Below, in pieces: positions 1 through 64,000 of a stretch of DNA of 64,000 bases. Origin of the DNA: Selaginella moellendorffii (Eukaryota > Plantae > Lycopodiophyta). The stretch lies in assembly GCF_000143415.4 (NCBI RefSeq), contig NW_003314281.1, positions 1,527,882 to 1,591,881 of the forward strand. The letters are read 5' to 3'. Within the stretch, counting starts at the first letter, position 1; the number at the start of each line of letters is the position of its first letter. The notes beneath the pieces are model-generated. The model ran no database searches. It was given only the letters and a program-made list of their open reading frames with translations, and was not told the DNA's origin. The position numbers and the translations under genes were made by a program.

Positions 1-122
1 GTACATACGCAGGTGGAACAAAAAAATTATTTTCACTCTAAATAAGTGTGATCTCCTTTCTGAAGAATCGGAGGTAGGCAAAGGTTTTTGTTGCTTCACT
101 GCTGACGCATTTTCTTTTAAAG

Positions 123-1589
123 GTGGAGGAAGTCAGAAGGTTCGTAGCGGACAACGTTCGACAGCTACTGAATATCGAAGCAGCAATGATTTTTCCAATT
201 TCTGCGAGGAAGGCATTGCACGCAAAAGTCAAAGCTAAACAACTGGAAAGCAAGAATCTAGAAAGAGATCCCCTTTGGACAGCCAGCGGGTTCGACAAAC
301 TTGAGCAGTATGTTCTGGACTTTCTCGGAGGTTCATCAGATGCTGGTGCTGAGAGGATCCGATTGAAGCTGGAAACACCGATAGGAATCGCGGCTGCACT
401 GCTTTCAGCTGCTCGGAAGCAAGTAGAAGCTGATGCGGCAAACAATGAAGTTGATCAGAAGGTCCTTGATGAAATGGAGGACCAGTTTACTAGTTACAAG
501 CAGTTGCTGGGAACCAATGTGGATCTGCAAGTTCAGCTGGTTATTACTGCGGTAAGCATTCGAGTCGTTTTAGTTTTTTATTTTGCTAACTTGAGGGCAA
601 CTTTAGGTGGCCGAAGCAACTGCAAGAGCTTTAAAATTTGTAGATAAAAGATTACAGGTTACGAGCGTGGACACGGCGTCAAAATACTTATTGCCGCGAA
701 ACGAGACATCGTCCGCTGGTGCGGCTACTTTTGAGCGTGAAATAATTGGCACGGCATTGTCCGATGTTAAGGTAACAAAATGCTCTCGCTGTATTCGTTT
801 CTAAGTCTAAACTTTGCAGAACGCGATAGAAGATCACAAGCTTTGGGTAACTCTGAACACCCAAAGGCAACTGGAGAAATATGTGGAAATTGGCAAGAGC
901 CGATGGCCTGACACGGAAGTCGTGACGGATTCCTGGTCCGAAAACGTAAGTTTCTCTGGCCGCAGCTTGACAGCGCTGGACGAATTCGACGTCAAGGCCG
1001 CCAATCTTCTTTTGGAGCAGGAACTTCGTGAAGCGGTGAGAGTCAAAAAATTTTATTCTTTTCTAGAGCTTCACAGTTATGAATGACATATATCCACTGC
1101 ACAGGTTTTCAGCACCTTTGAAAGCCTCGGAATTGCCGGTGCGTCCGCATCGTTGTTAACTTCGGTACTGCCAACGACATTGGAGGATTTAATTGCGCTT
1201 GGGTTGTGCTCAGCTGGAGGGTACGCTTTTTTATCTCTCAGCCTTTTCTTTTCTCTTTTCTCGTAGTAGCTAGAGCATCTAAAGTTCTTCTCCTTTTTCT
1301 TCCTTGCAGGCTTGTAAGTATCTTCAAGCTTTCATCCCTGCGTGAAGAGATCAAGAGAAAAGTAGAGCAAGTGGCGCAATCTCTATCCCTGAAACTCGAG
1401 GAGGAGATGAAAGCCGAGCTCCAAGAATCCATTCAATCGATCGAGAGCTCGGTGCTTCAATTCACCGCTCCATACCGATCGCTAGTGGAGAAAGAGTCGA
1501 CCAGAATCGCCGCTGTCCAGGAGAAGCTCGTTGTCATCGATAAAGAGCTCCAAATGTTGCGGAAGAACATCCAAAACCTTGGCTCGTAA
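123..1589 (+). CDS. FZL: FZO-like dynamin-superfamily chloroplast GTPase, 3' exons only (gene starts before the window)
   Basis: Spliced exons (~123-551, 607-771, 820-1035, ~1104-1220, 1309-1589) give ERIRLKLETPIGIA and ASLLTSVLPTTLEDLIALGLCSAGG, typical of the plant FZL C-terminal half; GT-AG introns of ~50-90 bp. Confidence 0.85.
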
Positions 1590-1699
1590 AGAGAATTATA
1601 ATTGACTTGGTCAACGAAGCAACGGTCAAGTAATAGCCTTTGACCCTTCAAATAGAAATTTAGGGCATCGTCGTGATCCCAGCTAAGGAGCTCCTGGCT

Positions 1700-4255
1700 A
1701 TGGCCGCGAGACCGCGGCTCGCGCTCTTGGGGCTTTGGACCGTCGCCTTCTTGGCGCGCTGCCTCGCGCAATGGCAGCCCCGGGATTTCTATCGCATTGA
1801 TTGCGGCGCCGCTTCCAACACCTCCTCTGGCGATCGGCATTGGCAAGGTGAGCCTCCTCAATCGCCGGCATTCGCCTCCTCCGGGATTTCGATCAACACC
1901 AGCGCTCAAAATCCCGAGCTCCCGTCGCCCGCGCCCTACCTCACGGCCAGAATCTTCACGGCACGCGCGAACTACAGCTTCCCTGTCGATCCGGGCAGGC
2001 ACTGGATACGTCTCCACTTCTACCCTTTCCCCAGCCCGGGGTTCGATCCAGCTCTCGCGAATTTCTCCATCACAGTTGGCCCTTACACCCTCTTTAGCGG
2101 CGGGATCGTGGATAGCGTGAGACGCTCTGGCAGCGGCGGCGTCTATCTTGTCAAGGAGTACTCGGTCGTGGCAGAGGGATCGGAGCTGGCGATCGTCTTC
2201 CAGCCTTCGCCCAGCTCCAACGGGTCCTTCGCGCTCATCAATGGCATAGAGTTGATGTCCATGCCGGAGGACGCCTTGCAAGACGATGCCGTGCTCCTGG
2301 GACAAGGCACGGCCACCAAGTTTGGCTTCTCCAGGCTAGCTCTGGAAACTGTCTACCGCCTCAACGTTGGTGGCGCTTCCGTGAACGCCGCTAACGACAC
2401 CCAGCAGCGCTCCTGGGTGTCCGACGGCCATGGATTCATCGAGGGCGCCGCGGCAGGGGTTGGATCCCAGGACTTTTCTTCGAGCATCAAGTTCACGAAA
2501 GAGGTCCCGGAGTTCATCGCTCCCGCGGCCGTCTATGGCACGGGACGGGTGCTTGGCATCTCCAACACCGTGAGCAACACTTTTAAGATCTCATGGAGCT
2601 TCCCGGTGAGCCCCGGCTACTCTCACCTCGTCCGCCTCCACTTCGCTGAGCTCTACTACACCAAGACGTACCAGCGGATGTTAACGTCTATATCAACAAC
2701 AGGACGGCGATTGATGGGCTTGACTTGATCGTCTGGGCCCGAGATCACACCCGTTTACAAGGACTTTGTCGTGATCCCCAGCAGCGGGGTACGATCACTC
2801 AGGGTCCAGATTGGTCCGGCTCCGAACTCCAACGCGCAGTTCAATGACGCCATCTTGAACGGTCTCGAGATCTTCAAGATGAACAGCACCGCCGGGAACC
2901 TCTCGGACAGCGACGGCGGTGAGAGCTCTAGCAGCTCCAGCGGGAGGAGCGGCGGCTCCAAGGGTGTGGGAGCTATCGTCGGTGCGGCAGTCGGGGGGAT
3001 AGCTCTCCTCGCGCTCCTGGCGGCGTGCGTCTTCGTGCTGTGCTGCCGCCGGGGAGCAAAAGGTGGCAAGAAGCTCGGGTGGAGGCCCGTTCCAGCGTCG
3101 CAGGCCGGGACTGGGACTTCCACCGTCACGCTCGGCTTCCCCGGGAGCAGTCCCGCGACGCACTACTCGGTCACCCCGGCAAACTCGTGCAAGCACTTCT
3201 CGCTCCAGCAGATCGTGGACGCGACCGACGGCTTTGACGACGATCTGCTGCTCGGCGTGGGCGGTTTCGGCAAAGTGTACAAAGGAGAGATCAATGGCGG
3301 CACAAAAGTCGCGGTGAAGCGTGGGAATCCAATGTCCGAGCAGGGCATGACGGAGTTCCAGACCGAGATTGAGATGCTGTCCAAGCTCCGCCACCGTCAC
3401 CTTGTCTCGCTCATCGGCTACTGCGACGAGAACTCGGAGATGATCCTCGTCTACGACTACATGGCGAACGGGCCCCTCCGAGGACATCTCTACGGATCCG
3501 ATGCCCCGACGCTGTCGTGGAAGCAAAGGCTGGAAATCTGCATTGGTGCTGCGCGGGGCCTGCATTATCTCCACACCGGCGCTCAGCGAGCGATCATCCA
3601 CAGGGACGTGAAGACCACCAACATTCTTCTCGACGAGAAATTCGTTGCCAAGGTCTCGGACTTTGGCCTGTCCAAAGTTGGTCCTTCTCTCGACCACACG
3701 CACGTAAGTACCGCAGTGAAGGGAAGCTTTGGTTACCTGGACCCGGAGTACTTCCGGAGGCAGCAGCTAACAGAGAAGTCCGACGTCTACTCGTTTGGAG
3801 TGGTGCTCATGGAGGTGGTGTGCGCTCGGCCGGCGATAAATCCAGCGCTTCCCAGAGATCAAGTTAGCATCGCGGAATGGGCTCTCCACTGGCAGAAGCT
3901 GGGAAGGCTGAGTAATATCATGGATCCAAGGCTGGCCGGAGACTGCACTCCCGAGTCTCTCCAGAAGTTTGGAGAGATCGCCGAGAGGTGCCTCGCTGAT
4001 AGAGGAAGTGAGCGGCCTTCCATTGGCGACGTCCTCTGGAACCTTGAGTACTCGTTGCAACTCCACGATGCAGCGATGTTCCATCACCATCAACGTTCCG
4101 AGGATGGAAACTCCAATCTGGCCCGGCCGACACCAGAGATACCGAGAACTTCGAGCGACAGCCAACGGACGATGATGTCTTTCGAGGAGAATCACTCGGG
4201 AGACACCACGGCGAGCGTGGTCTTCTCCCAGCTTGTGCATCCCGAAGGACGATAA
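1700..4255 (+). CDS. CrRLK1L (THESEUS1/HERK/FERONIA-like) malectin-like receptor kinase, intronless; frame disrupted at ~2681-2750
   Basis: Signal peptide, IDCG and PYLTARIF malectin-like motifs, ILNGLEIFKM, transmembrane helix, kinase GVGGFGKVY / HRDVKTTNILL / DFG / THVSTAVKGSFGYLDPEY. ORFs 1673-2728 and 2771-4255 are in the same frame; conserved NVYINN..LDLIVW lies in another frame between them. Confidence 0.9.
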
Positions 4256-6020
4256 GTTATCGGTAAGTGTTTGATCTTCTAGACTTCCTGTTCTTCTCTT
4301 TTCGCTTCTCACTCTCGGAAACATCGCAGATAAGTTATCTAGAATAGCAAGAAACGCACCCAGTCGAGACCTCTAAGCAAGTTCTCGAGTGGCTTGGGTA
4401 TTCTCTGTGTATCTAGCACACTTTGTCCGGGAAGAACTACCGGTACGCTACATAAATAAATTGGCTCGAGATTTTTTTGAAAGAAGAAAGGATCACTTGC
4501 CTGTAACTTGCGTCTTCCCCAGTGTATAGCCTCGTTGTGTGATTGATGATACAGATCGATCCTTGCAGGACCTTTGATCGCACCTCCACGATCTTCCACC
4601 TGATGAAGTAAATAGAATGTGAAAGACGAGAAGAATGAAAGCTCGCTAGAACCCTTCCCCAGCCATATCCTGGAACAAACATCCTCCACTGTAGCGGACT
4701 CCCGTGGGAGTCCCATGCAAATGCATGGGCATCAAAAAAAAGTATTTTGTGAAGATTATATAACGAAGCTCACGAAAAAAATGTGGGAGTGGGCGCAAAA
4801 CTCTTGTGAGCATGGCAATGGCGTCTTCACAGGCAAGCATAGATCTCTCACATGGCCCTCCCCACATTGTTTTAAGATCTCAACCCCTTGCTTGGCTTCC
4901 CATAGATTTGGTGTGATGACAACAACGTTGGTGCCAGGTAATATGCTATGGAAACACTCCGTGACAACATTGAGTAATACCAGGATGCGACAGTGGAAGG
5001 ATAAGCGGGTGAGGACAAGCTATGGCGATTGTGATGATGACCTGAGTCCTAATCGGTTTGTATCAGCTGCATTTGTTCCATGGTCATGGCGTGGAAATAG
5101 TCTCCAGGGAGCTGGGAGCTGAGCTTTGAAAAATTAAAGAGAGAGAGAGAGAAAATATGAGATACACATCTGGAAGATAAGAACTTTTCATCTCTCTTTC
5201 TCTCTCTCTCTTTCTAATGCCATCTTAAATTCTCTAATAAGCACCCTTTTATTGTTTAAAGGTATTTACAATTTGCTGCTCGCAAGAATTCAGCCCCTGT
5301 TTGCCCCAACTTATCCACTACTGTCTGGGCGGTCTTTATGAAAATCCGAGTGAGCTGTCTCAGCTCCAGCAGCACCAAGCACATAAAAAATGCAACAATT
5401 AGCTTTGAAACCGTGCAGGAATTTGCGAATTCTAGCTCTTTTTGGCTACAGGGATACATTGGGAAAAGGGGGTTGGATTTGCAAACTACCTGATTTACAA
5501 TATCTGTTCTTCCAGAGAGAACTCACCACTCTCATCTTCCTGGACGATAAAAATTTTAGCTGCCGATTCTGGTTCAATTGTGATATACAGTCCTGTAGGA
5601 CTTTGGCCTTGGTTCTCTGAAGCGTAAAGAATAGCAATGGTCGATCTTGGGCGATTTCTTTTCACCTTTAAACTTACAAATTGTGAGCTTTTTGATTGTA
5701 CTATGGCCCTTAGAGTACAAAACACCATGCCGTACTCGTTATCACGGAAGAATAAGATCTTGTCAGTTTTATTGATGATCAGATGTTTGGAAGCAGATGT
5801 TCCCATTGTTATCCTTGCCTCTCTTTCTCTCTCTCTCAATCTTTCTCTCTGGGACCTTGAAACCCTCGTTTTGAGTTCGCTCAAGGATTTTCTTTTAATC
5901 TCAATTCATTGCTGATGTGGGATAGCAATCTCATTGATTGTTCTTCATGCTACAGATTAATTGCAATTTGATGACAATCAATCTGTCACATGAAGAACAA
6001 TAGTAAGCTCCACCGCTTGT
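4095..6020. repeat. Local duplication, copy A (kinase 3' end, spacer, small ORF)
   Basis: 5027-6020 matches 9120-10141; 4095-4684 matches ~10266-10843; 5056-5180 recurs at ~10855-11035. Confidence 0.9.
5495..5806 (-). CDS. 103-aa uncharacterised protein with N-myristoylation-type N-terminus (MGTSASK), copy 1
   Basis: Single-exon ORF from ATG 5806; frame and length identical in the second copy while the flanks carry indels. Confidence 0.55.
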   Translation of the reverse strand: MGTSASKHLIINKTDKILFFRDNEYGMVFCTLRAIVQSKSSQFVSLKVKRNRPRSTIAILYASENQGQSPTGLYITIEPESAAKIFIVQEDESGEFSLEEQIL

Positions 6021-9000
6021 TGTTATCAATGGAGTTCGACATTTTCATAATAACAATGTTTGTATGGAATTGCTTGTTTATAAATGTAATAAAATATTTA
6101 TAAATATAGTTAGATATTTTTTTTCTAGTTACAATACTTATGTTTTCTCCCTTCTCATCATCATTATTCTTTAAAGTGTTATTTTATAATTAGATAATAA
6201 TATTATAAAATAGATTATAAAGTACTTATTTTTAACTTTATCTTTGTTGTAATATAGTTTTAAAGTATTATATTAATATTTTAGAAACTATTAATACTGA
6301 TAAATATAAATTTAAATATAAATAAATTATGTATTTCTTTCTTCATCATAATTAAATATTATATATTTTGAAGTGTTATGCTTATCACCTTAAAACAATT
6401 AAAAATAAATATACTATATAATGACTTACAATTAAATATTTTAATTTCCTCCTATCATTATCAAGCTTTATAACATTTGAAAAGGTACTCATAATGTATA
6501 ATTATAATATATTACAAAACTTTTAAAATATTTATAAAAAGTATTTACTTTATTAAATACTTCTTTTATCATTTTTAAATATATTATCTATTAAAGATAG
6601 GCTTATGATTGAGGATTTTTCACTTAGAGTGTTTGACACAAATTCATCTTTTCTTTTCATTTTTTTATAATTTTATTAATTCATAGAATATCTCCAAGTT
6701 TTATATCCTTGAAGCAAGCTTATATATATACAAAGAGATTAAATGATAAAAAAAGTACATAATAAAGGTAAAAACTTATGATTATTATGAGAATTTTATA
6801 ATATACTTTAAGTACAAATGCAACAATCAATAGATGGATAATATCAAAGTCAAAGACAATAGTATCTTAAAGACTAAATTATTAGTAGATAAAGCTCAAC
6901 ATTAATAAATGGTAAGGGCAGATAGATGTGTTGAATTTGTGGATGTAAGTGAATTTCCAGTTTTTGTATTAAACTCAGACTTCATTTGTCATGTACTCTT
7001 TTATGTCATTTTTTCAAATATTTGATTTTAGTCATTATATGGCATCTTATACTCAAAATCTTTTAAAAATTGTTTCCTTCCCTTCTTTCCTTTTTCTTTT
7101 AGTTAAAATATTAAAACTATTACTTCTAACATTAAAGATATCAATTTTTACTTCCATACCACTTAAGATGAAGTACTTTTTCTTTATTAAAATTTCCACT
7201 ATTATGGAGTTATCTTTAAATTAATAGCACAAAAATTAAATATCTTAAGTATATCAATTATTTTACAAGTTTTCTTTCAATTTTGATATCACCCTAATGC
7301 TTGAATAACCTAAGAGCATTGCAACTTGCAAAATTGTATGACACCCATAATCCAAGATGTAGGCTTCCTTAGGAACTTTCTAAATTATATATTAACCAAC
7401 TCTTAATTATAAAGTTTTGCCAAATTCCTTTCTAGTCATTTTTGAAATGTTAAAAAAAAATTTCTCAAAAAAAAATCATCATTTTTAGTGTTAAGCTGCC
7501 ATAGAACCACTATATATATAAATTTTCTATATCTTCTTTATAAAAAAAGGCATGTAGTCTTGAAATTGTTATTAATCTTGGTCTTTTAAAGGAAGCTAAA
7601 TGCAAATAATGTTTGTTTATGTCCATACAAAATCAAAACCTTGTAATTGGTTTTTTATCAATAACTCTAGAACAACATTTTAACACTAGTAAGTACTTAG
7701 TATAGTTTTATTATAGGTTTTATTACTTTTCCTGATATGTAGATTTGATATGATTTTTGATTAAAAATAATTGTCTGTGCATTCCATTTAGCAGTTACTT
7801 GTTTTTTTTAATAGTAGTGTTATCTAAATTTAATAATCTTATTTATCAAATGGAAGTTTATAATTATAAACATGTTTATAATTTATAAAAATAAAATTAA
7901 TCTTATTGCATTTCAACCATTAAATGGTAGAATAAACTAGAATATACTACAAAGTGTTTAGGAAAGTTTATTAAATATTAACATGTCCATAAATTATAAA
8001 TACTCAATTTATCTAAATGAATAATAACTGTTAGATTATAGAATATCCCAGAATATCCAAGCATATTTTTGATATATCCATTACTATCTATAGTATTGCC
8101 TAATCAAACCAAAAAGTGAAACTGATATATACAATTTTATTTCATAGTTTATTTACTAGTTTAATCTATGGTTTATATAAGAATTTTACTTTATCACTTT
8201 GATTTATAGTTTATTTAGTAGTTGTTTATATACAATTTTATAAAGTTACAATCAAACACTATGAACACTACAAAATTGGGATGAAAAGATTTCATGGTTA
8301 CCACTATCTACTATTTAGTTATGGCAATCCTACTGCTAGCTGGAAAGGTAATAAAAAGAACATTAAATTAGAAGTAATCCCTCCAATGTTGTTGATGCTA
8401 GTGTATTCTAATGGCTCTTATGTGTTCTTCAAGCCTCTAAAGAAAAGCATAACAACATAAAAAAAAAGCAAAGTTACTTTATAATGCCAATCTATAGATA
8501 GATTTAAAAACCAAAAGATCCTATCAACTTAGATCTGGATGAAAATAAAAGTGTTACCTTCTAAGATGGATGGAGCCTTTATGAAAAAACAGAAAGCTAA
8601 CGAATAGAAAAAAATAAAAAAATAAAAAAAACTTTCATGTCTTGCTTCAATTGTCTAGGCACTAATGGACTAGGTGTGTTGGATGGCCATTGCTTGGCCA
8701 TGTGCATAGCAACTTGGCAGTATGGCTGTAGTGTTGCTATTTGCTATGTTATGCAATGGCTTAGGCTTAGATAGACCAAGCTAGGGCATGCCATAGAGCT
8801 GGGCTGAGCTGGGTTGTGGTGTGGAGCTAGTGGCAAGGAATCAATATCTATAGAGCTCAACTAGCACTCAGCTGCAATGGTGTAAAACACATGGTATCCG
8901 ATAGTGATATATCATAGGATAACCATAAAGTAGAATATTAACCCTCTATATGCCACATGCCACATGTTATGTGTCTAAATAATAATTGTGTGGAACCCGA

Positions 9001-9119
9001 GTTTCAAAGGTTTGGGCCACTGAATGAAAGAATGGAGCCAAACTCATAAACATAGAGCCAAAGAACAATAACATTAGAACATGGAACTACTTTCAAGCGT
9101 ACAGTTTAAGGAATGAAGG
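6020..9119. mobile_element. AT-rich, CpG-poor island; probable decayed DNA-transposon relic
   Basis: Abrupt switch to very AT-rich sequence with no long ORF. Minus strand ~7200-7370 gives broken DYG..ILQVA and LIFV..NLK fragments that weakly resemble a hAT C-terminus. Confidence 0.3.
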
Positions 9120-9576
9120 GATTGTGATGATGACCTGAGTCCTAATTAGTTTTGTATCAACTATGGTCATGGCGTGGAAATAGTCTCCAGGGAGCTGGGA
9201 GCTGAGCTTTGAAAAATTAAAGAGAGAGAGAGAGAAAATATGAAATACACATCTGGAAGATAAGAACTTTTCATCTCTTTCTCTCTCTCTCTTTCTAATG
9301 CCATCTTAAATTCTCTAATAAGCACCTTTTTATTGTTTAAAGCTATTTACAATTTGCTGCTCGCAAGAATTCAGCCCCTGTTTGCCCCAACTGTATCCAC
9401 TACTGCCTGGGCGGTCTTTATGAAAATCCGAGTGAGCTGTCTCAGCTCCAGCAGCACCAAGCACATAAAAAATGCAACAAGTAGCTTTGAAACCGTGCAG
9501 GAATTTGCGAATTCTAGCTCCTTTTGGCTACAGGGATACATTGGGCAAAGGGGGCTGGATTTGCAAAATACCTGAT

Positions 9577-9888
9577 TTACAGTATCTGTTCTTCCAGAGA
9601 GAACTCACCACTCTCATCTTCCTGGACGATAAAAAATTTAGGTGCCGATTCTGGTTCAATTGTGATATACAGTCCCGTAGGACTTTGGCCTTGGTTCTCT
9701 GAAGCGTAAAGAATAGCAATGGTGGATCTTGGGCGATTTCTTTTCACCTTTAAACTTACAAATTGTGAGCTTTTTGATTGTACTATGGCCCTTAGAGTAC
9801 AAAACACCATGCCGTACTCGTTATCACGGAGAAATAAGATCTTGTCAGTTTTATTGATGATCAGATGTTTGGAAGCAGATGTTCCCAT
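9577..9888 (-). CDS. 103-aa MGTSASK protein, copy 2
   Basis: Intact 312-nt ORF; 3 amino-acid differences from copy 1. Confidence 0.55.
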   Translation of the reverse strand: MGTSASKHLIINKTDKILFLRDNEYGMVFCTLRAIVQSKSSQFVSLKVKRNRPRSTIAILYASENQGQSPTGLYITIEPESAPKFFIVQEDESGEFSLEEQIL

Positions 9889-10146
9889 TGTAATCCTCGC
9901 CTCTCTTTCTCTCTCCCTCTCTCTGGGCTCCAAAAAGACCTTGAAACCCTCGTTTTGAGTCTGCTCAAGGATTTTCTTTTAATCTCAACTCATTGCTGGT
10001 GTAGCTCTAAAATGCCAGGCAAGGCAAATGGAGACGAGGCAGAAGAGTCGCAAATCTATCCCACATGCTATTGTTCTTCATGCTATAGATTAATTGCACT
10101 TTGATGGCAATTGAAAAACAATAGTAAGCTCCACCGTTTGTGGAAG

Positions 10147-10412
10147 ACACCTCTCGGCGATCTCTCCAAACTTCTGGAGAGACTCGGGAGTGTAGTCTCC
10201 GGCCAGCCTTGGAACCATGATATTACTCAGCCTTCCCAGCTTTTGCCAGTGGAGAGCCCATAGAGATGTCCCGAGGATGGAACTCTGATCTGGCCGGGCA
10301 GACACCGGATCGAGCGACAGCCAACGATGATGATGTCTTTCGAGGAGAATGGCTCGGAAGACACCTCGGCTAGCGTGGTCTTCTCCCAGCTTGTGCATCC
10401 CAAAGGACGATA
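10147..10412. pseudogene. CrRLK1L kinase 3' fragments (one inverted, one direct)
   Basis: 10147-10261 is the reverse complement of ~3878-3992 (WALHWQKLGRLSNIM..GEIAERCL); 10266-10412 is a deleted direct copy of ~4095-4255. Confidence 0.9.
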
Positions 10413-11608
10413 AGTTACCGGTAAGTGTTTGATCTTCTAGACTTCCTGTTCTTCTTTTTTCGTTTCTCACTCTCGGAAACATCGCAGATTAGTTATATCT
10501 AAAATAGCAAGCAACGTACCCAGTCGAGACCTCTAAGCAAGTTCTTGAGTGGCTTGGGTATTCTCATTGTATCTAGCACGCTTTGTCCGGGAAGAACCAC
10601 CAGTACCTTACATAAGTAAATTGACTCGATATTGTTTTGAAAGAAGAAAGGATCACTTGCCTGTAACTTGCGTCTTCCCCAGTGTATAGCCTCGTTGTGT
10701 GATTGATGATACAGATCGATCCTTGCAGGACCTTTGATCGCACCTCCACGGTCTTCCACCTGATGAAGTAATAGAATGTAAAGATGAGAAGAATGAAAGC
10801 TCACTAGAACCTTTCCCCAGCCATATCCTGGAACAAACATCCTGGTTCCAAAAGGATAGTAGTTTGTATCAGCTGCGATCGTTCCATGGCGTGGAAATAG
10901 TCTCCAGGGGAAAAGAAGCAAACGAGCTGGGAGCTTGTGGTACTGCAAGAAACTGAGCTTTGAAAAAATTGGTGGTCTGGCCTGGAAAAAGAGAAAGAGA
11001 GAAAAAAAGATGAGATACGCTTCTAGAAGATAAAGAACATGGAAATTGTCAATGCGAACTATCATTTCTCTCATTTTTGTGTGTGTCTTTCGTCCTCTTG
11101 ACTCTCTGACCTTTGAAATTGACAGTATGATCGATCCAAAAGTACCTGAGCTGGGAAAGTGCCATTAGATGTAAGACCGTAGTATGGAGATCCAGAGAGA
11201 CTAGTGGCAGTCCAAAACCTGGAATGCTCAGAGCTTAAGAACACGGGCAGCGTAAAAGAAAAATTCTTACTTTGCAATGAGTGGCAATGCAGCTTCGTCC
11301 AAATACCCCCGTTTTCTCTTGCGGAAGCGCAACGGAACCCAGGATGGCGAGATCCCCAAGTAGTAGAAGCCTGGCAATTTGATTCCCCATTCCCAATTGC
11401 AGCAGTAGCCACAGCTGCATGGAAGTCATGCCGATCGCCTGCGCATTGCAAATTCAAGCTTACCTGCAGTAGGCCGTGCACTCGATCAGCTTCTTGGACG
11501 GCGGCATTCTCCCCCCTACCCCGCCCAAGCTTAAGCCATTCTAAGAACCCTAACTTAAGAGCCCTAACAAACAGGGGAGCATATTCGATATTCGATTTGG
11601 TCTATTTT

Positions 11609-13744
11609 ATGCTTGCTGAGAGGAAGATCTTGGCGCAGCTCGTCAAGGCCGCCGGCGATGGCAGGGACGCGGTCGATGGGCGGCGGATTCATGCGCGCGT
11701 CTTGCGCAGGGAGCTCGGCCGCGATCGATTCCTCCAGAATCTCCTGGTGGAGATGTATGGCAAATGCGGGCGATTGGAGGAAGCCCTGGCGGTGTTCGAG
11801 GGCATCGATCAGCCAAACATCTTCTCCTGGAACATCATGCTCCAGGCGATGGCGCACAGCGAGGATGTGGAGGCCACGGTAGGGTTCTTCGAGCTCATGC
11901 CCGTCCGGGACGCTGTTTCTTGGAATGCGATGCTCAAGAAGCAGTGCTGCTGCCACGAGGATGGAAGAGGGGAATCGATCCAGGCGCGGGATTTCTTCCA
12001 GCGGATGCCGCATCACGGCATCGTCGCGGCCACCGCGATGATCGCAGCGCTTGGCCACGATCGCCAGGTCTCCCAGGCGCAGGAGATTTTCGACGCGATG
12101 CCTGCCCAGGACGTGGTTTCTTGGACCGCGATGACGACGGCGCTGGCGGCGACCGGAGATCTAGACCGCGCGAGGGGGATGTTCGATCGGATGCCGGAGA
12201 GGAACGAGGTGACTTGGAAGGCATCGATCCAGGCGCTCGCGGAGAGGCGATTCCTCCCCCAGGCCAGGGAGATGTTCCAGCGAATGCCGGCGCACGATTC
12301 TTTCGCGTGTAACGCGATGATCCAGGCGTACGTCGAGAGCGGCGATCTGGAGAGCGCCCGCGAGACATTCTCGTCAATGGAGGAGAAGAACGCCGTGGCG
12401 TGGAATTTGCTCATCGTTACGCATGCCTCGAATGGGTATGTGGAAGAGGCCGTGAATTTCCTCCATAGCACTCCACACGAGGACGTGATGCCGTGGAACG
12501 CAACACTCCAATCGCTAGCGCACAGAGGCATGCTGGGAGAGGCGAGGAAGATCTTCGCTACTATGCCACAGCGAAACTTTGTTTCGTGGTCACTGATGAT
12601 CGCTGCAAATGCCGAGGCCGGGGATCTAGAAGCCGCGAGGGATTTGTACGAGCGATCGCCAACGCCGCGAGACATGATCGTCTCAACGGCGATGCTCTCG
12701 GGGTATGCTCGAAACGGCTGCCTGGATCGAGCGGGGAGCTTGTTCGACGAGATGGAGAGCTGGGACGTTGTCGCGATCACGACCATGATCACGGCATACG
12801 CGAACCATGGTGTTCTTGGCGAGGCCTGGGATTTGTTCCGGAGGATGCCGCAGAGAGATCGCGTGACTTGGAACACTATGATCGCGGCCTACACTCACAA
12901 CTCTCGGGCCAGAGAAGCGAGAGTTTTGCTCGAGAGGATGCCGAGATGGAGCTCGGTTTCGTGGAACACGGTTCTCTCCGGTTACGCGTACGCTGGTCTC
13001 TTGGCCGAGGCAACCAAGTTGGCGATCGAGATGCCGCAGAGGGACGTGGTTTCCTTCACGATCATGCTCGCGGCGAGTGCTCTAGCCGGAGAGCTCGCTC
13101 AGGCCAAGAAGATCTTCGACGCGATGCCACAGCGAGACGCAGCGTCCTGGCACACAATGCTCGTCGTCTACGCGCAGCACGGCCGCCTCACGGACGCTCG
13201 CTCGATCTTCGAGGAGATGCCGCAGCGAGACGTGGTGTCCTGGACGGCGCTGGTGGCGTCCAACGCTCGCCACGGCCGCTGTGAGGACGCGAGGCGCTTG
13301 TTCCAGCTCATGGAGCTCGAGGGAGAGCTCCCGGACGAGGTGAGCTTCACCGGTATCCTGAGCGCCTGCTGCCACACCGGATCGCTGGACGACTGCTGGA
13401 GTTTCTTCCGGGCGATGGTGGGCGACTACAGCATCCGGCCGCTCCAGGAGCACTTCTCGTGCTTGGCGGACGCGCTGGGCCGCGCCGGGAGGCTGGCGGA
13501 AGCTCGGGAAGTGGTGGAGAGAATGCCATTCTCGCGGGATACAGCCACCGAGACGAGCTTGCTGAGCGCCAACCGGATCCATGGCGAGGTGAGCGAGGAG
13601 GATATCACAGTGGACGATCGTGGCGGTGCCTGTGCAGCGCTGATTTCCAACGCTTTGGCTGCCGCTGGGAGGAGGGAGGATCCAAGAGCTCGCGCGAGCA
13701 ACGCTGGGTTGAGGCCTGGGCGGAGCTGCGTTTTTGCTGCGTGA
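11609..13744 (+). CDS. PLS-class PPR protein, E-type C-terminus, no DYW
   Basis: NLLVEMYGKCG start, many ~31-aa MP.RDVVSW repeats, HFSCLADALGRAG and degenerate E motifs; first plausible ATG at 11609. Confidence 0.92.
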   Translation: MLAERKILAQLVKAAGDGRDAVDGRRIHARVLRRELGRDRFLQNLLVEMYGKCGRLEEALAVFEGIDQPNIFSWNIMLQAMAHSEDVEATVGFFELMPVRDAVSWNAMLKKQCCCHEDGRGESIQARDFFQRMPHHGIVAATAMIAALGHDRQVSQAQEIFDAMPAQDVVSWTAMTTALAATGDLDRARGMFDRMPERNEVTWKASIQALAERRFLPQAREMFQRMPAHDSFACNAMIQAYVESGDLESARETFSSMEEKNAVAWNLLIVTHASNGYVEEAVNFLHSTPHEDVMPWNATLQSLAHRGMLGEARKIFATMPQRNFVSWSLMIAANAEAGDLEAARDLYERSPTPRDMIVSTAMLSGYARNGCLDRAGSLFDEMESWDVVAITTMITAYANHGVLGEAWDLFRRMPQRDRVTWNTMIAAYTHNSRAREARVLLERMPRWSSVSWNTVLSGYAYAGLLAEATKLAIEMPQRDVVSFTIMLAASALAGELAQAKKIFDAMPQRDAASWHTMLVVYAQHGRLTDARSIFEEMPQRDVVSWTALVASNARHGRCEDARRLFQLMELEGELPDEVSFTGILSACCHTGSLDDCWSFFRAMVGDYSIRPLQEHFSCLADALGRAGRLAEAREVVERMPFSRDTATETSLLSANRIHGEVSEEDITVDDRGGACAALISNALAAAGRREDPRARASNAGLRPGRSCVFAA

Positions 13745-13829
13745 GAAAGAAAGAAGGTCTTTCTTTTGATTGGTTACAAATTGGGGTCATGGTTTAGGGT
13801 TTGTTTGGAGGAGCTGGGAAGTAGGTTCC

Positions 13830-16800
13830 ATGGCGCCAGACCTCAAGAGCGACTCCTCGGCTCCACAGCCACCGGCGAAACCGGCCAAGGATGCCAAGAA
13901 GAAGAAGGACGAGAAGGAGGATCTGGTACGTGTGCTAGCTCTGCTCATGCGGGATTTGATTTGCCGACATTGGAATTTGCGTTTGCGTCTAGTCGGAGGA
14001 AGATTTGGCGCTCAAGCAGCAGCTGGAACTCTATGTGGAGAGGGCGCAGGACAGCGATCCTGGAGTCCAGAGGCTGGCTCTGGAGAGTATGAGGTACGCG
14101 AGTAGGAGTTTAATCGTTCGTGTTGTGAGGAGCTGTGTGTATGCGCAGGCAAGAGATTCGGAGTGCTACAAGCTCCATGACTTCCGTGCCCAAGCCGCTG
14201 AAATTCCTCCGCCCGCATTATGGGACTTTGAAGGCGTTCTTCCAGAAAATGCCCGAGTCGGAGCTCAAAGTGAGTAGTGCTTTGAGAAATGTGAAGCTCA
14301 CGAATTTTTTCTTTCTCTTCCTTTTCCTGATAGATGTATATGGCTGATATCATCTCGGTTTTGGCACTTACCATGTCGGAAGAAGGAGAAAGGGTATGTT
14401 GAAGCTAATTTTGTTATATCAGGAACACTGAAACACTCTTGCAGGAGAGCTTGCAATATAGATTGCTCGGCTCTAAGGGTGACTTGGGTTCATGGGGCCA
14501 CGAATACGTCAGGTTTGTGACAGTACGCTAGCTGTTTCTTTACCGAGTAAATTGAGCTTGATTACAGAAATTTGGCTGGAGAAATTGGCCTCGAATTCCA
14601 AAAGCGTCGGGTATGTCTTTGTTTATAGTTCTTTTGCTGATTTTATCATGCAGTCGGAGGAAGAGTACATCAGCAGCTTGATGGATTTAGTAAAGCAAAT
14701 TGTACCATTCCACTTGCAGCACAATGCAGAACCTGAAGCTGTAGATCTGCTAATGGAAGTAAGTAAATTTTATTTCTTGAACATGCTTACGAACTTGCAT
14801 GATGTTCGAAGGTTGAAACGCTTGACATTCTACCCAAATTCATGGAGAAAGCCAACTTCAAAAGGACGTGTTCCTATCTCTTAAGCTGTGCTAGGTATGT
14901 TTCTGTACGTCTTCCGCAGTCACTCATCCATTATTGCAGCTACGTACCTGAGCTAGAGGACATATCAGTCTTGGACATCGCTTATCAAATCTATTCCAAA
15001 TTTGAGCAGCATACTGATGCTTTGAGGGTTGCTCTTCGGTTGGGCAACTTGCAGGTTTGCTTCAAGTCATGTGTTAAATATGTGTCTGATGCAAATATAT
15101 TCTGTTAGTACGCTCGGGCTACATTTGCAGCTTGCAAGGATTTATCGGAAAGGAAGCAGCTCTGCTACATCCTTGCCCGACAGGTAATCCTTCTGAGTGA
15201 TCTTCAGTGCTAAAACTGTTGTTCACAGAGTGAAACGGTAGAGCTGGATGACGAAATTCCTATGGAGGATGAGCATCGTGACGTGTTACAAGACATTATG
15301 AACAACACGAAGCTATGTGAAGGATATCTGACTCTCGCACGGGATCTTGATGTGATGGAGCCCAAAGTACCTGAAGATATATACAAGGTACGGGCGTTTC
15401 TTTGACTTTCTCCTCATTCGAGTTGTACCACAGGCTCATTTAATTGATGGAAGAGCGAGTGCCGGAGCTAGTGTTGATTCGGCTAGACAAAACCTTGCAG
15501 CCACTTTCGTCAATGCTTTCGTCAACGCTGGTTTTGGACAGGTGAACATGAACTGATTTTCAGGATGTGCACTAAAATTATTTCTTTCCAGGATCACTTA
15601 ATGACATCTCCTGCTGAGTCTTCTGGATCAACCAGCACTGGTAACTGGCTTTTTAAAAACAAAGAACATGGAAAGGCCAGCGCTACTGCCAGTTTGGTAA
15701 GGCACCTTGCTAAAGAAACCTGTCCACTGTAACTTACCGGCCGTAATCGTTCAGGGTCTTATCACCTTGTGGGATGTTGATGGAGGCCTCCCACAAATTG
15801 ATAAGTATCTATACAGTACCGATAACCATGTTGTCGCGGGAGCTCTCTTGGCTGTTGGAATTATCAATTGTGGAATTCGTAATGACTGCGATCCGGTGAG
15901 CAGTCCTTTCCTTTTAGTTGTGTGTTAACATTTATTTGCATGCAGGCGTATGCTCTTCTATATGACTCAGTAACTAAAGATGATCCTGCGGTACGTATTG
16001 GTGCTATTATGGGTCTTGGCCTAGCATATGCCGGCACACAAAAAGAAGAGGTTCGTTTCTTCTACCAGTTAGGTAGCGCATTGACACGTACTTACAGGTT
16101 CTCGAGCTTCTTACTCCAATCATATCTGACTCAAGGGTTGGAATTGATGTTGCTGGTTTTGCTGCACTATCTCTTGGACTTGTTTATGTTGCATCATGCC
16201 ACGAAGATGCAGCACAAGCCATACTCCTTGCGATGATGGAACGAGACAACGACGATCCTTTGGCCAGGTTCTTGTGTCTGGGATTGGGACTTCTCTACCT
16301 TGGAAAGCAGGTAGTACGCTCTTCTTTGTTTGGGGATGTAAATCGAATTTTTCTGTCAGGACGCTGCTGAGGCCACCTTTGAAGTGGTTAAAACAGTAAA
16401 CGAGAAGATTTCCAACTATTGCCAAGTGACTCTCGAATCTTGTACTTATGCTGGTACTGGAAATGTTTTGAAGGTATGTCTTTTTTATAGTGATACTGCA
16501 GTGGTATAATAATATTTTTGAGCAGGTCCAAAAATTCCTGAGTCAATGCTCTGATCATTTGGACAAAGGCGAGAGTCACCAGGGTGCAGCGGTTCTAGGC
16601 ATTGGACTTGTTGCTATGGCAGAAGAGCTTGGGAGCGATATGGCTTTAAGAGCTCTAGAGCACCTTTTGCAGTATGGCGAGCCAAATATTCGTCGAGCCG
16701 TGCCTTTGGCTCTGGGTCTCTTGTCGATATCGAATCCGAAGGTAAGACTTGATTTTTCTTTAAAAATTGTGCTCATCTATTGGATTATATCAGATCAATG

Positions 16801-17750
16801 TCATGGACACATTGAGCAGGCTGAGCCATGACACAGACTCGGAAGTCGCGATGGTATGAGCTTTACGAGTTCTTCTCCGAATGAAATCGTTATTGTTCTC
16901 TCCTGTTTTTCCCAGGCTGCAACCATTTCTCTTGGACTTATTGGCGCCGGAACAAACAATGCGCGTATTGCGGGAATGCTTCGAAGCTTGTCCAGCTATT
17001 ACTACAAGGATCCCAGCCTTCTGTTCTGCGTAAGTTTGATCTCTCTTGTTTTTCTTTTTTTTCTTCGTTTTCATCTTAGTTTTGTCAATCTCTGTCACAG
17101 GTTCGGATCGCCCAGGGACTTGTACACATGGGAAAGGGACTAATCACTTTAAATCCTTACCATTCTGATCGTTTCTTGCTCTCGACGTAAGCATCGACAC
17201 TTGACTGCTTACACCTCTTTGTTCTTGCTCAATATCTCGCTTGTTTAGGCCTGCCATCGCCGGCATTGTTGCCGTTCTTCATGCGTGCTTGGATATGAAA
17301 GCCATCATCCTAGGGAAGTACCACTACGTTCTCTACTATCTCGTTCTAGCAATGCAGGTAAAATTGCTCATGTCCTTTTTTCTTTGTTCTGGGGGAGGTA
17401 ACGCTGTCTTTCTTCCTTTTCTCCAGCCTAGGATGCTCATGACTGTAGACGAGAACTTAAAGCCACTGCCTGTGCCCGTTCGAGTGGGAATTGCTGTGGA
17501 CACAGTCGGTCAGGCAGGGCGGCCCAAGAGCATAACAGGATTCCAAACGCACACCACTCCAGTTCTTCTTGCGACCGGTGAAAGAGCGGAGCTTGCCACT
17601 GAGAAGTAAGCTCAAAGAGAGATTTCTCTTTTTCTCTCTTGTTCTTCTCTAAGCGTCTGTTCTTCCAGGTACACACCCCTTTCATCTGTGTTGGAGGGAT
17701 TCGTGGTTCTTCGTGAAAATCCAGACTACGTCGAGGACCACCTTAATTGA
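13830..17750 (+). CDS. RPN1: 26S proteasome regulatory subunit RPN1 (PSMD2), multi-exon
   Basis: [75 protein letters not shown], terminal ENPDY. Confidence 0.97.
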
Positions 17751-17865
17751 GAAAGAACCAAAGTTTTCGCTAAACATGGCCAGTTTTGTCAAAATCGACG
17801 GCCATCTAAAAATCTTCGTTGGCGCTTTATTTCAAATTTTAGGGCTAGAGTTTAGGGCGGGGAGA

Positions 17866-20765
17866 ATGGAGGAGCAAGAGCGCTTCGATGTGGAGTACCT
17901 CAAGAGCACGGTCGCGGAGGTTCTCGCGAAGGGGTGCGCGGCGGTGGTGGCGGCGGAGCCCGGCGATCCGGTTGCGTATCTCAGCCTTTGGCTCCACAAG
18001 TACGTAGACAATGTGGAGGTTTTGGAGCGATTGAAGAGGGAAAAGGCTGTGGAGAAGCAGCTAGAAGAGGACCAAAAGGCCGTGGAGGTCGTGAGGAAGG
18101 AGCGCCTGGAATTCTCCAAATCATGGAGGGAGGATACTCTCAAGGCGTTGCGAGGGATCAAGAATGATCCTTATCTCTTGTGGAAGTCCACATTAGAGGC
18201 CATATCAATTTTCACTGGTATGCTTTCTCTCTTTCTTTTCTTCCATCTCTTTCTTCCTGCTTGCTGTTTTCTTTCTTGGAACTGAAAGGACTTTAGAATG
18301 CGTTTGCTTTCATAGCTGTGTCCAAACTTTGGAGACTTTCTCCCGTTTTTCTTTCATTGTTTCTGATAACGTCAACATCTTTTTGTTCCGAAACAGGTTG
18401 CAGCTCTGCCTATGTTGCAGCAGTCGCTGAGAAGATGTGGGAGCCTAAGCCAGATCCAAAACCAGAGGGCGAAGAAGGTGAGGAGGGTGAAGAGCCTCCG
18501 CCAGAAGAGGAAGAAGAGGAAGAGCCGGAGCCCGAGCCAGAACCAGAGGAGGAAGAGGAAGAGGTAGCTGAAGAAGGCGGCGGAGAAGGCGGAGCTGAGG
18601 GTGAAACGCCAGAAGGTGGTGAAGCTCCACCGAAGAAGAAAAAGAAAGAAAAGCCTCCCAAGCCAATCAACTACAAGAAGAAGATATTGATCTACACTGC
18701 TGCTACTCGAAGGAGCTTGTTTATCCTCAACAAGCAATACAACAAGAAGAAGGTAGCTAATGAGTTTGGAGCTTGGATGTCTTCAACTTTGCGTTTATTT
18801 CTTCAGGGTCCTGTAACTTTTAGGATATTGTTGGAACTACTGCCTCAACTGCACATCCCGAATGTGTTGTACCAAGAAAGTATGTGAAAGCTAGTTGTTT
18901 TTTTTTTTTTTTTTTTTTTTTTGAGAGAGAGAGAGAGTTTAATTCGTGCCACGGTGTCAAACAATCGTGCAGACATGCAGTTCTTCGGTGCTGTTCCAAG
19001 GCTGGGCGCTTATTTTGCAGTTCCATTGGTTATCAATACAGTCCCTCCTGAGGTTGTATCTCTCTTGCAATGCTCCACATTTTTTATAGTTAATATGTTT
19101 CCAGATCGTGGCCATATTGTGCGCGGACACGTTGAAAGGAGACGAGTATGGCACTGCGAAACCTTTTGACGATTCTGAGAGGGACTTCATTTCAAGAGCT
19201 GCTACAATCTTGGGGAAAGTGCTGGCCGAAAACCACGTTGAAAACATAAAAGACTACAAAACTGAGGAACTAATGGCCCAACTCAAAGAGAAGCTGAAGC
19301 AGATAGAAGTTGACAGAAAGGCGGCCTTGAAAAAGGAGAAGGCGGAAAAGCTGGCTGCAGAGAGAGCTGCAAGGAAAGCTGCTAGAGAGGCTGCTAAAGA
19401 GAAGGCCAAGGCAGAAGGTAAGGATGAAGAAGAACCGGAAGAACCGGAACCGGAACCGGAGCCAGAGCCAGAACCAGAGGCTGCTGAAGAAAAGGGTGGT
19501 GAAGGAGGTGAAGCTGAAGAAGAGGAAGAGAAGGAGGAAGAGGAAGGTCCTCCTGAGGAAGAAGCATCACCAGAAGAAGAACCAGAACCTGAAGAGCCAG
19601 AAGAACCCGAAGAGGAGCCACCAGAAGAAGAGTCTCCTGCCGAGGGTGAAGTTGTCGATGAGAAGCAAAAGCTCTTGAAGACTTTACAGCGGGACATTGC
19701 GAAAGCTAAGAAGAAGATTGAAAAGCTCGAGGCAAAGAATGCCAAAGCCAAGGAGGTTATGGAGAAGAAGGCCGAGACTGTTGCAAAGCTGGAAGACGAG
19801 ATGGCTGTATCTCAGTCACTTTTGGGCCACTTACAAAACTTGCTGGGTGGTGTGATGGAGCTTATCAACGGAATTCAGGTATGTTTGAATACATACCAAT
19901 CGTGATCTCATACTTGCTTTCAGGACGTTGAAAGAAACCGTATCATACGGTGGTGCTTTCCTCCTACAAATGTCTATCGTGTTTTGAAGGTCTGCAATGA
20001 TCAATGTCATTGATGAACGTCTGATTATGTCTTTCATGCAGGGAATGCTCCATATTCTTGGACACGAAAGGAACGTTGTGGACTGCTGGGTAACCGCGCG
20101 CGAAAGTTTCAAGTGCGACTTTTTCAAAGTTAGTTCTCCCCGCCCCAATACATTTTAAAAGCTAGCACCACCAAAATGTGAGTCCTCGGATGCAATGTGC
20201 TAAGAACGAGGATGCACGAACGTCGTGCTAATAACACTTGTGCAGGAGCTACAAGAATACGATGCACTCAAGGAGGACAACCTGGACAAATGGAAATATG
20301 GCAAGAAGTGCTTGGATGTAAGCTTGTCCTGGTTTGCTCTAATCGAAAAAAACAACACTCAACCTGCTTGCAGGAGCTCAAGGACGACATGATGAAGGCA
20401 GACCCTCCTATGGGATTTGTAAGTTCCTACCTCTAAAAAGAGGTGTTTTGCATTTCTCTGATGCGAGCCACGACAGCTTGGGAGGCGCTGGCTACTTGCT
20501 GTGAAGAAGTTGATGACGGCAGGCGTCAAGCATAAGAAACTCACTCGAAAGACTGAAGCTGCAACGCTGGTATGTACTCTAAGAACTCCCATCGTCCGTG
20601 AGACATCTAGTGGCTCTTCCTTTTCAGGTGTTCGCTGAGGCACAACTCAAACAATTGGTTGCAGAGATGGATTTAAAAGTGGTTCAGGAGGAGGATGCCA
20701 GGCTGACTGCTGAAGAGCAGAAGGTGCAAGCTGACATCGAGGCAGACAGAATTGCGAAAGAAGGA

Positions 20766-20796
<31 letters not shown>

Positions 20797-20819
20797 GTGA
20801 AGCACCTACGGAAGGGTGA
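17866..20819 (+). CDS. Radial spoke protein 2-like: N-terminal Dpy-30 motif, GAF-like domain, two E/P-rich tracts, coiled coil
   Basis: DVEYLKSTVAEVLAKGCAAVVAAEPGDPVAYLSLWLHKYVDN (Dpy-30) and GAYFAVPLV..AILCADTL..PFDDSERDFI (GAF-like); this combination is that of Chlamydomonas RSP2. Confidence 0.7.
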
Positions 20820-20820
20820 A

Positions 20821-22062
20821 ATGGGGACTTATAAGGACAAGGGGGAGGATTTTGGGGACATAATAAAAGGTGGCGGACCACGGATCCTTTTCTTAATGCT
20901 GGGCAGAAACATATTGGTCGGAGTTTCGCTATTACTGTTGCTGCTGCTGCTGCTCGACCACAGTCCGGGCGATAGGGATGAAGGTGGAATCCACTTCGGA
21001 GAATCGGGTCCTCTTGAGAATATTATCCAAGGGAAGAGGACAGCAGTGTGCTTGGTTGGAGAAGCACGTCACTTGGAGCTCACGGGGCCGAGCATCCGCA
21101 AATACGTTCTCGAGACTCTGAAGAACAGCAGCGTTTTCATCAACATGCCCCTGGACAGCAACTCATACAAAATGTTCGTGCTCGATGGCGGCGGTGGATC
21201 TTACAACTTCACGTCGGCAAACATCTTCTCGCCGCAATACATATGGGAGACAAAGGTTTCCAGAGAAACCTTGACAGCCAAAAAGTCGCCCCGAGCGCTC
21301 CAAGGCCTGCTCCAGTACTTCGCCTTGAACGAAGGCTGCGAGACGATGATCCGGCAGCAGGAGGAGCTCCAGGGCTTCAAGTACGACTGGATCGTCAGGA
21401 CGCGGCTGGATACGTTCTGGACAGCCCCGATACCCGTGGAGTACCGAAACTCCACGTACACAGTTCCTCGCGGGACGAGATACGGTGGCTACAACGATCG
21501 ACTGGGTGTTGGGGACAGGAAAACGAGCAGAATCGCGCTCCAGCGTCTCTCCGCGTTGCCGCTCATCCACTCGGCTGGCTACCGGAGCGAGAACTCAGAG
21601 TCGGTCTATAAAGCACAGCTCAAGGTTGGGAACGTGAAGGTGGCGGAGGACGAGTTTTCTTTCTGCGTGCTAAGCAACCGGAGCTTTCCTTACCCGCCAG
21701 GAAGGCACGGAGCGCTCGTAGCTTCGATCCAAGGCAAGGGGCCGCTGAACGGAGCGTACTGCCGGCCGTGTAGGCCGTCCGAAAGCTCCAGCCGGTCTCG
21801 GGAGATGGTGGAGAGGATGGTCGACGCTTGGATTCCCAGCGAAGCCGCGGAGGTGGAAGTGTGTGACGGATCTGGGGGCTGGAAAGCGGGCTGGCCGGAA
21901 GTGTTTGATGCCGTGGCCGGGGAGGAGGCGGCCGCATTGAGGAAGGAGAGCGATGGCATGAGCAAGGCCGAGTGCGTTTCGAGGCTCGCGAGATTCAAGG
22001 ACCGATGGAGCTCCTGGAAGGGCCCGAGTACTACGTTGATCTGCGAGCTAATGGACCGTTGA
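20821..22062 (+). CDS. Uncharacterised type II membrane protein, possibly glycosyltransferase-like
   Basis: Intronless; N-terminal poly-Leu anchor, AVCLVG.AR..ELTGPSI, YDWIVRTRLD, GGYNDRLGVG. Start is ATG 20821 or 20896. Confidence 0.75.
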   Translation: MGTYKDKGEDFGDIIKGGGPRILFLMLGRNILVGVSLLLLLLLLLDHSPGDRDEGGIHFGESGPLENIIQGKRTAVCLVGEARHLELTGPSIRKYVLETLKNSSVFINMPLDSNSYKMFVLDGGGGSYNFTSANIFSPQYIWETKVSRETLTAKKSPRALQGLLQYFALNEGCETMIRQQEELQGFKYDWIVRTRLDTFWTAPIPVEYRNSTYTVPRGTRYGGYNDRLGVGDRKTSRIALQRLSALPLIHSAGYRSENSESVYKAQLKVGNVKVAEDEFSFCVLSNRSFPYPPGRHGALVASIQGKGPLNGAYCRPCRPSESSSRSREMVERMVDAWIPSEAAEVEVCDGSGGWKAGWPEVFDAVAGEEAAALRKESDGMSKAECVSRLARFKDRWSSWKGPSTTLICELMDR

Positions 22063-22143
22063 CTTTTCTTGTCCGTTGACCTTATGGTGAGTCAGTAGTG
22101 TCTGAAAATATCGACACGGTCAAGCCGTTGAATTTCACAATGG

Positions 22144-23949
22144 TCAATTTTGATCCAAACGATCTCCACGGTCATTTGCGTACATGGTGTAGAGCAGAAC
22201 GTATGGCGCGGACTTTAGCGTGGTGAGCTTGGAGGCTCGCTTGGCCGCGTGGGATCCCCGGCCAACGTCGTGGTGGAGCTTGCAAGATCCCACCAGCGTC
22301 ATCCAGGCAGCAGAGTCCGGGGTGTAAGGCATGGATTGGACGAGCTCCTGGGCCTTTTCGAGATGCCCCGAGCGTCCCATGACGCCCACCAGGCACCCGA
22401 AGTGTTCCATCGTCGGGACCATCCCTCGGTCCTGGATCATCGATCCAAACAGGCTCCGGCTCTCGCTCAGCAGGCCGAGGTGACTGCAAACGCTGAGAAT
22501 GTCGACGAAGGTTATGTCGTTGAGGCTCGAGGCTTCGAGATCCATGTCGCGGAGGATCTCCACGGCGGGGGAGTAGCGTCCGTTCAGTGCGTACACGGAA
22601 ACCATCGAGTTCCACGAGACCTCGTTGCGCAGCGGCATGGAATCAAACACGAGTTTCGCGAGCTCCACCTCCCCGATCTGTCCGTACATGGAGATCATGC
22701 TTGTCCAGGAGACGATGTCTCGCACGGTCATGCTGTCGAAGATGCTCTTGGCTTCGTGGAGGTGGCCGTGGTAGAGGTGGGCGACAATGAGAGCCGTCCA
22801 CGACGCCTCATCCAGGCGCTCCATTCTGGTGAGGAGCTTCTCGGCCTCGACGAGATACCCTGCCTGGGCATATGCCGCGATTAGGACGTTCCAGGAGCTC
22901 GTGTCCCTCTCGGGCATGGTATCGAAAATGGCGCGCGCTTGCTCCAGATGCCCATGCTGCGAATATCCAGTCAAGATGGTATTCCAGGTCACCATGTTGA
23001 CTTTGATAAGAGAGTCAAAGAGTTTTCTTGCCTCGTCCATTTGGCCTCTGAAGGTATATGCCGCCACCATTGCCGTGGAGGCCACCACGTTGTGGAAGGG
23101 CATCTTTTCAAAGAGTTCGCGCGCCCTGTCTGGCTCCCCGTTATGAGCGTATGCCTGGATCATGGCGGTCCACGTAACGAGATCGCGCTCGGGCATGGAA
23201 TCAAAGGTCTTTCTTGCTAAAACGAGATGCCCAGCAAGTGAATAAGCTGTGATCACGCACGTCCAGCTGATAAGATCCCGTTCAGCCATGGCTTGGAACA
23301 AATGCAGCGTTTTTTGTAGTTGATTATCTTGTGCAAAGGCATCCATGATCGCGTTCCAGGACGAAACATTGTGTTCTGGCATAGAATCAAAAAATAGCTC
23401 CGCTGATTCCAAATGCCCGTGCTGGGCAAATGCCGCAAGAAGAGCATTCCAGGATATAATATTTCTCTCGGGCATTAGATCGAAGACGACCTTTGCTTTT
23501 TCAATCTCTCCCTCTTGTGCATAGGCACCAAGGATCGCTGTCCAGGAAACAAGGGTTCTCTCGGGCATAGATTCGAAGAGCTTGCGTGCTTGGGCTAGAT
23601 CCCGGGCCTGGGCATACGCGGTGAGGATTGTCGTCCAGGAGATCACGTGCTGGAGAGGCATGCCATCGAACAGCGAGCGCGCATCGTCGATCCATCCGTT
23701 CTTGGCGCACGCCTCGATCACGATGTTATATGAGAAGAGGTTAGGGTTCTTGATAGCGTGAAAGGTTTCCAACGCCAGTTGGGGGCTGTGGCACTTCCCG
23801 TAGGCCTCGATCATCAGATTGCTGAGGTATCTGTCCCCTCTCTCCCGGATTTTCAGATCGATCGCCCGCGCGGCGGCAAAATCCCCCACATTTCCAATGT
23901 CCCGCAGTGATTGGGAGAGAGCGACTTGGTCGAGAACTCTCGGCTCCAT
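22144..23949 (-). CDS. PLS-class PPR protein, E1/partial E2, no DYW
   Basis: 601-aa ORF of tandem PPR repeats ending HFGCLVGVMGRSG..WMTLVGSCKLH..PYVLLYTMYA. Confidence 0.93.
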   Translation of the reverse strand: MEPRVLDQVALSQSLRDIGNVGDFAAARAIDLKIRERGDRYLSNLMIEAYGKCHSPQLALETFHAIKNPNLFSYNIVIEACAKNGWIDDARSLFDGMPLQHVISWTTILTAYAQARDLAQARKLFESMPERTLVSWTAILGAYAQEGEIEKAKVVFDLMPERNIISWNALLAAFAQHGHLESAELFFDSMPEHNVSSWNAIMDAFAQDNQLQKTLHLFQAMAERDLISWTCVITAYSLAGHLVLARKTFDSMPERDLVTWTAMIQAYAHNGEPDRARELFEKMPFHNVVASTAMVAAYTFRGQMDEARKLFDSLIKVNMVTWNTILTGYSQHGHLEQARAIFDTMPERDTSSWNVLIAAYAQAGYLVEAEKLLTRMERLDEASWTALIVAHLYHGHLHEAKSIFDSMTVRDIVSWTSMISMYGQIGEVELAKLVFDSMPLRNEVSWNSMVSVYALNGRYSPAVEILRDMDLEASSLNDITFVDILSVCSHLGLLSESRSLFGSMIQDRGMVPTMEHFGCLVGVMGRSGHLEKAQELVQSMPYTPDSAAWMTLVGSCKLHHDVGRGSHAAKRASKLTTLKSAPYVLLYTMYANDRGDRLDQN

Positions 23950-23989
23950 GGCCAGGCATTCTAGCTGTCAATAATTTGTTCTCCTCCGG

Positions 23990-24085
23990 CTCTAGTTCGT
24001 GCTAGCGGCGAGTCCAATCATTTGGTTGAGGCAAGATATCTCGCCAATCTACTGATCGAGGCGTATGGAAAATGCGAGTGGCCCG
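23990..24085 (+). pseudogene. Remnant of the 5' coding end of the PPR gene at 25147
   Basis: gcggcgagtccaa..gaggcaa / gatatctcgccaatctactgatcgaggcg..ggaaaatgcgagtg matches 25247-25370 with an internal deletion and no ATG. Confidence 0.85.
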
Positions 24086-24412
24086 TGGAGGTTCAAGGCT
24101 AATAAATTCTGCATCCTTTGTTTGTAATACTATTGACTTTTAAAACAAAAGACCAATTATATTTAAGCCTTTATTTAATTTTCAAATTCTAATATTTTAT
24201 TCTTTCATAAAAATGGTTGAATGTGAAAACTAAAACAAAATTTATCAATAATTTTATTTTTAATTTTCTTTACCTAACATGAGTTATAAAATTTTAAAAA
24301 ATAGATTTTTTTAATTATTTAAAAATATTGATAAAAAAACTTAATAGAAAACATTATGCACTATACACATACAATCCTTGTTATAATTAATAAAACTATT
24401 TATCATATTTGT

Positions 24413-24446
<34 letters not shown>

Positions 24447-25049
24447 TAGTTAAATTACATTATTTATTGCTTTCCAATCGAAATCACAATTCTTAACAAA
24501 TACTTGAAAATTTGTTTAACAGCATTCTAATAAACTTCTCCTAGATTCTCGAGAAATGTTAATATAAATTTTCTAAATCTTATAATTTTACTTTAAAACT
24601 GTAATTTATTCCAAAATAATAACTATATTATTTTTAAACTCAAATACATATGTTTGTGATTTTTAAATTTTTTCTTCTATCAATTGCATAAGCTGTCAAT
24701 TGTTTATAAGGTTTTATTCCTTTGATCACACATTTGATATAAGAAATTGAATAAAATCAAATTGTTATATTAAGTTATTACTATTTCTGAGTTTGTAATC
24801 AGTAAGCAAGAAAGACGTTTGATTCTATGCCGAGTGTGTGCAGCTCATTCAACTGATTGAGATGTTTTCCATAGTTAGATATCTTGTGCAAAGGAACCAT
24901 GCATTTCTCCCATTGTGCTCCGCACTCCAAGTTGTCGTTTCGCCGAGTGGATGGAAAGACACGACATGAGTGGATGGTTTTGCTTATTTTTGTATCCTAT
25001 ACATGGAGAGAGGCATACGAATCAATGTTAGAGATTCTCGATCTGGATC

Positions 25050-25124
25050 TCCAGATCGATTGCCCGCGCGGCAAAATCCCCCGCATTTCACATGTCCCCA
25101 AGTGACTAGAATTCTCAGCTCCAT
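25050..25124 (-). pseudogene. Remnant of the 5' coding end of the PPR gene starting at 23949
   Basis: agatcgat.gcccgcgcggcaaaatcccc..catttc..atgtccc..agtga..ctccatggccaggcattctagct matches 23855-23966. Confidence 0.85.
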
Positions 25125-25146
25125 GGCCAGGCATTCTAGCTAAGTT

Positions 25147-26634
25147 ATGAGCGGCAATACTTCCACCAATTTCGCCCCACTTTCGCCTCCTCGGGCTCGA
25201 TCCTCTTCTGGCACTGCCGACGATCTCGCCCGGAGGATCCGTGCCAGCGGCGAGTCCAAGCATCTGGCTGAGGCAAACCGACTGGACGCCGAGATCGCAG
25301 TAAGCAGCGAGCATCGCCGGGACAGATATCTCGCCAATCTACTGATCGAGGCGTTTGGAAAATGCGAGTGCCTGGCATCCGCGCGGAGGGTCTTTGACTC
25401 GATCGATGAGCCAAACATCTTCTCATGGAGCATCATCATCTCCGCCTATGCCCAGAATGGGCAAGTGGAAATTGCGAGGGACTTGTACGAAGGAATGCCT
25501 ACTAAGAATGTGATCTCCGGGAACGCGCTCATAGCGGCATATGCCCAGAGCGGGAATATCCAGGCCGCCACGTCGATGTTTCGCCTGATGACTCAGCGCG
25601 ACATTGTGACGTGGAATACCCTGCTGGCTGCATATTCCCAGCAGGGGCATCTGGCAGATGCGAAGAGAACCTTTGGTTCTATGCCCGAGAGAGATGTAGT
25701 ATCGTGGACGACAATGCTGGGAGTCTACTGTCAAGATGGGAATCTTGAGGGATCCGAGAGAATCTTTAACTTGATGCCTGAAAAGAATATTGCCTCGTGG
25801 AACGCGCTCTTGGCCGCATATACCCAAAACAGGCATCTTGATGGTGCTAAAGAGACGTTTGCTTTGATGCCTTATAGGAATCTCGTGTCGTGGACGACGC
25901 TAATGGAGGCTTATGCAAAATCCGGGAATCTTTCAGACGCCAAGGAGACGTTCGACCAGATGCCGGAAAGGAATCTTGTGTCGTGGACCGTCATCCTGCT
26001 AGCATATGCCCAGCTTGGGCATATGGACAATGTCCGCGAGATGCTGGATGAGATTCCCCAGACGGACTCGGTGCTCCTGACTGCCATGATCACCTCATTT
26101 GCCCGCAGCGGGCATCTGATGGAATCCAAAGACATCTTCTTCGGCAGGATGAAAGGGTGCAAGAGCCTCGTCTCGTGGAACGCAATGCTGGACGCGTACG
26201 CGCTGAACGCGTGCTACGAGCAAGCGCTGAAGCTGCTCGAGTTCATGAGCTGGGAGGGCGTCCGGCCCGACGCCTTCACCTTCGTCACCATCCTCACGGC
26301 GTCGAGCCACCTGGGCGAGATCGAGAGGTGCAGAGAGGCTTTCGTCTCCATGGCGCAGGATCACGGGATGACCCCGGAGCTGGAGCATTACAGCTGCATG
26401 ATCGACATTCTTGGGCGCGGTGGGCGACTTGACAAAGCCGAGGATCTCATCCGAAACATGCCGTTTCAGCCCGAGCCGGTCCTGTGGCTCACTCTGCTGG
26501 CTGCGTGTAAGATGCACGGGGACTTGGATCGAGCAGCTCGCATTGGAGAGGAGGTGTCGAGGCTGGATCCTCAGCGCGGATCTACGTATCTGCTGCTTTC
26601 AAGTGCCTTTCAAAAAGATAGTTGTTCCACATAA
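25147..26634 (+). CDS. PLS-class PPR protein, E1/partial E2, no DYW
   Basis: 495-aa repeat ORF ending HYSCMIDILGRGG..WLTLLAACKMHGD..TYLLLSSAF. Confidence 0.93.
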   Translation: MSGNTSTNFAPLSPPRARSSSGTADDLARRIRASGESKHLAEANRLDAEIAVSSEHRRDRYLANLLIEAFGKCECLASARRVFDSIDEPNIFSWSIIISAYAQNGQVEIARDLYEGMPTKNVISGNALIAAYAQSGNIQAATSMFRLMTQRDIVTWNTLLAAYSQQGHLADAKRTFGSMPERDVVSWTTMLGVYCQDGNLEGSERIFNLMPEKNIASWNALLAAYTQNRHLDGAKETFALMPYRNLVSWTTLMEAYAKSGNLSDAKETFDQMPERNLVSWTVILLAYAQLGHMDNVREMLDEIPQTDSVLLTAMITSFARSGHLMESKDIFFGRMKGCKSLVSWNAMLDAYALNACYEQALKLLEFMSWEGVRPDAFTFVTILTASSHLGEIERCREAFVSMAQDHGMTPELEHYSCMIDILGRGGRLDKAEDLIRNMPFQPEPVLWLTLLAACKMHGDLDRAARIGEEVSRLDPQRGSTYLLLSSAFQKDSCST

Positions 26635-26712
26635 AACTCCACTCTTTTCTTATCAATAAGAAGAGTGTCTTGCTGCTACTATCAAGTTGCCACTATACTT
26701 ATAAATGGATAG

Positions 26713-28800
26713 ATGAAAAGATGCAAGACTTTAAAAAGAGAGTATCTAAGCTTTGATGATCTCAGGTCATATGGTACTGCATTGCAACAGGTGATTCGTT
26801 CCAAAGACATCTGTCGAGCAAAATCAATTCATGCAAAGCTTCAGGACAAGCAGCAAGATGGAAACACATTCCTTGGGAATCTCCTGGTGCAAATGTACGG
26901 AAGCTGCGGCAGCATTCAGGAATCGAGGCTGGCCTTTGATACCATCCAGCGGAAAAACGTCTTCTCATGGAACATCATGGTGTCCGCATTTGCCCACAAT
27001 GGGTATTTGCAGGAAACTATGGCGGCCTTTGGAAAAATGCCCTCACACAATGTTGTGTCGTGGAATGCAGTGGCGGCAGCGCTGGTTCAGAGTGGGAGCT
27101 TGGAAGACGCACGGCAGGTGTTCTTGAGGATGCCCGAGAAAAACCTCGTGTCATGGAATGCTCTTCTTGGTTTACATGCCCAGGCAGGGCATTTGGTGGA
27201 CGCGAAGCAGATCTTTGATGAGATGCCCCAAAGAGACGTTGTATCATGGAACACCCTTCTGTCAACCTTTGGACACGACAGAAAACAACATTCTATTGAT
27301 TCCGCAATGCTCGTGTTTGATCGAATTCCGCAGCACAGCGTCGTAACTTGGAATTCAGTGATTACCGCGAATGCCTTGGCAGGACATCTTGACACTGCCA
27401 AAGCTCTGTTTTTTGGAATGCCGGAGAGGGACGCTGTCTCTTGGAACTCCATCGTTGCTGGTTTCGTGCAAGGCGGGCGGATAGCCGACGGCAAGATCAT
27501 CTTCCGGAGAATGCCATTCCAGGATCTTGTATCACGGAACGCTGTGGCAGCGGCAGATGCGCTGGAAGGGGATCTTTGCTTTGCATTGCGGCTGTTCGAG
27601 CAGACGCGCAGCGCGATCATGGGCACGGCGCTCATCTCCGCCTACACCGCCTCCAATCGCCTCGAGGAAGCGCGCAAGATCTTTGCGATGATCCAAGACC
27701 AGGACGTGATTTCCTGGACGAGCATGATCGCGGGCTGCGCAGCGAACCAGCAGCTGGGCGAAGCGAGGCTGCTCTTCGATCGAATACCGCAGCGCGACAC
27801 CATCTCCTGGACCTCGATGATCGCATCCTACGCTCAGGCCGGGGACCTCCAAGAATCCATGAGCCTCTTCTCCGCGGCGCCCCACCGCGATGGCGTCTCC
27901 TACAATGCCATGATCCAGGCCTACGTCGTGAGTGGCAAGCTCAATCAAGCCCGGGCGTTCTTTGAGCAGATGTGCGTGGATGGGCAGCACAATCCCGGAT
28001 CCTGGAACACGATCATCGCGGCATACTCTCAAATCGGCCAGAGCCAGGAAGCGCTGAGAATCTTTCGCCGAATGGATCTGGAGGGCGTCCCAGCGAACGG
28101 CATTACCCTGATTTGCGCACTGGATGCTTGCACCAGCATCGCGGCGCTGGAGCTCGGCAGGATCATCCATGCCCACGCCATTGCCGCGCGGCTCTTCCGC
28201 GACGTTGGCGTCGCGACGCAGCTCATCGACATGTACGCGAAATGCGGCAAGCTCCGCGACGCGCGGCGCGTCTTCGATAAAATGGAGGAGCGAAACACAC
28301 TGACGTGGAACACGGTTATTGCGGCGTACCAAGGCCATGGTCAGAATCCGTGCGACCGTACAGGTCACGTTTTGGGCCTCTTTCTGGCCATGGTGAGCGA
28401 GGGATTCGAACCCAGCGACGTGACAATGCTTAGCGTGATCTCTGCGTTTAGTCACGCTGGGCTCTTGGAAGAGAGCTCGCATTACTTTGTTTCTAGCTCC
28501 TGGGATTTTGGAGTGGCGGTGAAGCTCGATCACTACCAGTGTGTGATTGATCTCTTGAGCCGGCTTGGAGAGCTGGGGACTGGCGAGGAACTCGTCGAGA
28601 GAATGCCGTTTGAACCCGACTTAACTGCGTGGAAAACGCTGTTAAGCGCATGTAGAGTTCATGGAGATTGTGAACGAGCTGTGAGAGCTGCTGTGAATAT
28701 TTTGGAGCTTGATCCGGACGATGGTTCTATTTATGCACTATTGGCTAACACCTACACATCCGATTTGGAGTTAAAAACTTCAAACCAAACATTGCATTAG
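26713..28800 (+). CDS. PLS-class PPR protein, E1/partial E2, no DYW
   Basis: 695-aa repeat ORF with a canonical P-L-S triplet (QLIDMYAKCG) and WKTLLSACRVHGD..YALLANTY. Confidence 0.93.
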   Translation: MKRCKTLKREYLSFDDLRSYGTALQQVIRSKDICRAKSIHAKLQDKQQDGNTFLGNLLVQMYGSCGSIQESRLAFDTIQRKNVFSWNIMVSAFAHNGYLQETMAAFGKMPSHNVVSWNAVAAALVQSGSLEDARQVFLRMPEKNLVSWNALLGLHAQAGHLVDAKQIFDEMPQRDVVSWNTLLSTFGHDRKQHSIDSAMLVFDRIPQHSVVTWNSVITANALAGHLDTAKALFFGMPERDAVSWNSIVAGFVQGGRIADGKIIFRRMPFQDLVSRNAVAAADALEGDLCFALRLFEQTRSAIMGTALISAYTASNRLEEARKIFAMIQDQDVISWTSMIAGCAANQQLGEARLLFDRIPQRDTISWTSMIASYAQAGDLQESMSLFSAAPHRDGVSYNAMIQAYVVSGKLNQARAFFEQMCVDGQHNPGSWNTIIAAYSQIGQSQEALRIFRRMDLEGVPANGITLICALDACTSIAALELGRIIHAHAIAARLFRDVGVATQLIDMYAKCGKLRDARRVFDKMEERNTLTWNTVIAAYQGHGQNPCDRTGHVLGLFLAMVSEGFEPSDVTMLSVISAFSHAGLLEESSHYFVSSSWDFGVAVKLDHYQCVIDLLSRLGELGTGEELVERMPFEPDLTAWKTLLSACRVHGDCERAVRAAVNILELDPDDGSIYALLANTYTSDLELKTSNQTLH

Positions 28801-29375
28801 ATTCCTTGTGGATAACATTTTCAAATATTTCTTCACTCAATCCTCAAATGTCCATGAGACTTGTTTTTGGTGTTCTTTATCATGCACTATAGAAGTGTTA
28901 TAAGTTACATGTCACATTAGTACATTTATCATTTCAGAAGAAATGTTCCATAATGCATAAAGAATTAATGTCACTACAATGGATTAATGTTTTTATTACA
29001 TCTTCTCAATAAGGAGTAGAAAAAAAATAAAAAATAAAATGCAAATTAAATAATTGTAGAGTTAAATGATCTATAATTTATAAAGAAAAGATTAATCTTA
29101 TTTCAGAATATACTAGAATATACTAGAAAGTGTTTATGAAGTTTTTAAATTATAAAAACAAGATTAATAAAAATAAAAATTATGCTTATATAATAGCTAA
29201 ACTACTTTATATAAAGGGATTATAACAAATTACAAGATCTATTAATGCCTCATTTTTATATTCCTCTAGATCCCAGCCTTTTGATAAAAGAACATTAACT
29301 GCTTTCTATCTTTCCCATAAAAGTGGATGGAGAGTAAATATATATATGTATATATATGAAGCATTGTAAGAAAGT

Positions 29376-29380
<5 letters not shown>

Positions 29381-29427
<47 letters not shown>
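29381..29427. repeat. (AT)n microsatellite in an AT-rich island
   Basis: About 23 uninterrupted AT units. Confidence 0.95.
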
Positions 29428-29429
<2 letters not shown>

Positions 29430-30724
29430 AGTAATATCTCATTATTAAATACAGTCAAAATGTTATATAAACTTTTACTATATAAGATTAAGTTTATAAA
29501 TTAGTGGAAGTTAGTATTTGAATATTGAGCTATGAATTTGTACAATTTGATTGGTTTGCTGATTTTAAATAATATATATTATTCATATTTATTTTAATAT
29601 TAATATATTTTTGTGATTGCATAGAATATAGAATTATCATATTAAATTAGCCCAAAAGTCCTACCTTATATATTTGATAGCTACCAAAATACCATCAGAT
29701 ATTTTTTATTTTGTATTTTTACTTTTTTAGGAATGACAAAATTTATTTGACACATAATGTTAGTAGTTTCTTTAAATATGGTATTAAAAATATAGCTTAA
29801 AATTTAAAATTATTATAATACTTATGCTCTAGGTACTTGGAATTTTTGTTTATTGTAGATCAACATTTTCAATTCTTTATTTAGTAAGACATAAAATATT
29901 CTATAAACTTTAGAAAAACTAAATACATAAGTGCTAATTCAATGTACATACTTTTAAAATATAAAATTTAACAAGATACTAAATAAACTCATATAAAATT
30001 TTAATCTTTATTATATATATATAATATTTTTTAAATGTATTTTGATTTGATATAGTCTTACAATATACTTAAATATTAAAAAAATATTAAATTTTTTCAA
30101 ATGAGAAATCAGCAAGTTTGTGGCTAACAAGTAGCTGGATGTCGTGAAAGTTAACATGCTCTAGTTGAGCGTGCCAGAGCTATTTATTAAAATGTATAAA
30201 TTATAAAAAAACATTAAAAAAATTAGAAACACATTGTTTTGGGAAGAGATAAGTATTCATATTAGTTTTTTAAAAGCTTGAAAGCATTTTATTTTTGTGA
30301 GAAAGAATATTCTCATTATTTTTTTCTTTAAAAACTTTTAAAAGATGCAAAATAAAAATAAATTAATATTCCTAGCTTTTAAGCATTCTCTATACACTCA
30401 GCAGCATCTACCCAATTAAGTCAGGGCATTCTCATACAGCATGTCACAGCATCTGACATACACAGCATCTACGATGTCAATCGGCAAGTTCCCCACTAAT
30501 CTCCACAATCACGCACTCCCTTAGTATTTTCTTGGAATTTTTTTCTAAAAGCGTGAATATTATAACTTACGGTGAAATATCTAACTGCGAAGTGATAGCG
30601 CTCGGCGATCTGGTGGTGGACATGGCCATCGCTACCGTAAAGACGGTGGATCTCGACCATAAAGACGGTGGCGGTGGATCTCGACGATGTTTTCTTGTTG
30701 ATTTGTAGCTTTTTATTTGGGCGA

Positions 30725-32610
30725 TCAGACAATAAGGTCGCAGTCGAGAGTACGAAACAAGAATTCAATCTCTTCGGCACGAACGCTTTCTAACTGAGAA
30801 GGCTGCCACTTTGGTTTCTGGAAGACAGTATAAGCTCAACGGTGAGAAGAGAGTAAATTTACCTGGTCCTTGTCTACTAGAACAGCTCGAACTCCTTCAA
30901 AGAAGTCATCTCGAACGGCAATTCGAAGAGCCATACGATACTCCGACTTCATTACGTCCTCAATCTACCATAATTTCACGAACATTAGATAACGAAAAAA
31001 AGAAAGCACAAGCATACCTGTGCGGATGGATTCAAAGCCACTGAGGAGAAATGCTTGTGAGTGGCTTCCAGACTGAATGGTGCGGCCTTTTGAATCCCCG
31101 CGAGAGCAGCTTTTGCCCACTCGGCAACTGGAAGGAACAACGTAAAAAAGCTCAGAACAATACTAAACTTCTAGACCTTTCGCATCCGAAGAGTGCTGCT
31201 CTTTCTCCAAAGCCGTTATTGATTCGGAGACCGATTTATCTGGACCGAAAGCTGAGGATATGCGAGGCAACAGCGTCTTGAGCTGGGCAGGAGCTTCAGG
31301 TTTACCGCCGAAAACTTTGAGGGCATCTTCCACTGCTTCAGAAGCATTGGACCTTATCGAATCAATGTTAACATAGAACCATCCAAAAAGTGAGAAGCTT
31401 CTTACAAGTCCTTGGCCAGAAGAGATTCCTTCAACGATGACAAGTTCTCCGAAGGCACGAAATGCGTTCCCAGTCCCACAAAGAGAGCATCAGCAGGTTC
31501 ATTGACTCGCGCACCGGATAAACCGAGATAAGTTCCTACAATCTCAAGCTATTTCACATCCACAAGGAAAACAAAAGGACAAACAATCTTTCTACGAAAC
31601 TCACCTACAGCTCCATTTGCAGGAGTTCGAGCTGCTATATATGCAAAACCAACGTCTGGAAACAAGCCGATTCCATTCTCAGGCATGGCAAGAACCGTCC
31701 TCTGATCACAAAAAAACGCAAAGCTTAGCTTCGAAACGAGCCACCACAGACCTCGGTAATCACGCGATACTTGCCATGGCCCGACAAGCCGATGCCAAAA
31801 CCCATGGTTATCCCGTCCATCAACGAGATGTAAGGTTTTTGGTAGCGAGCAATCGTGCAGATTAAGCTGTACTCAGCTGAGAACACCTACATTAGAAAAC
31901 AACGAGATTTGTCAGCCTCAGAAGTTGATAGTGCATGACTATCAACTAGGATAGACAAATAGGAATGGAAAAGAAGGAAAAAAAGAAAAGAAAGGAAACA
32001 ATGCAACCTTGACAGCCAGTTTATGCATCCCAAATAACTTGCAGCCAGTGGTGGTCATCCACTTTACATCTCCTCCGGCATTTACTCTTGTCAAGAAAAC
32101 AAAATTTAAGCTCTAGACTAGACATGGTGCATGAAAAGCTTTTCCTATGGAAGTCTTTCAAAGCAGGCAGCCTGAGAGACACCCTTGAAATTCACACCTG
32201 TTGCAAGAGAGGTGAATGGATGTCATCTTTTAGAGTCGCTGCGAGCCACTTCACATCCATTCCTGGATAAGGATTAAGTAGTGAAACAGGCAAAAACGAA
32301 TTCCGTCGTCTAAAGTTCTACCTGAGAAGGAACTTTGATCAGGACTTTACCTGCGGAGAATGCGCGCGACGAGCTGCTTTCCACAAGAACGGCCTTCACA
32401 GCGGGATTCGCTGCCCATTCGTCAAGATAGTTCTTATACGCCACATCCATGTCTGATCAAGAGATTTCGATGAGAGAGCTGGAGAATGTAGCTCATAAAA
32501 ACCCAAGAAATTTCTGGAGTACCTAGATTCATCGCGTTGAGCGCCTTGGGCCGATCAAGCGTGAGCACAGCCAGGCCATTCGGCGAGACGCTCCCTCGAA
32601 CGAACTCCAT
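30725..32610 (-). CDS. 3-hydroxyisobutyryl-CoA hydrolase-like (enoyl-CoA hydratase/isomerase family), multi-exon; absent from the ORF track
   Basis: Manual splicing gives [53 protein letters not shown]..-VFSAEYSLI..[17 protein letters not shown]..[10 protein letters not shown]..LIV*. Confidence 0.9.
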
Positions 32611-32717
32611 AGCCTAGCTACAAATCACAAACCCTGGAATCTAAATTGTCTGCCTGCCATGTGGGTATAACATAAAGTAAATGCCCGGGAATATCCCGAT
32701 TTTGAAATTTAAAAAGC

Positions 32718-34772
32718 ATGGATTTTGCCGCCGTGGAGCGGCTCATCAGATGCGAACCACTCCCGCGAGCCCGGGACATCGTCCAGTCCGTACAGAGAAA
32801 GAGCCCTACTTCTGGCACATACCTGGCCAATCTCCTGGTCCAGCGGTACGGCCGATGCGGCGACATCGATCAGGCCTTGAGGATCTTCCAGTCGATCGAG
32901 GCCAAGGACTCCTTCTCATGGAATCTGATGCTAGCGGCATATGCCCAGAATGGGAGACTCGAGGAGTCCGAGAGCTTCTTCTCGGCAATGCCACACAAGG
33001 ATCTAGTTTCGTGGACGACGATGCTATCGGCCTACTCAAGCGATGGCAAGCTCGACGATGCGCGGTGGATCTTCGATCAGATGCCACACAGAAGCATCGC
33101 GTCGTGGAACGCGATGCTTACTGCGTATGCCGTGTCGGGGCATCTGGAGGGTGTTAAGTTGTTCTTTGATTCCATGCAGAAGACCAACATGGTTTCGTGG
33201 ATCACGCTTCTCAACGCGTACACGAAGCTGGGATCTTTCAATGAAGCTAGAGATATCTTCAACTCCATGCCCGATCGGAGCCTGGCCGCCTGGAACTCGA
33301 TCCTCACGGCTGCTGCTCACAAAGGGGAATTTGCTGATGCCGAGGATATTTTTCTGAGACTGCTGCCATGCCGGGACATCAGGTCATGGAACTCGATGCT
33401 CGGAGCTGTAGCGAAATCACAAAGTATTGCAAGAACACAGGACTTTTTTCATAGCTCAATGCCGGAGATGAATATAATGTCGTGGACTACAATGCTCGCG
33501 GCATTGGCCAACAATGGGGATTTCGGTAAGGCTAGCGCTTTTCTTAACTCCATGCCCGTCTCAAACATCGTCTCTTGGAACTCCCTTCTTTGCGCTTCCA
33601 CAAAAGCTGGAGACTACGTAGGATCAAGTAGAATATTCGATGCAATGCCAGAGCACCACCTTCCCTCGTGCAATGCGGTACTCGAAGCATATTCCCAGCT
33701 CGGGTATCCTCATCGTGTTAGACTCTTATTTGATTCTATGCCCGAGCGCGATATGGCGACGTGGACAATAGTATTAACGGCATATTCACAGCTACGGCAT
33801 CTTGCCTTGGTAGAAGATGTCTTTAACAATATGCCTTTCCACGACCTTTTTTCGTGGACGGCTATGCTCTCAGCATATTCACTTAGTGGGAATCTTTCAA
33901 AGTGCGAGAAGATGTTTCTCTCCATGAAAAAGGTTGACTTTGTTTGTGTGAATGCTATGGTCACTGCTTATGCCCGAAACGGACATCTTGAAGAGTGCAA
34001 GTCTCTCTTTGATAAAACACCATCATCGAACCTTGTGCTGCAGAATTCAATGCTATCAGCCTTTTGCAAAGCTGGCTATATCAACGATGCCAAAACCTTG
34101 TTTGACTCAATGCCAGAGAGAGACTTGGTTTCCTGGAATTCCATCCTTGATGTGTATTGTGAAAATGGGGATTTGCAGGAAACAAAGTTCTTGTTTGACC
34201 TCATGCCCGAGAAATCAACTGTCTCGTTCAACATCATGTTAGCGGCCTATAGCCAGGGTCAACAGGTGGATTTGGCGAGGATGTTTTTTGAAACAATGCC
34301 AGAATGGGATCTTGTGTCTTGGAGCACAATGCTTGCAATGAACACACACAATGGGCGCTTTTCTGAGACAATCAAGTGTTTTGAATCCATGGCACTTGAA
34401 GCTGTAGATGCAGATCTAGTCTCCTTCACATCAGTTCTCCTGGGTTGCAACCATGCAGGAGATCTCAAAACAGGGCTCTTGATATTTTTATCCATGGGAT
34501 TTGATTATGGTATAGAGAATCCAACTAAGCAGCAGTATGGTTGTGTTATTGACTTGGTGGCAAGAGCTGGGTATTTGGAAGTAGCCGAGAGTTTGATTCT
34601 TAGCATGCCTTTTGTTGCCGAAGTTTCGGATTGGATGTGTTTAATCTCGGCTTGTTGCAACCATAATCAAGGTTTTGAGGTTGGTTGTAGGGCTTACAAT
34701 AAAGCAGCAGCATTGAATACAAAGGCATCTGGGTCATTTGTGTTGATGTCAAATATTTTCTCATTACAATAA
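32718..34772 (+). CDS. PLS-class PPR protein, E-type, no DYW
   Basis: 684-aa repeat ORF ending QYGCVIDLVARAG..WMCLISACCNH..SFVLMSNIF; divergent from the HIBCH-like gene with 107 bp between ATGs. Confidence 0.93.
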   Translation: MDFAAVERLIRCEPLPRARDIVQSVQRKSPTSGTYLANLLVQRYGRCGDIDQALRIFQSIEAKDSFSWNLMLAAYAQNGRLEESESFFSAMPHKDLVSWTTMLSAYSSDGKLDDARWIFDQMPHRSIASWNAMLTAYAVSGHLEGVKLFFDSMQKTNMVSWITLLNAYTKLGSFNEARDIFNSMPDRSLAAWNSILTAAAHKGEFADAEDIFLRLLPCRDIRSWNSMLGAVAKSQSIARTQDFFHSSMPEMNIMSWTTMLAALANNGDFGKASAFLNSMPVSNIVSWNSLLCASTKAGDYVGSSRIFDAMPEHHLPSCNAVLEAYSQLGYPHRVRLLFDSMPERDMATWTIVLTAYSQLRHLALVEDVFNNMPFHDLFSWTAMLSAYSLSGNLSKCEKMFLSMKKVDFVCVNAMVTAYARNGHLEECKSLFDKTPSSNLVLQNSMLSAFCKAGYINDAKTLFDSMPERDLVSWNSILDVYCENGDLQETKFLFDLMPEKSTVSFNIMLAAYSQGQQVDLARMFFETMPEWDLVSWSTMLAMNTHNGRFSETIKCFESMALEAVDADLVSFTSVLLGCNHAGDLKTGLLIFLSMGFDYGIENPTKQQYGCVIDLVARAGYLEVAESLILSMPFVAEVSDWMCLISACCNHNQGFEVGCRAYNKAAALNTKASGSFVLMSNIFSLQ

Positions 34773-34836
34773 CTAATATTTAAACCAAAATATTATTGAA
34801 TAAAGTATATTATTTCAAGGAAATATGATATAAACT

Positions 34837-35562
34837 ATGGTGATCTCAAATTTCCCTTTCACAATTGTAAGTTCGTCTTGTTCAGCCGGCTTTGAAGAAC
34901 TAACTGATGCATGGCAGTTAAGCACGACTGCGCTTTTGGTGTTCATTGTGGCTGGTAAATGCTGCATAGATTTGGTGAAGAACAGTAGTCTTGGCACAGA
35001 TCCTTCATACTGGTCGTCAGATTGTCTATTCGATTGTACCCACGCAACGCCTGTCATGGCTGCTGTATAGCCAACCGGACCAATTTGTATCGTGTGTCAG
35101 CACATATTTGGGATACATGGGTGGAGCCTTCAACATTGCGAGGTAGAGCTATGGAACTTAACGAGTATCACTAATGTTTCTAGTGCAAGGAGGGATTTTG
35201 CGGCTTCTGGCCTCGTTGGAGCCAGTGGTCTCAGTGGTGGTTGTTCGTGGCCTCTTCCTTTTGGCACCAATGGAGGTTCAGTTTCGTCAAGACTCACCGA
35301 TTCGGAAATGAAAACGCAGGCAATACCTTCGATTCTTTTACTACTTCGAGCTTTTGGTAGCGAACAGTGCATTTGTTTCAACTCCAAATTGCAAATATGA
35401 GGAAAACCACTTACCTTTGTGGACGACTGGAAGTCCAGCGTTTACTGGCATTTTTTAGAAAAGTGTCCGACAAACAAAGGCTCCGAAAGGCAGCAACAGC
35501 CGGATTTTCTGAAGATGGCTCAAGCAGCTTTGCAAAAACCAGAACTGGAGGCTGTTGCGGAG
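34837..35562 (+). pseudogene. Possible unidentified pseudo-exon
   Basis: ORFs starting 34837, 35092 and 35419 share one frame broken only by TAG 35068 and TGA 35398, followed by a donor-like GAG|gtacgt. Confidence 0.3.
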
Positions 35563-35913
35563 GTACGTATGGCTAGGATTCAATTACTACAGAACTTGCA
35601 AATTTTTTTTCCAAAGCACCATTAAAACTGCATCCCTGTCAAAGCATCTAGAAATCATAAAAATACTTGAGGGATCTTGTCATATTTAGCTATGTCATTG
35701 TGGACAGAATATCATGCTCCACGTGACAGTGCTCGGTTGTCTTCGACATGACATATTAACAGCAGCTGCTGTGTTTTTTAATTGGTCCTAATGGAAAGAC
35801 GACCTGCTACTACTGGCTAAGCATGACTATGATGGGAGATCAGCAGCAAGAATGCTTCTGCTAGCTATTTATCTTCGTTACTCTGAGACTGTGTGATGGT
35901 GCGAGAGTAGAGA

Positions 35914-37365
35914 ATGGAGAACGAAGAAGCAAAAATTTCTGGGTCAGTCAAGGCAGTTCCTGGTGGATATGGGCTTCCTTTCTTCGGAGCAATGAGAGAT
36001 AGGCTCGAATTGTATTGGTTCCAAGGGGATGTTGAATTTTTCAAGAGGCGGATTGAGAAGTACAAGAGCACAGTATTCAGGACGAACTTTGCTCCGGGGC
36101 CTCCAGGTTATCAAAATCCCAGAGGTGTAGCTTTACTGGATCACAAAAGTTTCCAGGTGATGCTCGACAACAGCAAAGTGGACAAGAGCGACACCTTCTT
36201 CGGAACTGCAATGCCGAGTGTTGCATTCACGGGTGGCTATCGTGCTCTGCCATATCTGGACACCACCGAAGAGAAGCATACTTTGTACAAGCGCATGCTC
36301 ATCGAGCTACTGCACGTGAAGTTCTCAAGCATGGTGACCGAGTATAGCAAGGCTTTCGCTGAAACATCTGCCACCTGGGACTTGGCCGTGGCGAAGTCTG
36401 GAAAAGCCGAGGTTGGAGACTCGAGTGGTAGAATGGTGGTGAATTTTCTCCTGAAGAGCATCACTGGGCATCAGGATCCAGCTTCCATCATTGGAAGTGA
36501 TCCACACTCAACATTCCAGACATGGTCTTTCGTGCAGTTTGCAGGAACTGTTGTTGGCGTGCTTCCGCACTTTGTGGAAGAGCTGACTTACCACTCGTTC
36601 TCTCTGCCTTCGATGTTGGTGAAGTCTAAGTACGCTGCTCTGTGCAAGTTCTTCAGGAATTATGCAACCGAAGCTTTAGATCTGGCGGAGAGCAAGTATG
36701 GCCTGGACAGAGAAGAGGCTGTGCACCAGCTGGTTTTCTGCTTTGGAGTGAACGCAAGAGTGGGACTGATGAAGAAAATTCCAGTTATGGTCTACTACAT
36801 CGCCAAAATGGGTCCTGAATTTCAAGCTAGACTTGCAGACGAGGTACGTTCGGCTATCAGTGAACAGGGAGGCGGTGGTTTCACTGTGAAAGCACTATCA
36901 GGCATGCCTCTGCTCAAATCAACAGTTTTAGAGGCTTTCAGGTTGATGCCATCCACATTTTTTGTCTATGGTCGTGCCAGAGAAGATATAGTCGTCGAAA
37001 GCCACGATGCTTTGTACAAAGTTGGGAAAGGCGAGCTTCTTGGTGCTCATTGGTACTATGTTCTGAGGGATCCTAAGGTGTTTGAGGATCCGCAGCGTTT
37101 CAATCCTGAGAGGTTTATGGGGAAACAAGGAGAGGCTTTGTTTCCGCAGCTGGTCTGGTCGAATGGAAGGCAGGATCAAACACCTGGTGAAAATGATAAG
37201 CAGTGTCCTGCTAAAGATTACGCTGTGATGCTCACCAGTCAGTTTGTAGCTGAAATGTTTTTGAAGTATGATGCTTTCGAGATCACTGAAGATTCTACGA
37301 TTGATACAACAAGTCTCAAGGTGGCTTTCAAATCGTTGAAGAGCCGTGCACAAATTTCTTCATAA
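35914..37365 (+). CDS. CYP74: CYP74-family cytochrome P450 (oxylipin AOS/EAS/DES/HPL group), intronless
   Basis: VPGGYGLPFFGAMRDRL, YKSTVFRTN, TGGYR..YLD, ExxR, FNPERF, LVWSNG, heme-ligand DKQCPAKD. Confidence 0.95.
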   Translation: MENEEAKISGSVKAVPGGYGLPFFGAMRDRLELYWFQGDVEFFKRRIEKYKSTVFRTNFAPGPPGYQNPRGVALLDHKSFQVMLDNSKVDKSDTFFGTAMPSVAFTGGYRALPYLDTTEEKHTLYKRMLIELLHVKFSSMVTEYSKAFAETSATWDLAVAKSGKAEVGDSSGRMVVNFLLKSITGHQDPASIIGSDPHSTFQTWSFVQFAGTVVGVLPHFVEELTYHSFSLPSMLVKSKYAALCKFFRNYATEALDLAESKYGLDREEAVHQLVFCFGVNARVGLMKKIPVMVYYIAKMGPEFQARLADEVRSAISEQGGGGFTVKALSGMPLLKSTVLEAFRLMPSTFFVYGRAREDIVVESHDALYKVGKGELLGAHWYYVLRDPKVFEDPQRFNPERFMGKQGEALFPQLVWSNGRQDQTPGENDKQCPAKDYAVMLTSQFVAEMFLKYDAFEITEDSTIDTTSLKVAFKSLKSRAQISS

Positions 37366-38058
37366 ACGTGCTCAATCGATATATCCTGGCCAGTGAAATA
37401 TGAAGCTTGACGGCACGTTGGTTCAATAAACAACTTATCAGTCACCTTCAGAGCATTCAACACCTGGCAAGTCTAGACAAATGTGTGTGTCTCTTCGGAT
37501 AGACATCAGCCATACCAAACACTGCAGGTTAATAAGCTCATTATTTGAAACTTTTTATTGTATAATATCAATATTTAATGAGTGGTTTGATAGCTTTTGT
37601 AAGTTAAATTTCTAAATATAGCTTGTAGTTTCGATGCAACTATTATTCTTGAATCTTAATCCTTGCATTAGAAATTATAATAAAATATGGTAAGAGGGAA
37701 TTAATTTCAATTAGTACAACTATAACTATTATATGGCAATCATCCTAGGTGTACCCGTTGTAAATTATACTGCAAGCTAAATCAATTAAAACATATGTCT
37801 AAGTGTGTAAAAAACCATGCAAACATGGTGTGCATTCCCATGCTTTGAAAAAAGTTACGTCTAAATTATTTTGTGAGTCACAGATGTGTTTAAACAATTC
37901 AAAAGTGGTCTGTCACCATGCGGCACCAAGGAATAGACAGGGATCTTGTGGGTGGGCCCGTGGGTGGGTGTCAAAGGCAATTGTGTTGATCTCACTTAGT
38001 GGCCTCTATTACCACTGCCTTGCTAGAACTCTTTGGCGCAATCTCAACAACACCCTTG

Positions 38059-38104
38059 GGCGAGATCTCTTTACATGTGCCGGCGAGATCTCTTTACATG
38101 TGCC
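38059..38104. repeat. Perfect 23-bp tandem duplication
   Basis: ggcgagatctctttacatgtgcc twice. Confidence 0.9.
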
Positions 38105-38681
38105 GAAGATCAAGCACCCAGATCCCAGCCACAATTTCCTCCAAAGTCCCACCTTCAATTGTTTTGTGTCTCCATTGCCCCAAAATCTTGAGCTCAATCT
38201 CACCTCAAATTCTCTCATGAGAAGGATTAATCTTTGCATGTGCTACAGCCAAGAAAATCATAAAAAAGTCACAATGAGATTTTATAATGCTTTGCACTTG
38301 CCAAACTCTATGGATCATAGATTGAATTGAATTATTCAAAAGAAGAGGAAATGACATGGGCGTACATAATACACACAGTGATTTTTTACATAATAATTTT
38401 GTGTGCAATTGAAAAAAAAACCATTTAGATAATAAAATTGTCAGCACATTATTGCAATTTTATGAAAGAACTATCTATGAGAAAATAAAAATATTTCACT
38501 TAGAAATTGTGTGCCAAAACATGTACTTAAATTATGTTTTAGTACCTAATATTAAATTATAGTGGTTAATAAAATAAATCACAACCCTTAAAAATTTGAA
38601 ATCATAAAATTCTGAAAGCCTACCCTAACCTAAAAATATTGTTAAAAGAAAAACATTTCTAAGAATATCTAGTACCATTCT

Positions 38682-40657
38682 TCAAGCTTGTTTCTTGATT
38701 TTGTGAGGACTGGCAACCGTCTCAGCTCGCTGGCAGGCAGCCATGGTTTTGACATGCTCAAACTCATCGCCCTACACAACATGATCCATCAGCATTTCTA
38801 CAGCCTAAGCTACCAAACTTACCTTAATTGCTACGAACACATCATAAAGGCTATCCACCTTTGGTCTTCTGCTTTCAGGAGCTCGGCTTGTTTGGAATTC
38901 ATCGAACCTACAATGCAAAGATCAGATTCCTATACTAAAAGACGCCTGCATTTTTTACTTACATATATAAGTCTTCGTTCTCGTAGTATGCCACAGCTTC
39001 TGGCGATGGAGGGAGTTGTTTGAGGAGTTCCTCATTCTCGTCGACAAATTGGCCGTAAGTGTCCACTGTTTGTTCGATGAAACACATAAATTGATACAAT
39101 CCGTGTAAGATTGATCATTTCATACCTGCATGCATTTCTATTAGCTCTGAGAAATTGTAGGCGACTTTGGGCGAGACGAAAAACATGAAGTTCAGAATCT
39201 GCATTTAGATGACAGATATCGATTATTCTTGCTTGTGAGCCAAAATAAACATACCCAGTAATAAAAGAATGCTGCATGTTGTCCGAAGAATCGATCTCCC
39301 CATAGCAAATCTCCTCCAAGAGATTCCATGATTTTTAGATGGTGCATTTCATTCCATTCCTGGCACACCATCGTAAGTAGAATAGAAAGAGAAACTGAAA
39401 AAATGTACCTCTGCAAAATGGACTTTCCTTACATCCGCACCTACACGCCACCTACAAAAATAGTGAAGAAGATCAAGTCGCCAGCGGAATAACGCAAGCT
39501 CGTGAATACTAACCAGCCAAGAGTTTCGTACAAATGCAGCATAGAAATATATCTGTAAAGTTCGAAGTCAAGGATTCTCGGCCTTCGAAACAAAAGCCTT
39601 TAACTCAAGGATACGAAAAGTAAGGCATTCTTGCTACGGTTTCCAGAAACCAGAAGCGTTGAATTGGCCTGCCCTCAAAGATTACATCTAGCATCTGCAA
39701 TCACGAAATAAGATTAGAAATCAAATGTAATCGTACCAGAGAAAAACTGCGAAGACTACAAGCTCGGAAGCAATGCATACCCAACAAAGAGCGTAATACG
39801 GACCAAGAATCCACCAGGGAGCCTCAACAGGCGGTCGATTGCGCTCCCTCTCCCAGACGGCGTCTCTGTTCAGTGTTAGCTTCGCGAGAGCTTTTCTGAG
39901 ATCCTCTTGCTCCGTGTCAAGCACCTGCATGAAATACAATGAGCTCTAGCAAGCACTCTCACGCTCACTTACCAGGAGCTCTTCTTTCAGCACTGGCAAT
40001 CCATCGTAAAGTTGGAGTATCTTGTCGAATCCTCTGAAAAAGAGAACAAATCCACGTCCCAAGTAAGCAGCAGCAACACCAAGTGGTTCGGAGTCTGAAA
40101 AGGCATCGTTAGAACAACCGGAGACTAAGATTTAGCTACCACCTTCTGAGATTTCAAACTCTCCAAACAGATAGCTTCGTCTCAGCGCCTGGAAGTATAG
40201 AACCAACGTGTGAAGGAGGAGGAAACAATGGACAACGGATGTAAACCTTCCATTCTCGACCAAAGTTCTCGAATGCAAGCCTGAAAAAACTCCCAGGAAC
40301 ACTGGGACCTTGGCGAAGGAACTTTGCCTGGAAGCCATAGTTGAACGCAATTCTCTTTGGCTTGTGCGAGTGCGTGATAGATAGATGCTCCTCGATCGCC
40401 TCCAACCTGAGCTCGCGGCTGGATTGCGCAATGGAAGACGGCGAATCATTCCCAACGCTTCCTTGAGCCCTCACAAGCAGCCATTGAGCCCTATCGTTGC
40501 GGATTTTGGTAGAACCAGGGTAAGCAAGCCGACGGAAACTTACGCGAGCGCTAAAGAAGCTGGAATCGAGGCGCCTTGATCGCCGAGCTGGAGAATGCAA
40601 GAATTTTCGATCGCTGGAGCTTGGATCAGTGCTGGCGGCGCAGCTACACAGCGCCAT
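38682..40657 (-). CDS. PTOX: Plastid terminal oxidase (plastoquinol oxidase), multi-exon
   Basis: Ser/Arg-rich transit peptide from ATG 40657; spliced [65 protein letters not shown] carry the diiron ligands. Confidence 0.92.
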
Positions 40658-40883
40658 TCTCGCACAAACAAAGACGAGAAGAATAACGAATACTCTAGAG
40701 CTCTGATACCTTAGAACCACTAGGAACACGACGGGTGGCTTCATCTCAGCCGTTGATTCTAGGGCTCTAGAGAATATCTTTTTCTTTGGCACGAAGGAAG
40801 CGCTTTTTACATCAACGGCTGGGTCTTCTTCAAAACCACTTGGTCGTATTCCGTGAATTTCCATTGATCGATCCATCGCGAGA
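40658..40883. promoter_or_regulatory. Putative bidirectional promoter / 5' UTR region shared by PTOX and AOX
   Basis: Only 226 bp between the two divergent ATGs; regulatory function is inferred. Confidence 0.55.
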
Positions 40884-42076
40884 ATGCAAAGCGCCAGAGG
40901 TGGAATCCTTAGGCTGGTAGTGCGGCGCATCTCTACTCCATCCGCGGCGGCGCCGCTCGCTTCATCGAAGATCGCCGCTGTTCTCCCAGGCAGGGTTTTC
41001 CAGTTGTTCGATCTTGGAGGTGGCGCTAGGGATTACGGATCTGTCGCAGCAGCGGTGAAAAGCGAGGAGGCCGAGGCCGATCTCCAATGCCAGGGGCAGC
41101 CGCCGGAAAAGAAAGATGAGAAGAAGGACGTGGTGATCTCCGACTACTGGGGAATCCTCCCCAAGAAGCTCGTCGACGAGCAAGGCAAGCCATGGCCGTG
41201 GAATTCCTTCAGGGTAAGCGCGATCGCATTCGTCTTTTTGGAAATTTCTTGTTTCTCACCGAGATTTTCGGCTTCTCTCGCAGCCGACCGAAGCGTATGC
41301 TCCAGATTTGACCATCGATCTCAAGAAGCACCACAATCCCGTGTCGGTGGTCGATAAGCTTGCGTACTGGACTGTTAAGACGCTGCGTATTCCAACAGAT
41401 ATCTTCTTCCAGGTATGCTCGCATGGCGAATTTTTTTTTTCTCTTAGTTGATGGTTTGATCTTTGAATCCAAAGAGGAGGTATGGATGCCGGGCTATGAT
41501 GCTGGAGACTGTGGCTGGAGTTCCCGGGATGGTGGGTGGCATGCTCTTGCACTGCAAATCCTTGCGCCGATTCGAGCACAGTGGGGGATGGATCAAAGCT
41601 CTGCTCGAGGAGGCCGAGAACGAGCGGATGCATCTCATGACTTTCATGGAGGTTGTCCAGCCCAAGTGGTACGAGCGGGCGTTGGTGTTTACGGTCCAGG
41701 GGGTGTTCTTCAATGCCTACTTCCTGTGCTACGTGCTTTTCCCTCGATTGGCACACCGGATAGTGGGCTATCTGGAAGAAGAAGCGATCCATTCCTACAC
41801 TGAGTACCTCAAGGAGATCGACAAGGGAACCATCCCCAACGCTCCCGCTCCCGCCATCGCGATTGACTACTGGCGCCTTCCAAAGGATGCAAAGATGCGT
41901 GACGTTGTGGAAGTTGTCCGAGCTGATGAGGCGCACCACCGAGACGTAAATCACTTTGCAGCTGTAAGTTTCTCCTCGTTGCTTTTTTCTTGGTAACGTG
42001 AAGTCTCTTTGTGCAGGATATTCACAAGGCTGGCAAGGAACTGCGCTCGGCCGCTGCTCCTTTGAGCTACCACTGA
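40884..42076 (+). CDS. AOX: Mitochondrial alternative oxidase, 4 exons
   Basis: Presequence, [57 protein letters not shown]-terminal APLSYH. Confidence 0.97.
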
Positions 42077-42832
42077 TAAGATCCCTGAGCAAGCATGCAG
42101 AAGGAATACGAAGAGTTTACAATAAAAAAGAGGAGGTAAATACATACATGCTGCCTTTCTAACAGGTGGCAAATCTATGTCTTACTTATAGCAGCAGCTT
42201 TCTCTTTCGTTAAACTACGTGAAAGCCAAGAACAGTCGATTCGCGTCGAGGGTCAAAACAAAATAAATCCCTCTGCGACGTCGACAAATCTTTGCATTCA
42301 ATAAGAAGGCTTTTCATGTGGCAAGAAAAACCAGAGGTCACGAAGATTCAAGAGCTCGCGACTTGAGTGGCCTGATCACAGTCTGGTCACAACGGAAGGG
42401 TGTCCGTGATTCATCTGAAAGCTCAGTTTTTGTTCGGCTCGGCCACAGTGGTGGCTCTTGTGATCTTGTCCTGGCGCTCTTAAATTAGATTGATCGTCGA
42501 GGGGGGCTCAAGAACAGGATCAAACAGAGCGTCACTCTGCGACTTAAGTGAAATCTCAAGGGAGGTTTTTGGCCGGAAAAGAGGTAGTACCAGACTATAC
42601 AGTGGGGTGGTGGTACTCGAAAGATTCTCGCTTTTTCTCTCTCGCATTTTGGCTGGGTTCTTCCACTAGCGAGAAAGAGCTTAGAAGAAAGTCTGTGGCG
42701 TTTTGTGGCGCGCATCTCGAAGAGAAGAGCAGAGCTAAACCAGAAACATACATTGTTCTTCATAGCTAGCTCGAGCGAAGAACAGGTTTTCGATCGAGTC
42801 CCTGCGACTGCGAGAAGTTAACTCTCGGATCC

Positions 42833-44164
42833 ATGGGCAGATTTCCTCTCCGCGGTGCTCTTGTTCTTGGGCTTTGGCTGCTCTTCCTCTCCATCACCGC
42901 TCAATGCCAAGCTCCAGCGTCATTTGTTTTTGGGGACTCGCTGGTGGATGGTGGCAACAACAACTATATCTTTTCGCTGTCCAAGGCCGACCAGCCGGCT
43001 AATGGCGTCGACTTTCCCGGCGGACGGCCCACTGGGCGATTCTGCAATGGAAGAACCATCCCGGACATCATCGGTACCGGGAAAAAATGGATTTTTTCTG
43101 CCTCTTTCTGATTGATTCGTGTGTTTGCCAGGCGAGAGTTTTGGAATTCCATACGCTCCACCGTATCTAGCACCCACAACGCACGGCGCAGCGATCTTAA
43201 GGGGCGTGAACTATGCGTCCGGTGGTGGAGGAATCGTGGACGAGACCGGACGGATCTTCGTGAGTGTTTTCAAGTTTTTATTCCTCCCTCACTTATTTCA
43301 ATGCTCTTGTGGTCTCAGATTGGGAGATTGTCGCTGTCAAAGCAACTTCTCTACTTCCAAAACACCACGCGCGAGCTCAAATCCATGCTCGGCGAGGACG
43401 CTGCCCGCCAGTACCTCGCAAAATCCATTTTTTCCGTCACCATCGGCGCCAATGACTACCTCAACAATTATCTCTTGCCCGTTCCTCTCACCGGGGACTC
43501 TTTCCTCACGCCGCGCGCCTTCCAGGACAAGCTCATCACGAACTTCCGGCAGCAACTCACAGTTAAGTCCATGCAAAGTTCTCGTGATCATCTAAAAGTT
43601 GCTGCTTTCCAGACGCTTTACAACTCGGGTGCTCGCAAGATCATTGTCGCGGGAGTTGGACCCATCGGCTGCATCCCATATCAGCTCACGCTCAATCTCC
43701 GGAGGGATGGGAGTTGCGTTTCGAGTGCCAACAAGCTTGCACTGAACTACAACACGGCCCTGAGAGATCTCATCCTGGAACTCAACTCCAAACTCCCCGG
43801 ATCGATGTTCTCCTACGCAAACGCTTACGACGTTGTCTGGGATATCATCACCAACAAGAAAAACTACGGTAAATTCTCATTCTTTTCTCGATTCATTCCA
43901 TAGTTTTTCTCATTCGTTTCTTGATTGATCTTGTTTAAAGGCTTCGAGACGAGCGATCTAGCTTGCTGCGGGATTGGAGGGCCGTACAAGGGGGTTCTTC
44001 CCTGTGGCCCAAACGTGCCCGTGTGCAACGAGAGATCCAAATTCTTCTTCTGGGATCCGTACCACCCCAGCGATGCCGCCAATGCGATTGTGGCCAAGCG
44101 CTTCGTCGATGGCGACGAGCGAGACATTTTCCCGCGCAACGTGAGGCAGCTCATTGAAATGTGA
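42833..44164 (+). CDS. GDSL esterase/lipase, 5 exons, secreted
   Basis: Signal peptide, FVFGDSLVDGGNNNY, GVNYASGG, IGANDY, GPIGCIP, FWDPYHPS. Confidence 0.96.
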
Positions 44165-44358
44165 TTGATTGATCGATCCATCCATTCCATTTTTTTCCAT
44201 ATCTCCACTCACTGATCCTTCAATGCAATCCAGCTCCTCCCATTTATTTATTCCTTCAAAGCTCTTTTTCTTCTCTGTTTCAGGAGTAAAATTTAAAGTT
44301 TCGTTTAGCGCCGCTCGACGTCGTGTGTTCGAATCTAGGGTTTAAGGTTTTGTGCGCG

Positions 44359-45802
44359 ATGGCGATGGCGGAGCTCGATTCTGGCGCTGCCGTCACGTCC
44401 TGGAACTACAGCGGTGAAAGAATGGCTGTGGGGTTCACCGATGGCGGCGCCGAGGTGTGGAGCAAGGGATTTGGGAATGGATCGCCTGCATTGTCGTTGG
44501 ATTTCAAATGGAAGGTGAGTGCGCTTCTTTCGATGCTCTACGTAGGATTTCTTGCTTGTACGAGATGGAAATCTTTCCTTTTCTTTAGTTTCTAGTGTTG
44601 CTCGTCGGGAAGAAATTTTTTCCAGGATACTTCTTCACAGATACGCGTGTCTCTAGGCTCATGAAGGTTCCTCTATCGTGAAACTTTGCTGGGGACCGAT
44701 GGAGTTCGGCGACATTGTTGCTTCTTGCTCTAAAGATGGTTCGGTTTGCGTCTGGGAAGAAATCAATGGTACGACCTTTTCTTTGCCTCGAGCGCAGCAT
44801 TCTGACAATAGTTCCTTGTTTTTTCCTTATCTTTTCTGAAGAGAATGGCAAGCTCAAGTGGAGGCAGTGTGCTCAGCTAGCTGAAAACAGCTACTGTCTG
44901 GATCTAAAGTTTGGAAATTGTCTCGGCGGCTTGAAACTGGTACGTAAACTATTGGAAGTCCTTTTAGTTTTCTTTTCTGATTAGTTTTGATACAGGTTAC
45001 AGCTTGTGCTGATGGTTATGCCAGGATTTACGAAACCTCGGACTGCATTGATCTTTCAAAGTGGCAGCTTCAGGTAGGCCAAGTTCTTGATTTTTCTTTC
45101 TTTTCTTTTCTCTCTAAGTTTCGGATAAAATACAGGCGGTGGTTTCGAACGCGACAGATGTGACTGAGAAGATTGGGAAGTGCTCCTGCTCTGGAGCTTC
45201 CATCTCATGGAAGCCTCCGGCTGGTTCTATCCAGCAGCCACTTTTCGCACTTGGCTACTCCACAGACGTCTCAGCATTCTCCACAACGAAGGTATAACAC
45301 TGCAAGATAGTTCTCAAGCTTTGGTACTTTCACAGATCTGGGAATTCGCTGAAGAGCATAGACGCTGGTATCCCATTGCCGAGCTCTCAAATGCGGACGA
45401 CAGCGTTGGAGTAAGCTCCATATCGTGGGCTCCAAATCTCGGAAGGTAACTAGCTACAAGCTTTCTATCCTTGTCATTTCTGATGTACGTCCGCTCCAGG
45501 CCGAATGAGTTGATAGCAGTGGCTTCCGGAAGCACTGTCTCAATCTGGGACTTGGAAATCGGTGGAAAGCAGGGGGTTTCCGTGCAGAGAATCGCAGAGC
45601 TAGAGCATAGCGCAGAGGTGAGCATCCAAAGCTTTAAAAAAGTGTTTTTTTTCCAAGAAAAATCTATCATTTTTAGGTGTGGCAAATCGATTGGGACATG
45701 AGCGGCATGACATTGGCATCGTCTTCCTCGGATGGAACCGTGAGGCTGTGGCAAGCTGGTTTAGATGGAGCGTGGAGGCAGCAAGCTTCACTAAGAGCTT
45801 GA
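44359..45802 (+). CDS. SEH1: WD40 nucleoporin SEH1
   Basis: SWNYSGER, WGPMEFGDIVASCSKDGSVCVWEE, LDLKFG, SWAPNLGRPNELIAVA, VWQIDWDMSGMTLASS. Confidence 0.88.
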
Positions 45803-45987
45803 TAAGGCTCGTCCTCGGACAAGATTCTTGAACCAACGGCCAGGATGAGACGTGTATTCCGTTCCATAATTCACGGGCAATGTGGGTCGTTGGATCCTCT
45901 CATTTGTCGGCCTGACGCCTATTATGAAGTGAGAGCAAAGCAAGCCCTTGGCCTGGTCGGGGAGAGACGGCGGAGGCGACGACGGCA

Positions 45988-47469
45988 ATGGTGAGTGGAG
46001 TGTGTCTCGAATCGAGTTTCTAGGGTTTATGATCTCGTTTTGCTCTTGTCTAGGGGGACGATCGCAGGCGCAGCAGGTAAATGTTTGCTCTGACGGCCTT
46101 TAGGTGTGCTCATTGCTGCGATTTCCAGATATTCGCAGTCCCCATCGCCGAGGCGAGGTCCATCGCGGAGCCCTCCGCCGCTAAAATCACCTCTCAAGTA
46201 TGTTGCTGTTTTTGGTGGAGATTTCGAGCTCAAAGAGTCGGTTTTTCCAGGGAGGATCCTGACAATCCGGGAAATAACCTCTATGTCACTGGGCTCTCGA
46301 CGCGGGTTGCGGAAAAGCAGCTCTTGGAGCATCTCTCGCGAGAGGGGAAGGTATTCCTCCTTAAAGTTTGGGTTTCTTCTTTGCTGTTCTTGGCTTAAAA
46401 CCTTGTTCTACAGGTCCTGGAGTGTCGGATCGTGGTGGATCCGAGGACCAAGGAGTCTAGAGGGTTTGGATTCGTGACAATGGCCAGTACGGAGGATGCG
46501 GAGCGCTGCATCAACTATATGAATCGCTCCACGCTCGAGGGCCGTATAATCACGATAGAGAAGGTAAGTATCCTCTCTAAGTCTTCCTATACAAGTTTCT
46601 TCTTTTTGTTTTTTCGATTCTTTGCTACGCATGGAGTGCTGCAGCTAGAGCAAACGATGCTAATCTGGTTGCTGGTCATCCAGATTTTTCAGTTTTTTAC
46701 TTCTCGGGCGGCTCTTTTTCAAGCAGCCACTTTGACTTCAGACAAATGAGCGAGCTGTGCGCTGGGCTCTGCTTCATCAGTCTTTGCCTTCTCCAGAAAA
46801 ACATCAAGCATCAATCTCTCCTGATCCAACCAGTCTGCTTCAAACACCAAAAAAAAAGTCTGCTCCAAATCTCAATTCAGAAGCCCCACCTTAGCAGCAT
46901 TCCCAGTTGCGAGCTGTGCGAACTTTGATGAGATGCGGTCAGTGCAGCAGTTATCAAAAATCCGAGCGTTAGAAACCAGTGACCCTCCCTTTCAAATCAT
47001 GCTCCACTGGAAGTCTTTGAGGTTCTTTTCTCTGACTTGAGTTTTTTGCATTACCTACAGGAAGCGCTTTGCCATCAGCTTTTACATTTTCCATTTGGTA
47101 CTGATTGCATTCTTCGATGCAGGCTAGGCGCAAGAGACCACGAACTCCTACACCTGGAGAATACCTGGGTGTCCGAGGCAAGTTTCTCGTCATTTTCTTT
47201 TCAGGAAAGAAGGATTTTGTTCTAATGTTTCTTCTGATACAGCTCCTCCAAGATCTCGGCCACCGGGTTACGGTCCACGACATCGCGAGAGAGACCGAGA
47301 CAGGGACTACAGGGACTACTCCCGTAGATCACCCCGCTACTCTCCATACAGGGGTGATAGCCGCGACAGATCTCCACACGGTCGGAGCTACCGCAGGGAG
47401 CGATCCCGTTCGCCTTACTACTACCGCAGGGAACGCTCTCGCTCGCCTTACCACATGTACCGACGCTGA
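45988..47469 (+). CDS. SR45a: SR45a / Tra2-like RS-RRM-RS splicing factor
   Basis: ATG directly followed by an intron, NPGNNLYVTGLSTRV, ESRGFGFVTM, KARRKRPRTPTPGEYLG, RS tail; last intron is GC-AG (47178-47242). Confidence 0.9.
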
Positions 47470-47654
47470 CCACCACAAGGTTTGCAGTGACATTCTCTAT
47501 TTCCATTCAAAATCCAACTGACTGGCGCTCTGGAACAGGCTTCTCTTCATTTACCTGGACACTGCTACTCTCATCCCACACTCTCAAGTTTGTACTCCAA
47601 AGAAAAAGGACATTTTTACATTACCAAATGGTGGTGGTGGTCGAGTTTTTCTCC

Positions 47655-48524
47655 TCAAGGTGGTGCTGGAAGTGCCGCTGTTTGGTTGCTACTAACTGGT
47701 GGTGGCACTGAAGCTTTGTCCGGGACAGTGGCAGCCGAGGCCTCCGCTTGTTGCTGCTTGAGCTTGTATCGCGGGACGAAACCTCGCTTGGAGTAAGGCG
47801 TGGTTTTTACGCACTCGAAGTAGGCCGCCGCGAACTGGGTGATCTCGCAGGATTCACGCGAGTAATTGAAGAGCTTCTTGGGTTTCACCTGAATCGGCGG
47901 AAGAACACACGAAGAGAGTGAAAAGGGATGGATCCAGATCTTTCGTACCAGAGGTTGCGAGCACCAGCCATACTCTTGCGACGCCGTCATGGGGACTTCG
48001 TACTTCTCCGGTGGTGGCATGTCGAGGTCCTGGATTGGGAAGCACGCGCCGAGAAACTTTTGCGCCTCCTCAAATTCCTGTTTGGTCACTGCAGTCTCGT
48101 ATGGTAAACGTTTCTCGAGGAAGCCAGCGATGGAAGATACCTTTCCTCGACGACGTTACTTGGGTGGGCTTCTTGGTGAGCACTTCGGCTGTTTCAAAGT
48201 GAAATATTTTGCCAAGCAAGGATCAGACGGATGGAAAAGAGGAAAAAAATGCATTTTTTTGCTTGTTTTGGGCAGTTTTTTTCGGCGTTGTGAGAATGTT
48301 GGAAGCGAATGAACGAGGCGTGCAAACGAACCTGTGAGTGGATTCAGTCGGTACTCGGCAGCTTGCACCTCGACGGCCTCGAGCTTCGAATTCATGCTTT
48401 TGTAGAGATTGTCGAGAGCTACCATGTCGTCCACGACTGGGAATCTTTGCGGGCGGTGCTGCTGCCCGCGGCCTTTAGCTGGGGACGAGGAGGGGGAGGA
48501 ATGCTGCTGCTTGGAGGAAGCCAT
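47655..48524 (-). CDS. CFAP144/FAM183-like flagellar protein, ~4 exons
   Basis: Spliced YRLNPLTAEVLTKKP..PPEKYEVPMTASQEYGW..ESCEITQFAAAY matches the FAM183 motif pattern. Confidence 0.7.
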
Positions 48525-48699
48525 GGGAGCAATCGATTGGATGATGATGCACATTCTTTTCCCCTTTTCCCCGATCCGAGTTTTTAGGGCTCCTCCTGGT
48601 TTAACCGTCCGAGGTGGAGCGGGAATATGCCATTTTGGTTTGGCGGGATAAGATTTTCGAAACTTTTTATTAGGCGAGAATCATGCACCGTCTCTAAGG

Positions 48700-49070
48700 A
48701 CAGACATATCGACGAAGCCCAATAAGTCTTCCACGCCATGATCCTGCAGAACCAGCACGCCAAGCTCGTCTTAGACACTATGGAGAGGAGAAACTCCTCG
48801 ATGCTAACGCTCTGGCCCCCTGGAGAGCTTCTTCTTGAGGCTGACCATCTTTGCACTCCAGATTATATGCCCAGGATTTTTTCTTTAAAAAGCCTGGAGA
48901 CTCACAGCAAGGGCCAATGTCAGCTGCTTTGCGTTGGATTTCCACCATAGCAACGACTTGGAAAGAGGGAGCTAGATTATGATCTTTGGTAAAAGCTGTC
49001 TCAAATAAGCAAATTTAAGCCTGCTCGCGAACTCAAATGCCTGACATCGCATCGGGTTCATCTGGACTTG
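48700..49070 (+). pseudogene. Heavily deleted copy of the PPR gene at 51344
   Basis: catatcgacgaagccca..aagtcttccacgccatg, gccaagctcg..gagaaactcctcg and ttggaaagaggg match 52337-52371, 52442-52483 and ~52934 in order. Confidence 0.85.
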
Positions 49071-51167
49071 ATCCTAGTTATGCTAATGTTTGCATATATC
49101 CTGACCTAGTGGTTTGTATTCCTACAGTTTTGCTTTGGAATTTTAATAACACAATTTCTTTTTGTGCATTTGATTTGCATGTGGAAAATAAGGACTTTAC
49201 AAAGAAACTATTGAAGATAGTATTCCTTTATGCTTGTTATGTTTACCTTGAATTGGAATGGAGTGGAGATTGTTAAATAGTATATGTATGTTTACTGCTT
49301 CATGTGATTTAATGAAGATTTTTTGAATTTATTATGTATTGACTTTGATATTTATTTGTTTACATTCTTTATTCACATTATTGTACTCAGGTTATACTAT
49401 TTTGAAAATCATGATTAATGATTATTACTTGAGCATTAAAGAAGGATGTTTAGACAAATTATGATAAATAAAATATTCACATTCCACATTACTTTCTTTC
49501 TACATTTACATTTATAAAATTGCTTCTACATTATCTAAATATTAATCCCAAGAGCAAAGAAAGAAAGATCTAATTTAATAGAACAATCCTTTTATTCATT
49601 ATCATGATTCTCTTTGCTTAATTAAATATAAAATTTACAACAAGTAATTAATTTCCAGATATTTATACATATATTTGATATAATACATTTGGTGAGTAAT
49701 GAATTTTTTTTAAAAAATTATTACAAAATACATAATAATAAAAAACATTAATTATTTTAATAATTAATTCAAACATATAACAATTTTAATATTAAATTAA
49801 ATATAAAAGAATAAATTTTAAATTGTAATTCTTGACAATCCATTATTTCCCAAGTTTAGAATAATTCAAAACTTGAACTAATAAATATTTCATAAAAAAT
49901 AACTTTAATATATTTTATTACAGTTGTGCTAATCAATACAATAATACTGTAATGACAAATTAATTACAAATTATAAATGATATAAATATTTGTAAATATT
50001 TAATAATCAATTCTTTTATACAGTAGACTATGAAAACTATAAATATTATAATATATCACAAAAAATATTTCCTAAATTATTTAATAATAATTGAGACTAT
50101 TATCTTCTACATTTTATTTTTGTTGTATATACATCACTTAAAACAACTTACTTAGATTTATTAAAATTTAATACTTTAAAATATATCTGTATTTATGAAT
50201 AAATAAATAATTTAGATTATGAGTATAGTTTTCAATATTTTTAAAAAGAAATAGATATAGTTTTAAAAATTTTAAATTTAAACATAACTATTTTACATTG
50301 TTGATTTTTTCAATTTTTGAAATTACCCAGAAACATTAAATTAAAATTTTATAGCATTAAAAGTGTATCAACAAAAAACCTAGGGTCAAGTGGTCAAACT
50401 CATGGAGTTTGAGGAGTTTACTATTGAGTATCATCTGGGAAAATTAAATGTGGTAATTATATTTTTTGAGAAATATATTTTAGGCTTTAATTTCTAATAT
50501 TATTTTTATATACAATTTAATTTTTAAAATAATTATTTATTTACCTTGTCTATGTGCAATATTACTTTTGCTAAATGCTTAAAAATTACAGCTAGATGCT
50601 AAATAATTATACCTCATATAATATCATCAAATTATTATAAAGTAATTTGATTTTTCTAAATAAATTTATTTATTTTATCATTGTAGTTAACCAGAGAAAA
50701 TCTAGCCTTTTTTTAAGAGAGATTAGGAAACTTGTCAAACATAATTTTAATCAACATCTTTCCTCTAAAAGAATGCTCCTTGGCTAAAAAAATTAAACAA
50801 ACTCTTCAACTAACTTCTAAAATTGTTTGGAATTAAAATATAGAGATTTCTAACAAATTTTAGGGTTGGCAGAATAATGTTGTTCCTCTTTTTCCACTTA
50901 TAAACTCTCCACTTTGTTGCGGGTTGCACAAGCTTGGGCAGGTCGAGATCTTGTCAGTATCTTCTAAAGCTCCAAAATGTACTTACAGTCACTATACTTT
51001 AAGACCACCCATACATTGAGAGCTTTCCAGGCTTCAGAATCTCTGACAATTCCTACATGCATGGAACACTGCCTCCCAAGTCCCTGGTTAGTCTCAGGCT
51101 TCAAAGCAACAAGGGACCTACTCAAGCTCATTTTAATGAATGAGTCGAATCTGGACGCTATTGTTTG

Positions 51168-51261
51168 ACCTTTGTAGAGATTGTTTGAGAGCTACCATGT
51201 CCTCCACGATTGGGAATCTTTGTAGCTGGGGACGAGGAGGCGGAGGAATGCTATTGGCCAT
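51168..51261 (-). pseudogene. Remnant of exon 1 of the CFAP144-like gene
   Basis: Encodes QRFPIVEDMVAL versus QRFPVVDDMVAL; matches 48398-48524 with deletions; upstream ggtttggcgggataa..tttcgaaac is also shared. Confidence 0.88.
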
Positions 51262-51343
51262 GGTACCAGTGGATATATGGTTTGGCGGGATAAAACTTTC
51301 GAAACGTTTTAGTGCACCGAATATACCTACGTGAGGATGAGAA

Positions 51344-53260
51344 ATGGAGAGGGGGAAATGCCTGGAGCTCATCGAGAATTGCAAGGGCCTGGCGATGGCA
51401 CGGGAGATCCACGCGGGTATTCCAGGTAGCGCGCTCGCCACTGATGTCTATCTCTCGAACAAGCTGATTGAAATGTTTGGGAAATGCGGCGCCGTGGGTG
51501 CCGCGCAGGACATCTTCGAGGCGATGGGCAGCGGTGGCAGGGATTTGTTCTCGTGGGAGCTCATGCTCCACGCCTGCTCCAGGAATGGAGTCCTCCGCCA
51601 GGCGCAGGGATTGCTCGACCAGATGCCCAATCGGCGTCTCATGTGCTGGAATTCGCTGCTCGGGTCGCTGGCTCGCGATCGGAGGCCCCAAGAGGCGGCT
51701 CTTCTCTTCTGCACCATGCCGGAATGGGACCAGCTCTCCCTGAATTCTATTCTCTCGGCGTATGCCCAGAGTGGGCTTCTTGAGAGCTCAAAGCTCTTCT
51801 TCGATCGGATGCCCCAGCGCGATGTTGTCTCGTCCAATGCGATGCTTACTGCCTACATCGTCCGCAACCATCTCGAGGAAGCTACCGCATTCTACGATGC
51901 TATGCCTGAAAGAACTCTAGTCTCCTCGACTGCTGTTCTTCAGGCGTATGCCCAAGGTGGGCATCTTGAACAAGCAAAGAGAGTGTTTGAGGGGATTCCA
52001 GAGATGGATGTCGTGTGCTCAACCGCGATGCTGGCCATATTCTCCGAGAATGGAATCGTGAGCGAGGCAAGAAGGATCTTCCACTCCATGCCACAGAAAA
52101 ATCTAGTCTGTTGGAATGCGATGCTCTCCGCCTACGCTCAAAACGGCCAAATCTCGGAGGCCAGGAGAACTCTTGAATTTGACATGCCACAGCACAACTT
52201 GGTGTCCTGGAACACGATGCTCGACGCTCTCGTGCAGCACGGCAAGCTGGAAGAAGCAAAGAGAGTGTTCGAGACAATGCCGGCGAGAAGCATCATCTCG
52301 TCGACGTCGATGGTGGCGGCGTATGCCCTCGAAGGGCATATCGACGAAGCCCAGCAAGTCTTCCACGCCATGCCCGAATGGGACGTGATCTCCTTCAACA
52401 CCATGATCGCGGGCTTCTCGCAGAACAAGCAGCTCTCGCGTGCCAAGCTCGCCTTCGATACCATGGACGAGAGAAACTCCTCGTCCTGGGACGCCATGCT
52501 AGCTGCGTACGCTCAAAACGGGCATGCCGGGGCAGCGGAGATCTTCTTCTCGAGGCTGCCGAGCCTGACAATCTTCTCGTGGAGCGCGCTGCTTGCCGGA
52601 TATGCGCAGGACGGCAAATCCTCCATGGAAGCTCTCCTCCAGGCCTTCCATTCCGCGAGCCTTGTCATCGACACGCCCGATCCGACTTGCGTGGTCCTGG
52701 TGCTCACGGCGTGCAGCCGCACGGGCCAAGTTAGCCTGTGTCGGAGCTGCTTTGCGTCTGCGAGCTTGGATTTCCACCATAGCTCCACCCTGCAACACTA
52801 TTGCTGCATGGTGGACGTGCTGGGGCGATCGGGGCGTTTGGAGGACGCGGAGGAGCTCGTCAAAGCCATGCCGTTCGTTCCTGATGCTCTAGCATGGACT
52901 ACGCTACTTGGAGCTTGTAAATACCACAAGGATTTGGAAAGAGGGAGCCGGATTTTGGAGAGCGTGGTTAAACTAGACTACGCCAACGCAGGAGCGTTTG
53001 TGACACTGGCCAACATCTTCACTCTGAGGAAGAACGAACGATCAAAAATAGAGCGTTCGCATGCAACTAGGCAGGACTGTAAATGCCTTGCAATAGTTCA
53101 GCCTAAGTTAAATTCCTCGCACTTTCGACCAAACTCGGGTTCTTCAGGGCTGCAAATTTCTTGCCTCCTAAAATTCAAAACCGCGGCCCACACCAGGCTC
53201 TACAGCCAGCGCCACTATTGTTCTAATTCGCACCACCTCGGAAGAAGAATACAGTGGTAA
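51344..53260 (+). CDS. PLS-class PPR protein, E-type, no DYW, with a non-conserved C-terminal tail
   Basis: 638-aa repeat ORF; HYCCMVDVLGRSG..WTTLLGACKYH..FVTLANIF then ~75 unrecognised residues. Confidence 0.92.
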   Translation: MERGKCLELIENCKGLAMAREIHAGIPGSALATDVYLSNKLIEMFGKCGAVGAAQDIFEAMGSGGRDLFSWELMLHACSRNGVLRQAQGLLDQMPNRRLMCWNSLLGSLARDRRPQEAALLFCTMPEWDQLSLNSILSAYAQSGLLESSKLFFDRMPQRDVVSSNAMLTAYIVRNHLEEATAFYDAMPERTLVSSTAVLQAYAQGGHLEQAKRVFEGIPEMDVVCSTAMLAIFSENGIVSEARRIFHSMPQKNLVCWNAMLSAYAQNGQISEARRTLEFDMPQHNLVSWNTMLDALVQHGKLEEAKRVFETMPARSIISSTSMVAAYALEGHIDEAQQVFHAMPEWDVISFNTMIAGFSQNKQLSRAKLAFDTMDERNSSSWDAMLAAYAQNGHAGAAEIFFSRLPSLTIFSWSALLAGYAQDGKSSMEALLQAFHSASLVIDTPDPTCVVLVLTACSRTGQVSLCRSCFASASLDFHHSSTLQHYCCMVDVLGRSGRLEDAEELVKAMPFVPDALAWTTLLGACKYHKDLERGSRILESVVKLDYANAGAFVTLANIFTLRKNERSKIERSHATRQDCKCLAIVQPKLNSSHFRPNSGSSGLQISCLLKFKTAAHTRLYSQRHYCSNSHHLGRRIQW

Positions 53261-53409
53261 ACACTTCAACGTAAGGGTCAAGTGGAACAATGTTGTTCGC
53301 TGTCGATAAGGGAAATCATGATTTTGAGACGGTACAAGTATTATCCTGTTGACAAGATCGACAGGAACACTCGCCACTCTCGTCCCAGAGGCCTGTTGGA
53401 AGCTGCCAT

Positions 53410-54028
53410 AGAGGGACCAAGAGTGAGTTGTGCATTGCATCCATGTAGATTCCCGTGCTTCATAGTTGGGCACAAGTGGATTGAAGACAAATCATATGTA
53501 AACGTAAAATGGTGAAATGAGGTAAACCAAAATTCTAATACAAGATTACTCCTTTACATTTAGGTAAGGTGAAAAATTTCACTATTTTACTTTACATTCA
53601 CCCAGTTATAGTTTTATATAGTTTTATATATATATAGCCCAACAAAAACGCATAAAATCCTATTTACATGGATGCAATGAATGATTCCTATCCCTTTGGT
53701 CCTTGTTGGAAGCTATGGTTGCACAAATATCACAGGTTGGATTTGCAGAGCGTTGATAACTTACCTCAGAGGTAAATGTAAAATCTATTACAAGTAGTCT
53801 TGGCATGCAATGTATTATTACCTCCTCACCAATTCACCATTTTACTTTACATTTACCTCCTCAAGATTATTGTAATACATGTTATGACAGCTTCCAAACA
53901 TCACGAGTTGGATTTGTAGAGCTTTGATAACTTCAAGCCTTTTAAAATATAAGGTGTGAGAGAAGGCTTGAAGTTATCAACCCTGATGTTTGTTGGAAGC
54001 ATAGCATGTGCTGCAAGTAATCTTGAGG
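53410..54028. repeat. Foldback / MITE-like inverted repeats
   Basis: Perfect 18-bp arms 53924-53941 and 53963-53980 extending imperfectly to 53860/54028; a second imperfect inverted repeat 53410-53470 / 53636-53705. Confidence 0.75.
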
Positions 54029-54233
54029 CTTAAGTGCACGCAATGTATTAGACTTTTGGATTTGGACAACACTAATTTATATTTGATTTATATCCGGAAA
54101 TGGCATTTCAAAACAGAAATCAAGTCAGCGCTACAATGTAATCAAGATTAAGCTGTAAGATCTTTAAAACAGCATCGCTTGAAGACTTCAAGCTATGCGG
54201 AAAGCAATAAGGATTAAGCTCCAAGTTCAAGCT

Positions 54234-55028
54234 ATGGCGTTTCATTGCTCGATATTTCCGTTTCTCCTTTTATCTTTTCTCTCGATCCCAGCTCAATCAT
54301 TCTCACTCAACACTTCAGATTACATGTACACTCACGATTGTCATGACTTGACAGCAGGTCGCACTCTCCTCCAAACTAGACCTGGAGTTCCAGGCATGGA
54401 TGTAAGTAGCCACCAAGGTAATGTTAACTGGCGGACTGCCTACAACAACGGTGCAAGGTTTGCATACATCAAGGCCACCGAAGGAACGGGATACACAAAC
54501 CCATATTTTTCACAGCAGTATGTTGGTTCTTACCGCGCAGGTTTCATCCGTGGAGCATATCACTTTGGCCGTCCGGACATATCGAATGGTGCTACTCAGG
54601 CGACGTACTTCCTCAAAAACGGAGGTCGGTGGTCTTCCGATGGGCGAACACTTCCTGGAGCTTTGGATATTGAGTACAATCCATCTTGTGGAAGCTCTTG
54701 TACTCCAGCGCAAAAATGTTACAACCTTAGAAAGCCAGAGTTGGGGAAGTGGATCCAGGACTTTGTGAACACTTACAGGAAAGGAACTGGAGTTTATCCA
54801 GTGATTTACAGCACTGCGGACTGGTATAACACATGCGTGGGGACTTATGGGGACTTTAGCAGTGTCTGCCCATTTTGGCTCGCTTGTTATTGTCCCAGGG
54901 TGATCACGTATCCTTACAACTGGAAAGTATATACGTTTTGGCAGTACGCCGACTCGGGAACATTTCCTGGCGATCAGAACGTGTTTAATGGGCCTTACTC
55001 TCAACTGCAGAAGCTCGCCAAAGGCTGA
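54234..55028 (+). CDS. GH25 muramidase (Chalaropsis-type lysozyme), secreted, intronless, copy 1
   Basis: Signal peptide, GMDVSSHQG, FAYIKATEG, IRGAYHF, DGRTLPGALDIEYNP, TFWQY, GDQNVFNG. Confidence 0.96.
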   Translation: MAFHCSIFPFLLLSFLSIPAQSFSLNTSDYMYTHDCHDLTAGRTLLQTRPGVPGMDVSSHQGNVNWRTAYNNGARFAYIKATEGTGYTNPYFSQQYVGSYRAGFIRGAYHFGRPDISNGATQATYFLKNGGRWSSDGRTLPGALDIEYNPSCGSSCTPAQKCYNLRKPELGKWIQDFVNTYRKGTGVYPVIYSTADWYNTCVGTYGDFSSVCPFWLACYCPRVITYPYNWKVYTFWQYADSGTFPGDQNVFNGPYSQLQKLAKG

Positions 55029-55969
55029 TAATGTTGGATTGAAGTGCCCAGCTAGGATGATTACCTCGCGCAGACGCAGGGCGAACAGGGACGCGTTGTG
55101 ATCTGGAGGGTTGTATCCCGTTGCACTTACGCATTTTGTATATAAATACCCCCGTAAAGGTTAGTTTAATGCTGTGCCAGTGTAAAGATGGAAAACTGTT
55201 TCCACCTTACTGCTTGTTTGGTTGACTCTCTAGCAGTGGAAAACCATCTACTAAAGATTGAGAAGGTGATTCCATTTGGCGGTGGAGCTTCACGACGACC
55301 AGTGGTTCCACCCATGGATGGATTTTATGATCTACGTTTTCATGGAAATGCGGGACAAGGCGCTTGGGGAGAAGAGTGTTGGAGCGGTGAACTTTGGGCT
55401 GGACAGTCTGGACGAAGGAGGAGTTCTCGGCCCGATCCGTCTCAAAGTGTTTGTGGACGCTTTTCACAAAATACCAAAGGAGATAGTGGTCCTGGGGCGT
55501 GTCCTGCAGGAAGGGAATGGAACTGTGTGGAAGTGCTGCATGCAGGCAAAAAAAGCCACACAAACCTCCACCAGCCCCCAGCCATGCCTTTGAGCTCTCA
55601 GAGGAACAGGAGAAAGAGTCAAGTCGAAGGCCCTGGAGGAGAGGACGGGTTTTAGCCGTGCTTCCAGTGTGTTGGATACCCCCCCAAACGGGAGGTATCT
55701 GCTTCTTGTGGAGACTGGCTGGTGTTTAGAGGGATGCTTCACTTCCGGAGGTTACCACGCAAGGAGACTAATCCCAATGGGCAGTTTTTTCTATTCACAA
55801 AGATCAATTGCCAAATTTAAAAGAACTTAATCTCCCACGGCTCAACACTGTCTACCCTCTCGTCCAGGCAAAATGAGAGCACTATACGACAAACTTCAAA
55901 TATCTAGAAGTAGAACACCCAGCCGTACAGGATCAAGGAGGAGGACCTCATGGACATTCTCATCTTAGG

Positions 55970-56760
55970 TGAGACATTTCCTGTCAATTAATTCGTTTTG
56001 CCAGGAGAGAGTTTTAGAATTCCATACGCTCCACCATATCTAGCCAACGCAGAGCGAAGGGATCTTAAAAGGTGTAAACTATGTTTCTGGTGGAGGAATC
56101 TGAGTTTTAACAATTTTTTTCCTCATAGTTTGTCTGACATAATTTGTCTGATCTAGACTGGAAGATTGTCGTTGTCAAAGCAACTTCTCTACTTTCAAAA
56201 CACCATGCACGAGCTCAAATCCATGCTCGGCGAGGACGCTGCCCACCAGTACCTCGTAAAATCCATTTTTTCCGTCACCATCGGCGCAAATGACTACCTC
56301 TTGCCCGTTCCTCTCACCAAGGACTCTTTCCTCACGCCGCGCGCCTCAAGGACAAGCTCATCACGAACTTCCGGCAGCAACTCACAGTTAAGTCCATGCA
56401 AAGTTCTCGTGACCATCTAAAAGTTGCTGCTTTCCAGACGCTTTACAACTCGGGTGCTCGCAAGATCATTGTCGCGGGAGTTGGACCCATCGGCTGCATC
56501 CCATATCAGCTCACGCTCAATCTCCGGAGAGTTTGGAGCTGTGTACTGAGTCCCAACGCACTGGACTACAATTCGGCTCTGAGAGATCTCATCCTGGAAC
56601 TCAGCTATTGATTCCATGGTTTTCTTCATTTTTCTAGATTGATTCCATGGTTTTTGTGTTGGGCTTTCTTTGGTTTTCTTGCTGCAGGGATTCTTCCCTT
56701 TGGCCCAAACATGCCAAGGATCCGTACCACCCCAGCGTGCGATTGTTTCGTCAATGGCGA
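55970..56760 (+). pseudogene. GDSL lipase pseudogene derived from the 42833 gene (exon 1 absent)
   Basis: High identity to 43110-44130 including introns, with frameshifting deletions. Confidence 0.92.
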
Positions 56761-57700
56761 CGAACGAGACATCAACTTGGCAATCCCTTATGCCCGCATC
56801 CAAATCCCTCGGACATAATTGGGTATCTTCGCGCATTTCCGTGCCACTTGTCTGATTAATCTTCCGCTCTAATCTCCCCTGTTGACACCTCGGTAAAATC
56901 CCAACTGTTACCGACTTTCGGCAGCACAAACTAACACTAGCAACAATCGACCCCAGGAGATCGAGATCCTCAGCACGTTGATCGACACCTGGAGCAGTCT
57001 GTACCTTTCCTGAAAAGCCACAAGAGAACCAAAACCTACTCACAGTCACATCCATACCAATGATCCACTCCATTGGTCCGTAAAACCGGTCCAATCTCTT
57101 TCCCTTGGAGTAGAAATCCCACCAAGCATCAACCATCTCAATCTTCTCATGCTTGTGCTCAACCTCAAAACCCAGCACCTGGTTGTAAACCCATAGCTGA
57201 AGAGCCGGCATTTTTGGCTTGGCCATCATAGCACGGAAGTTATGCCGGATATCTCATCGTCGTCTGGTGCGTAGAAGAGAGCCCTCGGTTGCTCCAGCCC
57301 TAAGTTCCTCACGCCATAGAGGCGCTTCTAGTTCTTGGCGTGCTAGGTAACTCTTGTCCTCAACAAGACCTGGCATTTGTATTCACGTAGTTAGATTGAG
57401 AACAGCTCGAGCACGTCTTCATAGCACGGATCACCTCCCAGGTGCAAGTACGCAGAAGCCATCTGGTCGAGTTCCAGTGCCAGGCCTTTGAGCCTCGTTG
57501 CCATTGCGGTCTTTGGAGAATGGCCACAAAGTATTCTCATGCAACTTGCCACGGAGGCCATAGAAACCTCATGGAGGCTCTGTCGTGTGCTACGTTGGGT
57601 CCTGTGGGATATAAGATTTGCAAATGGTTTTGAGCGCAGCACAGGCCTTGTTGCATTGGATGTGTGAACTTCTAGCAAAATGTCAATGGAAGTCAATAAA
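56760..57700 (-). pseudogene. Disrupted coding-like sequence of unrecognised family
   Basis: Broken frames ALFYAPDDDEISGITS / KIEMVDAWWDFYSKGKRLDRFYGPMEWIIG; paralogous pieces at 60690-60750 and 60952-61235. Confidence 0.5.
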
Positions 57701-60129
57701 GGTCTCTTGACATCCGTTGACTAATAAAACGTATCCTCGACGGGGTTCTCAAGCTCACAGAAGGCAGAAACATTGGCAATGCTATATCAACATGTGTGCT
57801 TGGGCAAGAATATCATGTGATTATTTTGCCAGCATTTGTCTTGATCAGGCTTATATCTCTCCTTGGATGTATATTGCCTTCAACTCAACTTGTCATATAA
57901 CTATTATATATCCAGTGAGATCACACTATTTCTACAATCTCTCATGGGCCCAGATTTTAGGCTTTTTAAGCCTTGAAACATTTTTATTATTATTTTGTTG
58001 TGAATGTGATTGTGGGTATTAATAGTTATCTATCAGTGAGTTCTTTTAAATATTTTCTTTACTGCCACAATAGCAAAAAATTGATATTGTTAATTCCTTT
58101 TAGTCCTTTTTGTTCAAGTGTTAATAAATTGCATTTAGCATCTGTACTTAGCTGGATAAATCTAAAGTAGGAACTTTTATATGTTTCTTGTTGAGCATAC
58201 TTGATTTGACTTTTAATTCTCTTTTGCTCTGTCTTGCATTGCCTTAGCAAGGACCCTTATGATATTAAGCTTAATCTTTTATTATTCACTGAGTGATAGT
58301 TTATTATTTCTACTAAGACACCCCATTCAATCCTAATGGCTATTTATGGAAAGTGTCTAGATAGATATATTTACGGAATATAAAAATTGTCCTAAATATG
58401 ATGGTGTTATTCCCATATCCAAATTCACATTTTAATGCCATTCCATATTTAATAAGTTTTTATAATTGTTTTAAAGACTAACTCTTGGATTAAGGTGAAA
58501 ACCCAAAACATACATTCCTTTGGGCTTCCAAATGTATAGTAGGGATAGTGGGTAGTTCAAGCATGGTTAATCAACCTAAGGTATAATTTAGCTCCTTACT
58601 TGTGTGCTTATCCTTGTTTTGCATCTAACTTGGGTTTAAACCTAAATTCTATACCATATTAGTTGATAGAGCATCTATATCCTTGTGTTAAGCCATTGGT
58701 AAAGATAGCCAAACATTATTGCCGTGCTCTCTTATAAACTTTTTTTATACTGGAATAAAGGTAGCGTGAATGTAAGTTTGAGGTTTAGTCAAATTGACAT
58801 ATAAAAGAGAATTATGAAGGATAAAGGATCAAACACGTAAATTATTTTTTCATTCTCAAGAAATGATTTGCAATGAAGTGTGATTTCATTACTTATTTCA
58901 CATCATATGGTCGGAGTCTCTATTTCGATGCATGTTGATTATGATAGTCTTACAAATGATGAGTCATAAGATAGATAGTGGTGAAGTGTTAAATTATTTT
59001 GTTTAGACTTGTTATTAGAAGGCTTGGTTGCGATGTTCAATTTTTTTCTAAGGAAAGTTTTTTATTGCTTTTTGAGTAGCTTAGTATTGGATTAGTTTTG
59101 AGTTTGGTTAGAAAAAGAGTGGCATGAGCTTGTCTATGTTGTAAGCAAAATTTGTGGTTAAATGTTGTAAATCTCTATTAATGAAGTGTAGCATTTATGT
59201 TGCATTTTTTTTATTAGAGTAGACACTTTATAAATTTTTAAAGTAATAATGTGGGCTAGTTCATGGAGCTCGATTGATGATTAAATCATTATGATTTTTA
59301 TATTATATACTAATGATTGTGAGCAATGTGTTTACAAAGTTATTTGGTCAAAAAATAATCAACCCCAAAATGGTTAATAGTGAAGCTAGTCTATTTATAT
59401 ATAGGAGTAGCTTTGATTGGATTCTCAAAAATTATCCATTATACTAAGCTTATGTTTTGGTACCTTAGTTCCTTCAATTTGCCTATTTGTTATAATTTAT
59501 TGGTGAATCTGTTAGTACTTGGAATATTGTTGGATGGAGAAAGTTTGTGGTTGAGGCATTGACATTGTTAGCACTTGTGTTAGTGGAAGTAGCATTATTA
59601 CATTAAGTGATGAAAAGTTCTCCTTAAAACTTAAATTTTTATGTCATTTTTATTGTTAGTGTTTTGGCTTCAAATTGAATTTTGAAAGTGATTGAAAAAG
59701 AGTGTTAATGCAATATAAATATCAAAAGAAATGATCTTCATGATCAAGTCTTGAGTATTTATTTTTAGTTCACATTTTATGAATATTGATGTTGGATTCA
59801 TTGTTTTCATCTTTGTATATATAACAAGTCTAATTACCCAATTTTGTTGGATAATACTCACTAAAATATATTTCTCTAATACTAAATGTAGCACACATAA
59901 GTTTTCCCTGTAATGTTTTACCATATGGAGTAAAACTTAAACCTTAAACAACTAGGCTAAGGACTCAATTATAAATTTAGTGTTTAGGTTTTATGAAGGT
60001 AAACTGAAATGTGGTTGTTAGTTGCTTTGCAATTAGTAATTGTTCATAGACTTCTTTATCAAAACTAGTTAAGCAAAATGTCAATGCCTAAAATTTTCAC
60101 TGAGTACTATTGGATTTTCCAACTAACAT

Positions 60130-60656
60130 TCCACAACCTTTGCATTTCAATGGATTTTCCACCCAGAAGAATCATCCACAAGCCCGGCTATGGATGGATT
60201 GCTCCAGCTGACCAACTCACCCTTGTGTCGACTATAATGCTCAATCCTGGGAAAGATCCCAAAGTCTGAGATCATGGACAAAAAGTCTCGGCAGTACTGC
60301 TCAAGCTAGCTCACTGCTGATGCTAGAATTGTCATGAAGATGGTCTCGTCTGGCTTGAAAGCAAGCAAGATCATCTCTCAAAAGAGATCCAGTGCCTTGC
60401 TCACGTGTCCGTTCTGGACATAGGCTGCAATGATCAAACTCCATGTCGTGACCTCCTGCTACTTTTCAAATCGCTCAAATGCTGTTCTTGAGGATTGAAC
60501 GTAGCCATGCTGTGCAAGCGCCAAGATCACGGTGCTGAGAGCTACTTGGTTGCGATCTGGCATTGTCTCATAGATGTCCCTGGCACTTGCAAGCTGGCCA
60601 TCCTGTGCATAAGCTTGCATCATCACAATGATGTCACAGCGACTCCCAGTTTCCAC
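60130..60656 (-). pseudogene. PPR pseudogene, 3' part
   Basis: MMQAYAQDGQLASARDIYETMPDRN..TTWSLIIAAYVQNGH..KPDETIF..IEHY with in-frame stops. Confidence 0.88.
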
Positions 60657-60887
60657 TACGAGATATGGGGATTGCGTGAGAAACTGTGCTCTCTTCTACG
60701 AGCCAGATGAGTATCCGGCTGATGAGATATCGGGCATTACTTCCCTTATGCTTGGTAACTCGTTGGATCTCATGCCTTGCGATTCTTCCGAGTAGGTGGG
60801 GAGTCCATCTTCGACTTGGCACTCACCCATCTCTGGGAACTGTGCTTGAAGTTGAAGAAAGTGTTGGGCATCGCGGCGAGGAGGAAT

Positions 60888-62045
60888 GCGGCGGGATTGG
60901 AGGGCCGTACAAGGGGATTCTTCCCTGTGGCCCAAACGTGCCCGTGTGACGCCTGGAGCAGTCGGTACCTTTCCTATAAAGCCACAAGAGAAAAAAACCC
61001 CCTGTCAAGGTCACTGTGCGTGAACGGGCCAACCCGATACATTGCTCCCGCAGAGGGCATACCAATGATCCACTCCATCGGTCCGTAGAACCTCTCGTCC
61101 AATCTCTTTACCTTGGAGTAGAGATCCCGCCAAGCGTCAACCATCTCAATCTTCTCACGCTTTGTGCTCAACCTCAAAAGCCAGCACCCGGTTGTAAACC
61201 CATAGCTGAAGATCTGGCCTCTTTGGCTTGGCCGTAGTTCTTGATCTATCCATAACGTTCGATCGCTCGTCTCGAAGCCTTTAAACACAAGAAAACCATG
61301 GAATCAATCGAGAAAAGAATTAGAAAAACTATGGAATCAATCGAGAAACGAATGAGTTTTTCTTGTTGGTGATGACATCACAGACAACGTTGTAAGCGTT
61401 TGCGTAGGAGAACATCGATCCGGGGAGTTTGGAGTTGAGTTCCAGGATGAGATCTCCCAGAGCCGAGTTGTAGTCCAGTGCAAGCTTGTTGGCACTCGGA
61501 ACACAGTTCCCATCTCTCCGGAGATTGAGCGTGAGCTGATATGGGATGCAGCCGATGGGTCCAACTCCCGTGACAATGATCCTGCGAGCACCCAAGTTGT
61601 AAAGCGTCTGGAAAGCAGCAACTTTTAGATGATCACGAGAACTTTACATGGACTTAACTGTGAGTTGCTGCCTGGAAGGCGTGCGGCGTGAGGAAAGAGT
61701 CCTAGGTGAGAGGAACGGGCAAGAGATAGTCATTGGCACCGATGGTGACGCAAAAAATGGATTTTACGAGGTACTGGTGGGCAGACTCCTCACGAAACAT
61801 GGACTTGAGCTTGCGCGTGGTGTTTTGGAAGTAGAGAAGTTGCTTTGACAACGACAATCTTCCAATCTAGATCACAAGAGCAAATCACAAACTATGAGGA
61901 AAAAACTTGGAAAAACTCACGAAGATCCTTCCGGTCTCCACGATTCCTCCACGCATAGTTCACACCTTTGGGTGCTACATACGGTGGAGCATATCGAATT
62001 CCAAAACTCTGGCCTGGCAAAACGAATTAATTGACAGAAAATGTC
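60888..62045 (-). pseudogene. Second GDSL pseudogene, inverted; part of exon 5 re-inverted
   Basis: 61259-62045 is the reverse complement of GDSL exons 2-5a with deletions; exon 5b (GIGGPYKGILPCGPNVPV) lies on the plus strand at 60888-60947. Confidence 0.9.
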
Positions 62046-62302
62046 TCAAGAGCGCTGAGTTTTTGTTGCCTGCATGCAAATTCCACATTAGGGCAAATGA
62101 ATGTTGAGACTCACCAAACAAGCAGTAAGAAAGCACACTTTGTTTTCCTTCTGTCATGGCATGGTATTATTGAAAACATTCAACTAACTCAAAATTATGC
62201 GTAAGTGCAACGGGATACAACCCTCCAGATCACAACGCGTCCCTGTTCGCCCTGCGTCTGCGCGAGGTAATCATCCTAGCTGGGCACTTCAATCCAACAT
62301 AA

Positions 62303-63094
62303 TCAGCCTTTGGCGAGCTTCTGCAGTAGAGAGTAAGGCCCATTAAACACGTTCTGATCGCCAGGAAACGTTCCCGAGTCGGCGTACTGCCAAAACGTAT
62401 ATACTTTCCAGTTGTAAGGATAAGTGGTCACCATGGGACAATAACAAGCGAGCCAAAATGGGCAGACACTGCTAAAGTCCCCATAAGTCCCCACGCATGT
62501 GTTATACCAGTCCGCAGTGCTGTAAATCACTGGATAAACTCCAGTTCCTTGCTTGGAAGTGTTCACAAAGTCCTGGATCCACTTCCTCATCTCTGGCTTT
62601 CCAAGGTTGTAACATGTTTGCAGTGGATTACAAGAGTTTCCACAAGATGGATTGTACTCAATATCCAAAGCTCCAGGAAGTGTTTGCCCATCTGAAGACC
62701 ACCGACCTCCATTTGTGAGGAAGTACATCGCCTGAGTAGCACCATTAGATATGTCCGGACGGCCAAAGTGATATGCTCCACGGATGAAACCTGCACGGTA
62801 AGAACCAACATACTGCTGTGAAAAATATGGGTTTGGGTATCCCGTTCCTTCGGTGCCCTTGATGTATGCGAACCTTGCAACGTTGTTGTAGGCACTCGGC
62901 CAGTCAACATTACCTTGGTAGCTACTTACATCCATACCTGGAACTCCAGATCTAGCTTGGAGGAGAGTGCGACCTGCTGTCAAGCCATGACATTCGTGAG
63001 TGTACAAATCTGAAGTGTTGAGTGAGAATGATTGAGCTGGGATCGAGAGAAAAGATAAAAGGAGAAACGGAAAGATCAAGCAATGAAACACCAT
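62303..63094 (-). CDS. GH25 muramidase, copy 2 (inverted)
   Basis: Intact 263-aa ORF close to copy 1; catalytic GMDVS and DIE retained. Confidence 0.93.
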   Translation of the reverse strand: MVFHCLIFPFLLLSFLSIPAQSFSLNTSDLYTHECHGLTAGRTLLQARSGVPGMDVSSYQGNVDWPSAYNNVARFAYIKGTEGTGYPNPYFSQQYVGSYRAGFIRGAYHFGRPDISNGATQAMYFLTNGGRWSSDGQTLPGALDIEYNPSCGNSCNPLQTCYNLGKPEMRKWIQDFVNTSKQGTGVYPVIYSTADWYNTCVGTYGDFSSVCPFWLACYCPMVTTYPYNWKVYTFWQYADSGTFPGDQNVFNGPYSLLQKLAKG

Positions 63095-64000
63095 AGCTTG
63101 AACTTGGAGACCTTGGAACTTAATTTCTGCCTAGCTTGAAGTCTTCAAGCCATGCTGTTTTAAAGAGATTGCAGCTTAATCTTGATTACATTGTAGCACT
63201 GACTTTCGGATTTCTGGCCGTTTCTCCAGAAAAAAATATAAACAAAATAAAAAATGGAAGAAGATATCAACCTGAAGTTAGATTGAGGTGTTTTCTGAGT
63301 TTGAGATAAGATTCAACTGAGTTTAGTGTTGTCCAAATCCAAAAGTCTAATGCATTGCATGCACTAGTATATAGCCTCAAGGTTACTTGTACATATGAAA
63401 AATCATATGTGGGATTCCATAAAAATTCTAAGTTGGATTTCCTAAATTGAAAAATTCCCACTTTCAAGGATGATGTACCTCCTGTTAAAACTTATTTTAA
63501 TTTGGAATGTGGAGGCCCACGTGGCAAGAGAAAAAAGATAGAGAGGGGCACACCCAAGAAAATTCATAAATATGAAGCCCATGAACAAAAAAAAGTCATG
63601 GGGGCATTTTGGAGGTAGTGTTGAGAATGTGATTGTGAGCATTAAAAAGTTATATGTTAGTGAGTCTTTTCAGATATTTTTCTCTTATTACTATGATGAC
63701 AAGAGATTAATATTGTTAAACCTTTTATCAGTCCCTTTTATATAAGTGTTAGTAAATTAGACTTACAATGGTGTTATATGTGGGGGACTTGGAGAAAGTT
63801 TTAAGTCCTCTCATATTATATATAGCCTTTTTGGGCAATTAGGGCCCAAAATTCATCTGGGTTGACTCAGGACAAGCCTCAATTCCAGGCTTAGGATTGA
63901 CTTGGGACAACCTAAAATAAAGTTTTTAGGTCTGGTGGGAAATGAGGAAATGCTACAGCCAATGCACCCAAGAAAATTCACAAAAGATGGAATCACTACA

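Follow-up and report, generated by a model that had tools for sequence, protein, structure and literature searches.

A closely spaced divergent pair of mitochondrial-type AOX and alga-type PTOX genes in Selaginella moellendorffii

Results

A transcribed divergent gene pair is present on both haplotypes

The 64,000-nucleotide stretch of DNA analysed here (the window) matched the Selaginella moellendorffii scaffold GL377585.1 at 100% and carries, at 38682–42076, two genes of the AOX superfamily in divergent orientation, AOX on the + strand and PTOX on the − strand:

40884–42076, + strand: mitochondrial-type AOX coding sequence, 335 aa, 4 exons (ORF and splice reading, RNA joints, PF01786, RefSeq)
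40884–41213, 41284–41412, 41475–41963, 42017–42076, + strand: AOX exons (all 3 introns seen as joints in 4 runs)
38682–40657, − strand: alga-type PTOX gene body, 446-aa, 12-exon model (splice model, RNA joints, orthologues)
40657–40247, 40188–40143, 40094–39973, 39924–39781, 39694–39615, 39552–39514, − strand: PTOX exons 1–6 of the 446-aa model
39451–39409, 39359–39255, 39198–39126, 39065–38963, 38907–38823, 38771–38682, − strand: PTOX exons 7–12 of the same model (all 11 introns seen as RNA joints)

The pair was found again on the second haplotype scaffold, GL377627.1, which is 98% identical to the window, and its presence on both haplotypes excludes a misassembly. RefSeq annotates both genes, with a 335-aa AOX at the window locus and PTOX under LOC9636811/LOC9644228, and in spliced RNA contigs from four runs of four studies all 14 introns of the pair (3 in AOX and 11 in PTOX) were present as GT..AG joints. 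AOX and PTOX are a real, transcribed divergent pair in S. moellendorffii, and the head-to-head placement proposed in the initial annotation was confirmed by both haplotypes, by spliced RNA and by RefSeq. The same annotation had known of no described example of such a pairing; our literature search likewise found none, neither the adjacency nor the locus identifiers being mentioned in any paper found.

The + strand gene encodes a mitochondrial-type AOX

Exon 3 of the + strand gene alone matched the Pfam family PF01786 at 1.8e-76 (257 bits, curated cut-off 22.7), and the protein matched trypanosome AOX structures at 5e-47. It is 80–87% identical to named plant proteins (ubiquinol oxidase 1a/2, mitochondrial), and the mature protein shows 68–79% identity to named angiosperm AOX1a/AOX2, compared with 23–25% to PTOX proteins. 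All six iron ligands (four Glu, two His) are intact, and in an alignment with Arabidopsis AOX2 and Liriodendron AOX1a they fall in the motifs LETVA, NERMH, LEEEA and DEAHH. With plant mitochondrial AOX (AOX1/AOX2; PF01786; Trypanosoma brucei structure 3VV9) the gene has in common the 4-exon layout and the LET/NERMH/LEEEA/ADEAHH motifs, whereas it differs from angiosperm AOX in carrying a serine in place of the first regulatory cysteine: the CysI position reads WNSF, as opposed to WNCF in the angiosperm sequences, and the second regulatory cysteine is retained (RRYGCRAM). Since CysI defines regulation and not the family, AOX family membership stands. As in Ser-type AOX isoforms, the serine presumably means that neither classical disulfide inactivation nor pyruvate activation operates here. 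The N-terminus is Arg-rich and without acidic residues, and the protein is probably imported into mitochondria. Taken at the level of its sequence, the + strand gene is a canonical plant mitochondrial-type AOX.

The − strand gene encodes an alga-type PTOX

One 1380-nt RNA contig spans 40653 to 38586 and links exon 1 with the PTOX catalytic exons, so exon 1 is part of the PTOX gene. The 446-aa model is 98.7% identical to XP_002984492.2, the RefSeq protein of the other haplotype, 75% identical to the Psilotum and Diphasiastrum proteins and 60% to the Marchantia protein; its identity to Chlamydomonas Q8S308 is 51%, and 51–54% across the named Chlamydomonas, Raphidocelis and Nannochloropsis PTOX, compared with 23–27% to AOX (our own spliced models of both genes were compared locally, with sequences already retrieved). 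Single PTOX exons (24–48 aa) gave no Pfam match even at E = 10, and the Pfam assignment rests on the RefSeq proteins of both haplotypes, which match PF01786 at 2e-22 (1.9e-22 for XP_002973024.2, the protein that maps at 100% to the window). The six iron ligands are intact, the motifs LETVA, NEMHH, SELIE and DEFEH are conserved, and the fold matched trypanosome AOX with a probability of 1.00 and a target TM-score of 0.62. An insertion of ~20 residues near the C-terminus, before the last helix, aligns with the Chlamydomonas, Marchantia and Psilotum PTOX and falls in a gap in AOX.

The PTOX also has a long N-terminal extension, part of which is conserved:

40247–40360, − strand: coding, conserved motif of the N-terminal extension (word search and exhaustive HMMER search with exon 1)

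This motif is present in full-length PF01786 proteins of Closterium, Riccia and Psilotum as well as in Adiantum and moss sequences, with six positions invariant in 35 green-lineage PTOX sequences, and in the AlphaFold model the extension is predicted to form two long helices (residues 124–145 and 156–181) ahead of the AOX-like bundle. A long N-terminal extension is attributed to alga-type PTOX in a passage of PMC8155901, citing Messant et al. 2021. Selaginella PTOX has in common with alga-type PTOX (MpPTOXb of Marchantia, PTOX1/2 of Chlamydomonas) the diiron ligands, the ~20-residue insertion and the long extension with its motif, whereas relative to the angiosperm IMMUTANS-type PTOX it carries an extra extension of ~150 residues. 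Judged by these features, the − strand gene is an alga-type PTOX, the long-extension form kept by non-angiosperm plants, and orthology suggests that the protein would be located in the plastid and act as a plastoquinol oxidase. The identities first given to the two genes, mitochondrial AOX and PTOX, were thus borne out by Pfam, by the ligands and by the identities to named proteins.

The PTOX 5' end differs between the haplotypes

Three features shape the 5' end of PTOX:

40491–40543, − strand: 53-nt alternatively spliced intron in the transit-peptide coding region (GT..AG joint in RNA sets X1, X4 and X9; retained in X10, X4 and X9)
40710–40836, − strand: 127-nt intron of the RefSeq PTOX model, GT..AG ends (deduced from the mapping of XP_002973024.2)
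40837–40876, − strand: RefSeq-predicted upstream PTOX coding exon, start codon 40876–40874 (exact mapping of XP_002973024.2)

Removal of the 53-nt intron shifts the frame, so the ORF from 40657 ends after 52 codons. Contigs from which this intron was removed carry the window allele at 40482, all contigs covering 40521, the site of an A/G difference in a branch-point-like CTTAC, carry the allele of the other haplotype, and RefSeq likewise has the intron spliced in the window haplotype and retained in the other. With the intron removed, a full-length PTOX of the window haplotype would depend on the RefSeq-predicted start at 40876: XP_002973024.2 (459 aa) maps at 100%, starts at 40876 and has introns at 40710–40836 and 40491–40543. 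Its upstream exon is antisense to the AOX 5' UTR, the annotated start codons of the two genes being 7 bp apart, and is not a conserved coding sequence, because the other haplotype has a TGA at codon 40846–40844. The 127-nt intron was absent among the RNA-contig joints listed, which are all but one of the joints found; it would cover the region where AOX transcripts begin. The N-terminus of the 446-aa protein is Ser/Arg-rich and transit-peptide-like, whereas that of the 459-aa RefSeq protein is unlike a transit peptide. In the window haplotype, the normal transit-peptide ORF from 40657 appears to be broken and the transit-peptide form lost. The initial annotation had placed the PTOX start at ATG 40657 and taken both genes to be intact across a 226-bp spacer; the RefSeq model of the other haplotype (XP_002984492.2, 446 aa) agrees with this, but for the window haplotype the 53-nt splice leaves that description less than clear. 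Many other-haplotype alleles were also seen in AOX contigs, and an AOX allelic imbalance was considered and rejected, because the X1 contig mixes the two haplotypes, as bubble-popping by an assembler would produce.

The broken mRNA-level ORF from 40657 is what would speak for an assembly or annotation artefact, or for one gene being a pseudogene. This is highly improbable and largely refuted already, given that both haplotype scaffolds, assembled independently, show the arrangement, that AOX and PTOX each yield spliced transcripts, that neither protein has lost any of the six iron ligands and that the other PTOX allele keeps a full ORF.

The two genes share or overlap in promoter DNA

The region between the two ATGs contains the following features:

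40658–40883, no strand: 226-bp spacer between ATG 40657 (−) and ATG 40884 (+), shared or overlapping promoter region (sequence, RNA contig ends)
40747–40757 and 40811–40821, no strand: arms of a perfect 11-nt inverted repeat, CAGCCGTTGAT / ATCAACGGCTG (repeat search)

RNA contigs reached 40653–40665 on the PTOX side and 40778 on the AOX side, which places the ends, as ends of assembled contigs and not mapped start sites, at most ~115 bp apart. With transcript ends this close, or overlapping, promoter DNA must be shared or overlapping. Transcription is divergent and the ends at 40653–40665 (−) and 40778 (+) lie within the 1 kb that defines a bidirectional-promoter pair; as in other head-to-head pairs of plants, the distance between transcript 5' ends is far below 1 kb. 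Unlike those pairs, the partners here are ancient paralogues serving two organelles, and the pairing is not conserved outside the lineage. Variation between the haplotypes peaks in the spacer, with 10 differences in 226 bp compared with ~2% for the block as a whole. Each arm of the inverted repeat holds a CCGTTG/CAACGG core, the other haplotype shows no change in either arm, and when the spacer was shuffled 1000 times at the dinucleotide level, 4 of the shuffles gave a repeat of this length; the inverted repeat could be a shared cis-element. The mitochondrial-dysfunction motif CTTGNNNNNCAMG was also searched for: the spacer has none, and its count in the window is at chance level.

It is conceivable, though rather unlikely, that AOX and PTOX are accidental neighbours with their own core promoters, in which case antisense overlap may interfere if PTOX starts beyond 40876. 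The window-haplotype RefSeq start of PTOX does lie inside the AOX 5' region, the AOX/PTOX contig-depth ratio ranged from ~1 to ~5 across the four runs (depth being a poor measure), and tight divergent pairs are common locally, yet the short stretch between the transcript ends could hardly accommodate fully independent promoters, and the upstream PTOX exon predicted by RefSeq is interrupted by a stop codon in the other haplotype. The local frequency of such pairs, already remarked upon in the initial annotation, was upheld: at the other-haplotype locus, a second tight divergent pair (a 684-aa gene and ECH, 102-bp gap between coding sequences) lies within 8 kb, so that the 226-bp AOX–PTOX pair and this one are found among 9 neighbouring pairs.

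The adjacency is not shared with the other lineages compared

AOX and PTOX share ~25% identity across the diiron core and contain 3 versus 11–13 introns, while each is 60–87% identical to its orthologues in other plants. Low mutual identity, different introns and closer orthologues elsewhere argue against a recent tandem duplication, in support of what had been proposed from the sequence at the outset. A tblastn search with the AOX model of 0.8–10 kb upstream of orthologous PTOX genes (loci L001–L004 and L006–L012) found no AOX; the lineages covered were the liverwort Marchantia, the moss Ceratodon, other moss contigs (metagenome), the lycophyte Diphasiastrum, the zygnematophyte alga Closterium and two further plant contigs, all outside Selaginella. 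Synteny in bryophytes and streptophyte algae had been suggested as a check, and AOX–PTOX linkage was absent within these flanks in bryophytes and a streptophyte alga as well as in Diphasiastrum, where 10-kb flanks are small for a large genome and a looser linkage is possible. In mosses, the divergent neighbour of PTOX is instead a conserved ORF of 498–503 aa, and the Adiantum PTOX locus (a record without DNA) has no neighbour within 10 kb. A search for congeners with AOX exon 3 gave a best match of 87%, on contigs of ~1.4 kb, none of them recognisably Selaginella. The arrangement is not retained across the species compared, as it is in a conserved gene pair, and its absence in the lineages checked indicates that the pair does not represent a module conserved since ancient times.

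These data bear on whether the pair could be a selected co-regulatory module, in which one bidirectional promoter, perhaps via CCGTTG/CAACGG, induces both quinol oxidases under excess reductant. Consistent with such a module are transcript ends at most ~115 bp apart, the presence of both genes in RNA contigs of all four studies, the unusual inverted repeat, a chance adjacency of the two families that is unlikely a priori, and the lack of a described example in the literature search. We nevertheless consider it quite unlikely, as the arrangement is absent from every other lineage checked, the spacer is the part of the locus that varies most between haplotypes, and one haplotype tolerates a disrupted PTOX 5' end.

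Discussion

On present evidence, AOX–PTOX is a neighbourhood particular to this lineage, made up of two genes that had already been annotated. The reading we prefer, with a probability of roughly 0.55, is a lineage-specific juxtaposition of the ancient paralogues AOX and alga-type PTOX with shared promoter DNA and, in the window haplotype, a disturbed PTOX 5' end. A rearrangement in the Selaginella lineage would have made neighbours of the two paralogues, in a genome that is very densely packed with genes and in which short head-to-head gaps are routine. The transcription units would start at most ~115 bp apart and may overlap, the same promoter stretch being used by both, and some transcriptional coupling, as is usual for plant bidirectional pairs, seems likely; a selected, conserved module for overflow in two organelles is not indicated. 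In the window haplotype, splicing of the 53-nt cryptic intron would disturb the PTOX 5' end. Set against this juxtaposition are the low a priori chance that two specific families become neighbours (by a rough estimate, ~2 × nAOX × nPTOX / 22,000 genes, or well below 1%), the rarity of the 11-nt inverted repeat, which could be a shared element, and a comparison set that lies outside Selaginella and includes small flanks for Diphasiastrum.

That Selaginella evolved a compact bidirectional region which, perhaps via CCGTTG/CAACGG, co-induces the mitochondrial and plastid quinol:oxygen 'safety valves' is a slim prospect; if true, overflow respiration in two organelles would here be naturally coordinated through linkage in cis. 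Were the pairing under selection, it would offer a simple natural system for the coordination of chloroplast and mitochondrial electron overflow from one promoter. Of more concrete use is a practical point: the two PTOX alleles differ, one making the normal transit-peptide form and the other appearing to lose it, and this haplotype difference in 5' splicing matters for users of the RefSeq models and for students of PTOX in S. moellendorffii.

The AOX and PTOX genes are a transcribed divergent pair

The mitochondrial-type alternative oxidase gene (AOX) and the alga-type plastid terminal oxidase gene (PTOX) lie head-to-head, as the initial annotation had described, AOX reading forward from 40884 and PTOX ending at 38682 on the reverse strand, and both are represented in RNA contigs. 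Positions 28682–50876 were 100% identical to a 22,195-bp stretch of scaffold GL377585.1 (GCA_000143415.2), and scaffold GL377627.1, 98% identical to 38661–48866, is the other haplotype of the same locus.

Features of the AOX–PTOX locus (window positions)
40884–41213, 41284–41412, 41475–41963, 42017–42076, + strand: AOX coding sequence, 4 exons read from ATG 40884, 335 aa
41196–41213, + strand: CysI-equivalent Ser of AOX (residues about 105–110)
40657 (start ATG) to 38682 (end), - strand: PTOX as initially modelled, 12 exons, 446 aa
40247–40360, - strand: conserved N-terminal extension motif, PTOX exon 1 (alignment A1)
40491–40543, - strand: 53-nt cryptic intron in the transit-peptide region of PTOX exon 1, a twelfth PTOX joint in the contigs
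40710–40836, - strand: predicted 127-nt PTOX intron of a RefSeq model
40837–40876, - strand: predicted upstream PTOX exon of the same model, antisense to the AOX 5' UTR

AOX exon 3 on its own matched the Pfam AOX family PF01786 (1.8e-76), and the gene product was 80–87% identical to many proteins called 'ubiquinol oxidase 1a/2, mitochondrial', matched crystal structures of trypanosome AOX (about 5e-47) and had all iron-ligand motifs intact in the alignment. CysI of angiosperm AOX (WNCF) is replaced by Ser (WNSF), whereas CysII is retained. The PTOX catalytic exons were singly too short to score against Pfam; near-identical RefSeq PTOX proteins matched PF01786 at about 2e-22. The PTOX model showed 75% identity to Psilotum and Diphasiastrum proteins, 60–62% to those of Marchantia, Riccia and Closterium, and 51–54% to proteins named PTOX (Chlamydomonas, Raphidocelis, Nannochloropsis); it carries six of six iron ligands and a PTOX-specific insertion, about 20 residues long, which is missing from AOX. 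Both gene identities were thus confirmed, and an identity of only 23–27% between the PTOX model and AOX upheld the view that they are not a recent tandem duplication.

In an exhaustive HMMER search the exon 1 motif turned up in 17 representatives, among them full-length PF01786 proteins from Closterium, Riccia and Psilotum, and six positions were invariant among 35 aligned green-lineage PTOX sequences; neither a Pfam family nor a solved structure matched the motif. A passage of PMC8155901 citing Messant et al. 2021 describes an 'algal-type PTOX with a longer N-terminal extension' in non-angiosperms, and the gene is of this type; membrane anchoring has been suggested in the literature as the role of this extension. 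In the AlphaFold model (pLDDT 74.6), residues 1–98 are disordered and are followed by long helices (124–145 and 156–181) and an AOX-like bundle, the nearest solved fold being trypanosome AOX. Closterium strains possess several alga-type PTOX paralogues (P0133, P0145–P0150), of which two share a 580-kb contig; this points to local expansion.

Transcript evidence came from contigs assembled from four runs, each belonging to a different study. The contigs are spliced and therefore RNA-derived, their GT..AG joints covering 3 of 3 AOX introns and 11 of 11 PTOX introns, and a single 1380-nt contig spanning 40653 to 38586 ties PTOX exon 1 to the catalytic exons. PTOX-side contigs ended at 40653–40658, and one extended with the other haplotype's bases to 40663–40665 before running into sequencing adapter, a junction suggesting a cDNA end at about this position. 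With AOX-side contigs starting at 40778, 40818 and 40854, the untranscribed gap is at most about 115 bp, an upper bound rather than a distance between mapped start sites, because heterozygous SNPs at 40659, 40662 and 40665 can also end contigs.

The PTOX 5' end differs between haplotypes

The 53-nt intron was spliced out in runs X1, X4 and X9 and retained in contigs of X10, X4 and X9. Contigs with the 53 nt removed had the window allele at 40482, and all contigs covering 40521 had the other haplotype's allele; splicing is thus apparently allele-specific, the intron being removed on the window haplotype and retained on the other. At 40521, 30 nt before the acceptor, an A-to-G SNP changes a branch-point-like CTTAC (window) to CTTGC (non-splicing haplotype), and this substitution may cause the difference.

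Without the 53 nt, the ORF from 40657 ends after 52 codons, and the spliced mRNA has no ATG in the PTOX frame ahead of Met 243. The initial description of both genes as intact holds only in part for the window copy. The 226-bp spacer measured from ATG 40657 holds for the other haplotype's 446-aa RefSeq protein (XP_002984492.2), but not for the 459-aa window-haplotype model (XP_002973024.2), which maps at 100% with a start at 40876, the 127-nt and the 53-nt introns, and PTOX and AOX start codons 7 bp apart. The other haplotype has a TGA inside the 40837–40876 stretch, so the upstream exon is not conserved coding sequence and looks like an annotation rescue. With the 40657 ORF broken by splicing as well, the window PTOX allele would therefore give either a protein with an unusual N-terminus or no protein at all.

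The arrangement is not ancient

Synteny was examined in DNA fetched around orthologous N-extended PTOX genes in two Marchantia polymorpha assemblies, in Ceratodon purpureus, Diphasiastrum complanatum and Closterium, and on three moss-like metagenome contigs, an ENA plant contig and two Logan contigs of a plant, with Selaginella represented by S. moellendorffii alone. When flanks of 0.8–10 kb were searched with the AOX model (tblastn), only the two S. moellendorffii haplotypes matched, an absence that covers close linkage; in large genomes the genes may be more loosely linked. In mosses, the divergent neighbour upstream of PTOX is a conserved 498–503-aa ORF (loci L002–L004, about 5022–6518 in L002; 7083–8594 in L009) that matched no Pfam family. 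The mosses have a conserved microsynteny at PTOX that differs from that of Selaginella, and the AOX–PTOX arrangement is not ancient. An SH3-domain gene lies downstream at two of the moss loci.

Divergent pairs were common, as initially noted: in the other haplotype's 22-kb annotated locus (L005), two of nine neighbouring gene pairs were divergent, their coding sequences 226 and 102 bp apart, so tight spacing itself is ordinary. The 102-bp pair joins an enoyl-CoA hydratase gene to a 684-aa intronless ORF without a Pfam match (32718–34772, + strand; 15570–17624 in L005), which is annotated on the other haplotype and missing from the window-haplotype gene list. By rough arithmetic, AOX and PTOX as chance partners are unlikely a priori (below 1%), but the pairing was picked out post hoc from a survey covering thousands of windows.

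The spacer (40658–40883) contains a perfect 11-nt inverted repeat with CCGTTG/CAACGG cores; repeats of this length arose in 4 of 1000 shuffles of the spacer. Both arms are identical in the other haplotype, and apart from them no segment varies more between haplotypes than the spacer (10 differences in 226 bp). The angiosperm mitochondrial-dysfunction motif was absent from it. Both start codons lie in a shared context, GCGAGAATG, forming a 9-nt inverted repeat (40655–40663 and 40878–40886), and an imperfect 26-nt inverted repeat occurs at 40679–40704 and 40761–40786.

A literature search found no description of AOX–PTOX adjacency, in agreement with the initial annotation. The head-to-head layout is a known kind of arrangement, of which this pair is a new instance, and the apparent allele-specific 5' splicing of PTOX is a useful by-product. 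The two genes must share promoter DNA; their co-regulation is a hypothetical proposal.
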